Shown: positions 1 to 32,000 of the stretch, piece by piece
Layout: each line of letters starts with the position of its first letter
Position numbering within the stretch: the first letter of the stretch is position 1
Source: Promethearchaeia archaeon
GTDB lineage: Archaea; Asgardarchaeota; Lokiarchaeia; Sigyniarchaeales; SOKP01
DNA length: 32,000 nucleotides
Direction of reading: 5' to 3'
Assembly (NCBI GenBank): GCA_046497275.1
Contig: JAWOFX010000148.1
Coordinates: 1-32,000, forward strand
The notes under the pieces: generated by a model
Databases searched by the model: none
The model's input: the letters and a program-made list of their open reading frames with translations, nothing else
What the model was told of the DNA's origin: nothing
Made by a program: the position numbers and the translations under genes

Positions 1-615
1 CAAGGCATTTTAGAACAAGAATTAGACAGGCTAATATCCAATTTAGATATAATCCTTGATCCATTTGTAAAAACAGATTTAATTAGGCAAGATTGGGTCG
101 AAGGCAGCAGTGATATATTACTCTTTCTCAAATCTGATTTTGCGATTATGCGAGCCCCTCCAGAAAAACTTGTTGAACAAGCTCAAAAAAATAATCCTGA
201 TCCTCAAGTAGCTCAAAAATACTTAGAGAGTGTGAGAGAATTTTTCAACAATTATGAACCGAATCAAGAAGATAATCTTAGAATCGCTTCTATTATGATT
301 AATCCAGATATTTATGATTATATAGCATTATTTAGAGACAAACCTTACCCTTTAAAAAAAATACCCAAAGGACCTGGTGAATCTTTTGAAAGTATAAGTG
401 ATCTTATGAGAAGACTAGAGGAGAACGAGATAATTAAAGTTATTGAAGATAAATCTGGAATGAAATGGGTATTTTTACTTACAGATGTAATTGCTGAGGA
501 ATTTTATCCCGAATATTTAATAGAAAAGATACGACAAGACTTTGTTGAGGGAAATTTGAAAAAAGATATTGCTATAAAACATTTAGATATTCTTGAGAAT
601 GCATACCCTAAATGA
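1..615 (+). CDS. 5'-truncated hypothetical protein with probable tandem winged-helix C-terminal region
   Basis: Frame 1 is open from base 1 (QGILEQELDRLISNL...) into the 148..615 ORF. The segment SISDLMRRLEENEIIKVIEDKSGMKWVFLLTD has a wHTH-like helix plus beta-hairpin pattern. Confidence 0.75.
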   Translation, partial: QGILEQELDRLISNLDIILDPFVKTDLIRQDWVEGSSDILLFLKSDFAIMRAPPEKLVEQAQKNNPDPQVAQKYLESVREFFNNYEPNQEDNLRIASIMINPDIYDYIALFRDKPYPLKKIPKGPGESFESISDLMRRLEENEIIKVIEDKSGMKWVFLLTDVIAEEFYPEYLIEKIRQDFVEGNLKKDIAIKHLDILENAYPK

Positions 616-631
616 GATGATAAATTAAATT

Positions 632-2662
632 ATGAGTGGTATTGAAAAAGATAGCGAAGAGGATTCTTCTATTAAACAAGTCTTAGAACTTGTAGGTTTA
701 GCTCCAGAAGATATTAGAACGTATTTTAAAATCACAGGTCGAGGACCAGTAATGTTAGGGGAGATTTCTATTCTAACTAATGTTTCAGAAGAAAAAGCGC
801 ATAAGATAGCTCAGAATTTACTTGATAAAGGTTTAGTGCGTGAAATTCCCGGGAAAACCCCGCATTATATGGCTTTACCTCCATATGCTGCTTTATTAAA
901 CCAAATCAAACAATTTAGAGAAATAGTGGAAAATATACAACAAAAGACACCTAAATTACTAGAAGAACGATTTAAGTCAATTGAACAACAGACAGCTAAA
1001 CTACAAAAATTAGAAGATTACAGAGATCACATTCATAAAATGAAAGAAAATCTGCCAGCGCAAATTAAGGCTCAATTCTCCAGATTTGAAGATGAATTGG
1101 AGCAAGTTAAGAAATTTCACGAAATTAAACAATTTATTCTTAATCTTCGAGAAATTGTGCCTGAAGATATCACTAACAATTTTAAAAAGATGGAGGACAG
1201 ATTAGAAGTTATTAAAACTGAAATCTCTAATGCTTTTGAAACTCAATTTAGAGTAGGCGCATTAAAAAAAATGGCTGAAAAAATAGTTTCCAACATAATG
1301 TATAAAGAATTTAATGAAATCGTGAATGAATTTAAAGGTAAGATAGTAAATACTACTCAAGGAATGCTCGATGATGTAATTGGACAATTAGGAAGTCTCT
1401 CAGAAGCTGCAGGTGAGATTAGTACGGGTTTAGATACTACATTCGATGATATTGAATCTGGACTCAAAGAAACATTAGAAGATTTGGATAATCGAATAAA
1501 GAGTGTATATTCTGATATTACGGGAGGTATTGAAGATTTAAAAACAATGTTCCAAAATGAAATATTCCAAACCCTGCAACGCGATATTATCACCAATATC
1601 TTAAATCAATTAGAATTATCAGAAAATACAATGAAAGAATTCTGGGAACGTGCTAAAAAGGCATCCTTATTAACTTTCAAAGATGTGTGGTTTGTAAGAA
1701 GTGCAGAAGGAATGAGGGCACAAATCAATGATTCTATTTCTAGAGTTAAAATGAGATTCCATCTTATTGCTCCACGATTAGATGATATTGATATGGTTGC
1801 TATAAAAGATGTAAAACGTCATGTGAATGTGAGGATTTCTACAAATTTTGATATCAATGATAAGGAACATAAAAAAATTCTCGACAGCCTTAAAGAATAC
1901 CCTAATATTGATGTACGACATTATCCTCGAGAAAATCTATGGTCAATTAATAAAGATTTTGAAGAAGTTGTTGTATGTGTAGTCGCTCCAGGTGTGAATC
2001 CTGATCAAATGGAAATTGCTGGTATGGGTTCAATATTAGAGGAGCATGTAAAATTATTTGCGGCTGTATTAGAAGATGTGTGGATTCAGAGTAAAAAACA
2101 AGATCACATAGAGATAACTCATACTGTGCAGCATCCTCGTACGGGAGATAGATTAGTAAAGCCTTCTGAATATAGAGAGAGAACAGAAATGGCTCAAAAA
2201 GAAGATGAAATACTTTCAACTCCATCAAGCGAATCATTACCTCCAGCAGAAACCACACAAGAAACTCAATCCGTAGCACCAGTGTCTAAGGAAATAGAAA
2301 AAAGAATTCAAGAAGAATCTAATATTCAACCACCCTCACCTAAAGCAGAATCAATAGAGGAACCAGAAATTAAATCAGTGCATGAATTACCCGAAGAAGA
2401 GGGAGGTAAAAAAGAAATGTCTCTTAGAGATGAATTTTCAAAATTAGATAGTCAAATAAAAGAACTTACTGCGGTAGAACTTTCCTCAGAATTAAGTAAA
2501 TTAAAAGATATCATTTTAGAACAGAAAGGTTATTCAAGCGTACTAAAACAAATTAATTTAAGCATTTCAATGTATAAGAATGTCGGTGGCAAACTAAATG
2601 AAGCAGAAATAGAAGAATTAGAAAACAAAATTAGATTTTGGAAATCAAAATTGGGAATATAA
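632..2662 (+). CDS. TrmB-type wHTH, long coiled coil, PLD-like (TrmB effector-type) domain, acidic linker and helical C-terminal domain
   Basis: N-terminus LGLAPEDIRTYFKI...LGEISILTNVSEEKAHKIAQNLLDKGLVREIPGK matches the TrmB HTH pattern; aa ~90-345 heptad-rich; aa ~350-488 alpha/beta (VWFVRSAEGMRAQINDSISRVKMRFHLIAP) like the TrmB/PLD fold without HKD. Confidence 0.7.
   Translation: MSGIEKDSEEDSSIKQVLELVGLAPEDIRTYFKITGRGPVMLGEISILTNVSEEKAHKIAQNLLDKGLVREIPGKTPHYMALPPYAALLNQIKQFREIVENIQQKTPKLLEERFKSIEQQTAKLQKLEDYRDHIHKMKENLPAQIKAQFSRFEDELEQVKKFHEIKQFILNLREIVPEDITNNFKKMEDRLEVIKTEISNAFETQFRVGALKKMAEKIVSNIMYKEFNEIVNEFKGKIVNTTQGMLDDVIGQLGSLSEAAGEISTGLDTTFDDIESGLKETLEDLDNRIKSVYSDITGGIEDLKTMFQNEIFQTLQRDIITNILNQLELSENTMKEFWERAKKASLLTFKDVWFVRSAEGMRAQINDSISRVKMRFHLIAPRLDDIDMVAIKDVKRHVNVRISTNFDINDKEHKKILDSLKEYPNIDVRHYPRENLWSINKDFEEVVVCVVAPGVNPDQMEIAGMGSILEEHVKLFAAVLEDVWIQSKKQDHIEITHTVQHPRTGDRLVKPSEYRERTEMAQKEDEILSTPSSESLPPAETTQETQSVAPVSKEIEKRIQEESNIQPPSPKAESIEEPEIKSVHELPEEEGGKKEMSLRDEFSKLDSQIKELTAVELSSELSKLKDIILEQKGYSSVLKQINLSISMYKNVGGKLNEAEIEELENKIRFWKSKLGI
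911..1225 (+). repeat. Three 35-aa (105-bp period) degenerate protein repeats inside the TrmB-like CDS
   Basis: P107/P142/P177, F114/F149/F184 and E118/E153/E188 recur at an exact 35-residue period (P-x6-F-x3-E). Confidence 0.75.
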
Positions 2663-2692
2663 TAAATTAGACTATCTTTTTTCTCTTATTGT

Positions 2693-3760
2693 TTAAAATA
2701 ATTTAGGATTTCTTATCTTCAATAGCTTCTCAATTATATGGAAAATTTCATTTTTTGAACCTATATAGGCTAAAAGTTGATGAGTTGCTTCTCCTACAGA
2801 ATTACCGTTTTTGGTTTTAAATATATCTAATTGTAATTCTATTTCACCATAACGTAATTCTGATCTTTTTGGAGATTCTGAATTATAAGATTGTATTACT
2901 CCAATTTCCGATTCAGGATGATCTCTTGCAACATCAAAACATTCATCTTGCGATTTTGGGATATCATCAGACAGTTTGATTATAAGACCATAACTTTTTG
3001 ATTCTGGTATATTCAAAATGTACCCTATTTTCGCCTTTTTCGAAAAATCTATGTCTTCAGGTCGGATTGCAAGCTTATATATATCAAATACATCTATTTT
3101 AAATCCTATATAGTCTTTTTCTATAATAAGACGTTCATTTGGTATAGCACGAAAATAAGAAAGGGGTTTTGCTTTATGTTTGGTTGGTATTAAAACAGTT
3201 CCAGGATTTTCTGGCCCTCCACTTATTATATTTGTCAGGCTCCATCCATTTACTTTCAGATTCGGTTTGTTAAGAGTACATACATCATTATATTCAATAC
3301 CGCAAAAGTTTAAAGCTGAGGATAAAGGATCATCGATTAACTTTATATCTCGTGTGATATTGCCGTTATACATTTCCTTAGTCAGCTGATTTTCTACTTG
3401 GATTGATGTTTTCAGTTTGCACGATTGTTTTGAAGCATTCATAATTTTATAATGTGCTGGATCTAATTTATCTGGACAAAACCAACCCTCCCAATTCTCA
3501 GGGTTTCTATAGAAAAATAATCTCTCAGGACTGATCCAATATCTGTCTCCACCTATATCTCTTCGATTATTGGATATGGTTTCTTTTAGATTCGGATTTA
3601 TCCACATCATACTATAAGAATTAATATGGGGAAAAATTCCTATTGGTCTTCCACCATATTCAGAAATAACCACTTTGCTATTCTCGTTTAGTTCTAAAAC
3701 TTTGAAAGTTGTTAAATCATCTAAAGAAGAAATCAAATCATTATATGTATAATAATTCAT
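2693..3760 (-). CDS. Conserved hypothetical protein, DUF6786-like (probable beta-sandwich, mutarotase-like fold)
   Basis: Motifs SEYGGRPIGI, MWINP, IGGDRYWISPE resemble DUF6786. Start moved to ATG 3760 (MNYYTY) because the upstream 18 codons look like AT-rich intergenic sequence. Confidence 0.55.
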   Translation of the reverse strand: MNYYTYNDLISSLDDLTTFKVLELNENSKVVISEYGGRPIGIFPHINSYSMMWINPNLKETISNNRRDIGGDRYWISPERLFFYRNPENWEGWFCPDKLDPAHYKIMNASKQSCKLKTSIQVENQLTKEMYNGNITRDIKLIDDPLSSALNFCGIEYNDVCTLNKPNLKVNGWSLTNIISGGPENPGTVLIPTKHKAKPLSYFRAIPNERLIIEKDYIGFKIDVFDIYKLAIRPEDIDFSKKAKIGYILNIPESKSYGLIIKLSDDIPKSQDECFDVARDHPESEIGVIQSYNSESPKRSELRYGEIELQLDIFKTKNGNSVGEATHQLLAYIGSKNEIFHIIEKLLKIRNPKLF

Positions 3761-3869
3761 AGGTATGATAAGAGTAAAAACTATAAAAAAATAGATAAGA
3801 CTTAAAAATTTCAATAATCTTTTTCTCTTAGTTTATTTTATCAAATATTAGAAGTTTATAAAAATAGTT

Positions 3870-4538
3870 ATGGAAAATTTACTTTTTTTGGTTCTTTATT
3901 TTATATTTGCAGGACTCAGCATTGTGGTTATACTAATAAAACAAGAAAAAATGCAATATATTTTTAAACCACTCTTAATCCCGCTCTTAATTATGTATTA
4001 TATTTTTAATATTCCAATTGAAAATGTTGATTGGTTTATTGTTGCTGGAATGACATGCGGTTTAGTAGGTAATATTTTTTTCATGCATATTAAAGAGAAG
4101 GAAATGTTTCTAAACGGATTGATTGTTCATAGTGTAGGCCATGGATTTTATGTATTTTCGTTTTTTTTTTATATAATCAATTTTTCAAGCTTTAGATTAT
4201 GGAAATTGTTTCTAATGGCTCCAAGTATTATTATTGTACTAATAACTTATTATAAAATTAAAAATGATTATACGAGCATTAAAATAGCTATGATTTCTTA
4301 CATAGCAATTGTATTGATGATGAATCTTTTTTCTATTTTTCGTTTACCAGCGTCAGAAGGAGGAGACTTTTGGTTATTATGGGTAGGAACCTCATTTTTG
4401 CTTATCTCTTCAATACTTATAGCTTTAAATGAATTTTATGAAATGATTCCATTTTCAGAAGCTACAAGATTAGGAATATACTTTTTAGCCCAATTTTTTA
4501 TTGTTCAAGGAGTTTTAATCACAACATTATCTGCATAA
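3870..4538 (+). CDS. YhhN/TMEM86 lysoplasmalogenase-like membrane protein, divergent copy
   Basis: About 8 hydrophobic segments, KPLL motif, GH motif and terminal YFLAQFFI; the conserved GD and SD aspartates are replaced (N68, S181). Confidence 0.75.
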   Translation: MENLLFLVLYFIFAGLSIVVILIKQEKMQYIFKPLLIPLLIMYYIFNIPIENVDWFIVAGMTCGLVGNIFFMHIKEKEMFLNGLIVHSVGHGFYVFSFFFYIINFSSFRLWKLFLMAPSIIIVLITYYKIKNDYTSIKIAMISYIAIVLMMNLFSIFRLPASEGGDFWLLWVGTSFLLISSILIALNEFYEMIPFSEATRLGIYFLAQFFIVQGVLITTLSA

Positions 4539-4592
4539 GTCATAAAAACTCACAGAAGAATTATTTAAATAATATTATTCCGTAATGTAATT

Positions 4593-5258
4593 ATGATCCA
4601 ATATATTTTTCTCGGAATTCTTCTATTCGATTATATTTTACATGTGTATAGTGAAGCTATCGAACATAAGACACTTAGATATATCACTAAACCATTACTG
4701 ATGCCTTTAATCATACTCTATTATAGTTTTAGTGTGAGTTTATTAGCTATTAATTGGTTTTTAATTATTGCATTAATTTTTGGGATGTTGGGAGATATTT
4801 CATTGATGATTGGGAGAGAAGGGAAATGGTTTATGTTGGGCTTAGGTTCTTTTCTGATTGGACATATTTTTTATATAATTACATATCTTCTCTTAAGTGC
4901 ACCTAACTTGCTTCAGTTCCCTCCTATTGGATGGTTACTTTTATTACCATTGATTGGACTTACCTTATTCTTCTTTTTCCGAATTAAGGGAAAGATGGGT
5001 GAACTACAAATGCCTACGATGATTTATTTGATTGTAATATTTCTAATGAGCTTCTTTGCAATGCTTCTATTATCTGTGTTCTCTCCATTAGCCTTTATTT
5101 TTATCTATCTGGGGCCAATTCTTTTTATTATTTCTGATGGATTAATCGCAGTTGATAAATTCGACAAAAAAATCTCAAAAGAGGGAGTATATGTAATGAT
5201 AACCTATGTCCTTGCTCAATTATTCATTACGCAAGGAATAATCCTTTACCAAATATAA
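4593..5258 (+). CDS. YhhN/TMEM86 lysoplasmalogenase family membrane protein
   Basis: YITKPLLMP, LGDISL, GLGSFLIGHIFY, ISDGLIAVDKF and VMITYVLAQLFI are the canonical YhhN motifs. Confidence 0.9.
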   Translation: MIQYIFLGILLFDYILHVYSEAIEHKTLRYITKPLLMPLIILYYSFSVSLLAINWFLIIALIFGMLGDISLMIGREGKWFMLGLGSFLIGHIFYIITYLLLSAPNLLQFPPIGWLLLLPLIGLTLFFFFRIKGKMGELQMPTMIYLIVIFLMSFFAMLLLSVFSPLAFIFIYLGPILFIISDGLIAVDKFDKKISKEGVYVMITYVLAQLFITQGIILYQI

Positions 5259-5351
5259 TATTTTTATTTTTTTTCTTTAATTTAAAATTCTAATAAATAG
5301 AGTTTGGCGTATTCTTTAACTAAAGTAAAAAAATTTTTAATGTACAAATAA

Positions 5352-5364
5352 TTTAAATATATAA
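5352..5364 (+). promoter_or_regulatory. Probable TATA box of tRNA-Thr
   Basis: TTTAAATATATAA about 21-33 nt upstream of tRNA position 1. The AT-rich background lowers specificity. Confidence 0.4.
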
Positions 5365-5384
5365 CTAAAATTTGCGCTATTTTT

Positions 5385-5487
5385 GCCTCTGTAGCTCAGT
5401 CGGTAGAGCGTTGCCTTGGTATTCGTTGGAATTGCTCCAAATAAACACACAGGCAAAGGTTCGCGGGATCATAACCCGCCAGAGGCT
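5385..5487 (+). tRNA. tRNA-Thr(GGT) with 29-nt intron at 37/38 (5422..5450); atypical T-loop
   Basis: Acceptor GCCTCTG/CAGAGGC, D-stem GCTC/GAGC, anticodon stem TTGCC/GGCAA with loop TT-GGT-A|A, T-stem GCGGG/CCCGC, discriminator T, no encoded CCA. Confidence 0.85.
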
Positions 5488-5671
5488 TCCTATATTATAT
5501 TAGTAATAGTGAATTAGAATATTCTCAAAAAAAGTTATTAATAGAAACAAATTCTTTTCAATCTACTGAAGTAAAAACAAAAAGTTAATAAATTTTTAAA
5601 ATTTGAAAAATTTAAGGTTATTACCAGAGTTTTAACATATTTTATTTAAGACTCGTCCTTGTCAATATTCA

Positions 5672-5802
5672 GCCGATGTAGCTTAGTTGGTCATAAAACC
5701 AATATTGGTTTGACTTCAGCGCCAGACTCATAATCCTTCTGAAAAAAATGGGTCAGACTGGATGTATTCTGGAGGTCGTGGGTTCATATCCCACCATCGG
5801 CA
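5672..5802 (+). tRNA. tRNA-Met(CAT), probably elongator, with two introns (22/23: 5695..5717; anticodon loop: 34 nt, 5734..5767 or 5733..5766)
   Basis: Acceptor GCCGATG/CATCGGC, anticodon stem CCAGA/TCTGG with CT-CAT-A, variable loop AGGTC, T-stem GTGGG/CCCAC, discriminator A. The G1-C2-C3 start is typical of archaeal elongator Met rather than Ile2. Confidence 0.88.
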
Positions 5803-5914
5803 CTCTTCTCTCCTCTAAATGATAATACTCTTATTCTATCTACAATTAATATGTTTAATAACGATTAAGTCTCTATTGAGATAAAAGGAGATATTACAAC
5901 TAGAACTCGACAAA

Positions 5915-6553
5915 ATGAAAAATGAAAAACTAGAATGGGTTATATTTGATGCATGGGGTGTAATATATACAAAACGCAATTTTATCCATAGTATCTTGTA
6001 TCCTTTTTTAAAAAAATTAAATTCTGAAATTCAAGAGGAAGTGTTGTATAAGGAATATTTTAAGGCAAGTAGAGGAGAATTAACCTCTCGAAATTTCTGG
6101 AAAAATATTGGATACGGAGAACAATACCCGGAAATAGAACAAGAATATTTAAAATCTATTTCATGTTTAGATAAAGACTTTATTAAATATATTCCTAAGA
6201 TAAAAAAAGAGTTTCGAGTAGCTTTATTAACAAATGATGTAAAAGAATGGTCAAGACATCTTTTACATAAATTTGATATAATAAATTATTTTGAAGAAAT
6301 TATAATAAGTGGAGAAGTGGGTTTTCGAAAACCTGGAACGGAAATTTTTGAATATTTTTTAGAACAAACTAGTATTAAGCCCATCAACAGCCTCTTTGTT
6401 GATGATAGGTTAACAAATTTGAAAGCAGCAACAGAAGTAGGAATTAATGTTATTCGATTCATTCGAAAAGAAAGAAAAACTCCTTTTTGTTCGGAATTCG
6501 AAGTTGGAAGCTTTAATGAGTTTTGGCATACTTTAAATAATTTCTATAGATAA
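5915..6553 (+). CDS. HAD-superfamily hydrolase, subfamily IA (YihX-like)
   Basis: Motif I IFDAWGV, motif II LLTND, motif III GFRKPG, motif IV FVDDRLTN. Confidence 0.88.
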   Translation: MKNEKLEWVIFDAWGVIYTKRNFIHSILYPFLKKLNSEIQEEVLYKEYFKASRGELTSRNFWKNIGYGEQYPEIEQEYLKSISCLDKDFIKYIPKIKKEFRVALLTNDVKEWSRHLLHKFDIINYFEEIIISGEVGFRKPGTEIFEYFLEQTSIKPINSLFVDDRLTNLKAATEVGINVIRFIRKERKTPFCSEFEVGSFNEFWHTLNNFYR

Positions 6554-6585
6554 AGAGATTAACAAGATTATTTTGATTTTAACGA

Positions 6586-7443
6586 TTATTTATATAATCT
6601 TAAGCTTGGAAAAAGATCGTTTGAAATTACTGATAAATCATATTCATGATAATTTTTTATAATATCTAAGAGAAATTCAAAATAATTTGATTGTATTTCT
6701 ATTTCATATTTTTCACTCAAAAGATAAATTAGTTCTTTCTTTGTAAATTCGCCTGTGTTAGAATGGTTCTGAAGAATGTTTATAATAGCCTTCGAGAGCT
6801 CAAACGCTTTTAAAACCTCATTCCTAAGCATAATTAATCCAGAAATCGGAAATTTCTCAGAGAGAAATTTTTTTATGATAGCACTCTCAATTTTGGCATT
6901 TTTCATAATTTTCTTTTTTTTCTCCTCATCAAAAATTTCATCATAATCAATTACTTCATAATTCTCATAATTATATCTATAACGTATATATTCTAATCGA
7001 TTAAGAATAGCAATATTATAATCAAAAGAGATTTCAAAGATAAAATCAAGTATTTTAGGCAGTTCTTGAGATATTATCTCACTATCATTCAATAAAAGTA
7101 CATCTTTCTTCAAAAATACACCTTTCAATATGGACGCAAGTTCGACTAAAGTTATATTGGATAATACTAATTTTAAATCAATTTTTTCAAGATTTCTATG
7201 TGAATTCAAACGATTTTCATCTTGAATGTTAATATTAGGCGATTCAAGTGTAAAATCACTGACAAAACTATCCCGAATGTTGAAATTTTTGTCAACATAT
7301 GATATAAATGAATGGGGGCAAATAATGGACTTATCAATATTTACCGCTACAATACCTCTTTTACTTTTTTCTAGTAGTGTCTCGTCTACTTCGATTTTTC
7401 CCGATTTATTACATACGGGACAATGTATTTTAACTCTTTTCAT
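6586..7443 (-). CDS. Hypothetical protein with N-terminal CxxC...CxH zinc-binding module, alpha/beta core and C-terminal wHTH-like helices
   Basis: HCPVC (aa 7-11) and ICPH (aa 42-45); 285-aa ORF with codon style like the flanking genes. Confidence 0.75.
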   Translation of the reverse strand: MKRVKIHCPVCNKSGKIEVDETLLEKSKRGIVAVNIDKSIICPHSFISYVDKNFNIRDSFVSDFTLESPNINIQDENRLNSHRNLEKIDLKLVLSNITLVELASILKGVFLKKDVLLLNDSEIISQELPKILDFIFEISFDYNIAILNRLEYIRYRYNYENYEVIDYDEIFDEEKKKKIMKNAKIESAIIKKFLSEKFPISGLIMLRNEVLKAFELSKAIINILQNHSNTGEFTKKELIYLLSEKYEIEIQSNYFEFLLDIIKNYHEYDLSVISNDLFPSLRLYK

Positions 7444-7607
7444 CCAAAAAATAAAATAAAATAATATATAATAATATTTTCTATTCCTAATTTTCCTACG
7501 ACAATCTTAAATTATTTATAAAAGCTTTGATTAAGTTTTTGGATCTAAAAATATTTAGGATTTTAAAAAAGAACTAATTAAAGTGAGGATTAGGATATTT
7601 AATTGAG

Positions 7608-8372
7608 TTAAATTTCTAGTTTTCTCAAATCTTCGGCTATTATTACCTCATTCTTAAAAATCTCTTCCGCGGATTTTTTCATTAACGGCATTTGGCTTTC
7701 AAATATGGGTGAAATGTGAACTAAGACGAGCTTTTTCGAATTAGACTTTTTCGCCATATGAGCGGCATCGGAGGGAGTACAATGGTGATATTTATGGGCA
7801 ACTTTCTGAAACTTATCTGGAAACGTTGCTTCACAAATGAAGAGATCAGAGTTTTTCGCAAGTATTTCTATTCTCTGATTAGGTTTTGTATCACCCGAAT
7901 ATGTAAGTTTGGAATTTTGAGACTCAATAGAATATGCGTATGCGGGAAATCCATGCTCAACTTGGATTGCATTTATTTTATAGGAATAACATTCCTTTAT
8001 TTCTTGGATCTCATCAGAATCTTTTAATTCAATAAAATCAATTTCAAAACTTCCCATATCTTCTGGAGTATGAGCGAGTTCGAGAATTGTTTTTATGGTT
8101 TTTTCAGTAGTTGGGGGTCCCACGATTTTTATAGATTTTGATCGGCCTGTAATCCAATAATACCATAGGAGTGAACAAATTCCTAAAAAATGATCATTAT
8201 GTAGATGAGTTATGCAGATATATTCTATTGAATCGATCTTCTTTAATCTAATCAGTTTTTGGGTCGTACCTTCTCCGCAATCCAAGAGTAAGTCATCATT
8301 AACTAGATAGGCGGGATATGTTCGATTTTCTGAAATTATTCCTCCAGATGTTCCAATTAATGTTATGTTCAT
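7608..8372 (-). CDS. Metallo-beta-lactamase fold hydrolase, RNase Z-like (lacks flexible arm)
   Basis: LLDCGEGT, THLHNDHFLG (HxHxDH), VEHG, YSGDT, CEATF, HHCT, VHIS. Start set at MNITLIGT. Confidence 0.85.
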   Translation of the reverse strand: MNITLIGTSGGIISENRTYPAYLVNDDLLLDCGEGTTQKLIRLKKIDSIEYICITHLHNDHFLGICSLLWYYWITGRSKSIKIVGPPTTEKTIKTILELAHTPEDMGSFEIDFIELKDSDEIQEIKECYSYKINAIQVEHGFPAYAYSIESQNSKLTYSGDTKPNQRIEILAKNSDLFICEATFPDKFQKVAHKYHHCTPSDAAHMAKKSNSKKLVLVHISPIFESQMPLMKKSAEEIFKNEVIIAEDLRKLEI

Positions 8373-8396
8373 AAATAACACTATTTCTAATACTAA

Positions 8397-9209
8397 TTAT
8401 TTTTTATCCTTAACTAATGTCCCACCTGAGCGTTTTGTGGCATTATTCTTAAATTTTGTCTGGAATCCCGGTTGATAATTCATATATTTCGGTATGGGAT
8501 ATCTTAGTCCCGCTTTATGAGTAGCTTCTAATCCATCTATAAGTATCCCTATTTTATTATTAGGTATGGAAAATAATACTTCCGAATCATCAGCACCTCC
8601 CCATACTCGATCCCCATTTCCTAAGATTACTAATTGAGGTTCATTAGTTTGAAATGGTTTCACAACTCCTTCATGACAAGAACCCATACGTCCCGCCGCA
8701 GTAAAATCCATAACTCCACCTTTCATATATAGATATGATTGGATTAATCGCATAGATTGTGCTGGTAAACAATATATTTGAATTATGTCAGGAACTATTT
8801 TAGTTCTTGTTAAGGGTGAGATAATTAATCCAACAAAATTCTCATGAAAGATAAAAAGATGGTCATCTAATCTTTTTGAAGTTTCTAAATCTTTAGAATA
8901 AAGTCCTATGTTAAATTGGTGACCCCATTCTGCTATATTTTGTGTTATTGGATCCCATCCATAAACAGTTCTGGCCAATTTACAAGCAATATCTTTTTCT
9001 GTTATTGCTATTGTCCACCCATATGATCGTGCCATTTTAAAATTCTGACAAACAAAATTATGCAAATCTAAATCTTTTTTAGGTCTTTTAGTATTTGGAG
9101 GTATTTCAGATTCATCTTTTATCATTTTAATTGCTAATGGATAAGTTGCTGGTCTAATATATCTCTCAATAGCTTTTCCATATTCTTGAAATTTTGTTAA
9201 ATCTTCCAT
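8397..9209 (-). CDS. DUF169 (COG2043-like) family protein
   Basis: PLAIKM...VCQNFKMARSYGW...IACK, PDIIQIYCLP, GSCHEG, LGNGDRVWGGADDSEV pattern of DUF169. Confidence 0.8.
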   Translation of the reverse strand: MEDLTKFQEYGKAIERYIRPATYPLAIKMIKDESEIPPNTKRPKKDLDLHNFVCQNFKMARSYGWTIAITEKDIACKLARTVYGWDPITQNIAEWGHQFNIGLYSKDLETSKRLDDHLFIFHENFVGLIISPLTRTKIVPDIIQIYCLPAQSMRLIQSYLYMKGGVMDFTAAGRMGSCHEGVVKPFQTNEPQLVILGNGDRVWGGADDSEVLFSIPNNKIGILIDGLEATHKAGLRYPIPKYMNYQPGFQTKFKNNATKRSGGTLVKDKK

Positions 9210-9344
9210 TATTATACGTTATTACAAATAATTCAAATATTAAATTGATAGTTTATCGTTATCTAATAAAACTATTTATTATTTTTGATTTATCTTTAAT
9301 TTTTAACTATAAATTTTTTATCAAAGGAGTTAATAAATAATCTT

Positions 9345-10907
9345 ATGGAAAGATTAACATCAGAAAAAATTTCTTCGGAAGAGGTAGGAATACTTGATAA
9401 TAATGCGGAATGGCTTGGCATTCCAAAAGCTCATTTAATGGAATGCGCAGGATATTCTTTTGCGACAGATATCATTCAAAGATATAGTTTAGATGAACGT
9501 TCAAAGGTTTTAATTTTTTGTGGAACCGGAAATAATGGAGGAGATGGTTTTGTAATTGCTAGGCATTTATCAGCTTTTGGAATTCATTCAAAGATTCTTT
9601 TAATGGGAACACCAAAGAGTATTAGATCGGAAGAGGCTCTATTAAATTGGAATATTATATCAAAATCACTCACTCATAGTATAAAAACTGAGACTGTTAG
9701 GGACTCGACAGATATTGTTCAACTTGGAATTTTATTAGATCAAAAGAAAGAATCATACAAACTCATTATAGATGGTTTATTAGGAACAGGTATACAAGGA
9801 AAGGTAAGAGAACCATATGCGACGGCTATAGAGTTTATTGATGAAATTAAAGAACAAAAAGATATTCCTGTGGTTTCAATTGATGTTCCTTCTGGTTTAA
9901 ATCCAAATACAGGAAAAGTTGAGGATATAGCAGTAAAAGCAGATTTAGTCATTACTTTTCATAGAAATAAATTAGGGATGGAAATCGATGGAAATTATAT
10001 CAGAGATATTGTTGTTAAGTCAATAGGTATCCCAGAAGAAGCAAGTCTGTTCTTAGGACGAGGAAATTTACTTCCAAGCCTTAAATCTAGAAAAACGGAT
10101 TTTCACAAAGGACAATTTGGAAGAATGCTCGTCATAGGAGGATCTAAATTTTACTCAGGAGCTCCAGCTTATTCCTCGTTAACGGGAATTAATTTTGGGA
10201 TTGATTTAGTCATTACTTATACTCCCCAAGTGATTGCGGATGTTTTGAGAACTTATTCTCCAAATATGATTGTAAGATCAAATCCTGGTGATTGGTTAAC
10301 CATGGATGCTTTTGAAGAAATAAGTTCGTTAGTAGATTGGGCGAATGCTATTTTGATTGGTCCAGGATTAGGAGAAGAAAAAGAAACCGAAGAATTATTA
10401 ATAAAATTGTTAAAGAAATTTAGAAAGGAAGAAAAATCGTTTGTATTAGATGCAGATGCATTAAAACTCATAAAAAACCACCATGATCTTGTTAAGGGAC
10501 AGAAATGTATTTTAACTCCTCATGAAGGAGAATTAAAAATAATGTCGGAAATAGATCTGCCACCTTTTGACGATGTTAGTGGTCGTGGTAAAAAGATCCA
10601 TAATCTTGCTAAAAACCTTGATCTAACTCTACTTGTTAAAGGTCCTTACGATTATATTAGCAATGGAAAGATTTTAAAACTGAATAGAACGGGGTGCCCT
10701 GAAATGGCTATTGGTGGAACGGGAGATGTTTTAGCAGGATTATGTACAAGCTTTTTAGCGACTATTAAAAATAGATTCGATTCCGCATGCGCAGCTGCTT
10801 TTTTAAATGGATATCTTGGAGAATATATTAAGGAAATTATCGGACCGCGTTTTACTGCATTAGATATGATTGAAAATATAAATGATTCAATTCAAAGCCT
10901 TCTATAA
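9345..10907 (+). CDS. nnr: Bifunctional NAD(P)H-hydrate epimerase/dehydratase (YjeF)
   Basis: YjeF_N motifs CGTGNNGGDG, DGLLGTG, SIDVPSG; C-terminal carbohydrate-kinase motifs GGSKFYSGAP, IGPGLG, DADAL, TPHEGE, GGTGDVLAG. Confidence 0.95.
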   Translation: MERLTSEKISSEEVGILDNNAEWLGIPKAHLMECAGYSFATDIIQRYSLDERSKVLIFCGTGNNGGDGFVIARHLSAFGIHSKILLMGTPKSIRSEEALLNWNIISKSLTHSIKTETVRDSTDIVQLGILLDQKKESYKLIIDGLLGTGIQGKVREPYATAIEFIDEIKEQKDIPVVSIDVPSGLNPNTGKVEDIAVKADLVITFHRNKLGMEIDGNYIRDIVVKSIGIPEEASLFLGRGNLLPSLKSRKTDFHKGQFGRMLVIGGSKFYSGAPAYSSLTGINFGIDLVITYTPQVIADVLRTYSPNMIVRSNPGDWLTMDAFEEISSLVDWANAILIGPGLGEEKETEELLIKLLKKFRKEEKSFVLDADALKLIKNHHDLVKGQKCILTPHEGELKIMSEIDLPPFDDVSGRGKKIHNLAKNLDLTLLVKGPYDYISNGKILKLNRTGCPEMAIGGTGDVLAGLCTSFLATIKNRFDSACAAAFLNGYLGEYIKEIIGPRFTALDMIENINDSIQSLL

Positions 10908-11181
10908 TTTTTTTCAAAATATTTCTTTGAACACAAAATTTTTGAACAGAAAAAATAGCATTTAATAATACAAAAATACTCAATTTCCCTAAAATCTTAT
11001 AAAAAACGGGAAAAGTAAAATTATATTAATACTAAATTTTTTATTTTTGTTAAAAAGTTTATAATTACAACACTAACTTTTTAATTCAAATTCACTATAT
11101 AATTAATATATTTGAGATTAAAAAGAAGAATATATTCGAATATAGAACTAATAATAAAAAATTAATAAGGCTGAAAAATAA

Positions 11182-12033
11182 ATGGTTCAAGTATTTCTCA
11201 TAAACCCTGACGGAACAACTTCGGAGGTAAAAACAGAAGGATCTATAAAAGATGTGCTCGAAAATGATCAAGCTTATGTGATCGTATCCGACGATGTGCG
11301 AAAAGTGTATTTATGGAAAGGAATAAAAAGCAATGTTCGCTCAAAATTTATTGGAGCCAAACGAAGTCAAGAAATTAGAGGACAAGTTGGTATGCATTAT
11401 AGCGTCGTGCCGTTAGATCAGAACGAAGAAGATGAAGATCCTGATTTTCTTGGGTTAATTGGTGGAAGGACAACTAATGGTATTGCAAAAGAGATTTCAG
11501 CGGATGATATTGGGGGTGCCTCTAAAGGAAGCGGAGGACATCCATTACGAGAAAAATCTGAATTTGCTCCTCCCGAACCTGCATCAGATATGAATATTGC
11601 GGGAAGTAAAACAAGAAGTAAGCAAAATAGTGGTCCTCTTTATAAAGGGGAGGAATCTTTAGCTGCTTTTACCACTGATGAGCAAAAAATCAATTTTGAG
11701 CAAATTATGCAAAAACTTGAAGAAATAAAAATGCCAAATGGCTATGAAAGAGAATTATTAATTATTGGAAATCATGCATATGCTTTGGTAGAGAAAAAAC
11801 AATCATTTCTAGGAAAAACTACTAGCGAAAAAATACTTGAAAAAGTTGGAACGATACCAGAAGGAATTTTCTTTGCGGAGAGTTATAGCCCCCGTATATT
11901 ATCAGAGGGTGGTAATATCGTAGCAATAGAATTTTTAAAAAAAACAGGAAATACCAAAGCTAAAGTAGAAGAGCAAGATAAAAGAAGTATGTTGAAGAAC
12001 CAAATTAAATCGCAACTAGAGAACAAAAAATAA
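11182..12033 (+). CDS. Asgard single-domain gelsolin with C-terminal X domain (1DGelX-like)
   Basis: aa 1-95 DQAYVIV...KVYLWKG...RSKFIGAKRSQEI...DQNEEDEDPDFL fit the gelsolin repeat; disordered linker; compact C-terminal domain (GYERELLIIG...IPEGIFFAESYSPRIL...AIEFLKK). Confidence 0.75.
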   Translation: MVQVFLINPDGTTSEVKTEGSIKDVLENDQAYVIVSDDVRKVYLWKGIKSNVRSKFIGAKRSQEIRGQVGMHYSVVPLDQNEEDEDPDFLGLIGGRTTNGIAKEISADDIGGASKGSGGHPLREKSEFAPPEPASDMNIAGSKTRSKQNSGPLYKGEESLAAFTTDEQKINFEQIMQKLEEIKMPNGYERELLIIGNHAYALVEKKQSFLGKTTSEKILEKVGTIPEGIFFAESYSPRILSEGGNIVAIEFLKKTGNTKAKVEEQDKRSMLKNQIKSQLENKK

Positions 12034-12109
12034 TATATTTTTGAAATTCTTTTTGTCTATCAATTTAAAAATATATGAGTGAAAAAGAAAAAAATACATC
12101 TTTTGAAAA

Positions 12110-12502
12110 ATGAGCGATTTAACTCCTGAGGAAGCAAAGAGTTTGTCAAACTTTTTGGGAAATATTACGGAACATTCAGAACTAGAAGCCTTAGCTTTAA
12201 TAACTCGTGAAGGTCTTCGATTAGCTTTTTCTAGCGTACCTGGATATAATGTTGATCCCGATTTATTTTCAAGTCTAAGTGCTGTAGTAGTACAAAGTGG
12301 CACTGATGCGATTTCTACATTAGGTTACCATAATATGCTCGAGGTCATTTTACGTGGAGAGGATGCATTTATCATTCTCTCAGATGCTGGAAGATTCTTT
12401 TTAATGGGTGCATGTAGAAAAATTGAAGACCTCGGAAAAATAGTCTCAATTTTTAGATACTACTCTGGTGAAATCAGAAAACGATATCCACGAAAAGAAT
12501 AA
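12110..12502 (+). CDS. Roadblock/LC7 (MglB/LAMTOR2-like) protein
   Basis: 130 aa; ELEALALITREGLRLA...DLFSSLSAVV...LEVILRGEDAFIIL...DLGKI is the roadblock alpha-beta-beta-alpha-beta-beta-beta-alpha pattern. Confidence 0.9.
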   Translation: MSDLTPEEAKSLSNFLGNITEHSELEALALITREGLRLAFSSVPGYNVDPDLFSSLSAVVVQSGTDAISTLGYHNMLEVILRGEDAFIILSDAGRFFLMGACRKIEDLGKIVSIFRYYSGEIRKRYPRKE

Positions 12503-12692
12503 AATTCTCTTTTTTCACACAAAATATGAAGTAAATATATTTATATTCGTTTTTGCTATTTTTTTTATAAAGAGTTAAAATTTAACCCAAATTGAATTCT
12601 TACATTTAGGTAAATATTATAGATTTTAATATTGGGAAAAATAAAATAATTTATTAATCATTTAAAATAAATCATTAAAAAATCTATTAAAG

Positions 12693-14846
12693 ATGTCAAA
12701 AGAAATAAAAATTTTCGTGGATCAAAAACAAGATATTTCCAATACAGTTATAATATCTCCAGAAAATGCAAGAAAATTAGAAGTTTCAAATGGACAAAAT
12801 GTAGAGGTTTATAATCCAGATAACGGACAAACCGTGAATGCAATGGTGCAAGTTTCTGAAAATGTATTAGATTTTGCGGGTAAATTTTCAAAAGATATTT
12901 TACAGAATGTTAATTATTCTGGTGTTGAATTAATTGTGCGTTCCCAAGGTACGGGGACATCTCAACCCGCATCTCAACCAGCTCCAACACAAGCTACAAG
13001 TCCTCCACCTCGAGATGCTGGAGGTACCTTTACACCTCCGCCAAAACTCAAACGCCCAGAAGTCTCACCAAAACCACCTCCTCCTCCCGCACCTCGTCAA
13101 ACAACTTCAAGTCCTAGTGAAGTTCCAAAACCTCCTCAATCAGCTCCTACTCCCCCCTCAGATATTCCATCTCAATCCCCACGTCCTCCATCTGTAGTTT
13201 CGTACCAACCACCCGGAGGATCCCGACCTCCTTCTCCTATCTCTTCAGAACAGTCTTTTCCACAGGAATCATCAATGCCACAGCCAGAGCCAGAACCCTT
13301 TCCGAATAGAATTGATCCAAATATGTTAGCACAACAAAAAAATGGAATTGTCGTTCAACCTGTCGTGTCCGCTAAGATAGAAGGAGGGAGGATTCAATTA
13401 AGCTCCAATAATTTACAAAGACTTGGTCTGGGGCAAGGAATGCTTGTTGCGTGGGAAGATCCTCTTACACGCTCCAATGGTTCAGCTAGAATAGATGTTG
13501 CTGCAATAAGTGATGCTCAAATTAAAATTAGTCAAGACACTAAAGAAGATACAAATATTCAATCAGATCAAATCGTTATATACTCTACAGAACCACCCAT
13601 CCAAAAAGCTGAAAGCTTGATATTAGAAGTAGAGTCCCGTGCTGGATTAGAAGGATATGCATTAGTAAGTCCTAGAACTCAACACACTTTATCTCTTCAA
13701 AATGATGATGTAATCGCTTTTGAAGATGATTTAACAGGCGCGATGGGAGCGGGAAAAGTGAGAATCTCTGAGAGAGTCAATGATAATATCATTGTTATTG
13801 ACAGTGAAATATTAGAAGCATCCGGAATAGGCAGTTTTGAAGTAACTGTGTCAAAAAATCAAAGACAAATTATTCCTTTACAGAGTGTTTCTTTGGGTAT
13901 TTCCCCCATCTCAGGGGAAAATATGTGGGAAATCGTGAGTACTGCTCGACAAAATATAGGGCAACTTAAGAGTTGGCTTTCTAAATATATAATTTTTAAA
14001 GGGATTAAACTTAGATGGAAAGCCGTTAACATAGCATGTTCCATTCTTAGTTGCGTACCAGATTTAACTGGTGATGTATTAGCTCAAATAACTCCCAATA
14101 GCGCATTGACCTTGGCTCCCCAAGGATTAATACCATTTAATGCAATTCTTATCATCGATATTAGTCGTTCAATGATGGCACGAGATGTCCTTGTGACAAA
14201 CATAGCCCCAGCTATAGAGGGTATCAAAGCTGCGATGGAAAGTAGAGAAATTCAAGAGTTTCTGAAGAAATTTAAAGACGGAGTAAATATCCCACGGCGA
14301 ATATCTGCTGCATTTGCCGCAGTTCTATTTTTAAGTGAAAAAGTAGGGAGGGGATTTGGTGAAAAAGTCTCTGTAATTCGATTCGCTGATGAATCTCAAA
14401 TTCTCCCATTTGGAGGGAGCTTCTATATGGATTCTGCCAGTGGTAAGAAAGGTATACTTGAAGATGCCGCTCGTTTGATTGTTGATAGGATTGGAAATGC
14501 ATATGGTCAAGCCACGAATATGGGCAGTGCAATGGTCAAAGCAAAAGCGGTCTTGGATGAGTTCAATGAAATGAATCCTAACCAACCGACTATGATAGTA
14601 TTGCTTACTGATGGCGTACCCACTGATGGCGACGCTTTCTTTAATACGATACAGCTTTTCGCAGAAAACCCCAACGTAGTGATCTATATAGTTGGTCTTG
14701 GAAACCCAGATGATGAATTGATGAATAGAGCCGCTCAATTATGCGGTGGAGAGTATTTCAAACCAGATGATGCTGGAGAACTATTAGTTTGGTACTCTAA
14801 AAGAGCACGCGACCTCTCTGTAAAACTGAAAGCACATAAACACTAA
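12693..14846 (+). CDS. Multidomain protein: double-psi barrel, Pro-rich linker, two more double-psi barrels, Cdc48 Nc-like subdomain, vWA (MIDAS)
   Basis: Three repeats of I-x-IS-x4-L-x-L-x2-G/D-x-V (aa 3-84, 218-298, 308-388); vWA with DISRS (aa 489-493), ATNMG and LLTDGVP. Confidence 0.75.
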   Translation: MSKEIKIFVDQKQDISNTVIISPENARKLEVSNGQNVEVYNPDNGQTVNAMVQVSENVLDFAGKFSKDILQNVNYSGVELIVRSQGTGTSQPASQPAPTQATSPPPRDAGGTFTPPPKLKRPEVSPKPPPPPAPRQTTSSPSEVPKPPQSAPTPPSDIPSQSPRPPSVVSYQPPGGSRPPSPISSEQSFPQESSMPQPEPEPFPNRIDPNMLAQQKNGIVVQPVVSAKIEGGRIQLSSNNLQRLGLGQGMLVAWEDPLTRSNGSARIDVAAISDAQIKISQDTKEDTNIQSDQIVIYSTEPPIQKAESLILEVESRAGLEGYALVSPRTQHTLSLQNDDVIAFEDDLTGAMGAGKVRISERVNDNIIVIDSEILEASGIGSFEVTVSKNQRQIIPLQSVSLGISPISGENMWEIVSTARQNIGQLKSWLSKYIIFKGIKLRWKAVNIACSILSCVPDLTGDVLAQITPNSALTLAPQGLIPFNAILIIDISRSMMARDVLVTNIAPAIEGIKAAMESREIQEFLKKFKDGVNIPRRISAAFAAVLFLSEKVGRGFGEKVSVIRFADESQILPFGGSFYMDSASGKKGILEDAARLIVDRIGNAYGQATNMGSAMVKAKAVLDEFNEMNPNQPTMIVLLTDGVPTDGDAFFNTIQLFAENPNVVIYIVGLGNPDDELMNRAAQLCGGEYFKPDDAGELLVWYSKRARDLSVKLKAHKH

Positions 14847-15054
14847 AATATTTTTATGTGTAAGGCTAATGTAGTTTTAGGAAAAATATAGGCTTTGATT
14901 AAAAGGGAAGGCATATAAAGAATAGCTCTATTTTTTTCCTTTTTCATATTTTAGTTGTTAGAACCTTAAATTTCTTTAAAAGACATATAGATTTATATTA
15001 GTCTTTTTCATTAAATAAAATAATAATAATTTAATCCCATTTTTGACCCATAGG

Positions 15055-15456
15055 ATGAAAGAAGTAAAGATAGTTTCGTTAGATGATCGCGGGAGAATAG
15101 TGATCCCACAAATTATTCGAGAGAGTTTAGGTTTAACCACAGACTCTCAAGTTATGATGGTTGCGGACAGTGAGACGAAAGAAATAAAGATTACACCAGT
15201 TGGATTAGATGAAGACAGAAAACCAATAAAATTACGAATTACTATGGAAGATGCTCCTGGAGCTTTAGCCAAGATTGCGATAGCTTTTGGAAAATTAGGA
15301 ATTTCTTTGATGTATGGTGAATCTGTTGTTATAGAAAAGGATAAAAAGGCGATCTGGACCGTTATTAGTCCCACACCCAATATACCATTAGAAGAGCTGG
15401 AAAAAAAGCTTAAAGTTGAAGGTGATGCTCTCAATGTGGAGTTTGTACCTCTTTAG
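15055..15456 (+). CDS. AbrB/SpoVT-type DNA-binding domain fused to an ACT domain
   Basis: SLDDRGRIVIPQIIRESLGL is the AbrB swapped-hairpin signature; ITMEDAPGALAKIAIAFGKLGISL is the ACT signature. ATG 15055 preferred over TTG 15043. Confidence 0.85.
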   Translation: MKEVKIVSLDDRGRIVIPQIIRESLGLTTDSQVMMVADSETKEIKITPVGLDEDRKPIKLRITMEDAPGALAKIAIAFGKLGISLMYGESVVIEKDKKAIWTVISPTPNIPLEELEKKLKVEGDALNVEFVPL

Positions 15457-15625
15457 AAACCTCTTGATGAAATACTATTTCTTTTTTATATTTTTTACTG
15501 ATTAAAACCTTGATAAGGCAAACTAGCAAATAATTTAGAGTCTAAATTTAAAAACAAAATCTATAATTATATTTATAAGATCAATTTTTCATTATTTAAT
15601 AAGTAAAAATAGTTAAAGAAATCTC

Positions 15626-16243
15626 ATGGCAAAAAAGAAATCTAAGCAAGACAAAGAAGAAGAAACATTAGATAACGCTTTAAAATCAGCAAAAAAAACA
15701 GAAAATGATCTCCAGAATTTAATTGAAGTCCTACAAATGGGGAAAGGATTTTATAAAAAGAAAGAAAAACAACCAGAAGAAGAAGTAGTTGTGATTCAAC
15801 CACAATTATCTCATGAAAAGAAAGAAGAAAAAAAGCCATCTTCAGTTAAAGAAGAACCAAGTTTTATTAAGGAAAAAGGAGGTAAAATTAAAGGAGAGGA
15901 TATTTATTTAAAATTAGGAGAGTTCTTTGAGAACCTATTTGAGAGTTATAATGAAAGATATAATGAGTGGGAAAATTCCATTTCTGCTTTATTGTCAATT
16001 TTACGAAAAATGAGAAAAATAACAAAGAAAAACACAGAATCATTAACACATGAAATCAATAATGCATATGAAAAGATTTTAAAAAATTTAGACCAATTTA
16101 AATTAAAACGAGATGAGATCGAAAAAATTGCCGAAGTTGATGTCCAAGGGATGTCTCGGGAATTTAAAAAAGTTTTAGGCTTATTAGAACTCCAGATCAA
16201 AGAGTATCAATTAAAAAGAATCACAGATGAGATGTTTCATTAA
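15626..16243 (+). CDS. Hypothetical charged coiled-coil protein
   Basis: 205-aa ORF with a Lys/Glu-rich low-complexity N-half and amphipathic helices in the C-half; 54 nt upstream of the actin-like gene. Confidence 0.75.
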   Translation: MAKKKSKQDKEEETLDNALKSAKKTENDLQNLIEVLQMGKGFYKKKEKQPEEEVVVIQPQLSHEKKEEKKPSSVKEEPSFIKEKGGKIKGEDIYLKLGEFFENLFESYNERYNEWENSISALLSILRKMRKITKKNTESLTHEINNAYEKILKNLDQFKLKRDEIEKIAEVDVQGMSREFKKVLGLLELQIKEYQLKRITDEMFH

Positions 16244-16297
16244 ATTTTTTGATTCAGGTTTAATCCATTAAGAATAATAAAATCGATTTTTATCAAA

Positions 16298-17467
16298 ATG
16301 TCGGCTGAAGATACTAGATATTTAAGACCAATCATAATTGATTTCGGGTCAAGCATGTTTAGACTGGGTTGGGCGGGGGATGATTTTCCAGAAACTCTTA
16401 GCCCAAGTATCTATGTTGATATTTCAGATTATATTTTTAACTCTGATGTTATAAATGGTTTGGAAGAGATATTTATAGGGGAAGGAGATCAAGATTATCT
16501 TTTTGGGGGAGAGGCTTTAAAATATCAAAATATATTAAAAATTCATGAATTTATAAAAGAAGAAAATTACAACATTTTGGAAAAATATTTTCTATTTCAT
16601 TATCAGAAATTAAATATTCCTGAAAAATATCATTTTATGCAACCAGCTATTATTCTCAGCCCTTTTAACATAACGGATATGGTTAAAGCAAAATTACAAC
16701 ATATCTTTTTTGAGAAATTTCAATTTCCTTTTTTATTATTTCTTCCCGCTGATAAAGCGATCTTGTCTACCTTAAGGAAATCTGATGGAGTAATCGTGAA
16801 TATGGGAGAAAATAGTACTTATATATCTTCAATTTATCATGGTTTTACCAATATAATGGCTAGAGATGTTTTTCCAATCGCCGGTGAAGAATTAACAAAT
16901 TATTTCTTGAACATGATTTTAAAGGGAAGAGGTTCAAGCAGAAATTTCTATTTAGATTTTTGGCTTGCTAAGGAAATCAAGGAAAAAATGTCTCTATGTG
17001 TACAAAATCCAAAAAAAGAAAGAGAACGTATAAAAGAGGGCTTAACAAAATATGATAGAGTCGTAAAATTGCCAGATAATTCACAATTAAAAATAAATTC
17101 TGAACGATTTATGATAGCAGAACCCCTTTTTGACCCTAAGGTTGTTCATATCGATTATATATCACTTTCAGAAGTTATAGCGAAGATAGTAAAGTTTTGG
17201 GATCGGGAAAATTGGGAACATCTGATATCTAATATCGTACTTTCTGGAGGGGGTAGTTTGATTCCAGGTTTAAAGGATAGACTGCAATCAGATTTAAAGA
17301 ATTATTTTTCTGATAAATTGAAAGATAAGATAAAGGTATTAGCTCCTTCAGGCAGAGATAATATGAGTTGGATCGGGGCGAGTATCTTATTTGGTCTAGA
17401 TAAATTAGAGGGATGGATTAGAAACCCGAAACTAGAGAAGGAAAAAAGTGAGGAGAGTGAGAATTAG
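16298..17467 (+). CDS. Divergent actin-related protein (Asgard ARP, not canonical Lokiactin)
   Basis: IIIDFGSSMFRLGWAGDDFP (actin DNGSGMCKAGFAGDDAP), ERFMIAEPLFDP, IVLSGGGSLIPGLKDRL, WIGASIL. Confidence 0.92.
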   Translation: MSAEDTRYLRPIIIDFGSSMFRLGWAGDDFPETLSPSIYVDISDYIFNSDVINGLEEIFIGEGDQDYLFGGEALKYQNILKIHEFIKEENYNILEKYFLFHYQKLNIPEKYHFMQPAIILSPFNITDMVKAKLQHIFFEKFQFPFLLFLPADKAILSTLRKSDGVIVNMGENSTYISSIYHGFTNIMARDVFPIAGEELTNYFLNMILKGRGSSRNFYLDFWLAKEIKEKMSLCVQNPKKERERIKEGLTKYDRVVKLPDNSQLKINSERFMIAEPLFDPKVVHIDYISLSEVIAKIVKFWDRENWEHLISNIVLSGGGSLIPGLKDRLQSDLKNYFSDKLKDKIKVLAPSGRDNMSWIGASILFGLDKLEGWIRNPKLEKEKSEESEN

Positions 17468-17469
17468 AG

Positions 17470-20043
17470 ATGTCTGTCGATGTTGAGAAAAAAAAAAGGT
17501 TTTTGAGTGAATTTCAAGACCGTGTAATCCAAGCACGGAGATTACTTCAATCAGGAAATCATCATTGGGCTTCTAAATTAATCTTAGATTTATATTTTGA
17601 TATTGAAACGAAAGAATGGCTTAATGCTCAAAAAAAGCATCAGCTTATTTTAGTTCTCTCAAATTCCTTTTGGATCTATATTAATTCTCTTAAAAAAAGC
17701 AATAAAGAAGATATAGATTTGATAAGATACATTGATGCTCATAAACGATTTTTTTCATTTCTTACAAAATTAGAAGATTTCCATCTCTTTGAAAAGTTTG
17801 CTACAAATTTGATTCATTCTTTCATTAAAATGGAAGATCTTTCTATTGAAGGAATAACACAATTCATTAATTCTTTCTCAATAAAAGTGATTGAGGAAAA
17901 AGATTATTTAAAATTAATCGAGCTTCAAATTTTATTAATGTTTTTAAGAAAATCAGTTATCCCTACGGATTATTTTCGAACTGCGATGGAATATCTCGGA
18001 AGAATAATCTACAAATTAGAACCAAGTAAAAGGGCACTCTTTCTCTATATAATTTTGGAAAATGTTAATATAAAGTTCAATTTAATTGAACATTCTGAAG
18101 AATTCATTAATATTATGAATAAAATCTTAGTAAATCGAATACCTAATTATCTAAGAGAATATTTTAGTAATTTAAGCAGAATTAAAATAAATAAAGGAAC
18201 TTTTAATTCAATTAAGAATGATCTTATAGATTTGATTCATTATTTGAATAATATTGGTGAGGCTTCATGGATTATTATTATTATACGGATATTATTTGAT
18301 AAGGTAAAAAAGTATGAGTCATTGGGTGACGCAATTACAGTAACACGAGAATTTGTAGAATATTCTATTGATCGAAACAATTTTCAGGTTGCTTTTGAAA
18401 TTTATAATTTTTTAGAAGATTTATTTTTAATGCAATCTGATTTAGGCTATGATAACGTTACTATTGAACTTTGGGCGGAAGCATGCAAACGATTCGTTAC
18501 TATGAAAGAAAAAAAATATTTATTACAATCGATAGAAAAGCTAACTAATCATTTAAGCACTCCTCAAAAACCGCCTCAAATTTTCCATTATTTTTATACT
18601 TGCAACTATCTCTGGAAATTTAAAAGCATGTTTTTTTCATTAGAGAGACGAGATTTTTGGAACATGATCTTCTACCGCGCTTTATATGATCAAGATGATT
18701 TGGAACTAGCTAAAAAGATAATCCCATATTTAGGAAAGCGAATACGACCTCTTTTAGAGAACTTAGAAGAATTACATAAGCAAACTAAGGAATTAAAAAA
18801 TGAGATCTATTTTTTAGAAGACAAAAAGGAACATTCTTTTTATCAACAAGAATTTGAGATTAAAAATATCATTATTAGAATAAAATCCTCGGGGGAAATG
18901 TCTTATCGAATTCTCTCATTAGCAAATGAAATAATTGAGGGAAAAATAAAAAATGAATATTGGAACGATTTACACGTTCTTGATATTTACAATGATTTAT
19001 TTTCAGATAAAAAAGAAAAAGAATTTAATTTTAACCTTCAAGAATTCGGTACTATTCTCTTTCTTTTATTACCAAAATTGATTCGAGATTTTTTTACGCA
19101 ATTTCAAATTAAAAGTTTGGATTACATACCTCAAATATACTTTATCCTGAATCATATGTCAATTCCATTTGAATTAATCTATGATAGTAATTTTTTCTTG
19201 TTAAAATATTCGAGTGGTTATAATATTGGTGAACCATCAATAGAAGGTTATAAATTTTCTCCAGATAAATATGAATCTTCGATCGAAAATGCTTCTGATG
19301 GATCTTATAAAGTGTTAATAATTGATTCAATTAATGCGTTAGGACCTAAAATTTGGAATGAAGAAAAAAAATCAAAAGAGATTTTGTTTCCATTTCCATC
19401 GGGAGCAAATGAACTTAATTTTATAACCCAATTTCTTAATGAGAGAAGTGAGGTTGAAAGTATGGAGATTCTTACTGGTAGAGAAAGTACACGTGAATCT
19501 ATTCTTAATAAAATCGGTTCTGGTACTCATCATTTAATTTATATCGTAGGAAATATTTTCTTTTCTGAATTAAATCCACAAAATTCCTATTTCATTACCA
19601 ACGATGATAATATTGTTAAATTTACAGAGATTTTTGATATGTTAAAGAAAAATAACAGAATTAAACCACTTCTATTTTTTAACACACAACTTTTTGATAA
19701 TGAAGGGAATCATCTAAAAGAAGAATTAACAAGTTTTGGTGAGATTATTTCCCAATTTAGATTTAATGATATAAATGGAATTATGAGTAGAAATTATCCT
19801 ATTTTTAATGACGAAACAAAACAAATAATAACAAATTTTTTCTCCAATTTGTTTGAAAACAAGAGCTTAGGTATATCCCTTTTAGATGCCAGACAAAAAG
19901 TCATAGCTGAAAGGACCACGAAACTAATCCAAGAGCAAATTTCAAAATTTGATAAAATTGAAAAAGATCAACATATCAATATTGAAAATAGTCAAGCGAT
20001 TTCTAGTTTTCTACTTTTTGGGGAGCCTTGGAAGAAATTATAA
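17470..20043 (+). CDS. Alpha-helical solenoid plus C-terminal CHAT (caspase-like) domain lacking catalytic His/Cys
   Basis: CHAT blocks: LLLPK...IPFELIY, ELNFI...LTGRESTRE, LIYIVGN (for IHFAGH), LLFFNTQ (for LVFLNAC), SLGISLLDARQ, FLLFGEP. Confidence 0.75.
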   Translation: MSVDVEKKKRFLSEFQDRVIQARRLLQSGNHHWASKLILDLYFDIETKEWLNAQKKHQLILVLSNSFWIYINSLKKSNKEDIDLIRYIDAHKRFFSFLTKLEDFHLFEKFATNLIHSFIKMEDLSIEGITQFINSFSIKVIEEKDYLKLIELQILLMFLRKSVIPTDYFRTAMEYLGRIIYKLEPSKRALFLYIILENVNIKFNLIEHSEEFINIMNKILVNRIPNYLREYFSNLSRIKINKGTFNSIKNDLIDLIHYLNNIGEASWIIIIIRILFDKVKKYESLGDAITVTREFVEYSIDRNNFQVAFEIYNFLEDLFLMQSDLGYDNVTIELWAEACKRFVTMKEKKYLLQSIEKLTNHLSTPQKPPQIFHYFYTCNYLWKFKSMFFSLERRDFWNMIFYRALYDQDDLELAKKIIPYLGKRIRPLLENLEELHKQTKELKNEIYFLEDKKEHSFYQQEFEIKNIIIRIKSSGEMSYRILSLANEIIEGKIKNEYWNDLHVLDIYNDLFSDKKEKEFNFNLQEFGTILFLLLPKLIRDFFTQFQIKSLDYIPQIYFILNHMSIPFELIYDSNFFLLKYSSGYNIGEPSIEGYKFSPDKYESSIENASDGSYKVLIIDSINALGPKIWNEEKKSKEILFPFPSGANELNFITQFLNERSEVESMEILTGRESTRESILNKIGSGTHHLIYIVGNIFFSELNPQNSYFITNDDNIVKFTEIFDMLKKNNRIKPLLFFNTQLFDNEGNHLKEELTSFGEIISQFRFNDINGIMSRNYPIFNDETKQIITNFFSNLFENKSLGISLLDARQKVIAERTTKLIQEQISKFDKIEKDQHINIENSQAISSFLLFGEPWKKL

Positions 20044-20135
20044 GAAATATGAAATATTAAATAGAAATATAATTACTAAATTTATATCTAAAGTATTAAT
20101 AGAATTCATATATAATACATTAAAAGTGGTTTAAA

Positions 20136-20672
20136 TTGTCAGATGATAGGTTAATAGAATTAAGAGTAGAAAATCGAAGATTAAAACAAGAAGTTGAAAA
20201 TTTGGAAAACAAGATATTAACTTTAGTTGGTAATGTCGAAATAGGGATTTCAGGTGGTCCAAACAATAATAATTTGATTAATGATGAAATTATCAATCTA
20301 ATAGGGTCCACAAATCATCAACTTAATATTTTGTCACCAAAAATCGATAGATTTTATACTAATGAACTTATGAATCTTGCAAACAAAGGTCTTGAAATTA
20401 GAGTGGTAACGCTTGAAAGAAGTAATATACCTAGTGAATTTTTAGAATATTATGATGAGTTAAAAAATGAGCGGAACATTAAAGTTATTAACAACCCTAA
20501 TGTCGCTAGTCTATTACTATTTAATGAAAAGGAAGCTATCTTTACACAGGGTTCATTAGATAAAAAAGAGTTACAGGAGTCAATGTTAATTGAAACCAAA
20601 GTTAAATCCATGACCACTTTGGAAACAATTAGAGAATATTATAATTTATTTCTTCCGTCTTTTATGAGATAA
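20136..20672 (+). CDS. Short coiled coil plus PLD-like domain without HKD
   Basis: TTG start; LRVENRRLKQEVENLENKI heptads; EIINLIGSTNHQLNILSP...LANKGLEIRVVT...NNPNVASLLLFNEKEAIFTQGSL follows the PLD-fold pattern. Confidence 0.65.
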   Translation: MSDDRLIELRVENRRLKQEVENLENKILTLVGNVEIGISGGPNNNNLINDEIINLIGSTNHQLNILSPKIDRFYTNELMNLANKGLEIRVVTLERSNIPSEFLEYYDELKNERNIKVINNPNVASLLLFNEKEAIFTQGSLDKKELQESMLIETKVKSMTTLETIREYYNLFLPSFMR

Positions 20673-20812
20673 ATTACTAATTCTCGCTAAATTTTTAAAT
20701 TATTTATCAATAAATCGTAGATTTTGATAATCTTCTTTTTTCTTAATAATTATTTTAAAAATTAAAGGGATATTTAAATATAATTAAAAAAGATTAGTTG
20801 GATATTTAAGAA

Positions 20813-23023
20813 ATGTCTGAGAAGAAAGTAATCACCGCAAATAGCATAGTGGAATTATTTGGAAAAGGAACCAAGCTTTATGTAAAAATCTCAGAAAATA
20901 TTCATAATCAAATAGAAAATAATAAAAAATTATTTCATAAGAAACTTGGAATCTGGAAAAAAATATTTCACCCAATTTATGAAACAAAATCTGATAAAGA
21001 GTTATTTTTAGACCATTTAATTTACTCAAACATATTATATGTGATTCTTCTCATTAGAATATCGAAAAAAAATCATATTCAATTTAAAAAAATCTATAAT
21101 CAATATAAAACAAAAGATTTTGAGATAATATCTGATCAAATAATAGATTTATTCAAATGGATAAAAATTCAAGAGAATATTTTTAAAGAAATATATGATA
21201 TAATTGTTGATACTCATTTAGGGTCGGAAGATTTGTTTCACTCACTTTATCAACAGATTTTTCAATCTTCTATCAGGCATCTCGCTGGTGAGTTTTACAC
21301 TCCTTCAAAATTAGTTGAAAAAATGGTGAGCGATACCTATAAATTTGGGAAAAAAGTGTTAGATCCATCGTGTGGTTCAGGTAATTTTCTTATGGAGATT
21401 ATTTCAAGAATAATCAAATCAGAGAAACCAATTAATTCTAAATATGAAGCACTAAACAATCTTTTTGGGTTCGACATTAATCCATTAGCAATTTACACAT
21501 TAAAGATAAATGTAATTTTGATTCTTCATGAAAATTTCTCGGACATTAATCTTAATAAATTTGATTTGAATTTTTATGTGCTTGATTCTCTCTTCCCAGA
21601 AAATTCTCGAAAAGATCCTAATCTCAGATTAAAAAATATTTACAATTCATTTGATTTAATTATCGGAAACCCTCCTTGGTTAACATATAAGGATATCTAT
21701 GATAAAGCATATCAGAAGAATATAAGAAAATTGGCCGATACTCTTAATATTAAACCCAAAAGTCAATATATTACCCATATTGAATTAGCCACAATTTTTT
21801 TTTATGCTATTCCAAAAAAATTTTCAAAAATTAATGGCATTATCTTTTTTGTGATCACTAAAAGTGTTATAAATGGAGATCATTGCAGGAAGTTCAGATC
21901 ATTTAAATTTTTCAATAATCTTGAAATATGGGATTTTCCCGATGATTATAACTTCAATGTGAATCATGTTTGCATAAAAGCTAAATATATAGGAGAGAAA
22001 AAGGAACCTATTCAAGAAAAATATCCGATTTTAACCAAAATTTTTGATGCTGCATTAAATCTTAAGGAAGAGTTGCTATATTCATCCCTAAAATTAGAAG
22101 AAGATGGTGCATTACTACTATTACCTCAAAAAGATTTAGATCATTTATCAAATTTTAAATATAGTAGATATAAAGATAAATTTTATCAAGGTGCGACACT
22201 GGTTCCTAGACCATTAATATTTTTCCAAGTCACTGAAAAAAAAGATAATATTCTTATCATTTCTTCGAGTAAAGATATTCTTTCACGGTCAAAAAATAAG
22301 TGGAGATTTGAATTTAAAAATAAGAAAATTGAAGAAAATTTTAGATATAAAACATTTCTTAACAAAGATCTAGTACCTTTTTTCTTGAAAAGAGAGCGAG
22401 ATGTATTTCTACCCATTGATCTAACTGATTTTGATTTTAAAATTAATTATTTACAAAAATTTCCACAAGCTTTCACATTTTATAAGGAAATGAATGAGAT
22501 TTATAAATCTCGCAAAAAAGCCACAAGTGATATAAACACTTTATTTTCTAATTTGAATTATTGGAATAAATTAACCAAGCAAAAAAAAACAGAGCCATAT
22601 CTGGTAATATATAATGCCAGTGGCTCCTATTTGAAATCAGCTGTGATCGAGCAATTTGAAAAAAAAATTATTGTTGGTTCTGAAAATTATTATTATGCCA
22701 CTGACCAAAAAAATGAAGCTTATTATCTTACCGCTATTTTAAACAGTCCTATCTTAACTAAGTATATCAAAATGATTAAGAGCTCACGGCATATTCATAA
22801 ACGCCCATTCTCTTTTCCAATTCCAATTTATGATAATAAAAATGAATCGCATTATAAGCTTGCTCATAAAGGAAAAAAATATACTTCTTATGCCCACGAT
22901 ATTGTCTATAATAATCCAAAAATTACTCCGCGAAAAATAAGAATGATTTTAAATCAGAATTTAAAAAAATTAGATCCTATAGCCAGAAATGTGCTTTTTA
23001 ATCAGAAAATTCATAAAGAATAA
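20813..23023 (+). CDS. N6-adenine DNA methyltransferase with target-recognition domain (type IIG-like, nuclease domain apparently absent)
   Basis: GEFYTP, VLDPSCGSGNF (motif I), GFDINP, DLIIGNPPW (motif IV); about 350-aa C-terminal TRD-like region. Confidence 0.88.
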   Translation: MSEKKVITANSIVELFGKGTKLYVKISENIHNQIENNKKLFHKKLGIWKKIFHPIYETKSDKELFLDHLIYSNILYVILLIRISKKNHIQFKKIYNQYKTKDFEIISDQIIDLFKWIKIQENIFKEIYDIIVDTHLGSEDLFHSLYQQIFQSSIRHLAGEFYTPSKLVEKMVSDTYKFGKKVLDPSCGSGNFLMEIISRIIKSEKPINSKYEALNNLFGFDINPLAIYTLKINVILILHENFSDINLNKFDLNFYVLDSLFPENSRKDPNLRLKNIYNSFDLIIGNPPWLTYKDIYDKAYQKNIRKLADTLNIKPKSQYITHIELATIFFYAIPKKFSKINGIIFFVITKSVINGDHCRKFRSFKFFNNLEIWDFPDDYNFNVNHVCIKAKYIGEKKEPIQEKYPILTKIFDAALNLKEELLYSSLKLEEDGALLLLPQKDLDHLSNFKYSRYKDKFYQGATLVPRPLIFFQVTEKKDNILIISSSKDILSRSKNKWRFEFKNKKIEENFRYKTFLNKDLVPFFLKRERDVFLPIDLTDFDFKINYLQKFPQAFTFYKEMNEIYKSRKKATSDINTLFSNLNYWNKLTKQKKTEPYLVIYNASGSYLKSAVIEQFEKKIIVGSENYYYATDQKNEAYYLTAILNSPILTKYIKMIKSSRHIHKRPFSFPIPIYDNKNESHYKLAHKGKKYTSYAHDIVYNNPKITPRKIRMILNQNLKKLDPIARNVLFNQKIHKE

Positions 23024-23034
23024 AAAATTAAAAT

Positions 23035-24885
23035 TTAAATTGCCAATTCTTCAATTTTCTCTTTAGTTGGGCATCCTGTCTCCCAATCCCATCCAGCATA
23101 TTTGTAGAATTTCTTAAGATTATTTTCAAGATCTAATTTCACATTCATAGTCCCTCCGCTATGGAGTACTTTAGTAACTATATTGGGCAATTTATCATCT
23201 TCTCTAGTAATTCCAAGTTTACAATTAATTATTCGTTTTAATTGATTTCCTCTCTCTCCTGCTTCTAAAGCACCTTTTTTTTTACCTAATTCCTTAAATC
23301 CTGTGGATGCTCCTAATAATCTCGCAAGCTGAGCTTGTTGAATGTGAGAAAAATTACAAATTACACTTGAATCATATAAATTCGTCAAATTCCAATATAA
23401 TACTAATCCTTTTTCCTTTCCATCGGGATTAAACCTTTCACCTGTCTTAACTCGTGGGATTGCTGCAGTGTCTCCCTCTATATTAAAAATATCGGGTTTT
23501 TCATGACTTGCCCCTATATTGCATATTTCATAAGCTAGTGCCTGTATTGCATAAGCTCGAGGATCATGCATGGGTATTTCTAAGCCTTTAACATGAGCTG
23601 CAAGTCCAGGATCTACATCTAATTCTTCAGCTATACGTTTTACACCTTCAGCGAGTAGATCTCCAATTGCTTCTCTATTAACAATTTGGGGAAGCAATTT
23701 AACCATTATCTCAGCATTTCCAAATTTAAGATCGTCATAATTCATGTCTTTTAATAAATTTGTTATTTTATCCTCAGCAAGTCCTTCTTCACCTAAATAA
23801 AAGAGAAAAGCAATACTTACACCCGCAGAAATGGTATCTATCCCTTCCAAATTGCATAAATGATTACATTTGAGTATTGGATCCCATTCTAAAACATCAC
23901 ATAGAGGACCAAATGCGGCTGCTGTTTCGTATTCTGGACCATGGATTTTCAATTCTTCCCCATTCTCTTCCATTATTGTTAATCTTCCGCACGCAACGCT
24001 GCATCCAGCACAATTATAATTTAAGACGGGATAATTCTCTTTTAATGCTCTGCCCGTAAGATATTCTGCTTTAAAATCAGTAGAGGTAAAATATCTATGA
24101 GGAACATCTCCTAAAACCATTCCCATATCCATATAACATAGAGTACCGTAGTGATTGAAGAAATTAAGACCAAAACTCTGCTCCATCACTGTTCTAATTG
24201 GCCTAACTGTATCTCGCATTTTCTCCAAATCAGCATATTCGATCTTGTTAAATCCTTTTACAGCAATAGCTTTAAGTTTTTTACTTCCCATAATGGCACC
24301 CAATCCGCAGCGTCCAGCGGCTCTTCCCTCATCATTTATTATACACGCATATCTGACCTGATTTTCTCCAGCTTTTCCAATACAATTAATCCGAAATTTA
24401 TCATCTCCCAAAAGTTCATGTATTATTTTAGTAGTTAAATGTGTATTTTTACCCCATAATTCACTTGCATCTTCAATCTCAATATCACCCTCTTTTATTA
24501 TAATCATTTTAGGGTTATCTGTTTTACCTGTAAGAACGATTGCATCATAACCACTTTTTCTGAGCGCTACTGGAAAATATCCTCCGGATGTAGATTCACC
24601 CCAAATTCCTGTTAATGGTGAAATAGCTGTAGCGCAATATCTACTACTTGATGGGACAATTGAGGCTGTTAACGGCCCAGTTGAAAATATCAATGGGTTC
24701 ATTTCATTATAGGGGTCTTCCTTTAATTTTTTGAAATCTTCCTCATTAAGCAAATCGTAAGTGAGTTTTGCTGATAAACTGGCCCCTCCGATGTATTTTT
24801 TTGCTAAATTATCATCTAATTCTTCAACTCTAATATTATCATTCGATAAATTAATATACGCAATTTTTCCATTATATCCAAACAT
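23035..24885 (-). CDS. aor: Tungsten-containing aldehyde:ferredoxin oxidoreductase family protein
   Basis: NPLIFSTGPLT, SPLTGIWGES, GRAAGRCGLGAIMGSKKLKAI, NCAGCSVACG (4Fe-4S), GPEYET, GIDTIS, HVKGLE. ATG 24885 has an SD upstream. Confidence 0.93.
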   Translation of the reverse strand: MFGYNGKIAYINLSNDNIRVEELDDNLAKKYIGGASLSAKLTYDLLNEEDFKKLKEDPYNEMNPLIFSTGPLTASIVPSSSRYCATAISPLTGIWGESTSGGYFPVALRKSGYDAIVLTGKTDNPKMIIIKEGDIEIEDASELWGKNTHLTTKIIHELLGDDKFRINCIGKAGENQVRYACIINDEGRAAGRCGLGAIMGSKKLKAIAVKGFNKIEYADLEKMRDTVRPIRTVMEQSFGLNFFNHYGTLCYMDMGMVLGDVPHRYFTSTDFKAEYLTGRALKENYPVLNYNCAGCSVACGRLTIMEENGEELKIHGPEYETAAAFGPLCDVLEWDPILKCNHLCNLEGIDTISAGVSIAFLFYLGEEGLAEDKITNLLKDMNYDDLKFGNAEIMVKLLPQIVNREAIGDLLAEGVKRIAEELDVDPGLAAHVKGLEIPMHDPRAYAIQALAYEICNIGASHEKPDIFNIEGDTAAIPRVKTGERFNPDGKEKGLVLYWNLTNLYDSSVICNFSHIQQAQLARLLGASTGFKELGKKKGALEAGERGNQLKRIINCKLGITREDDKLPNIVTKVLHSGGTMNVKLDLENNLKKFYKYAGWDWETGCPTKEKIEELAI

Positions 24886-24890
24886 TTTTT

Positions 24891-24896
24891 CCACCT
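24891..24896 (-). promoter_or_regulatory. Shine-Dalgarno of aor
   Basis: The minus strand reads TAAAAGGTGGAAAAAATG: adh stop, AGGTGG, 5-nt spacer, ATG. Confidence 0.65.
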
Positions 24897-24897
24897 T

Positions 24898-26304
24898 TTA
24901 CATTTTAGATAATTTAATTAAATCTTCAATATCATTATCCCACGCAATTTCGTAGACTCGGCGAATATTTTCAAGTGTGAAAGGTCTACTTGAATATAAA
25001 GCACAAGTGTCGCTCCATGCTTGATGAGACAAGGTTCCCAGTTTTTTTTCATATTCAGCTTTATCAATTTTGGGTGTTTTTAATTCCGATACAGATTTAG
25101 GAGCACCCACCATATCCATAAATTTCTTAAGATTTGATAGGAAATTTCTTAACACATCCTCTCTGGACATATGAGCAATTTCATTTATGACTTCATATCG
25201 AGGTTTATCACTTAATACAATGGCATATATCTCCGCAAGTTTGATAAATCTGTCAGTAACTTTTGCTTGATATGCCACAGACGGTGCTAGAAAAATACCT
25301 ACAGTAATACCATGATGGACATGATACGTTGCTCCAAATGAATGACCTAAAGCGTGTTCAATCCCAGCAGCACTGGTATTTATGAATCCTATACCCGCAA
25401 GATAAGCAGCTAATTGCATTTTTTCTCGAGCCTCCATATCATTTCCACGTTTCACTGCTCTGGGTAAATATTTTAAAATTAATTCAATTCCCGCTATATT
25501 CATTGCATCTGTAAATGGTGAACTTCCGATTAAAACATATGCACCAGTAGCATGCGCTAAAGCGTCCATTCCTGTTCCCATTGTAAGCCATGTGGGCATT
25601 GTTTTTACAAAATCGGGATGTAAGACCACAAAATCTGGGCAAAATTCATAAAGAGCAACGGCAACTTTTACAGGCGGTTTCCTTGTATCATCATAAATCA
25701 TCGCATTGAAAGAACCTTCTGCTCCTGTACCACTCGTAGTAGGGATTGCAGCTAGAATATAAACCTTTTTTCTGAGTCCTAAATAACTAGGAGGCATCAT
25801 TTGATTCACATTGATTTCAGGTTTTTCATAATAAAGGAGAATAAGTTTAGACATATCAATGGCCGAGCCTCCACCAATAGCTATAAACACTTTAGGATCA
25901 AATTCTTTACAAATGTCAATAGCTTTATTGATTTTTGTTTTGGGCACTTCTGGAAGAACCTCATCGAAGATACGGCTTTCTATATCTCGTTTTTCTTTAA
26001 GAAATGCCGCAACCTGTTCTCCAAATTTTCTTAAATCTTTATCTACGATAATAAGAACTCTTTTCTCATCTTCATCTAAAAAAGCACCTAAATGTATTGT
26101 AAAATCTGTTAAACTATTTGTTCCGGTGAAAACTGTCTTAGGAGTGGTAATTGGTAAATGATACCCCTTCATAGCGTTGGAGGCACTCTTTACATAAAGA
26201 TTGCGCAGATTTGGATCTTCATACCAAGTGAGTTCTCTTCTTGATTTTGATGATTTTTTTACTGGCTCTGATTTAGATTCTTGATCAGATTTACTTTTAG
26301 ACAT
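24898..26304 (-). CDS. adh: Iron-containing (family III) alcohol dehydrogenase
   Basis: GGGSAIDMSK, IPTTSGTGAEG, GMDALAHA, GIEHALGHSFG...HVHHG (Fe ligands). Confidence 0.92.
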   Translation of the reverse strand: MSKSKSDQESKSEPVKKSSKSRRELTWYEDPNLRNLYVKSASNAMKGYHLPITTPKTVFTGTNSLTDFTIHLGAFLDEDEKRVLIIVDKDLRKFGEQVAAFLKEKRDIESRIFDEVLPEVPKTKINKAIDICKEFDPKVFIAIGGGSAIDMSKLILLYYEKPEINVNQMMPPSYLGLRKKVYILAAIPTTSGTGAEGSFNAMIYDDTRKPPVKVAVALYEFCPDFVVLHPDFVKTMPTWLTMGTGMDALAHATGAYVLIGSSPFTDAMNIAGIELILKYLPRAVKRGNDMEAREKMQLAAYLAGIGFINTSAAGIEHALGHSFGATYHVHHGITVGIFLAPSVAYQAKVTDRFIKLAEIYAIVLSDKPRYEVINEIAHMSREDVLRNFLSNLKKFMDMVGAPKSVSELKTPKIDKAEYEKKLGTLSHQAWSDTCALYSSRPFTLENIRRVYEIAWDNDIEDLIKLSKM

Positions 26305-26490
26305 TTTACTAACACTTTTTTAACAAATTTATTTTAGAAATAAATTAAAGCTTTTACTTAATATTATTATTAGAGAGAAACCTATTTAATTGTAATATCT
26401 CAAATTGGAAGTATTAATTGCTATAATTTAAAAAATGTTTTTTATGGTTTTGGTTTTATTTTAGACTCTATCCCTTTAATAGAAGTAGAA

Positions 26491-26505
26491 GAAAAGGTTT
26501 ATTAT
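26491..26505 (+). promoter_or_regulatory. BRE plus TATA of the 7-TM protein gene (probably leaderless mRNA)
   Basis: GAAAAGG-TTTATTAT with the TATA centre about 26 nt before ATG 26528. Confidence 0.5.
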
Positions 26506-26527
26506 AAGGTATTATTACTATTTTAAT

Positions 26528-27265
26528 ATGTTATTTCAAAATGCTATTAAAGATTATGAAATTCTCTATGGTCTTTTAAGCCTTATATTTGTTATTATTG
26601 CTCTTATAATTGGTATTCGGATATTAACTAAATATTTCGAACTTAGAAAAAAAGAATTAATTACAGTTGGTCTGGCTTTAATTTTTCTTAGTTCAGCATG
26701 GTGGGGTTCTGCATTTTCTTTTTTGAGCTATATTATTTTTTCTTATGAATTTTCCCAGATTGAATTTATAATACTTGGAGATGCTTTTATTTTTATCGCA
26801 TTAATATGTTGGATGTATTCCTTCCTTAGATTGGTATATCCGAATTTATTGAAAAAGGTGATGCCTATATATTTGATAATTTCTGCTTTAAATGAGATTC
26901 TGCTCTTCTATTTTTTAATTGTTGATCCCGATCAAATTGCTACGATTGAGGGACATTTTAATTCAGAGCATTCGCTTTTTGGTTTGTCATTTATAATATT
27001 TTCTCTCGCTTCTGTATTGGTAACAGGTATAATTTTTGCTAGAGAATCCATGAAATCAACATCCCCGAAACTGAAACTGAAGGGACAATTTATATTAACG
27101 GGTATTCTATCCTTCACTATTGGAGGCATTTTTGACGCAGGAGGGTTCACAAATCCAATAATATTGATTTTAATTAGAATTTTATTGATATCTAGCGCAG
27201 TTGAATATTATTTGGGATTTTTAATGTCTGATCGAGTCGCAAACTTTTTGATCGGTAATAAATAG
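26528..27265 (+). CDS. Hypothetical seven-transmembrane protein
   Basis: Seven hydrophobic stretches of about 20 aa separated by short Lys-rich loops; no soluble output domain. Confidence 0.75.
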   Translation: MLFQNAIKDYEILYGLLSLIFVIIALIIGIRILTKYFELRKKELITVGLALIFLSSAWWGSAFSFLSYIIFSYEFSQIEFIILGDAFIFIALICWMYSFLRLVYPNLLKKVMPIYLIISALNEILLFYFLIVDPDQIATIEGHFNSEHSLFGLSFIIFSLASVLVTGIIFARESMKSTSPKLKLKGQFILTGILSFTIGGIFDAGGFTNPIILILIRILLISSAVEYYLGFLMSDRVANFLIGNK

Positions 27266-27325
27266 GAGAGAGAGTTCTTAAATAAAAAAAATTAAATTTT
27301 TTACATTTCTTTTCAATTTCTTATT

Positions 27326-28435
27326 ATGATTAATCCACTATATAAGAAATTAGCAGAAATCGCTGTGAAATATTCGATAAATGTTAGAGAAGACCAAAGA
27401 GTAATAATTAGGGGATCAAATGTTGCTCAAGAACTTGCGTTAGCTATTTATATTGAAGTTCTGAAAGCGGGAGCTCATCCCTTTATAAGTCTTAATATTG
27501 AAGGAGAAAAAGAAGCTCTTCTCAAATATGGTAATGATGAACAGATAACTTACATAGATAAGGTAATTTTAGACGCCTTTGAGGAGTTTGACGGATTGAT
27601 CTCTATAAGATCAACTTATAACACTCATTCCTTTGGATCCTTCGACCAAGAAAGATTAAGCAAGATGGTAGGAAGTGAAAATCAGAGAAAGATTTATACA
27701 ACGACCCAAGAAAGAGAGTTGGCTGGAGAATTTGAATGGGTTGTTATTCCTTTTCCATGTGAAGCATATGCACAAGAGGCAAATATGGATATTCTAACAT
27801 ATTCTGAATTCGTACAAAAAGCATTATTCATAGATAAAGAAGATCCAATTGGAGAATGGCAAAAAATAAATAAAAAACAAGAAAGAATCGCAGAATATTT
27901 GAATAAGAAAGAAGAAATACATGTAATTGGAGAAGACACAGATTTAACTCTTTCCGTTGATGGTAGAAAATGGATAAATTGTTCTGGGCAGAGAAATCTT
28001 CCTGATGGTGAAATCTTCACTAGTCCTCTGGAAGATGGTGTGGATGGAAAGATTAGATTTACTTATCCAGGTATTTATTCAGGTCAAGAAGTTGAAAATA
28101 TTTACTTAGAATTTAAAGGTGGTATACTAACGAAAGCAGAAGCCGCAAAAAACCAAAAATTATTAGAACATATTGTAAAAATTGACGGCGCAAATAAACT
28201 AGGAGAGTTCGCGGTAGGGACAAATTATGGAATAACTCAATTTACTAAGAACATACTTTTTGACGAAAAATTGGGAGGAACTATCCATTGTGCCTTAGGG
28301 TTTGGTCCAAAAGAGACAGGTTCTCAAAATGAAAGCAGCATCCATTGGGATATTTTAAAAGATATGACGATCGAAGGTTCAAAAATCCTCGCTGATGATG
28401 AGATAATTTATAAAGAGGGAGAATGGAAGATTTAA
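27326..28435 (+). CDS. M29 family aminopeptidase (AmpS/AmpT, thermophilic metalloprotease)
   Basis: NLPDGEIFTSP, LGEFAVG, ILFDEKLGGTIHCALG, SIHWDIL. Confidence 0.93.
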   Translation: MINPLYKKLAEIAVKYSINVREDQRVIIRGSNVAQELALAIYIEVLKAGAHPFISLNIEGEKEALLKYGNDEQITYIDKVILDAFEEFDGLISIRSTYNTHSFGSFDQERLSKMVGSENQRKIYTTTQERELAGEFEWVVIPFPCEAYAQEANMDILTYSEFVQKALFIDKEDPIGEWQKINKKQERIAEYLNKKEEIHVIGEDTDLTLSVDGRKWINCSGQRNLPDGEIFTSPLEDGVDGKIRFTYPGIYSGQEVENIYLEFKGGILTKAEAAKNQKLLEHIVKIDGANKLGEFAVGTNYGITQFTKNILFDEKLGGTIHCALGFGPKETGSQNESSIHWDILKDMTIEGSKILADDEIIYKEGEWKI

Positions 28436-28446
28436 AATCATTAATA

Positions 28447-28468
28447 TTTTTTTCTTTTCTTTTCTTTT
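28447..28468 (+). terminator. Oligo-T archaeal-type terminator after the aminopeptidase gene
   Basis: T7 followed by (CTTTT)x3, starting 11 nt after the stop codon. Confidence 0.5.
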
Positions 28469-28784
28469 ATCTAAGCAAACTTATTTATCTTTACCAAATG
28501 ATTCAGATCTAAAGGAAAAAGATTATTTAATACTAGATCTAAAATTATTTAATAACGAATAAGAATATTTGATTTTGTCTATAACTAACTTAATTTTATC
28601 CCAAAAGGTTAAAACAGAAATTATTATCCATGATATCTAGCTCATACCATAAAGTTTTTTGGAATACATATTTTTATATTCATTAACTTTTATAGTCTTA
28701 ATATAAAAAAGTTAAATTAACTAAAATCATGATTCGCAAATTTTGAAAGAAAAATGACTATTCAAAACAAATATATAAATGGAA

Positions 28785-28790
28785 GAGGTG
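28785..28790 (+). promoter_or_regulatory. Shine-Dalgarno in front of the GTPase ATT codon
   Basis: GAGGTG (complementary to the archaeal 16S 3' end) 8 nt before ATT 28799. Confidence 0.6.
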
Positions 28791-28798
28791 GTGAATAG

Positions 28799-29413
28799 AT
28801 TCCTTCACGTCGTGGTGATGGCACTCTGGTCTTCAAAGTATGCTTTTACGGACCATCCTTAGGAGGGAAGACCACTGCATTGGACTGGGTCTATCGGAAG
28901 GAGGGACTCGCTTCAGGAGATATGCAGCAAATTCAGGATCCTACTGGCCGAACACTTTTTTTTGATAGAGTTGTTGCTAAAGTATCAAATGTAGTTTTTC
29001 AAGTATATACTGTTGCGGGTCAGCGAAGACATAAATTTCAGAGACAAACTGTATTAAAAGGAACAGATTCAATTATTTTTGTCTGGGACAGCTTAATTGA
29101 TCAATGGGAAGAAAATATATGGTCCCTTAAAGAATTATTAAAATTTTACGGTAATAAATTACTTCCAAAAGGACCTGGAGAGCCTCCAGAAGTACCGATG
29201 GTTGTTTTGGCAAACAAGAGAGATTTAGAGGATATTGTGGATGTATCTAAAGTTCGACAAGTATTAGATACAGCTAAGCTAGGTGAAACATTGATTTATG
29301 AGACTATTGCGATAACTGGAGTAAATGTAAAGCGAGGTTTCGTGTATGCTGCAAGACAAGCAGTTTTAAACCATTATAAGAAATTATCCGGTCAAACGAT
29401 GGAAAAGACATAA
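28799..29413 (+). CDS. MglA-like small GTPase (204 aa; probable non-canonical ATT start)
   Basis: In-frame upstream extension IPSRRGDGTLVFKVCFYGPSLGGKTT supplies G1. G2 GRTLFFD, G3 YTVAGQ and G4 NKRD match the MglA family. Confidence 0.88.
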   Translation: MPSRRGDGTLVFKVCFYGPSLGGKTTALDWVYRKEGLASGDMQQIQDPTGRTLFFDRVVAKVSNVVFQVYTVAGQRRHKFQRQTVLKGTDSIIFVWDSLIDQWEENIWSLKELLKFYGNKLLPKGPGEPPEVPMVVLANKRDLEDIVDVSKVRQVLDTAKLGETLIYETIAITGVNVKRGFVYAARQAVLNHYKKLSGQTMEKT

Positions 29414-29523
29414 GGAATTTCAATTTTTTTACCCTTCTTAACATATTTTTACCTGATTCTTATAAGATTTATTCATAATGATAAATTCATTTTATAATTA
29501 AAATAAAAAGAAAGAGGAAGATT

Positions 29524-29841
29524 TTAATCTAAGCTTGCTCCACATTGAGAGCAGATTTTTTGATTCTTTTCAACTTTTGCACCGCAATATTGACAGATGG
29601 GGGGTTCTGATTTTTTTATATATGTATTTTCCGAATCAATAGCACTTTCGGAGGTTTTCGGTTTCGCTCTGTAAGGATTAGATTCCGAACTTACTATTTC
29701 TTCTTTACTACCCCCAAAGAAAAATTTAAAAATGAATATAATAACTATAATGAAAATAACCACAATGCCTATAAGGATAATTGTGAAAAAGATGAAAAAG
29801 GGACCAAAAATTGCACTTAAGTCGGGAAATTGAGAAATCAT
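29524..29841 (-). CDS. Single-pass membrane protein with C-terminal zinc ribbon
   Basis: Hydrophobic aa ~12-42; CQYCG...CSQCG at the C-terminus. Confidence 0.75.
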   Translation of the reverse strand: MISQFPDLSAIFGPFFIFFTIILIGIVVIFIIVIIFIFKFFFGGSKEEIVSSESNPYRAKPKTSESAIDSENTYIKKSEPPICQYCGAKVEKNQKICSQCGASLD

Positions 29842-29991
29842 TTTCTATTTCAAAAATATAGTATATTTTGAATATGTGGGTTATATAAGATCTTAATAAA
29901 AATATTAGCATGAATTTATTTAAGTTTTAGTTTGAAAATTTTAGAAGCTCGCAATAAAGAATAATTTTTCATGAAAAAGTATATAGTCGAC

Positions 29992-30519
29992 CTATATTTC
30001 AATTATTTTAAATTCAATATTATCTCTTGTAAGCGTAAGTATACCATATGAATTCACATCAGTAAATCGCTTATCAGTCGGAGTGCCAGGGTTAAGATAC
30101 AGTATTCCATCGTGTTCCTCGTTTATGGGATGGTGGATATGTCCGAAAATCACGATATCATAACCAGATAAATCATACTTTTTGTTTAATCGTTGAATAA
30201 TTCCTTTAGGACCTCCGCTACCATGGGTTAAAAATATTTTATACTCCATTAATTCTATTTCCCGGGTTTCTGGTAATAATTTGTTAATATCATTCCCATC
30301 CATATTTCCAGAAATTCCAAAAACATTTTCTTTTCCGAAGGTCTCAATAAGTTTTTTATAGACCTCTATGTTTGTGAAATCCCCCAAGTGGATAACATAC
30401 TCAACATTTCTTTTTTTAAAGTCATTTATGATTACTTCAGGTATGTGGGGACCTCTGGAGGGAATATGGGTATCAGATAAGATCCCAACTTTTATTTGAT
30501 TAGGTGAGTGTTCACTCAT
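29992..30519 (-). CDS. YfcE/MJ0936/Vps29-family metallophosphoesterase
   Basis: SDTHIP, HLGD, GNMD, THG, FGHIH, NPGT. Confidence 0.9.
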   Translation of the reverse strand: MSEHSPNQIKVGILSDTHIPSRGPHIPEVIINDFKKRNVEYVIHLGDFTNIEVYKKLIETFGKENVFGISGNMDGNDINKLLPETREIELMEYKIFLTHGSGGPKGIIQRLNKKYDLSGYDIVIFGHIHHPINEEHDGILYLNPGTPTDKRFTDVNSYGILTLTRDNIEFKIIEI

Positions 30520-30585
30520 AGATATGATAATTATTTATGAATTTTAATTATTTCAAAAAGAGGATATTTTAATAAATTCTCTAAT

Positions 30586-32000
30586 TTATAACTTCTTTTG
30601 ACATTTCCCGATCGCAGAAACGCTATCATCTTCATATAAGTTTATTACCCGAACTCCTTTTGCCTTTCTATGAGTGATTCGAATAGAATCCACAGGTAAA
30701 CGTATTACTTGCCCTTGTTCAGTTCCTACAATAATATCCTTTTCTCGTGCTATTCGAACTGCAATTACTTGGTCGTTTTCATTCAAACTAATATTTATCA
30801 CACCTTTAGCAGCCCTTCCTGTTTTCCTATATTCTTTTATGTATGTGCGCTGTCCCGAGCCCTTTTCTGTGATTGTTAACACAATATCATCATCTGTGAC
30901 AAGTAAGGAATCGACCACTTCATCTCCATCACGGAGATCTGCTCCTTTCACACCAATCGCATTTCTCCCTAAGTCACGTAATTCTGATTCGTCGAAACGT
31001 ATCGCATACCCTTTTTTAGTCGCGATAAATATATCTTGCATTTCGTTTGAGAGTTTCTTTACGCTAACCAATTTATCATCCTTACGTATACGTTGCGCTC
31101 GAATTCCAGTGCTCTGAACTTTTGAAAATAATTTCAATCGGATTTTTTTAACAATCCCATTTTTGGTAACCATTATCAATCGCTCATTGGTATTAAAGTT
31201 ATTTATAGGGATCATTTCAGAAATCTCTTCATCATCTCTTAATTTAAGAATATTAACAATTGGTTTTCCCTTAGCTGTCCGGGTTTGTGAAGGGATTTCA
31301 AAGCATCTAATTGAATAAATACGTCCTTTTGAGGTAAAAAATAGAATAGTATCATGTGTGGAACATACGAATAAGTCATTGATGAAATCCTCCTCATCTA
31401 CATCCATCCCTTTCTTTCCTCTCCCACCTCTATGCTGTGTTCTGTATTCTTTTATAGAAATCCGCTTGATGTAATGATTTTTTGTTAAAATAACAATTGT
31501 AGGTTCCTTTTTAATTAAGTCCTTCTTTGTAATGTTCTTTATTGCTTTTTGTTCAATAATTTGTGTTCTACGTTCATCTCCATAATTTTTACTCACTTCT
31601 GCAAGTTCTTGCTTAATTATTGCAAGTCTTCTTTTCTCACTTCCCAATATATCTTCATATTCTTTTATGTTTGCATGTAATTCTTTCTCTTCATCAAATA
31701 ATTTTTGCTGCTCTAAATTTGTCAATCGAGAGAGTGGCATACTCAATATAGCTTTAACTTGAATCTCTGAGAGTTTATATTTATCCATTAATTTCTGTTC
31801 AGCATCGTTTCTGTCAGAAGCTGTTTTTATGATATTAACTACATTATCAATATCATTTAGTGCAATTATGAGGCCCTCAACTTTATGAAGCCGTTTTTTC
31901 GCTTTTTTTAATTCATATTGGTTTCTTCGATAGATGATATCTAATCTATGATCTATATACTCTTGAATCATTTCTTTGAGGGTAAGAATCTTTGGTTGTT
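30586..32000 (-). CDS. gyrA: DNA gyrase subunit A, C-terminal part (gene runs off the window)
   Basis: Frame open to the right edge (QPKILTLKEMIQEY); LSEIQVKAILSMPLSRLT; GyrA-box QHRGGRG; six beta-pinwheel blades. Confidence 0.95.
   Translation of the reverse strand, partial: QPKILTLKEMIQEYIDHRLDIIYRRNQYELKKAKKRLHKVEGLIIALNDIDNVVNIIKTASDRNDAEQKLMDKYKLSEIQVKAILSMPLSRLTNLEQQKLFDEEKELHANIKEYEDILGSEKRRLAIIKQELAEVSKNYGDERRTQIIEQKAIKNITKKDLIKKEPTIVILTKNHYIKRISIKEYRTQHRGGRGKKGMDVDEEDFINDLFVCSTHDTILFFTSKGRIYSIRCFEIPSQTRTAKGKPIVNILKLRDDEEISEMIPINNFNTNERLIMVTKNGIVKKIRLKLFSKVQSTGIRAQRIRKDDKLVSVKKLSNEMQDIFIATKKGYAIRFDESELRDLGRNAIGVKGADLRDGDEVVDSLLVTDDDIVLTITEKGSGQRTYIKEYRKTGRAAKGVINISLNENDQVIAVRIAREKDIIVGTEQGQVIRLPVDSIRITHRKAKGVRVINLYEDDSVSAIGKCQKKL

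Follow-up and report, generated by a model that had tools for sequence, protein, structure and literature searches.

The canonical T-loop reads U54-Psi55-C56-R57-A58-N59-Y60, and its trans Watson-Crick/Hoogsteen U54-A58 pair stacks on G53-C61 (PMC7912444). The pair is treated as conserved, with the A54-A58 of the eukaryotic initiator as a special case, and m1A58 and a modified U54 are the standard stabilisers of the tRNA elbow (PMC7912444). Eukaryotic tRNA-Ala has been added to the A54-A58 cases, and its unusual pairs are stated to be absent from bacterial and archaeal tRNAs (PMC7566577). We found no description of A54-U58, A54-T58 or U58 in a tRNA in the literature searched, the coverage of which was incomplete. 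U54/A58 is a conserved-residue rule for tRNAs and does not decide whether a molecule is one. Zagryadskaya, Doyon and Steinberg (Nucleic Acids Res 2003) are said to have selected randomised T-loops in vivo, with 54-58 as the most constrained part and a few other combinations able to mimic the pair. The alternatives selected were reportedly G54-A58 and G54-G58, not A54-U58. Few parts of the tRNA elbow are treated as fixed, and U54-A58 is among them (PMC7912444); here a cellular lineage appears to keep it reversed in a seemingly indispensable tRNA. This lineage is the closest archaeal kin of the eukaryotes, which have A54-A58 tRNAs of their own.

The window, by which we mean the whole 32,000-nucleotide stretch of DNA that was analysed, lies on contig C180 of a 3.85-Mb assembly in 188 contigs (98.9% estimated completeness, 4.4% contamination). 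It was searched with the full Rfam model RF00005 at its gathering threshold of 29 bits. There are two matches, both on the + strand and both covering model positions 1-71. The parts of the two genes are as follows.

5350..5365, + strand: TATA-like A/T-rich element AATTTAAATATATAAC, centre about 27 nt upstream of the Thr gene, read from the sequence
5385..5487, + strand: tRNA-Thr(GGU); RF00005 50.1 bits; cloverleaf minimum-energy fold z = -3.65
5422..5450, + strand: Thr intron of 29 nt after position 37, placed from the cloverleaf, junctions predicted
5468..5474, + strand: Thr T-loop ATCATAA with A54 at 5468 and U58 at 5472, from the Rfam model alignment (loop consensus UUCgAaU)
5636..5650, + strand: TATA-like A/T-rich element CATATTTTATTTAAG, centre about 27 nt upstream of the Met gene, read from the sequence
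5672..5802, + strand: tRNA-Met(CAU), elongator, with two introns; RF00005 48.8 bits; fold z = -3.35
5696..5718, + strand: Met D-arm intron of 23 nt at 22/23 or 23/24, an Rfam insertion of 25; orthologues without this intron have the D-arm GCTT..TAGC
5734..5767, + strand: Met intron of 34 nt just 3' of the anticodon loop, 38/39 to 40/41, from the Rfam alignment and sequence reading
5783..5789, + strand: Met T-loop TTCATAT with U54 at 5783 and U58 at 5787, from the same alignment and consensus

The Thr anticodon is at 5418-5420, the discriminator is U73 and CCA is not encoded. Met has its anticodon at 5729-5731 and A73 as discriminator. Each gene has a 7-bp acceptor stem, a D-arm, an anticodon arm and a 5-bp T-stem, and the computed cloverleaf folds of both precursors close this stem on a 7-nt T-loop. 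The D-stem of Met has three pairs plus U13-U22, as in the Met orthologues. Both tRNAs have U8, G18, G19, U33, G53-C61, U55 and C56. They depart from the rule at the near-invariant U54/A58, where the Rfam alignment gives A54/U58 for Thr and U54/U58 for Met; the reading in the earlier note of T58 in both genes, beside A54 in Thr and T54 in Met, is therefore confirmed. Met(CAU) is an elongator, with neither an A1-U72 pair nor three G-C pairs at the base of the anticodon stem; it has G1-C72 and the anticodon stem CCAGA/TCTGG, and the genome has a separate initiator and AUA decoder. The initiator on C34 has A1-T72 and the anticodon stem CAGGG/CCCTG. The TATA-like elements weakly suggest promoters for both genes in this 30% G+C genome. 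The variable loop of Thr(GGU) is apparently 6 nt (AGGTTC; window 5451-5467) in three genomes of genus g1, namely this one (G000), G004 (L030) and G005 (L034), and 5 nt (AGGTC) in the rest.

Neither cloverleaf is restored unless the introns are removed. The junction of the Met D-arm intron is ambiguous by one base because A stands on both sides, and the 34-nt intron, with TC repeated at either end, has no single junction that can be chosen. No strict bulge-helix-bulge (BHB) motif, the form of site cut by the archaeal splicing endonuclease EndA, could be drawn by hand at the predicted junctions, including a 3-4-3 motif that excises exactly 29 nt. In the computed fold of the Thr precursor the anticodon helix is extended and contains an internal loop of 7x7. 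ARAGORN at default settings finds no tRNA in the whole window because of the introns, and with introns allowed it finds only 19 genes genome-wide, several of them mis-called. Between their multiple introns and the TTCRA tuning of tRNA finders and covariance models, such genes are missed or mis-scored.

The elbow is otherwise like the canonical one. The loop is 7 nt on a 5-bp stem closed by G53-C61; U55, C56, R57 and the D-loop G18/G19 are kept, and Thr 54 and 58 are still complementary. It differs in that the Thr partners are exchanged to A54/U58, that Met of this genome is U/U, and that the m1A58 site is gone from both. In Thr the U54 that could become pseudouridine, m1-pseudouridine or m5U is missing too. 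The eukaryotic initiator tRNA-Met and tRNA-Ala(AGC) are similar in that these individual cytosolic tRNAs have a natural, conserved A in place of U54, in many cases together with a purine at 60 (PMC7566577, PMC7912444). Unlike the window tRNAs with their U58, however, the eukaryotic A54-A58 tRNAs keep A58 as m1A58 and have a longer purine-purine pair. Mitochondrial tRNAs with degenerate D- and T-loops (e.g. PMC2777451) likewise leave the U54/A58 rule, but their loops vary in size and lose the G18/G19/U55/C56 network.

The Thr-Met neighbourhood is syntenic in most genomes of family f1 (Promethearchaeota, Loki-type). Thr(GGT) could be read in 29 genomes. Positions 54/58 are A/T in 14 of them and T/A in the other 15, and no genome is mixed. 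The A/T state, with the loop ATC[AG]T.. in all 14 genomes, is found in all six genomes of g1 and all four of g3, as well as in g4, g12, g13 and one genome of g5, and the T/A state is found in the other genera. The 20 distinct Thr T-arm sequences split evenly at 54-58, with AU in 10, UA in 10 and none unpaired, and the T-stem cells are 100% paired. The covariation score of 54-58 is 0.383, against 0.108 in shuffles and at most 0.076 with the partners slid, though the co-variation may rest on very few events. Within the A/T class the stems vary, as do positions 57, 59 and 60 (AA, GC, GT, AG, AC), while 54 and 58 are fixed, so we argue that these two positions are held by selection.

The A/T-type Thr genes all share A9 and C13, whereas the T/A-type have U or G at 9 and U13. 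The A/T-type genes therefore look like one gene lineage. A quick single-gene tree of EF-2 puts most A/T-type genomes in one clade and two (G018, G028) elsewhere. Only the MVKVKNPE-type copy was used for this tree, since EF-2 has two paralogues. Taken together this suggests that the Thr swap arose one to three times, not many. The two EF-2 paralogues are seen in nearly all of the relatives G001-G060 (loci L218, L219, L224, L232, L238). Close to its 5' end, the matched stretch of the MVKVKNPE-type copy has one or two in-frame stops, in most cases TAG or TAA, in G008, G009, G010, G018, G028 and G031. It must be added that EF-2 of G049 (L208, C235), which belongs to family f2 and has 880 contigs, nests in g1 of f1 beside G005 (cf. 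L055 on C64 of G049). This MAG may be a mixture, and its 54/58 states are given little weight.

One can imagine another register for these loops, in which the purine at 59 acts as A58, U58 is bulged and there is no inverted pair. Every U58 loop seen does have a purine at 59 (12 distinct loops), and a U54-A59 pair is conceivable for the Met loop TTCATAT. However, 59 is mostly A in the canonical loops too, and the loop length is a constant 7 nt. A role for 59 also cannot explain why, across the 29 genomes, A54 in Thr goes with T58 every time and is never found without it. We consider a shifted register unlikely.

The elongator Met behaves differently from Thr. It could be read in 30 genomes, and its 54/58 states are as follows.

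C/A: 21 genomes, most of the family, loop CTC[AG]A..
C/T: 4 genomes (G005, G006, G019, G026), loop CTC[AG]TAT
T/T: 2 genomes (this genome and G002), with the identical loop TTCATAT
A/T: 3 genomes (G004, G009 and the possibly mixed G049), loop ATCAT..

Genus g1 alone holds four of these states. A54/T58 is also found in Met of another Asgard family (L251). In genus g21 of family f2, Met was read by eye as T54-C55-A58 (L334-L337), and an Rfam scan of these f2/g21 Met loci gave nothing at the gathering threshold. Conservation of 54-58 is clearly lacking in Met. Nor do Thr and Met change together: G001 combines Thr A54/U58 with Met C54/A58, and in G019 a Thr with U54/A58 stands beside a Met with C54/U58. 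A reversed Thr pair beside a Met that drifts through C/A, C/U, U/U and A/U provides a naturally occurring test of the purpose of the pair.

We argue that Thr(GGU) and Met(CAU) are probably functional, chromosomal, single-copy tRNAs of a Loki-type Asgard archaeon that bear introns and have inherited non-standard T-loops, with the pair inverted in Thr and relaxed in Met. Both genes would be expressed and their introns spliced out. In Thr the reverse-Hoogsteen U54-A58 would have been turned round to A54-U58, a state that has become fixed across several genera. Positions 54 and 58 would still have to form an A-U pair there, and would still do so in the flipped orientation. A flipped U-A pair is not strictly isosteric with the original. 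In Met, U54 would have been lost long ago, giving C54 in most of the family, after which 58 would toggle between A and U; this genome presently has U54/U58. The Met 54-58 pair would then be under relaxed constraint.

The rest of the tRNAs of this genome bear on how far the change extends. Custom scanners that start from the T-arm, the acceptor stem or the 5' half of the gene gave 44 credible tRNA genes, an incomplete list. In the whole-genome Rfam search 150 of 265 candidates were scored, with at least 29 matches. Position 58 is A in 42 of the 44 genes, whose loops start with TTCRA, ATCGA or GTCGA, and T58 is limited to the two genes in the window. A58 is kept even by the isoacceptor Thr(CGU) (C32), by the initiator Met (C34) and by tRNA-Ile(UAU) (C33). 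T54 is found in 38 of the 44. Among the protein genes of this genome are a homologue of GCD14/TrmI (C57:664-1188; 148.5 bits), Pus10 (C121:8774-10111; 468 bits) and a TrmY-like protein, which is weaker at 39.8 bits and still above the cut-off.

The earlier note had taken the same change in two genes as a sign of a lineage-wide redesign of the T-loop, possibly with loss or retargeting of TrmI, and had proposed tabulating position 58 in this genome and its relatives and looking for trmI, Pus10 and TrmY. All three enzymes are found, the last as a TrmY-like protein. The tabulation speaks against the redesign, since A58 is the rule in this genome, including Thr(CGU) and the initiator Met. Loss of TrmI is not supported, because 42 of the 44 genes keep A58 and the TrmI, Pus10 and TrmY-like genes are all present. 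Nor is it one change in two genes. The Thr and Met states vary independently among the relatives, and their agreement at 58 is a coincidence of this genome. What can be said for a redesign is that several further tRNAs of the family leave T-loop invariants: His and Ile(GAT) have A54/A58, Tyr has G54, Met has C54, and C55 is found in some genes for Thr, Ile and Met. A weaker form does hold, namely that this family tolerates odd bases at 54, 55 and 58 in several specific tRNAs. We regard the full redesign as distinctly improbable. The note was right that the change is real and heritable, and wrong on its scope and on TrmI. Its view that T58 is not random error also stands: T58 is conserved in orthologues of several genera, and Thr position 54 has changed reciprocally.

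With the enzymes present, it is worth considering what they could act on in the inherited non-standard loops. TrmI is the tRNA m1A58 methyltransferase, and in archaea it makes m1A57/58. Neither window tRNA has A58, so the mature Thr and Met tRNAs would not be able to receive m1A58. m1A57 is still possible, as A57 is present in both. The U54 on which Pus10 and TrmY act is absent from Thr, which has A54. Met has it in this genome, but in the majority of Met orthologues C54 stands in its place. Thr would not be able to receive pseudouridine-54 or m1-pseudouridine-54. The remaining tRNAs, about 42, would keep U54/A58 or A54/A58 together with the enzymes that modify them. The Thr and Met variants are substrates that should escape TrmI, Pus10 and TrmY.

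The window genes could instead be decaying pseudogenes or spares, with canonical copies at work elsewhere. Their T-loops are non-standard, and the variable loop of Thr is apparently 6 nt in three genomes. The assembly is also incomplete, and the custom scanners gave no credible gene for Thr(UGU); a few further tRNAs are likewise missing from the list. A second, canonical copy of Thr(GGU) or Met is conceivable because the scanners or the 188-contig assembly miss some genes. However, the window Thr is the sole Thr(GGT) gene found in the assembly, and the window Met is the sole CAT gene found apart from the initiator on C34. Their stems are intact, with compensatory changes among the orthologues and all cells paired. 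They keep G18, G19, U55, C56 and G53-C61, and their synteny is conserved across the family. We hold this explanation to be very unlikely. An error of sequencing or assembly, or noise from mixed strains in a MAG of 188 contigs with 4.4% estimated contamination, is refuted with near certainty because T58 is conserved in independently assembled genomes of other species and genera, in 14 Thr genes with A54 and in 9 Met genes.

Other tRNAs of this genome show where an inverted pair could have come from. The A54/A58 state of the eukaryotic tRNAs is itself found here, with a purine at 60, in tRNA-His(GTG) with the loop ATCGATA (C98:38882-38953; L011:1501-1572) and in tRNA-Ile(GAT) with the loop ATCGAAG (C1:12700-12773, minus strand; L007). 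tRNA-Tyr(GTA) has G54 in the loop GTCGAGA (C79:3780-3928). Among orthologues the count is 15 T54/A58 to 3 A54/A58 for His(GTG), and 13 to 10 for Ile(GAT). It is plausible that A54/A58 was a viable one-step intermediate towards A54/U58. The series of Met states is another possible route to the same end.

The distribution of the inverted pair was also examined outside the family. A pattern made of the Thr T-arm and acceptor end was searched in one genome per species across 185,579 species. It gave 88 matches, against about 50 expected by chance by our own estimate. Of these, 80 were examined and 14 lie in tRNA genes, at least 13 of them Thr(GGT) and the fourteenth with no anticodon call. The MAGs that hold these 14 all carry one of the labels Promethearchaeota/Promethearchaeia, Thorarchaeota, Hermodarchaeota and uncultured archaeon. 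None of the bacterial and other archaeal matches among the 80 has a tRNA fold. A shorter pattern, GGGATCRTNNCCC, was tried over 301 Asgard genomes, and its tallies were dropped, with a tRNA at only 1 of the 30 loci returned.

The Thr T-arm pattern also matches seven viral contigs (L339-L345, IMG/VR). All seven matches stand at the 3' end of a tRNA-Thr called by ARAGORN, so the inverted pair is also found in intact-looking tRNAs of an unrelated setting. These are tRNA-Thr(UGU or GGU) genes with the T-loop ATCRT. Four of them (L340, L341, L342, L344) sit inside phage tRNA arrays of 8 to 31 genes, and three of the seven are about 2 kb from a tmRNA gene. The loop is the same ATCRT.. as in the Asgard gene, but the phage tRNAs are accessory, bacterial-type and intron-less, whereas the window genes are chromosomal, archaeal and intron-bearing, and apparently the sole genes for their anticodons. 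We tentatively put forward a broader proposal, which we think possible and would not yet favour over its denial: that Loki-type Asgard archaea use A54-U58 as a working alternative elbow in essential single-copy tRNAs. Such an elbow, undescribed in the literature searched and otherwise recurring in phages, would be out of reach of modification as m1A58 or at U54, might also go unrecognised by other elbow-reading factors, and would have been reached through eukaryote-like A54-A58 intermediates that are still there in His and Ile.

Several smaller observations concern these and neighbouring tRNAs. C55 replaces the "universal" U55 in several Asgard tRNAs, in the loops TCCGAYT, ACCGAAT, TCCGAAG and TCCAA.., and it is kept within genera. 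The loci are L042 and L048 (Thr(GGT) of g8), L330-L332 (Ile(GAT) of f4, f6 and f7) and L334-L337 (elongator Met of f2/g21). C55 would remove the site of pseudouridine-55.

About 13 tRNA genes of this genome have an intron of some 30-47 nt inside the T-loop, at a constant site directly after TTCRA (58/59). The loci are C25:39448-39549, C32:2611-2714, C32 again at 21823-21925 of the minus-strand scan, C33:4545-4725, C34, C85:8694-8819, C122, C156, C158 and C172:75565-75699. A T-loop intron at 58/59 is also found in several Thr and Met orthologues. In G009 (L054) the neighbouring Thr and Met both read ATCATAG and then have a T-loop intron at the identical position. This likeness suggests an exchange of T-arms or introns between the adjoining genes.

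The gene at C33:4545-4725 is tRNA-Ile(UAU), which has two introns. AUA would be read by this tRNA, without a CAU/agmatidine tRNA. A bacterial-looking tRNA-Pro(TGG) that starts CGGGATATAGCTCAG is found at C106:359-432 on a contig of 1932 bases, and it is probably contamination of the bin.

What the first reader, a model, noticed from the sequence alone, without database searches (positions are those of the whole stretch)
16298..17467. Actin-related protein with a rewired nucleotide site
Seen: phosphate-1 loop (D15-F-G-S) and adenosine motif (LSGGG) are kept. The phosphate-2 DxG is N168-M-G, there is no Gln at the Q137 position (A151 by ungapped alignment), H161 corresponds to Y175, the sensor loop lacks PIEHG, the D-loop region is an acidic, longer segment, and the actin C-terminal helices are replaced by a short charged tail. 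Established: Q137, D154 and H161 drive ATP hydrolysis, and the D-loop and C-terminus mediate filament contacts. Inference: binds nucleotide but hydrolyses poorly and probably does not form canonical filaments (capping, nucleating or monomeric scaffold role).
Basis: partly seen in the sequence, partly recalled or inferred. Interest (0 to 1): 0.62.

Follow-up and report, generated by a model that had tools for sequence, protein, structure and literature searches.

The report
Asgard actin relative without hydrolysis residues
This Lokiarchaeal gene encodes a real but very divergent actin-fold protein that keeps the nucleotide-binding loops but has lost the three residues actin uses to split ATP, and it always travels with a separase-like dead protease, so it is probably a subunit of an undescribed complex rather than a filament builder.

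Summary
ORF 16298-17467 (+) encodes a 389-aa actin-fold protein: Pfam Actin 166 bits, and an AF2 model that matches actin at Z 40.

By profile alignment and model, actin Q137/D154/H161 correspond to A151/N168/Y175. PIEHG is absent, subdomain 2 has an 11-residue acidic insert, and the last actin helix is missing.

- It belongs to a tight, single-copy family of 195 unique orthologues, found in one GTDB family. That family is normally E/N/Y at the triad, with an acid at the Q137 site in 192 of 195. Only this lineage has Ala there.
- With three sister subfamilies it forms a clade split 100/100 from Lokiactins, eukaryotic actins and centractins. The clade includes 'Ca. L. ossiferum' ARP UYP47647.1.
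- It sits in a conserved four-gene module: helical protein, ARP, TPR-CHAT pseudoprotease, 178-aa protein.
- In the neighbouring GTDB family, ARP and TPR-CHAT are present together in 7 genomes and missing together in 7.
- The "neighbouring gelsolin" is real, but it lies four genes upstream and the linkage holds only within this family.

Best reading: a nucleotide-binding, hydrolysis-poor, non-filament ARP subunit. No biochemistry was done.

The scan has noted this ARP and its module before, on this DNA and in other genomes.

The parts
16298..17467 (+). Module ARP gene, 389 aa (P0001); end coordinate includes the stop codon
   Evidence: ORF. Pfam Actin 166 bits. AF2 pLDDT 88.8. Actin fold at Z 40, rmsd 2.1-2.6 A over about 350 residues.
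16340..16363 (+). Phosphate-1 loop, D15-F-G-S-S-M-F-R22 (actin D11...K18)
   Evidence: hhalign. D15 is kept in 179/195, G17 in 195/195, and R/K22 in 195/195.
16412..16495 (+). Subdomain-2 (D-loop) segment, residues 39-66: 11 residues longer than actin, acidic, and conserved within the family (Y39, D44, S49, G54 invariant)
   Evidence: The model is less confident here, pLDDT about 65.
16544..16567 (+). Sensor-loop equivalent, HEFIKEEN; no PIEHG and no His73 equivalent
   Evidence: The feature is shared by the whole 16-row divergent clade.
16748..16750 (+). Codon GCT = A151, the position of actin Q137
   Evidence: The family has E in 174, D in 18, A in 2 and K in 1 of 195.
16799..16822 (+). Phosphate-2 loop, N168-M-G-E-N-S-T-Y175 (actin D154...H161)
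   Evidence: N168 is kept in 169/195, G170 in 194/195, E171 in 187/195 and Y175 in 132/195.
17240..17254 (+). Adenosine motif, L315-S-G-G-G319 (actin G301-G302-T303)
   Evidence: G317 is kept in 195/195 and G318 in 192/195.
17426..17464 (+). Variable charged C-terminal tail (residues 377-389) in place of actin's last helix
15626..16243 (+). Module partner 1: 205-aa protein with a basic, disordered N-terminus and a highly conserved C-terminal helical domain of about 115 aa
   Evidence: Adjacent to the ARP in 79/80 orthologue loci. C-domain mean column identity is 72%. Confined to families f1, f2 and f31 of one order.
17470..20043 (+). Module partner 2: 857-aa helical-repeat plus CHAT-like (caspase-fold) protein. 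Its start lies 2 nt after the ARP stop
   Evidence: Adjacent in 78/80 loci. Pfam CHAT matches 19/36 members. AF2 pLDDT 83.7. Best PDB folds are Csx29/TPR-CHAT, DdvA and separase. Present and absent together with the ARP in family f2.
20136..20672 (+). Module partner 3: 178-aa protein with a weak PLD-like hit
   Evidence: Present in 64/80 loci. Kept in the sister-subfamily loci L093, L094 and L104.
11182..12033 (+).
   Evidence: A profile of 25 orthologues hits Lokiarchaeota 2DGel 7whg_G at E 3.2e-9 and 7c2f_B at E 3.9e-7. A single-sequence Pfam search gave only E 0.16. In synteny in 47/80 loci.

Best explanation
The gene encodes a member of a distinct, fast-evolving lineage of Asgard actin-related proteins, called 'module ARP' here. 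The lineage is confined to one order of Lokiarchaeia and includes 'Ca. Lokiarchaeum ossiferum' UYP47647.1.

Shown:
- The protein keeps the full actin fold.
- It keeps the backbone elements that hold a nucleotide: the phosphate-1 and phosphate-2 glycines, the G182 equivalent, the K213/E214 equivalents and the GG of the adenosine motif.
- The water-activating triad of actin is replaced. The family consensus is E151/N168/Y175, an acid/amide swap relative to Q137/D154. This protein is A151/N168/Y175.
- The module is conserved, and the ARP and the TPR-CHAT protein are lost together in family f2.

Inferred:
- It binds ATP or ADP mainly as a structural or slow-switch cofactor and has little or no intrinsic ATPase.
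- It lacks the sensor loop, has a changed subdomain-2 loop and lacks the C-terminal helix that F-actin contacts and nucleotide sensing rely on. So it does not build canonical filaments.
- It works as a stoichiometric subunit of a complex with the products of its operon neighbours, above all the separase/Csx29-like TPR-CHAT pseudoprotease encoded 2 nt downstream. This is analogous in logic to Arp4/Arp8 in chromatin remodellers.
For: Identity and fold.

Triad mapping.

Family statistics over 195 unique orthologues:
- Nucleotide-binding positions are invariant or nearly so: G17, G170, G196, K228, G317, G318.
- The Q137 site is E in 174, D in 18 and A in 2.
- The D154 site is N in 169. The H161 site is Y in 132 and S in 34.
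- Across the sister subfamilies the triad is not conserved at all.

Literature:
- Q137 positions the attacking water, and D154 and H161 activate it. Q137A is slower, and Q137A/D154A/H161A has no measurable ATPase (PMC9646518).
- Arp8 has E at Q137 and S at H161, binds ATP tightly and has low basal ATPase. Arp4 has T at Q137 and its ATP is structural (PMC3510490).

Phylogeny: a careful ML tree gives a 100/100 split of a 16-row clade from the sampled Lokiactins, eukaryotic actins, centractins and the genome's other paralogues.

Distribution:
- The gene is single copy in 61/68 genomes of its own GTDB family and in 0/232 elsewhere in the phylum.
- It has 95 species-level hits.

Module:
- The order up205, ARP, dn857, dn178 is kept in 79, 78 and 64 of 80 loci.
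- It is also kept around the 27-33%-identical sister ARPs.
- It is kept in G309, where both published UYP47647.1 primers match exactly.

Co-loss: in family f2 the ARP and the dn857-like gene are found in the same 7 genomes and missed in the same 7. In the single-contig genome G210, the up205-like and dn178-like genes abut where the ARP and dn857 would be. G210 retains only Lokiactin and the C- and D-type paralogues.

Partner fold: TPR-CHAT/separase-like.
Against: - No biochemistry was done. Nucleotide binding, ATPase activity and polymerisation are all inferred.
- 192 of 195 family members keep an acid at the Q137 site. This argues that catalysis or metal/water handling still matters in the family, so this Ala variant may be atypical rather than representative.
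- E171 (actin D157) and D15 (D11) remain and could support slow hydrolysis.
- The barbed-end cleft is partly kept (F183 for Y169, I363 and L364 for I345 and L346). The plug region has normal length. A polymer of its own kind is therefore not excluded.
- Kin are not independent. The joint absence in family f2 may reflect only one or two loss events, and several of those genomes are incomplete (74-93%).
Confidence: 0.6

Rival explanations
1. It regulates Lokiactin filaments as a pointed- or barbed-end capper or a nucleator, in the manner of Arp2/3 or Arp11. It would dock on Lokiactin through actin-like contacts, and its module partners would target or regulate it.
For: - The actin fold is complete.
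- Part of the hydrophobic cleft is kept.
- The subdomain-2 insert is conserved yet modelled with low confidence, as expected for a segment that folds on a partner.
- A gelsolin-domain gene lies in the same conserved island within family f1.
- Da Cunha et al. place two 'asgardactin' clades with ARP10 (PMC8850707).
Against: - Nothing links it specifically to Lokiactin.
- Genomes that lost the ARP keep Lokiactin.
- The ARP's presence tracks the TPR-CHAT gene, not any actin-binding gene.
- The gelsolin linkage is absent around the sister ARPs and in G309.
- No Arp2/3-complex-like partner genes were seen in the module.
Confidence: 0.2
2. It is a filament former of its own kind: a second, specialised actin-like polymer. 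In most species the Glu at the Q137 site would drive hydrolysis, as in Arp8-like, MreB-like or ParM-like sites. The module partners would act as adaptors, as arcadins do for crenactin or ParR for ParM. This species' Ala variant would make more static filaments.
For: - An acid at the Q137 site is kept in 192/195 members.
- The nucleotide-binding elements are invariant.
- Conservation is even across all four subdomains.
- Actin-like filament genes in prokaryotes commonly sit in small operons with adaptor proteins (general knowledge).
Against: - The triad is unconserved across the sister subfamilies (Q, E, H, P, S, N or A at the 137 site). That is unusual for a cytomotive ATPase.
- The sensor loop and the C-terminal helix are lost.
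- In 'Ca. L. ossiferum', Lokiactin transcripts were severalfold higher than those of the other actin homologues, and the observed filaments were assigned to Lokiactin (PMC9834061).
Confidence: 0.15
3. It is a decaying or functionless paralogue, and the odd residues reflect relaxed selection.
For: - This lineage alone has lost the acid at position 151.
- The genome also holds a degenerate actin-like remnant on contig C66.
Against: - The ORF is intact.
- Orthologues are 57-95% identical across at least 95 species, and 63 columns are invariant in a 48-sequence alignment.
- The gene is single copy and near-universal in its family.
- Synteny is strict.
Confidence: 0.03

Closest known systems
'Ca. 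Lokiarchaeum ossiferum' actin homologue UYP47647.1, one of the three non-Lokiactin 'ARPs' of Rodrigues-Oliveira et al. 2022 (PMC9834061)
   Same: - It belongs to the same divergent clade. The gene in G309 that carries both published primers is 33% identical to this protein and 42% identical to sister representative P0133.
- It has the same four-gene module.
   Different: - It belongs to a different subfamily in another GTDB family.
- The paper reports only its tree position and RT-qPCR. It gives no function, partner or active-site analysis.
Nuclear Arp8 and Arp4 (INO80/SWR1/BAF subunits)
   Same: - They are actin-fold proteins that bind ATP but do not polymerise and act as subunits of larger complexes.
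- Arp8 has Glu at Q137, Ser at H161 and a non-Gly at G15. Arp4 has Thr at Q137, and its ATP is structural (PMC3510490).
- Family members here have E151, Y or S at 175, and a non-Gly residue at position 19.
   Different: - No orthology has been shown.
- D154 is kept in Arp8 but is Asn here.
- Arp8's large insertions are absent.
- The partner here is a TPR-CHAT pseudoprotease, not an HSA-helix ATPase.
- There is no chromatin link.
Lokiactin / conventional actin
   Same: - The fold is the same (Z 40), with about 25-29% identity.
- The phosphate-1, phosphate-2 and adenosine glycines are kept, as is the K213/E214 pair.
   Different: - It lies on the other side of a 100/100 split in the tree.
- Q137, D154 and H161 are all replaced.
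- There is no PIEHG and no terminal helix, and subdomain 2 carries an insert.
- The genome has two bona fide Lokiactin-like genes elsewhere.
Arp10/Arp11 (dynactin pointed-end ARP) and 'asgardactin 04-05' of Da Cunha et al. 2022 (PMC8850707)
   Same: They are very divergent ARPs that are thought not to polymerise. That paper groups two Asgard clades with ARP10.
   Different: It was not tested whether this family is asgardactin 04 or 05, or whether it is related to ARP10.
Crenactin-arcadin and ParM-ParR type operons
   Same: An actin-fold gene sits in a tight operon with small helical or adaptor proteins.
   Different: Those actins are active, polymerising ATPases with a conserved catalytic site. 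Here the catalytic site is degenerate and the main partner is a large pseudoprotease.

Membership tests
Actin family (Pfam PF00022; actin/Arp branch of the ASKHA superfamily) | Significant match to the family profile over the full length | tested here: met
   166 bits against a cut-off of 27, covering residues 10-370. PDB actins and Arp1 match at E about 1e-35.
Actin family (Pfam PF00022; actin/Arp branch of the ASKHA superfamily) | Four-subdomain actin fold | tested here: met
   AF2 pLDDT 88.8 and pTM 0.86. Foldseek TM 0.80-0.83. VIA-align Z 40, rmsd 2.1-2.6 A over about 350 residues. This is a predicted structure, not a solved one.
Actin family (Pfam PF00022; actin/Arp branch of the ASKHA superfamily) | Phosphate-1, phosphate-2 and adenosine nucleotide-binding motifs | tested here: met
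   D15-x-G17, x-x-G170-E171 and G317-G318 are present, and the glycines are invariant in 195 orthologues. The first residue of phosphate-2 is Asn, not Asp.
Filament-forming actin (conventional actin / Lokiactin) | Catalytic triad Q137, D154, H161 | tested here: not met
   The equivalents are A151, N168 and Y175.
Filament-forming actin (conventional actin / Lokiactin) | Sensor loop PIEHG with His73, and the C-terminal helix ending in Phe375 | tested here: not met
   The sensor loop reads HEFIKE and is 3 residues shorter. The model aligns to actin only up to residue 365-366.
Filament-forming actin (conventional actin / Lokiactin) | Branches within the Lokiactin or eukaryotic actin clade | tested here: not met
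   A careful ML tree puts it across a 100/100 branch from the genome's two Lokiactin-like genes and from the eukaryotic actins and centractins.
Filament-forming actin (conventional actin / Lokiactin) | Polymerises into double-stranded filaments with polymerisation-activated ATPase | not testable with these tools
   This needs purified protein.
Asgard 'module ARP' lineage (UYP47647.1 type; provisional group defined here) | Monophyly with the sister subfamilies and shared signatures: a WDR/WER motif in place of actin's CD(I/V)D, a (H/K)GF(T/P)N W-loop, and a short sensor loop | tested here: met
   16-row clade with 100/100 support. The motifs were read.
Asgard 'module ARP' lineage (UYP47647.1 type; provisional group defined here) | Encoded between a small helical protein and a TPR-CHAT-like protein, followed by a protein of about 175 aa | tested here: met
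   The window has gaps of 54, 2 and 92 nt. The arrangement holds in 79, 78 and 64 of 80 loci and in the sister loci and G309.
Arp2/3-type nucleator | Orthology to Arp2 or Arp3, with ARPC1-5-like partner subunits | tested here: inconclusive
   PDB Arp2 scores below actin and Arp1. No named Arp2 or Arp3 rows were in the tree. ARPC-like genes were not searched for.
Arp10/Arp11 (and asgardactin 04-05) | Sister relation to eukaryotic ARP10 in a tree that includes ARP4-ARP10 and crenactin | not tested
   No ARP10, ARP11 or crenactin sequence could be obtained. The link is only reported in PMC8850707.

The most novel reading that the evidence does not exclude
The module ARP and the separase-like TPR-CHAT pseudoprotease, together with the helical 205-aa and 178-aa proteins, form a stable nucleotide-loaded complex. 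This would be a prokaryotic example of an actin-fold protein used as a non-filament structural subunit, as in eukaryotic Arp-containing machines. The conserved acidic subdomain-2 insert would be the docking element. The Glu/Asn acid-amide swap would turn the ATPase into a slow, partner-gated switch, which this species has frozen by changing Glu to Ala.
Probability: 0.25. Interest if true: 0.8.

Novelty: new variant of a known kind. Interest (0 to 1): 0.55.

Why it matters
Asgard genomes encode several actin-related proteins besides Lokiactin, and none has a known function or partner. I found no functional study of them in the searched literature.

This ARP lineage offers three handles for experiments:
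- It has a defined active-site signature.
- It has a natural hydrolysis-site knock-out variant next to Glu-bearing orthologues.
- It has fixed genomic partners, and one of them is lost together with it.

One member is present in a cultured organism ('Ca. L. ossiferum' UYP47647.1), so the question can be tested directly. If the ARP is a complex subunit, using actin folds outside filaments would predate eukaryotes.

Tried and rejected
1. K153 as the Q137 equivalent. I first thought K153 (Q in most orthologues; motif SQAILS against actin IQAVLS) was the true equivalent. I dropped this because hhalign is ungapped in that region and the model's strand/helix boundary puts residue 151 at the helix start.

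2. Complex prediction of the ARP (A3) with the C-terminal helical domain of the upstream 205-aa protein (A4). The result was no verdict: score 0.00, controls not run, and the partner's fold uncertain. This is not evidence either way.

3. Pfam search for a gelsolin in the window. Nothing was significant (E 0.16). The family search of the genome found gelsolin repeats above cut-off only on contig C51. This negative was overturned by a profile search of 25 orthologues against the PDB.

4. ESM Atlas feature search. It returned only generic 'actin domain' clusters, with an 'Arp7' cluster at rank 8. This was uninformative.

5. Literature searches for an ARP/Roadblock/VWA or ARP/CHAT/separase association in Asgard archaea. 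Nothing relevant was found.

6. Foldseek and VIA-align ranking to tell ARPs from actin. All top hits are conventional actins within 1 Z unit of each other, so the ranking does not discriminate.

7. Placement relative to crenactin and ARP4-10.
Full report
**The gene and the observation**

The window is AT-rich, about 30% G+C. It carries an intact 389-codon ORF at 16298-17467 on the + strand.

- The protein scores 166 bits against Pfam Actin, where the cut-off is 27, over residues 10-370.
- Its best solved relatives are yeast actin and Arp1 at E about 1e-35.
- An AlphaFold2 model built on 56 relatives is confident: pLDDT 88.8, pTM 0.86.
- The model superposes on actin at Z 40, rmsd 2.1-2.6 A over about 350 residues.

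- The phosphate-1 loop is D15-F-G-S-S-M-F-R22.
- The phosphate-2 loop is N168-M-G-E-N-S-T-Y175. So actin D154 is Asn, D157 is Glu and H161 is Tyr.
- The adenosine motif is L315-S-G-G-G. The codons were read directly.
- For Q137 the alignments differ by one residue. phmmer gives P150. MAFFT and hhalign give A151.
- The model has a strand at 145-150 and a helix starting at 151. This matches actin's strand 131-136 and hinge helix 137-144 (my knowledge of the actin structure).
- The sensor loop is HEFIKE, three residues shorter and without PIEHG.
- The subdomain-2 loop is 11 residues longer, with eight acidic and no basic residues.
- One correction: the model still aligns to actin up to residue 365-366. 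Only the last helix and F375 are replaced, by a variable charged tail.

**A conserved family with its own active-site signature**

- The large protein database holds at least 120 relatives at 57-95% identity, almost all from Lokiarchaeial (Promethearchaeota) MAGs.
- In the 50%-identity library the family is a single cluster. There is then a gap down to at most 33% identity.
- A scan of species-representative genomes found 95 species.
- In a sample of 300 genomes of the phylum, the gene is single copy in 61 of 68 genomes of the window's own GTDB family. It was not found in 232 genomes of 29 other families.

Over 195 unique orthologues:

- The positions that hold the nucleotide through backbone or conserved side chains are invariant or nearly so: G17, G170, G196, K228, G317 and G318, with R/K22 and E/D229.
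- The D154 site is Asn in 169.
- The H161 site is Tyr in 132 and Ser in 34.
- The Q137 site is Glu in 174, Asp in 18, Ala in 2 and Lys in 1.

The family consensus is therefore E/N/Y. Relative to actin's Q137/D154 this is an acid-amide swap.

The protein in this window, together with a 95%-identical sequence from another assembly, is the only one with Ala at that site. Its closest relatives read Asp, and the next closest read Glu. So 'rewired' describes the family, while this protein has gone one step further.

**What the substitutions mean**

- In F-actin, Q137 holds the attacking water. D154 and H161, through a bridging water, activate it.
- Q137A is slower but still active. The triple mutant Q137A/D154A/H161A has no measurable ATPase (PMC9646518).
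- The protein here is a natural Q137A/D154N/H161Y.
- Precedents exist among eukaryotic ARPs. Arp8 has Glu at Q137, Ser at H161 and Thr at G15, binds ATP tightly and has low basal activity. Arp4 has Thr at Q137, and its ATP is thought to be structural (PMC3510490).
- I therefore infer nucleotide binding with little or no intrinsic hydrolysis for this protein. For the Glu-bearing majority I infer a slow, possibly partner-stimulated ATPase. This is inference and nothing was measured.

**Phylogeny**

- The genome holds five intact actin-family genes and one degenerate one. They are two Lokiactin-like genes (444 and 425 bits), paralogue C, a 511-aa paralogue D, and this gene.
- A careful ML tree was built with 42 rows, LG+C20+F+G4. 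It places this family (stem length 0.89) with three sister subfamilies in a 16-row clade.
- A 100/100 branch separates that clade from all sampled Lokiactins, eukaryotic actins, centractins and paralogues C and D (rows named).
- The whole clade lacks PIEHG and the terminal helix. It shares a WDR/WER motif and a (H/K)GF(T/P)N loop.
- Across the sister subfamilies the triad is not conserved: Q, E, H, P, S, N or A at the 137 site; D or S at the 154 site; R or S at the 161 site.
- ARP2-10 and crenactin were not in the tree. The reported link of two 'asgardactin' clades to ARP10 (PMC8850707) remains untested.

**Link to a published protein**

- The Lokiactin primer of Rodrigues-Oliveira et al. (PMC9834061) matches exactly one of 161 genomes of the class. 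That genome is G309, a single contig of 6,035,313 bp in the neighbouring GTDB family.
- G309 has four actin homologues, the number that paper reports.
- The homologue closest to this ARP is 33% identical to it and 42% identical to sister representative P0133. It carries both UYP47647.1 primers exactly.
- The published ARP UYP47647.1 is therefore a member of this lineage.
- The paper assayed its transcript by RT-qPCR and found Lokiactin severalfold higher. It reports no function.

**Genomic context**

- The ARP start lies 54 nt after a 205-aa gene. Its stop lies 2 nt before an 857-aa gene, and a 178-aa gene follows 92 nt later.
- In 80 orthologue loci, the 205-aa homologue is adjacent in 79, the 857-aa homologue in 78 and the 178-aa homologue in 64. 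All are on the same strand and in the same order. Most of the missing cases are at contig ends.
- The same four genes flank the 27-33%-identical sister ARPs and UYP47647.1 in G309.
- Within the window's own GTDB family the island extends further. Upstream are a gelsolin-domain protein, Roadblock, a VWA protein and an AbrB-ACT protein. Downstream is an MmeI-like methyltransferase.
- The 205-aa protein has a basic, disordered N-terminus and a C-terminal helical domain with 72% mean column identity. That domain occurs only in three families of one order: 117/134, 12/14 and 1/1 genomes, against 0/250 elsewhere.
- The 857-aa protein matches Pfam CHAT weakly, in 19 of 36 members. It folds as helical repeats (1-445) plus an alpha/beta domain, pLDDT 83.7. 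Its best PDB matches are Csx29/TPR-CHAT, DdvA and separase.
- Its consensus reads HFVGN, with an invariant Asn, at the place where I recall CHAT proteases carry their His-Gly. That it is catalytically dead is thus suggested, not proven.

**Joint loss**

- In the neighbouring GTDB family, the ARP and the TPR-CHAT gene are found in the same 7 of 14 genomes and are both not found in the other 7.
- Five of those seven still carry the helical-protein gene.
- In the single-contig genome G210, the helical-protein and 178-aa genes lie directly next to each other, with the ARP and the TPR-CHAT gene missing between them.
- G210 keeps Lokiactin and the C- and D-type paralogues.
- Related genomes are not independent and some are incomplete. 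Still, this pattern singles out the TPR-CHAT protein as the ARP's functional partner, and it shows the ARP is not needed for Lokiactin to persist.

**The gelsolin**

- Single-sequence Pfam searches found no gelsolin in the window.
- A scan note pointed to ORF 11182-12033.
- A profile of 25 of its orthologues hits the solved Lokiarchaeota 2DGel at E 3.2e-9 and a gelsolin-like domain protein at E 3.9e-7, over its first 100 residues or so.
However, it lies four genes upstream and is linked to the ARP only inside one GTDB family.

**Verdict**

- The interpretation (nucleotide-binding, hydrolysis-poor, not a canonical filament former) is the best-supported reading.
- I place the protein as a subunit of a complex with the TPR-CHAT pseudoprotease, not as a Lokiactin capper or nucleator (0.6 against 0.2). 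An independent polymer comes third (0.15).
- The single complex-prediction job (ARP with the helical domain) gave no verdict and counts for nothing.
- The scan has already noted this ARP and its module, in overlapping windows of this genome and in other genomes. My tests were made independently and agree with those notes.
- My tests also add four things: the Glu-to-Ala peculiarity, the identification with UYP47647.1, the order-level distribution, and the joint loss.

Noticed in passing
own genome, contig C66:10869-11683 (-) (loci L006-L008): A sixth, very divergent actin-like stretch is split over frames or pieces and has an in-frame TAG. It is only 23-33% identical to any actin row. It looks like a degenerate remnant or a very aberrant paralogue.
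   Followed up: partly
own genome, L001:1474-2619 and L002:1474-2613: There are two Lokiactin-like genes, 444 and 425 bits to Pfam Actin and about 80% identical to each other, on different contigs. G309 and G210 each show only one.
   Followed up: no
window 20813-23023 (+): A 736-aa MmeI/Eco57I-like N6-methyltransferase follows the module in 63 of 80 orthologue loci, at about 50% identity. That is unusually stable synteny for a restriction-modification-type enzyme. It is absent from the sister-subfamily loci.
   Followed up: no
L106 (G210:C1:3826000-3840000), 7297-8580 (-): In this single-contig genome the helical-protein and 178-aa genes of the module are adjacent, with the ARP and the TPR-CHAT gene cleanly missing. 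The two small proteins are therefore kept without the ARP.
   Followed up: partly
window 12110-14846 (+): A Roadblock/LC7 gene and a 717-aa VWA protein (with weak CDC48_N/DPBB-like hits at its N-terminus) are conserved upstream of the module in the same GTDB family. An Arf/Ras-like small GTPase lies at 28880-29413.
   Followed up: no
own genome paralogue D, L004:1483-3018: A 511-aa actin-family protein has orthologues of about 500-550 aa in G309 and G210. It is a long ARP type, conserved across the order, and was not examined further.
   Followed up: no

Follow-up and report, generated by a model that had tools for sequence, protein, structure and literature searches.

A Shine-Dalgarno-led AUU codon as the probable start of an MglA-type small GTPase gene in a Promethearchaeial genome

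Here we describe an MglA-type small GTPase gene of an uncultured Asgard archaeon that is very probably translated from an AUU codon at position 28799, a reading to which we assign a probability of about 85% on comparative sequence evidence. The AUU would be led by a Shine-Dalgarno (SD) sequence and would yield a protein of 204 residues beginning with M-PSRRGDG. The gene lies in the window, by which we mean the whole stretch of 32,000 nucleotides that was analysed; its source contig (C180) has 34,524 nt and belongs to a 3.85-Mb genome of 30% GC. The titles of related records (Promethearchaeota or Promethearchaeia, formerly Lokiarchaeota) identify the organism as a Loki-type Asgard metagenome-assembled genome (MAG). 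Within the window, the GTPase gene is accompanied by genes for an M29 peptidase, a zinc-ribbon membrane protein and a metallophosphoesterase. A preliminary description of the locus had listed an upstream open reading frame (uORF), its TAG, the ATT, a GAGGTG motif, the P-loop and an overlapping frame from ATG 28779, and all of these coordinates proved correct. The features are as follows.

28799..29413, plus strand: MglA-type small GTPase gene, 204 codons followed by TAA (29411-29413)
28799..28801, plus strand: predicted ATT start codon, directly after TAG 28796-28798, at the orthologous start column and also present in the metagenomic copy L182
28754..28798, plus strand: in-frame 14-codon uORF encoding MTIQNKYINGRGGE and a stop, from ATG 28754 to TAG 28796-28798
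28785..28790, plus strand: predicted SD sequence GAGGTG, 8 nt 5' of the ATT, pairing with the 16S rRNA tail
28850..28873, plus strand: P-loop GPSLGGKT, in invariant columns of the orthologue alignment A1
28826..28828, plus strand: CTG, start of the 195-aa product in the public annotation, rejected as the true start
28880..28882, plus strand: TTG, first canonical start, rejected as it lies downstream of the P-loop
28779..28862, plus strand: out-of-frame 27-codon ORF from ATG 28779, without evidence of function
28698..28711, plus strand: TATA-like A/T box, putative promoter, in a block conserved in the same-genus genome G002 and in L182

Pfam profiles gave weak Arf and Ras matches to the encoded protein. 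The nearest solved structures are the MglA proteins 5ymx, 6h17 and 3t12, at E-values of about 1e-22 (9e-23 for a match of some 185 residues); the similarity to MglA of Myxococcus xanthus and Thermus thermophilus is thus distant, though significant. Alignment to 5ymx_A revealed the motifs of the MglA family, all in columns invariant in A1: the P-loop GxxxxGKT, a TxxGQ G3 motif in which Thr replaces Asp, a switch I Arg (RTLFFD) and NKxD (NKRD). The P-loop, RTLFFD, NKRD and the N-terminal size are shared with the two bacterial proteins, and the Thr-for-Asp replacement occurs in both, as TVAGQ in the present GTPase against TVPGQ in MglA. In the structure match, residue 12 of the GTPase is paired with residue 13 of MglA, so that a start at the ATT gives the usual MglA N-terminal length. 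The label "MglA-like" in the preliminary description is borne out by these structure matches and motifs. No MglB/Roadblock gene adjoins the GTPase gene within the window.

Between the TAG at 28796-28798 and the P-loop, the GTPase frame contains no ATG, GTG or TTG codon. The preliminary description had proposed a comparison of orthologous 5' ends, which we compiled from 40 related genomes and a species-representative collection to give 94 distinct 5' ends. At the column aligned to ATT 28799, these have ATG in 40 cases (including 3 placed one codon earlier), TTG in 36 (38%), GTG in 5, ATT in 8, ATA in 3, CTG in 1 and ACG in 1. That is, 81 of the 94 carry ATG, TTG or GTG at this column or one codon before it, and 13 (14%) carry a near-cognate codon; the protein after the column reads PSRR(G/A/S)D in all 94. 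ATG in every close orthologue, together with lack of expression of this copy, had been named beforehand as an outcome that would speak against an AUU start, and ATT is found both in L182 and in the 8 column entries. The genome G002, whose GTPase is 96% identical, has ATG at the column and no uORF. Compared with G002, codons 2-27 show 19 synonymous differences and 1 non-synonymous difference (pS 0.92, pN 0.017), and codons 28-204 show a pS of 0.87 and a pN of 0.015. Against L182, the 27 codons 5' of TTG 28880 carry 6 synonymous differences and no non-synonymous one. Judged from these substitution patterns, the N-terminal codons 2-27 are under purifying selection, and to the same degree as codons 28-204. 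Since pS and pN match those of the remaining gene, the stretch 5' of TTG 28880 is most likely translated, and with it the nine residues before CTG 28826. TTG 28880 was rejected as a start on the conservation and dN/dS of codons 2-27, together with the P-loop lying upstream of it.

The 16S rRNA of this genome ends at its 3' side with GGATCACCTCCT, and because GAGGTG is complementary to this tail we take it as the true SD sequence. Its aligned spacing to the ATT is 7, and the ATG and TTG starts of the genome peak at 4-7. In the proposed mechanism, GAGGUG (28785-28790) would pair with the 16S rRNA 3' end and thereby position the small ribosomal subunit; the initiator Met-tRNA would subsequently read the near-cognate AUU 28799, giving a 204-residue product with the predicted N-terminal peptide (M)PSRRGDGTLVFK. 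Insertion of Met at the AUU is presumed here, and the output would presumably be lower than from an ATG. The reading ranked first in the preliminary description, an SD-driven AUU start producing M-PSRRGDG, agrees with the orthologue column, the selection pattern, the SD sequence and L182. Expression damping special to the GTPase, as suggested alongside, is not demonstrated, because ATT starts are routine in the genome, as described below.

Public record P0010 on the same contig is 195 residues long and begins with MVFKV, corresponding to CTG 28826, with the P-loop retained. The preliminary description had expected automated annotation to start at TTG 28880 and to give a P-loop-less protein, and was mistaken on both points. 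The annotated CTG is preceded by GGTGA, 7 nt upstream and inside the coding sequence as we delimit it, but it is very improbable as the true start. A1 shows no variation at residues P2, S3, R4, R5, D7 and L10, and codons 2-9, upstream of the CTG, differ from those of G002 synonymously only. The DNA itself is not conserved, with G002 having TTA for the CTG and GGAGA for the GGTGA. Moreover, two further assemblies list the 204-aa M-PSRRGDG form (P0002 and P0003). A frameshift from ATG 28779 was also considered and rejected, as the orthologues start simply at the ATT column. The ORF from ATG 28779 has no SD sequence of its own and is absent from orthologues with simple leaders; its ATG also occurs in L182.

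The copy L182 was obtained by a metagenome search with a coding-only pattern, which returned one JGI contig, Ga0102944_1015532; a search with a pattern including the leader gave no match. Between its gene and that of the window there are 54 synonymous differences and 2 non-synonymous ones (pS 0.39, pN 0.004). L182 keeps the TAG-ATT junction and a 14-codon uORF (encoding MTIQNKFMNDRGDE before its stop), and its SD sequence is GAGGTGA. With one MAG assembly behind the window, and ATG in the nearest species, G002, the ATT might be a miscalled base, or an ATG recently inactivated by mutation in a nascent pseudogene; we regard this as extremely unlikely. A base-call error is excluded because the independent and diverged L182 carries the same junction, uORF and SD sequence. 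As to inactivation, L182 still reads ATT at a distance of 54 synonymous differences, with pN/pS of about 0.01 between the two copies; the SD sequence has been strengthened in the new leader, and more than 20 other ATT starts occur in the genome.

Upstream of the gene, a promoter-like A/T-rich block (about 28640-28720) is nearly identical in the window, G002 (L009) and L182. Past 28720, however, the leader has been remodelled; it measures 78 nt in the window but 24 nt in G002, and the uORF, the strong SD sequence and the ATT all lie within the extra part. Relative to G002, this lineage therefore has a leader some 54 nt longer, with a much stronger SD sequence and with ATT in place of ATG. The leader matches no Rfam family. 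Its origin as a repeated or mobile piece was rejected, the genome matches being of low complexity only.

The immediate contact of the two frames raises the question of coupling. If AUU initiation depended on the uORF, ribosomes would translate from ATG 28754 to the TAG ending at 28798 and reinitiate at the AUU, with the SD sequence holding the subunit, and the output of the GTPase would be coupled to translation of the uORF. The TAG abuts ATT 28799 with 0 nt between, and the diverged L182 retains a uORF of equal length together with the TAG-ATT junction. In other genera, in-frame uORFs end 0-1 codon before the start; orthologues with an in-frame uORF are L014 (start CTG), L173 (ACG), L020, L146 and L172 (GTG), and L015, L016 and L017 (ATG). 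A published study reports that termination-reinitiation in archaea requires overlaps or very short distances (PMC10666635); as in the present gene, the downstream start follows the stop of the upstream frame immediately. In that account, however, the upstream frame is a genuine operon gene, whereas the present uORF has 14 codons, encodes a peptide that is not conserved, and is missing in most orthologues. Specifically, the uORF is absent from 7 of the 8 ATT-start and all 3 ATA-start orthologues, and 4 of its 14 residues differ in L182 (4 non-synonymous differences against 1 synonymous). The uORF ATG has no SD sequence, and the leader shows no significant fold (z-score 0.54) that a ribosome on the uORF could open. 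Across the genome, an in-frame uORF accompanies 1 of 22 SD-led ATT genes, that one probably being this GTPase gene. An in-frame stop directly 5' of an SD-led start is found in 27% of ATT genes, but the A/T-rich spacer makes it frequent in ATG genes as well (11%). Dependence of the AUU on the uORF is hence unlikely in our judgement. Some coupling by termination-reinitiation, the second option of the preliminary description, may occur, and direct initiation at the SD-led AUU would explain the sequence without it.

The preliminary description had offered, as its third option, readthrough of the UAG, and had suggested a search for pylS and pylT. With pyrrolysine, or through a suppressor, UAG 28796 would be decoded, and translation from ATG 28754 would yield 219 residues. 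The uORF is in frame, and it is present also in L182. Nevertheless, the best genome match to the PylS model scored 31.6 bits against a cut-off of 178, and no tRNA with a CUA anticodon was found by aragorn, which is insensitive here, with just 19 tRNAs detected in a genome rich in introns. Of 1555 long open frames, 213 (14%) end in TAG, and the use of TAG as an ordinary stop at 15454 and 17465, pointed out earlier, was confirmed. In addition, G002 and most orthologues have no open upstream extension, and comparison with L182 shows the extension to change as non-coding DNA does. Readthrough was therefore rejected for want of PylS, the frequency of TAG stops and the missing extension in most orthologues; we give it next to no credence.

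Analysis of the whole genome revealed that the SD-led AUU of the GTPase gene has many counterparts. Long open frames were scanned for codons in the stretch 5' of the first ATG, GTG or TTG that are preceded by an SD 5-mer. Of 865 ATT codons, 25 follow such a 5-mer, whereas the rate for other codons is 1.1% (binomial p 2e-5); of 38 ACG codons, 5 follow one. The SD-led ATT codons peak at an aligned spacing of 6 (15 cases, about 17-fold above background), which coincides with the TTG peak. In several genes, the Pfam match already starts, at profile positions 1-3, before the first canonical start codon is reached; these are thiolase, nucleoside hydrolase, FolE2 and an HTH protein with ATT and RadA with ATA. 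An SDR gene with ATT, matched from profile position 12 and with its first canonical start 132 codons in, is consistent but less decisive, as is ATP synthase D with ACG, in which merely 3 residues are at stake. Four of these starts, each with a Pfam domain 5' of the canonical starts and with GGTGA or GGAGGT 5-8 nt upstream, are located as follows.

C20:10126: thiolase, predicted ATT start
C130, 4465, minus strand: nucleoside hydrolase, predicted ATT start
C13, 21897, minus strand: RadA, predicted ATA start
C139:11172: ATP synthase D, predicted ACG start

Archaeal initiation factors include aIF1, aIF1A and aIF2. Up to its CxxC zinc knuckle, the aIF1 (SUI1) frame of this genome lacks ATG, GTG and TTG, and it is headed by an ATT (C118:66911-66913, position 1423 of L181) 9 nt past GTGA. 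We also compared the genome (G000) with 411 kb of G002 in 222 open-frame pairs, a noisy set containing conserved leaders and antisense frames. Several further genes have a non-canonical codon in G000 opposite an ATG in G002; a CCG-domain gene (ATT) and ATP synthase D (ACG) are examples. Of 91 ATT codons in the 411 kb of G002, a small sample, 1 is SD-led. On these sequence grounds, ATT starts are routine in the genome, with about 20 or more SD-led cases, and the GTPase locus is real and not exceptional. AUU initiation would accordingly be a regular feature of the genome and no peculiarity of the GTPase gene.

The start column itself would appear to turn over often across Promethearchaeia, with weak codons always paired with a strong SD sequence. 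On a quick and poorly resolved tree, the near-cognate state requires 8 changes, at least 3 of which are forced by well-supported branches. The median SD duplex energy is -9.7 kcal/mol at near-cognate starts, -6.8 at ATG and -7.3 at TTG or GTG; the difference between near-cognate starts and ATG has a Mann-Whitney p of 1e-6, calculated on rows that are phylogenetically related and not independent. In the syntenic neighbours from the same genomes (the phosphoesterase, an actin-like gene and two others), every aligned start is canonical, in a small sample. The GTPase gene seems either to accept weak starts unusually well or to be under selection for them, and this would fit a low-abundance regulator.

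Several of the sequences examined show features of a different kind. The GTPase orthologues of at least six relatives, L020, L024, L025, L026, L027 and L028, and also L023, contain inserts of 28-32 nt (one of 45 nt) at differing coding positions. The inserts hold stops or frame shifts and fold as bulge-flanked hairpins, making them candidate bulge-helix-bulge mini-introns; the window copy (28799-29413) has no such insert. Similarly, an RNase HII-like gene of G000, on the minus strand of C102 (about 15936-16175), is split, with MKDFLICGIDEAG in one frame and ..KGPVLGPLVVCGV in another. Its halves are separated by a hairpin insert of about 30 nt, probably a mini-intron, and the same break occurs in G002. 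A further orthologue, L147 (DATKTW010000028.1), is a typical Promethearchaeial GTPase copy filed under a Nanopelagicaceae (Actinomycetota) MAG, probably by a binning error.

In bacteria, infC and pcnB of Escherichia coli are initiated at AUU; the codon is known from very few genes there, with IF3-dependent autoregulation. The present gene resembles them in having a near-cognate AUU behind an SD sequence and a conserved protein that is unobtainable from any canonical start. In contrast, AUU would here open about 20 or more unrelated archaeal genes. Autoregulation of the infC type does not apply, as the product is an MglA-type GTPase, which is no initiation factor and which nothing links to start-codon fidelity. 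A review of archaeal translation names AUG, GUG and UUG only as start codons, leaving AUU unmentioned, and states that SD sites are not prevalent in a Loki-type genome (Schmitt et al. 2020, PMC7531240). The present gene agrees with that account in its leadered, SD-containing mRNA, and the genome in its scarcity of SD sites (about 6.5% of first ATGs are preceded by a strong one), whereas the AUU start goes beyond the codons of the review. A full-text literature search on AUU start codons in Asgard archaea found nothing relevant.

These results bear on the annotation of this genome. Gene callers mis-start the GTPase, the public record dropping nine N-terminal residues, and callers restricted to ATG, GTG and TTG would lose the P-loop too. 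The same fault would affect about 20 or more other genes here, including RadA, ATP synthase subunit D and thiolase. A broader idea, which we put forward tentatively and consider rather doubtful at present, is that start-codon stringency has been relaxed across this Promethearchaeial lineage. In that case, AUU, AUA, ACG and CUG would be ordinary starts that are compensated by strong SD sequences and tune expression, preferably in regulators such as the GTPase, with the abutting uORF adding reinitiation control at this locus; the aIF1 gene itself would then be among those opened by AUU.

In summary, comparison of orthologues combined with a genome-wide scan points to an SD-led AUU as the start of an MglA-type GTPase gene. 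Taken alone, the gene would be one added example that opens no new question. Routine use of AUU in the lineage, on the other hand, would interest students of the evolution of start-site selection, for whom the start column of this GTPase amounts to a natural experiment, with seven codons across 94 Asgard orthologues and the weak codons accompanied by a stronger ribosome-binding site.
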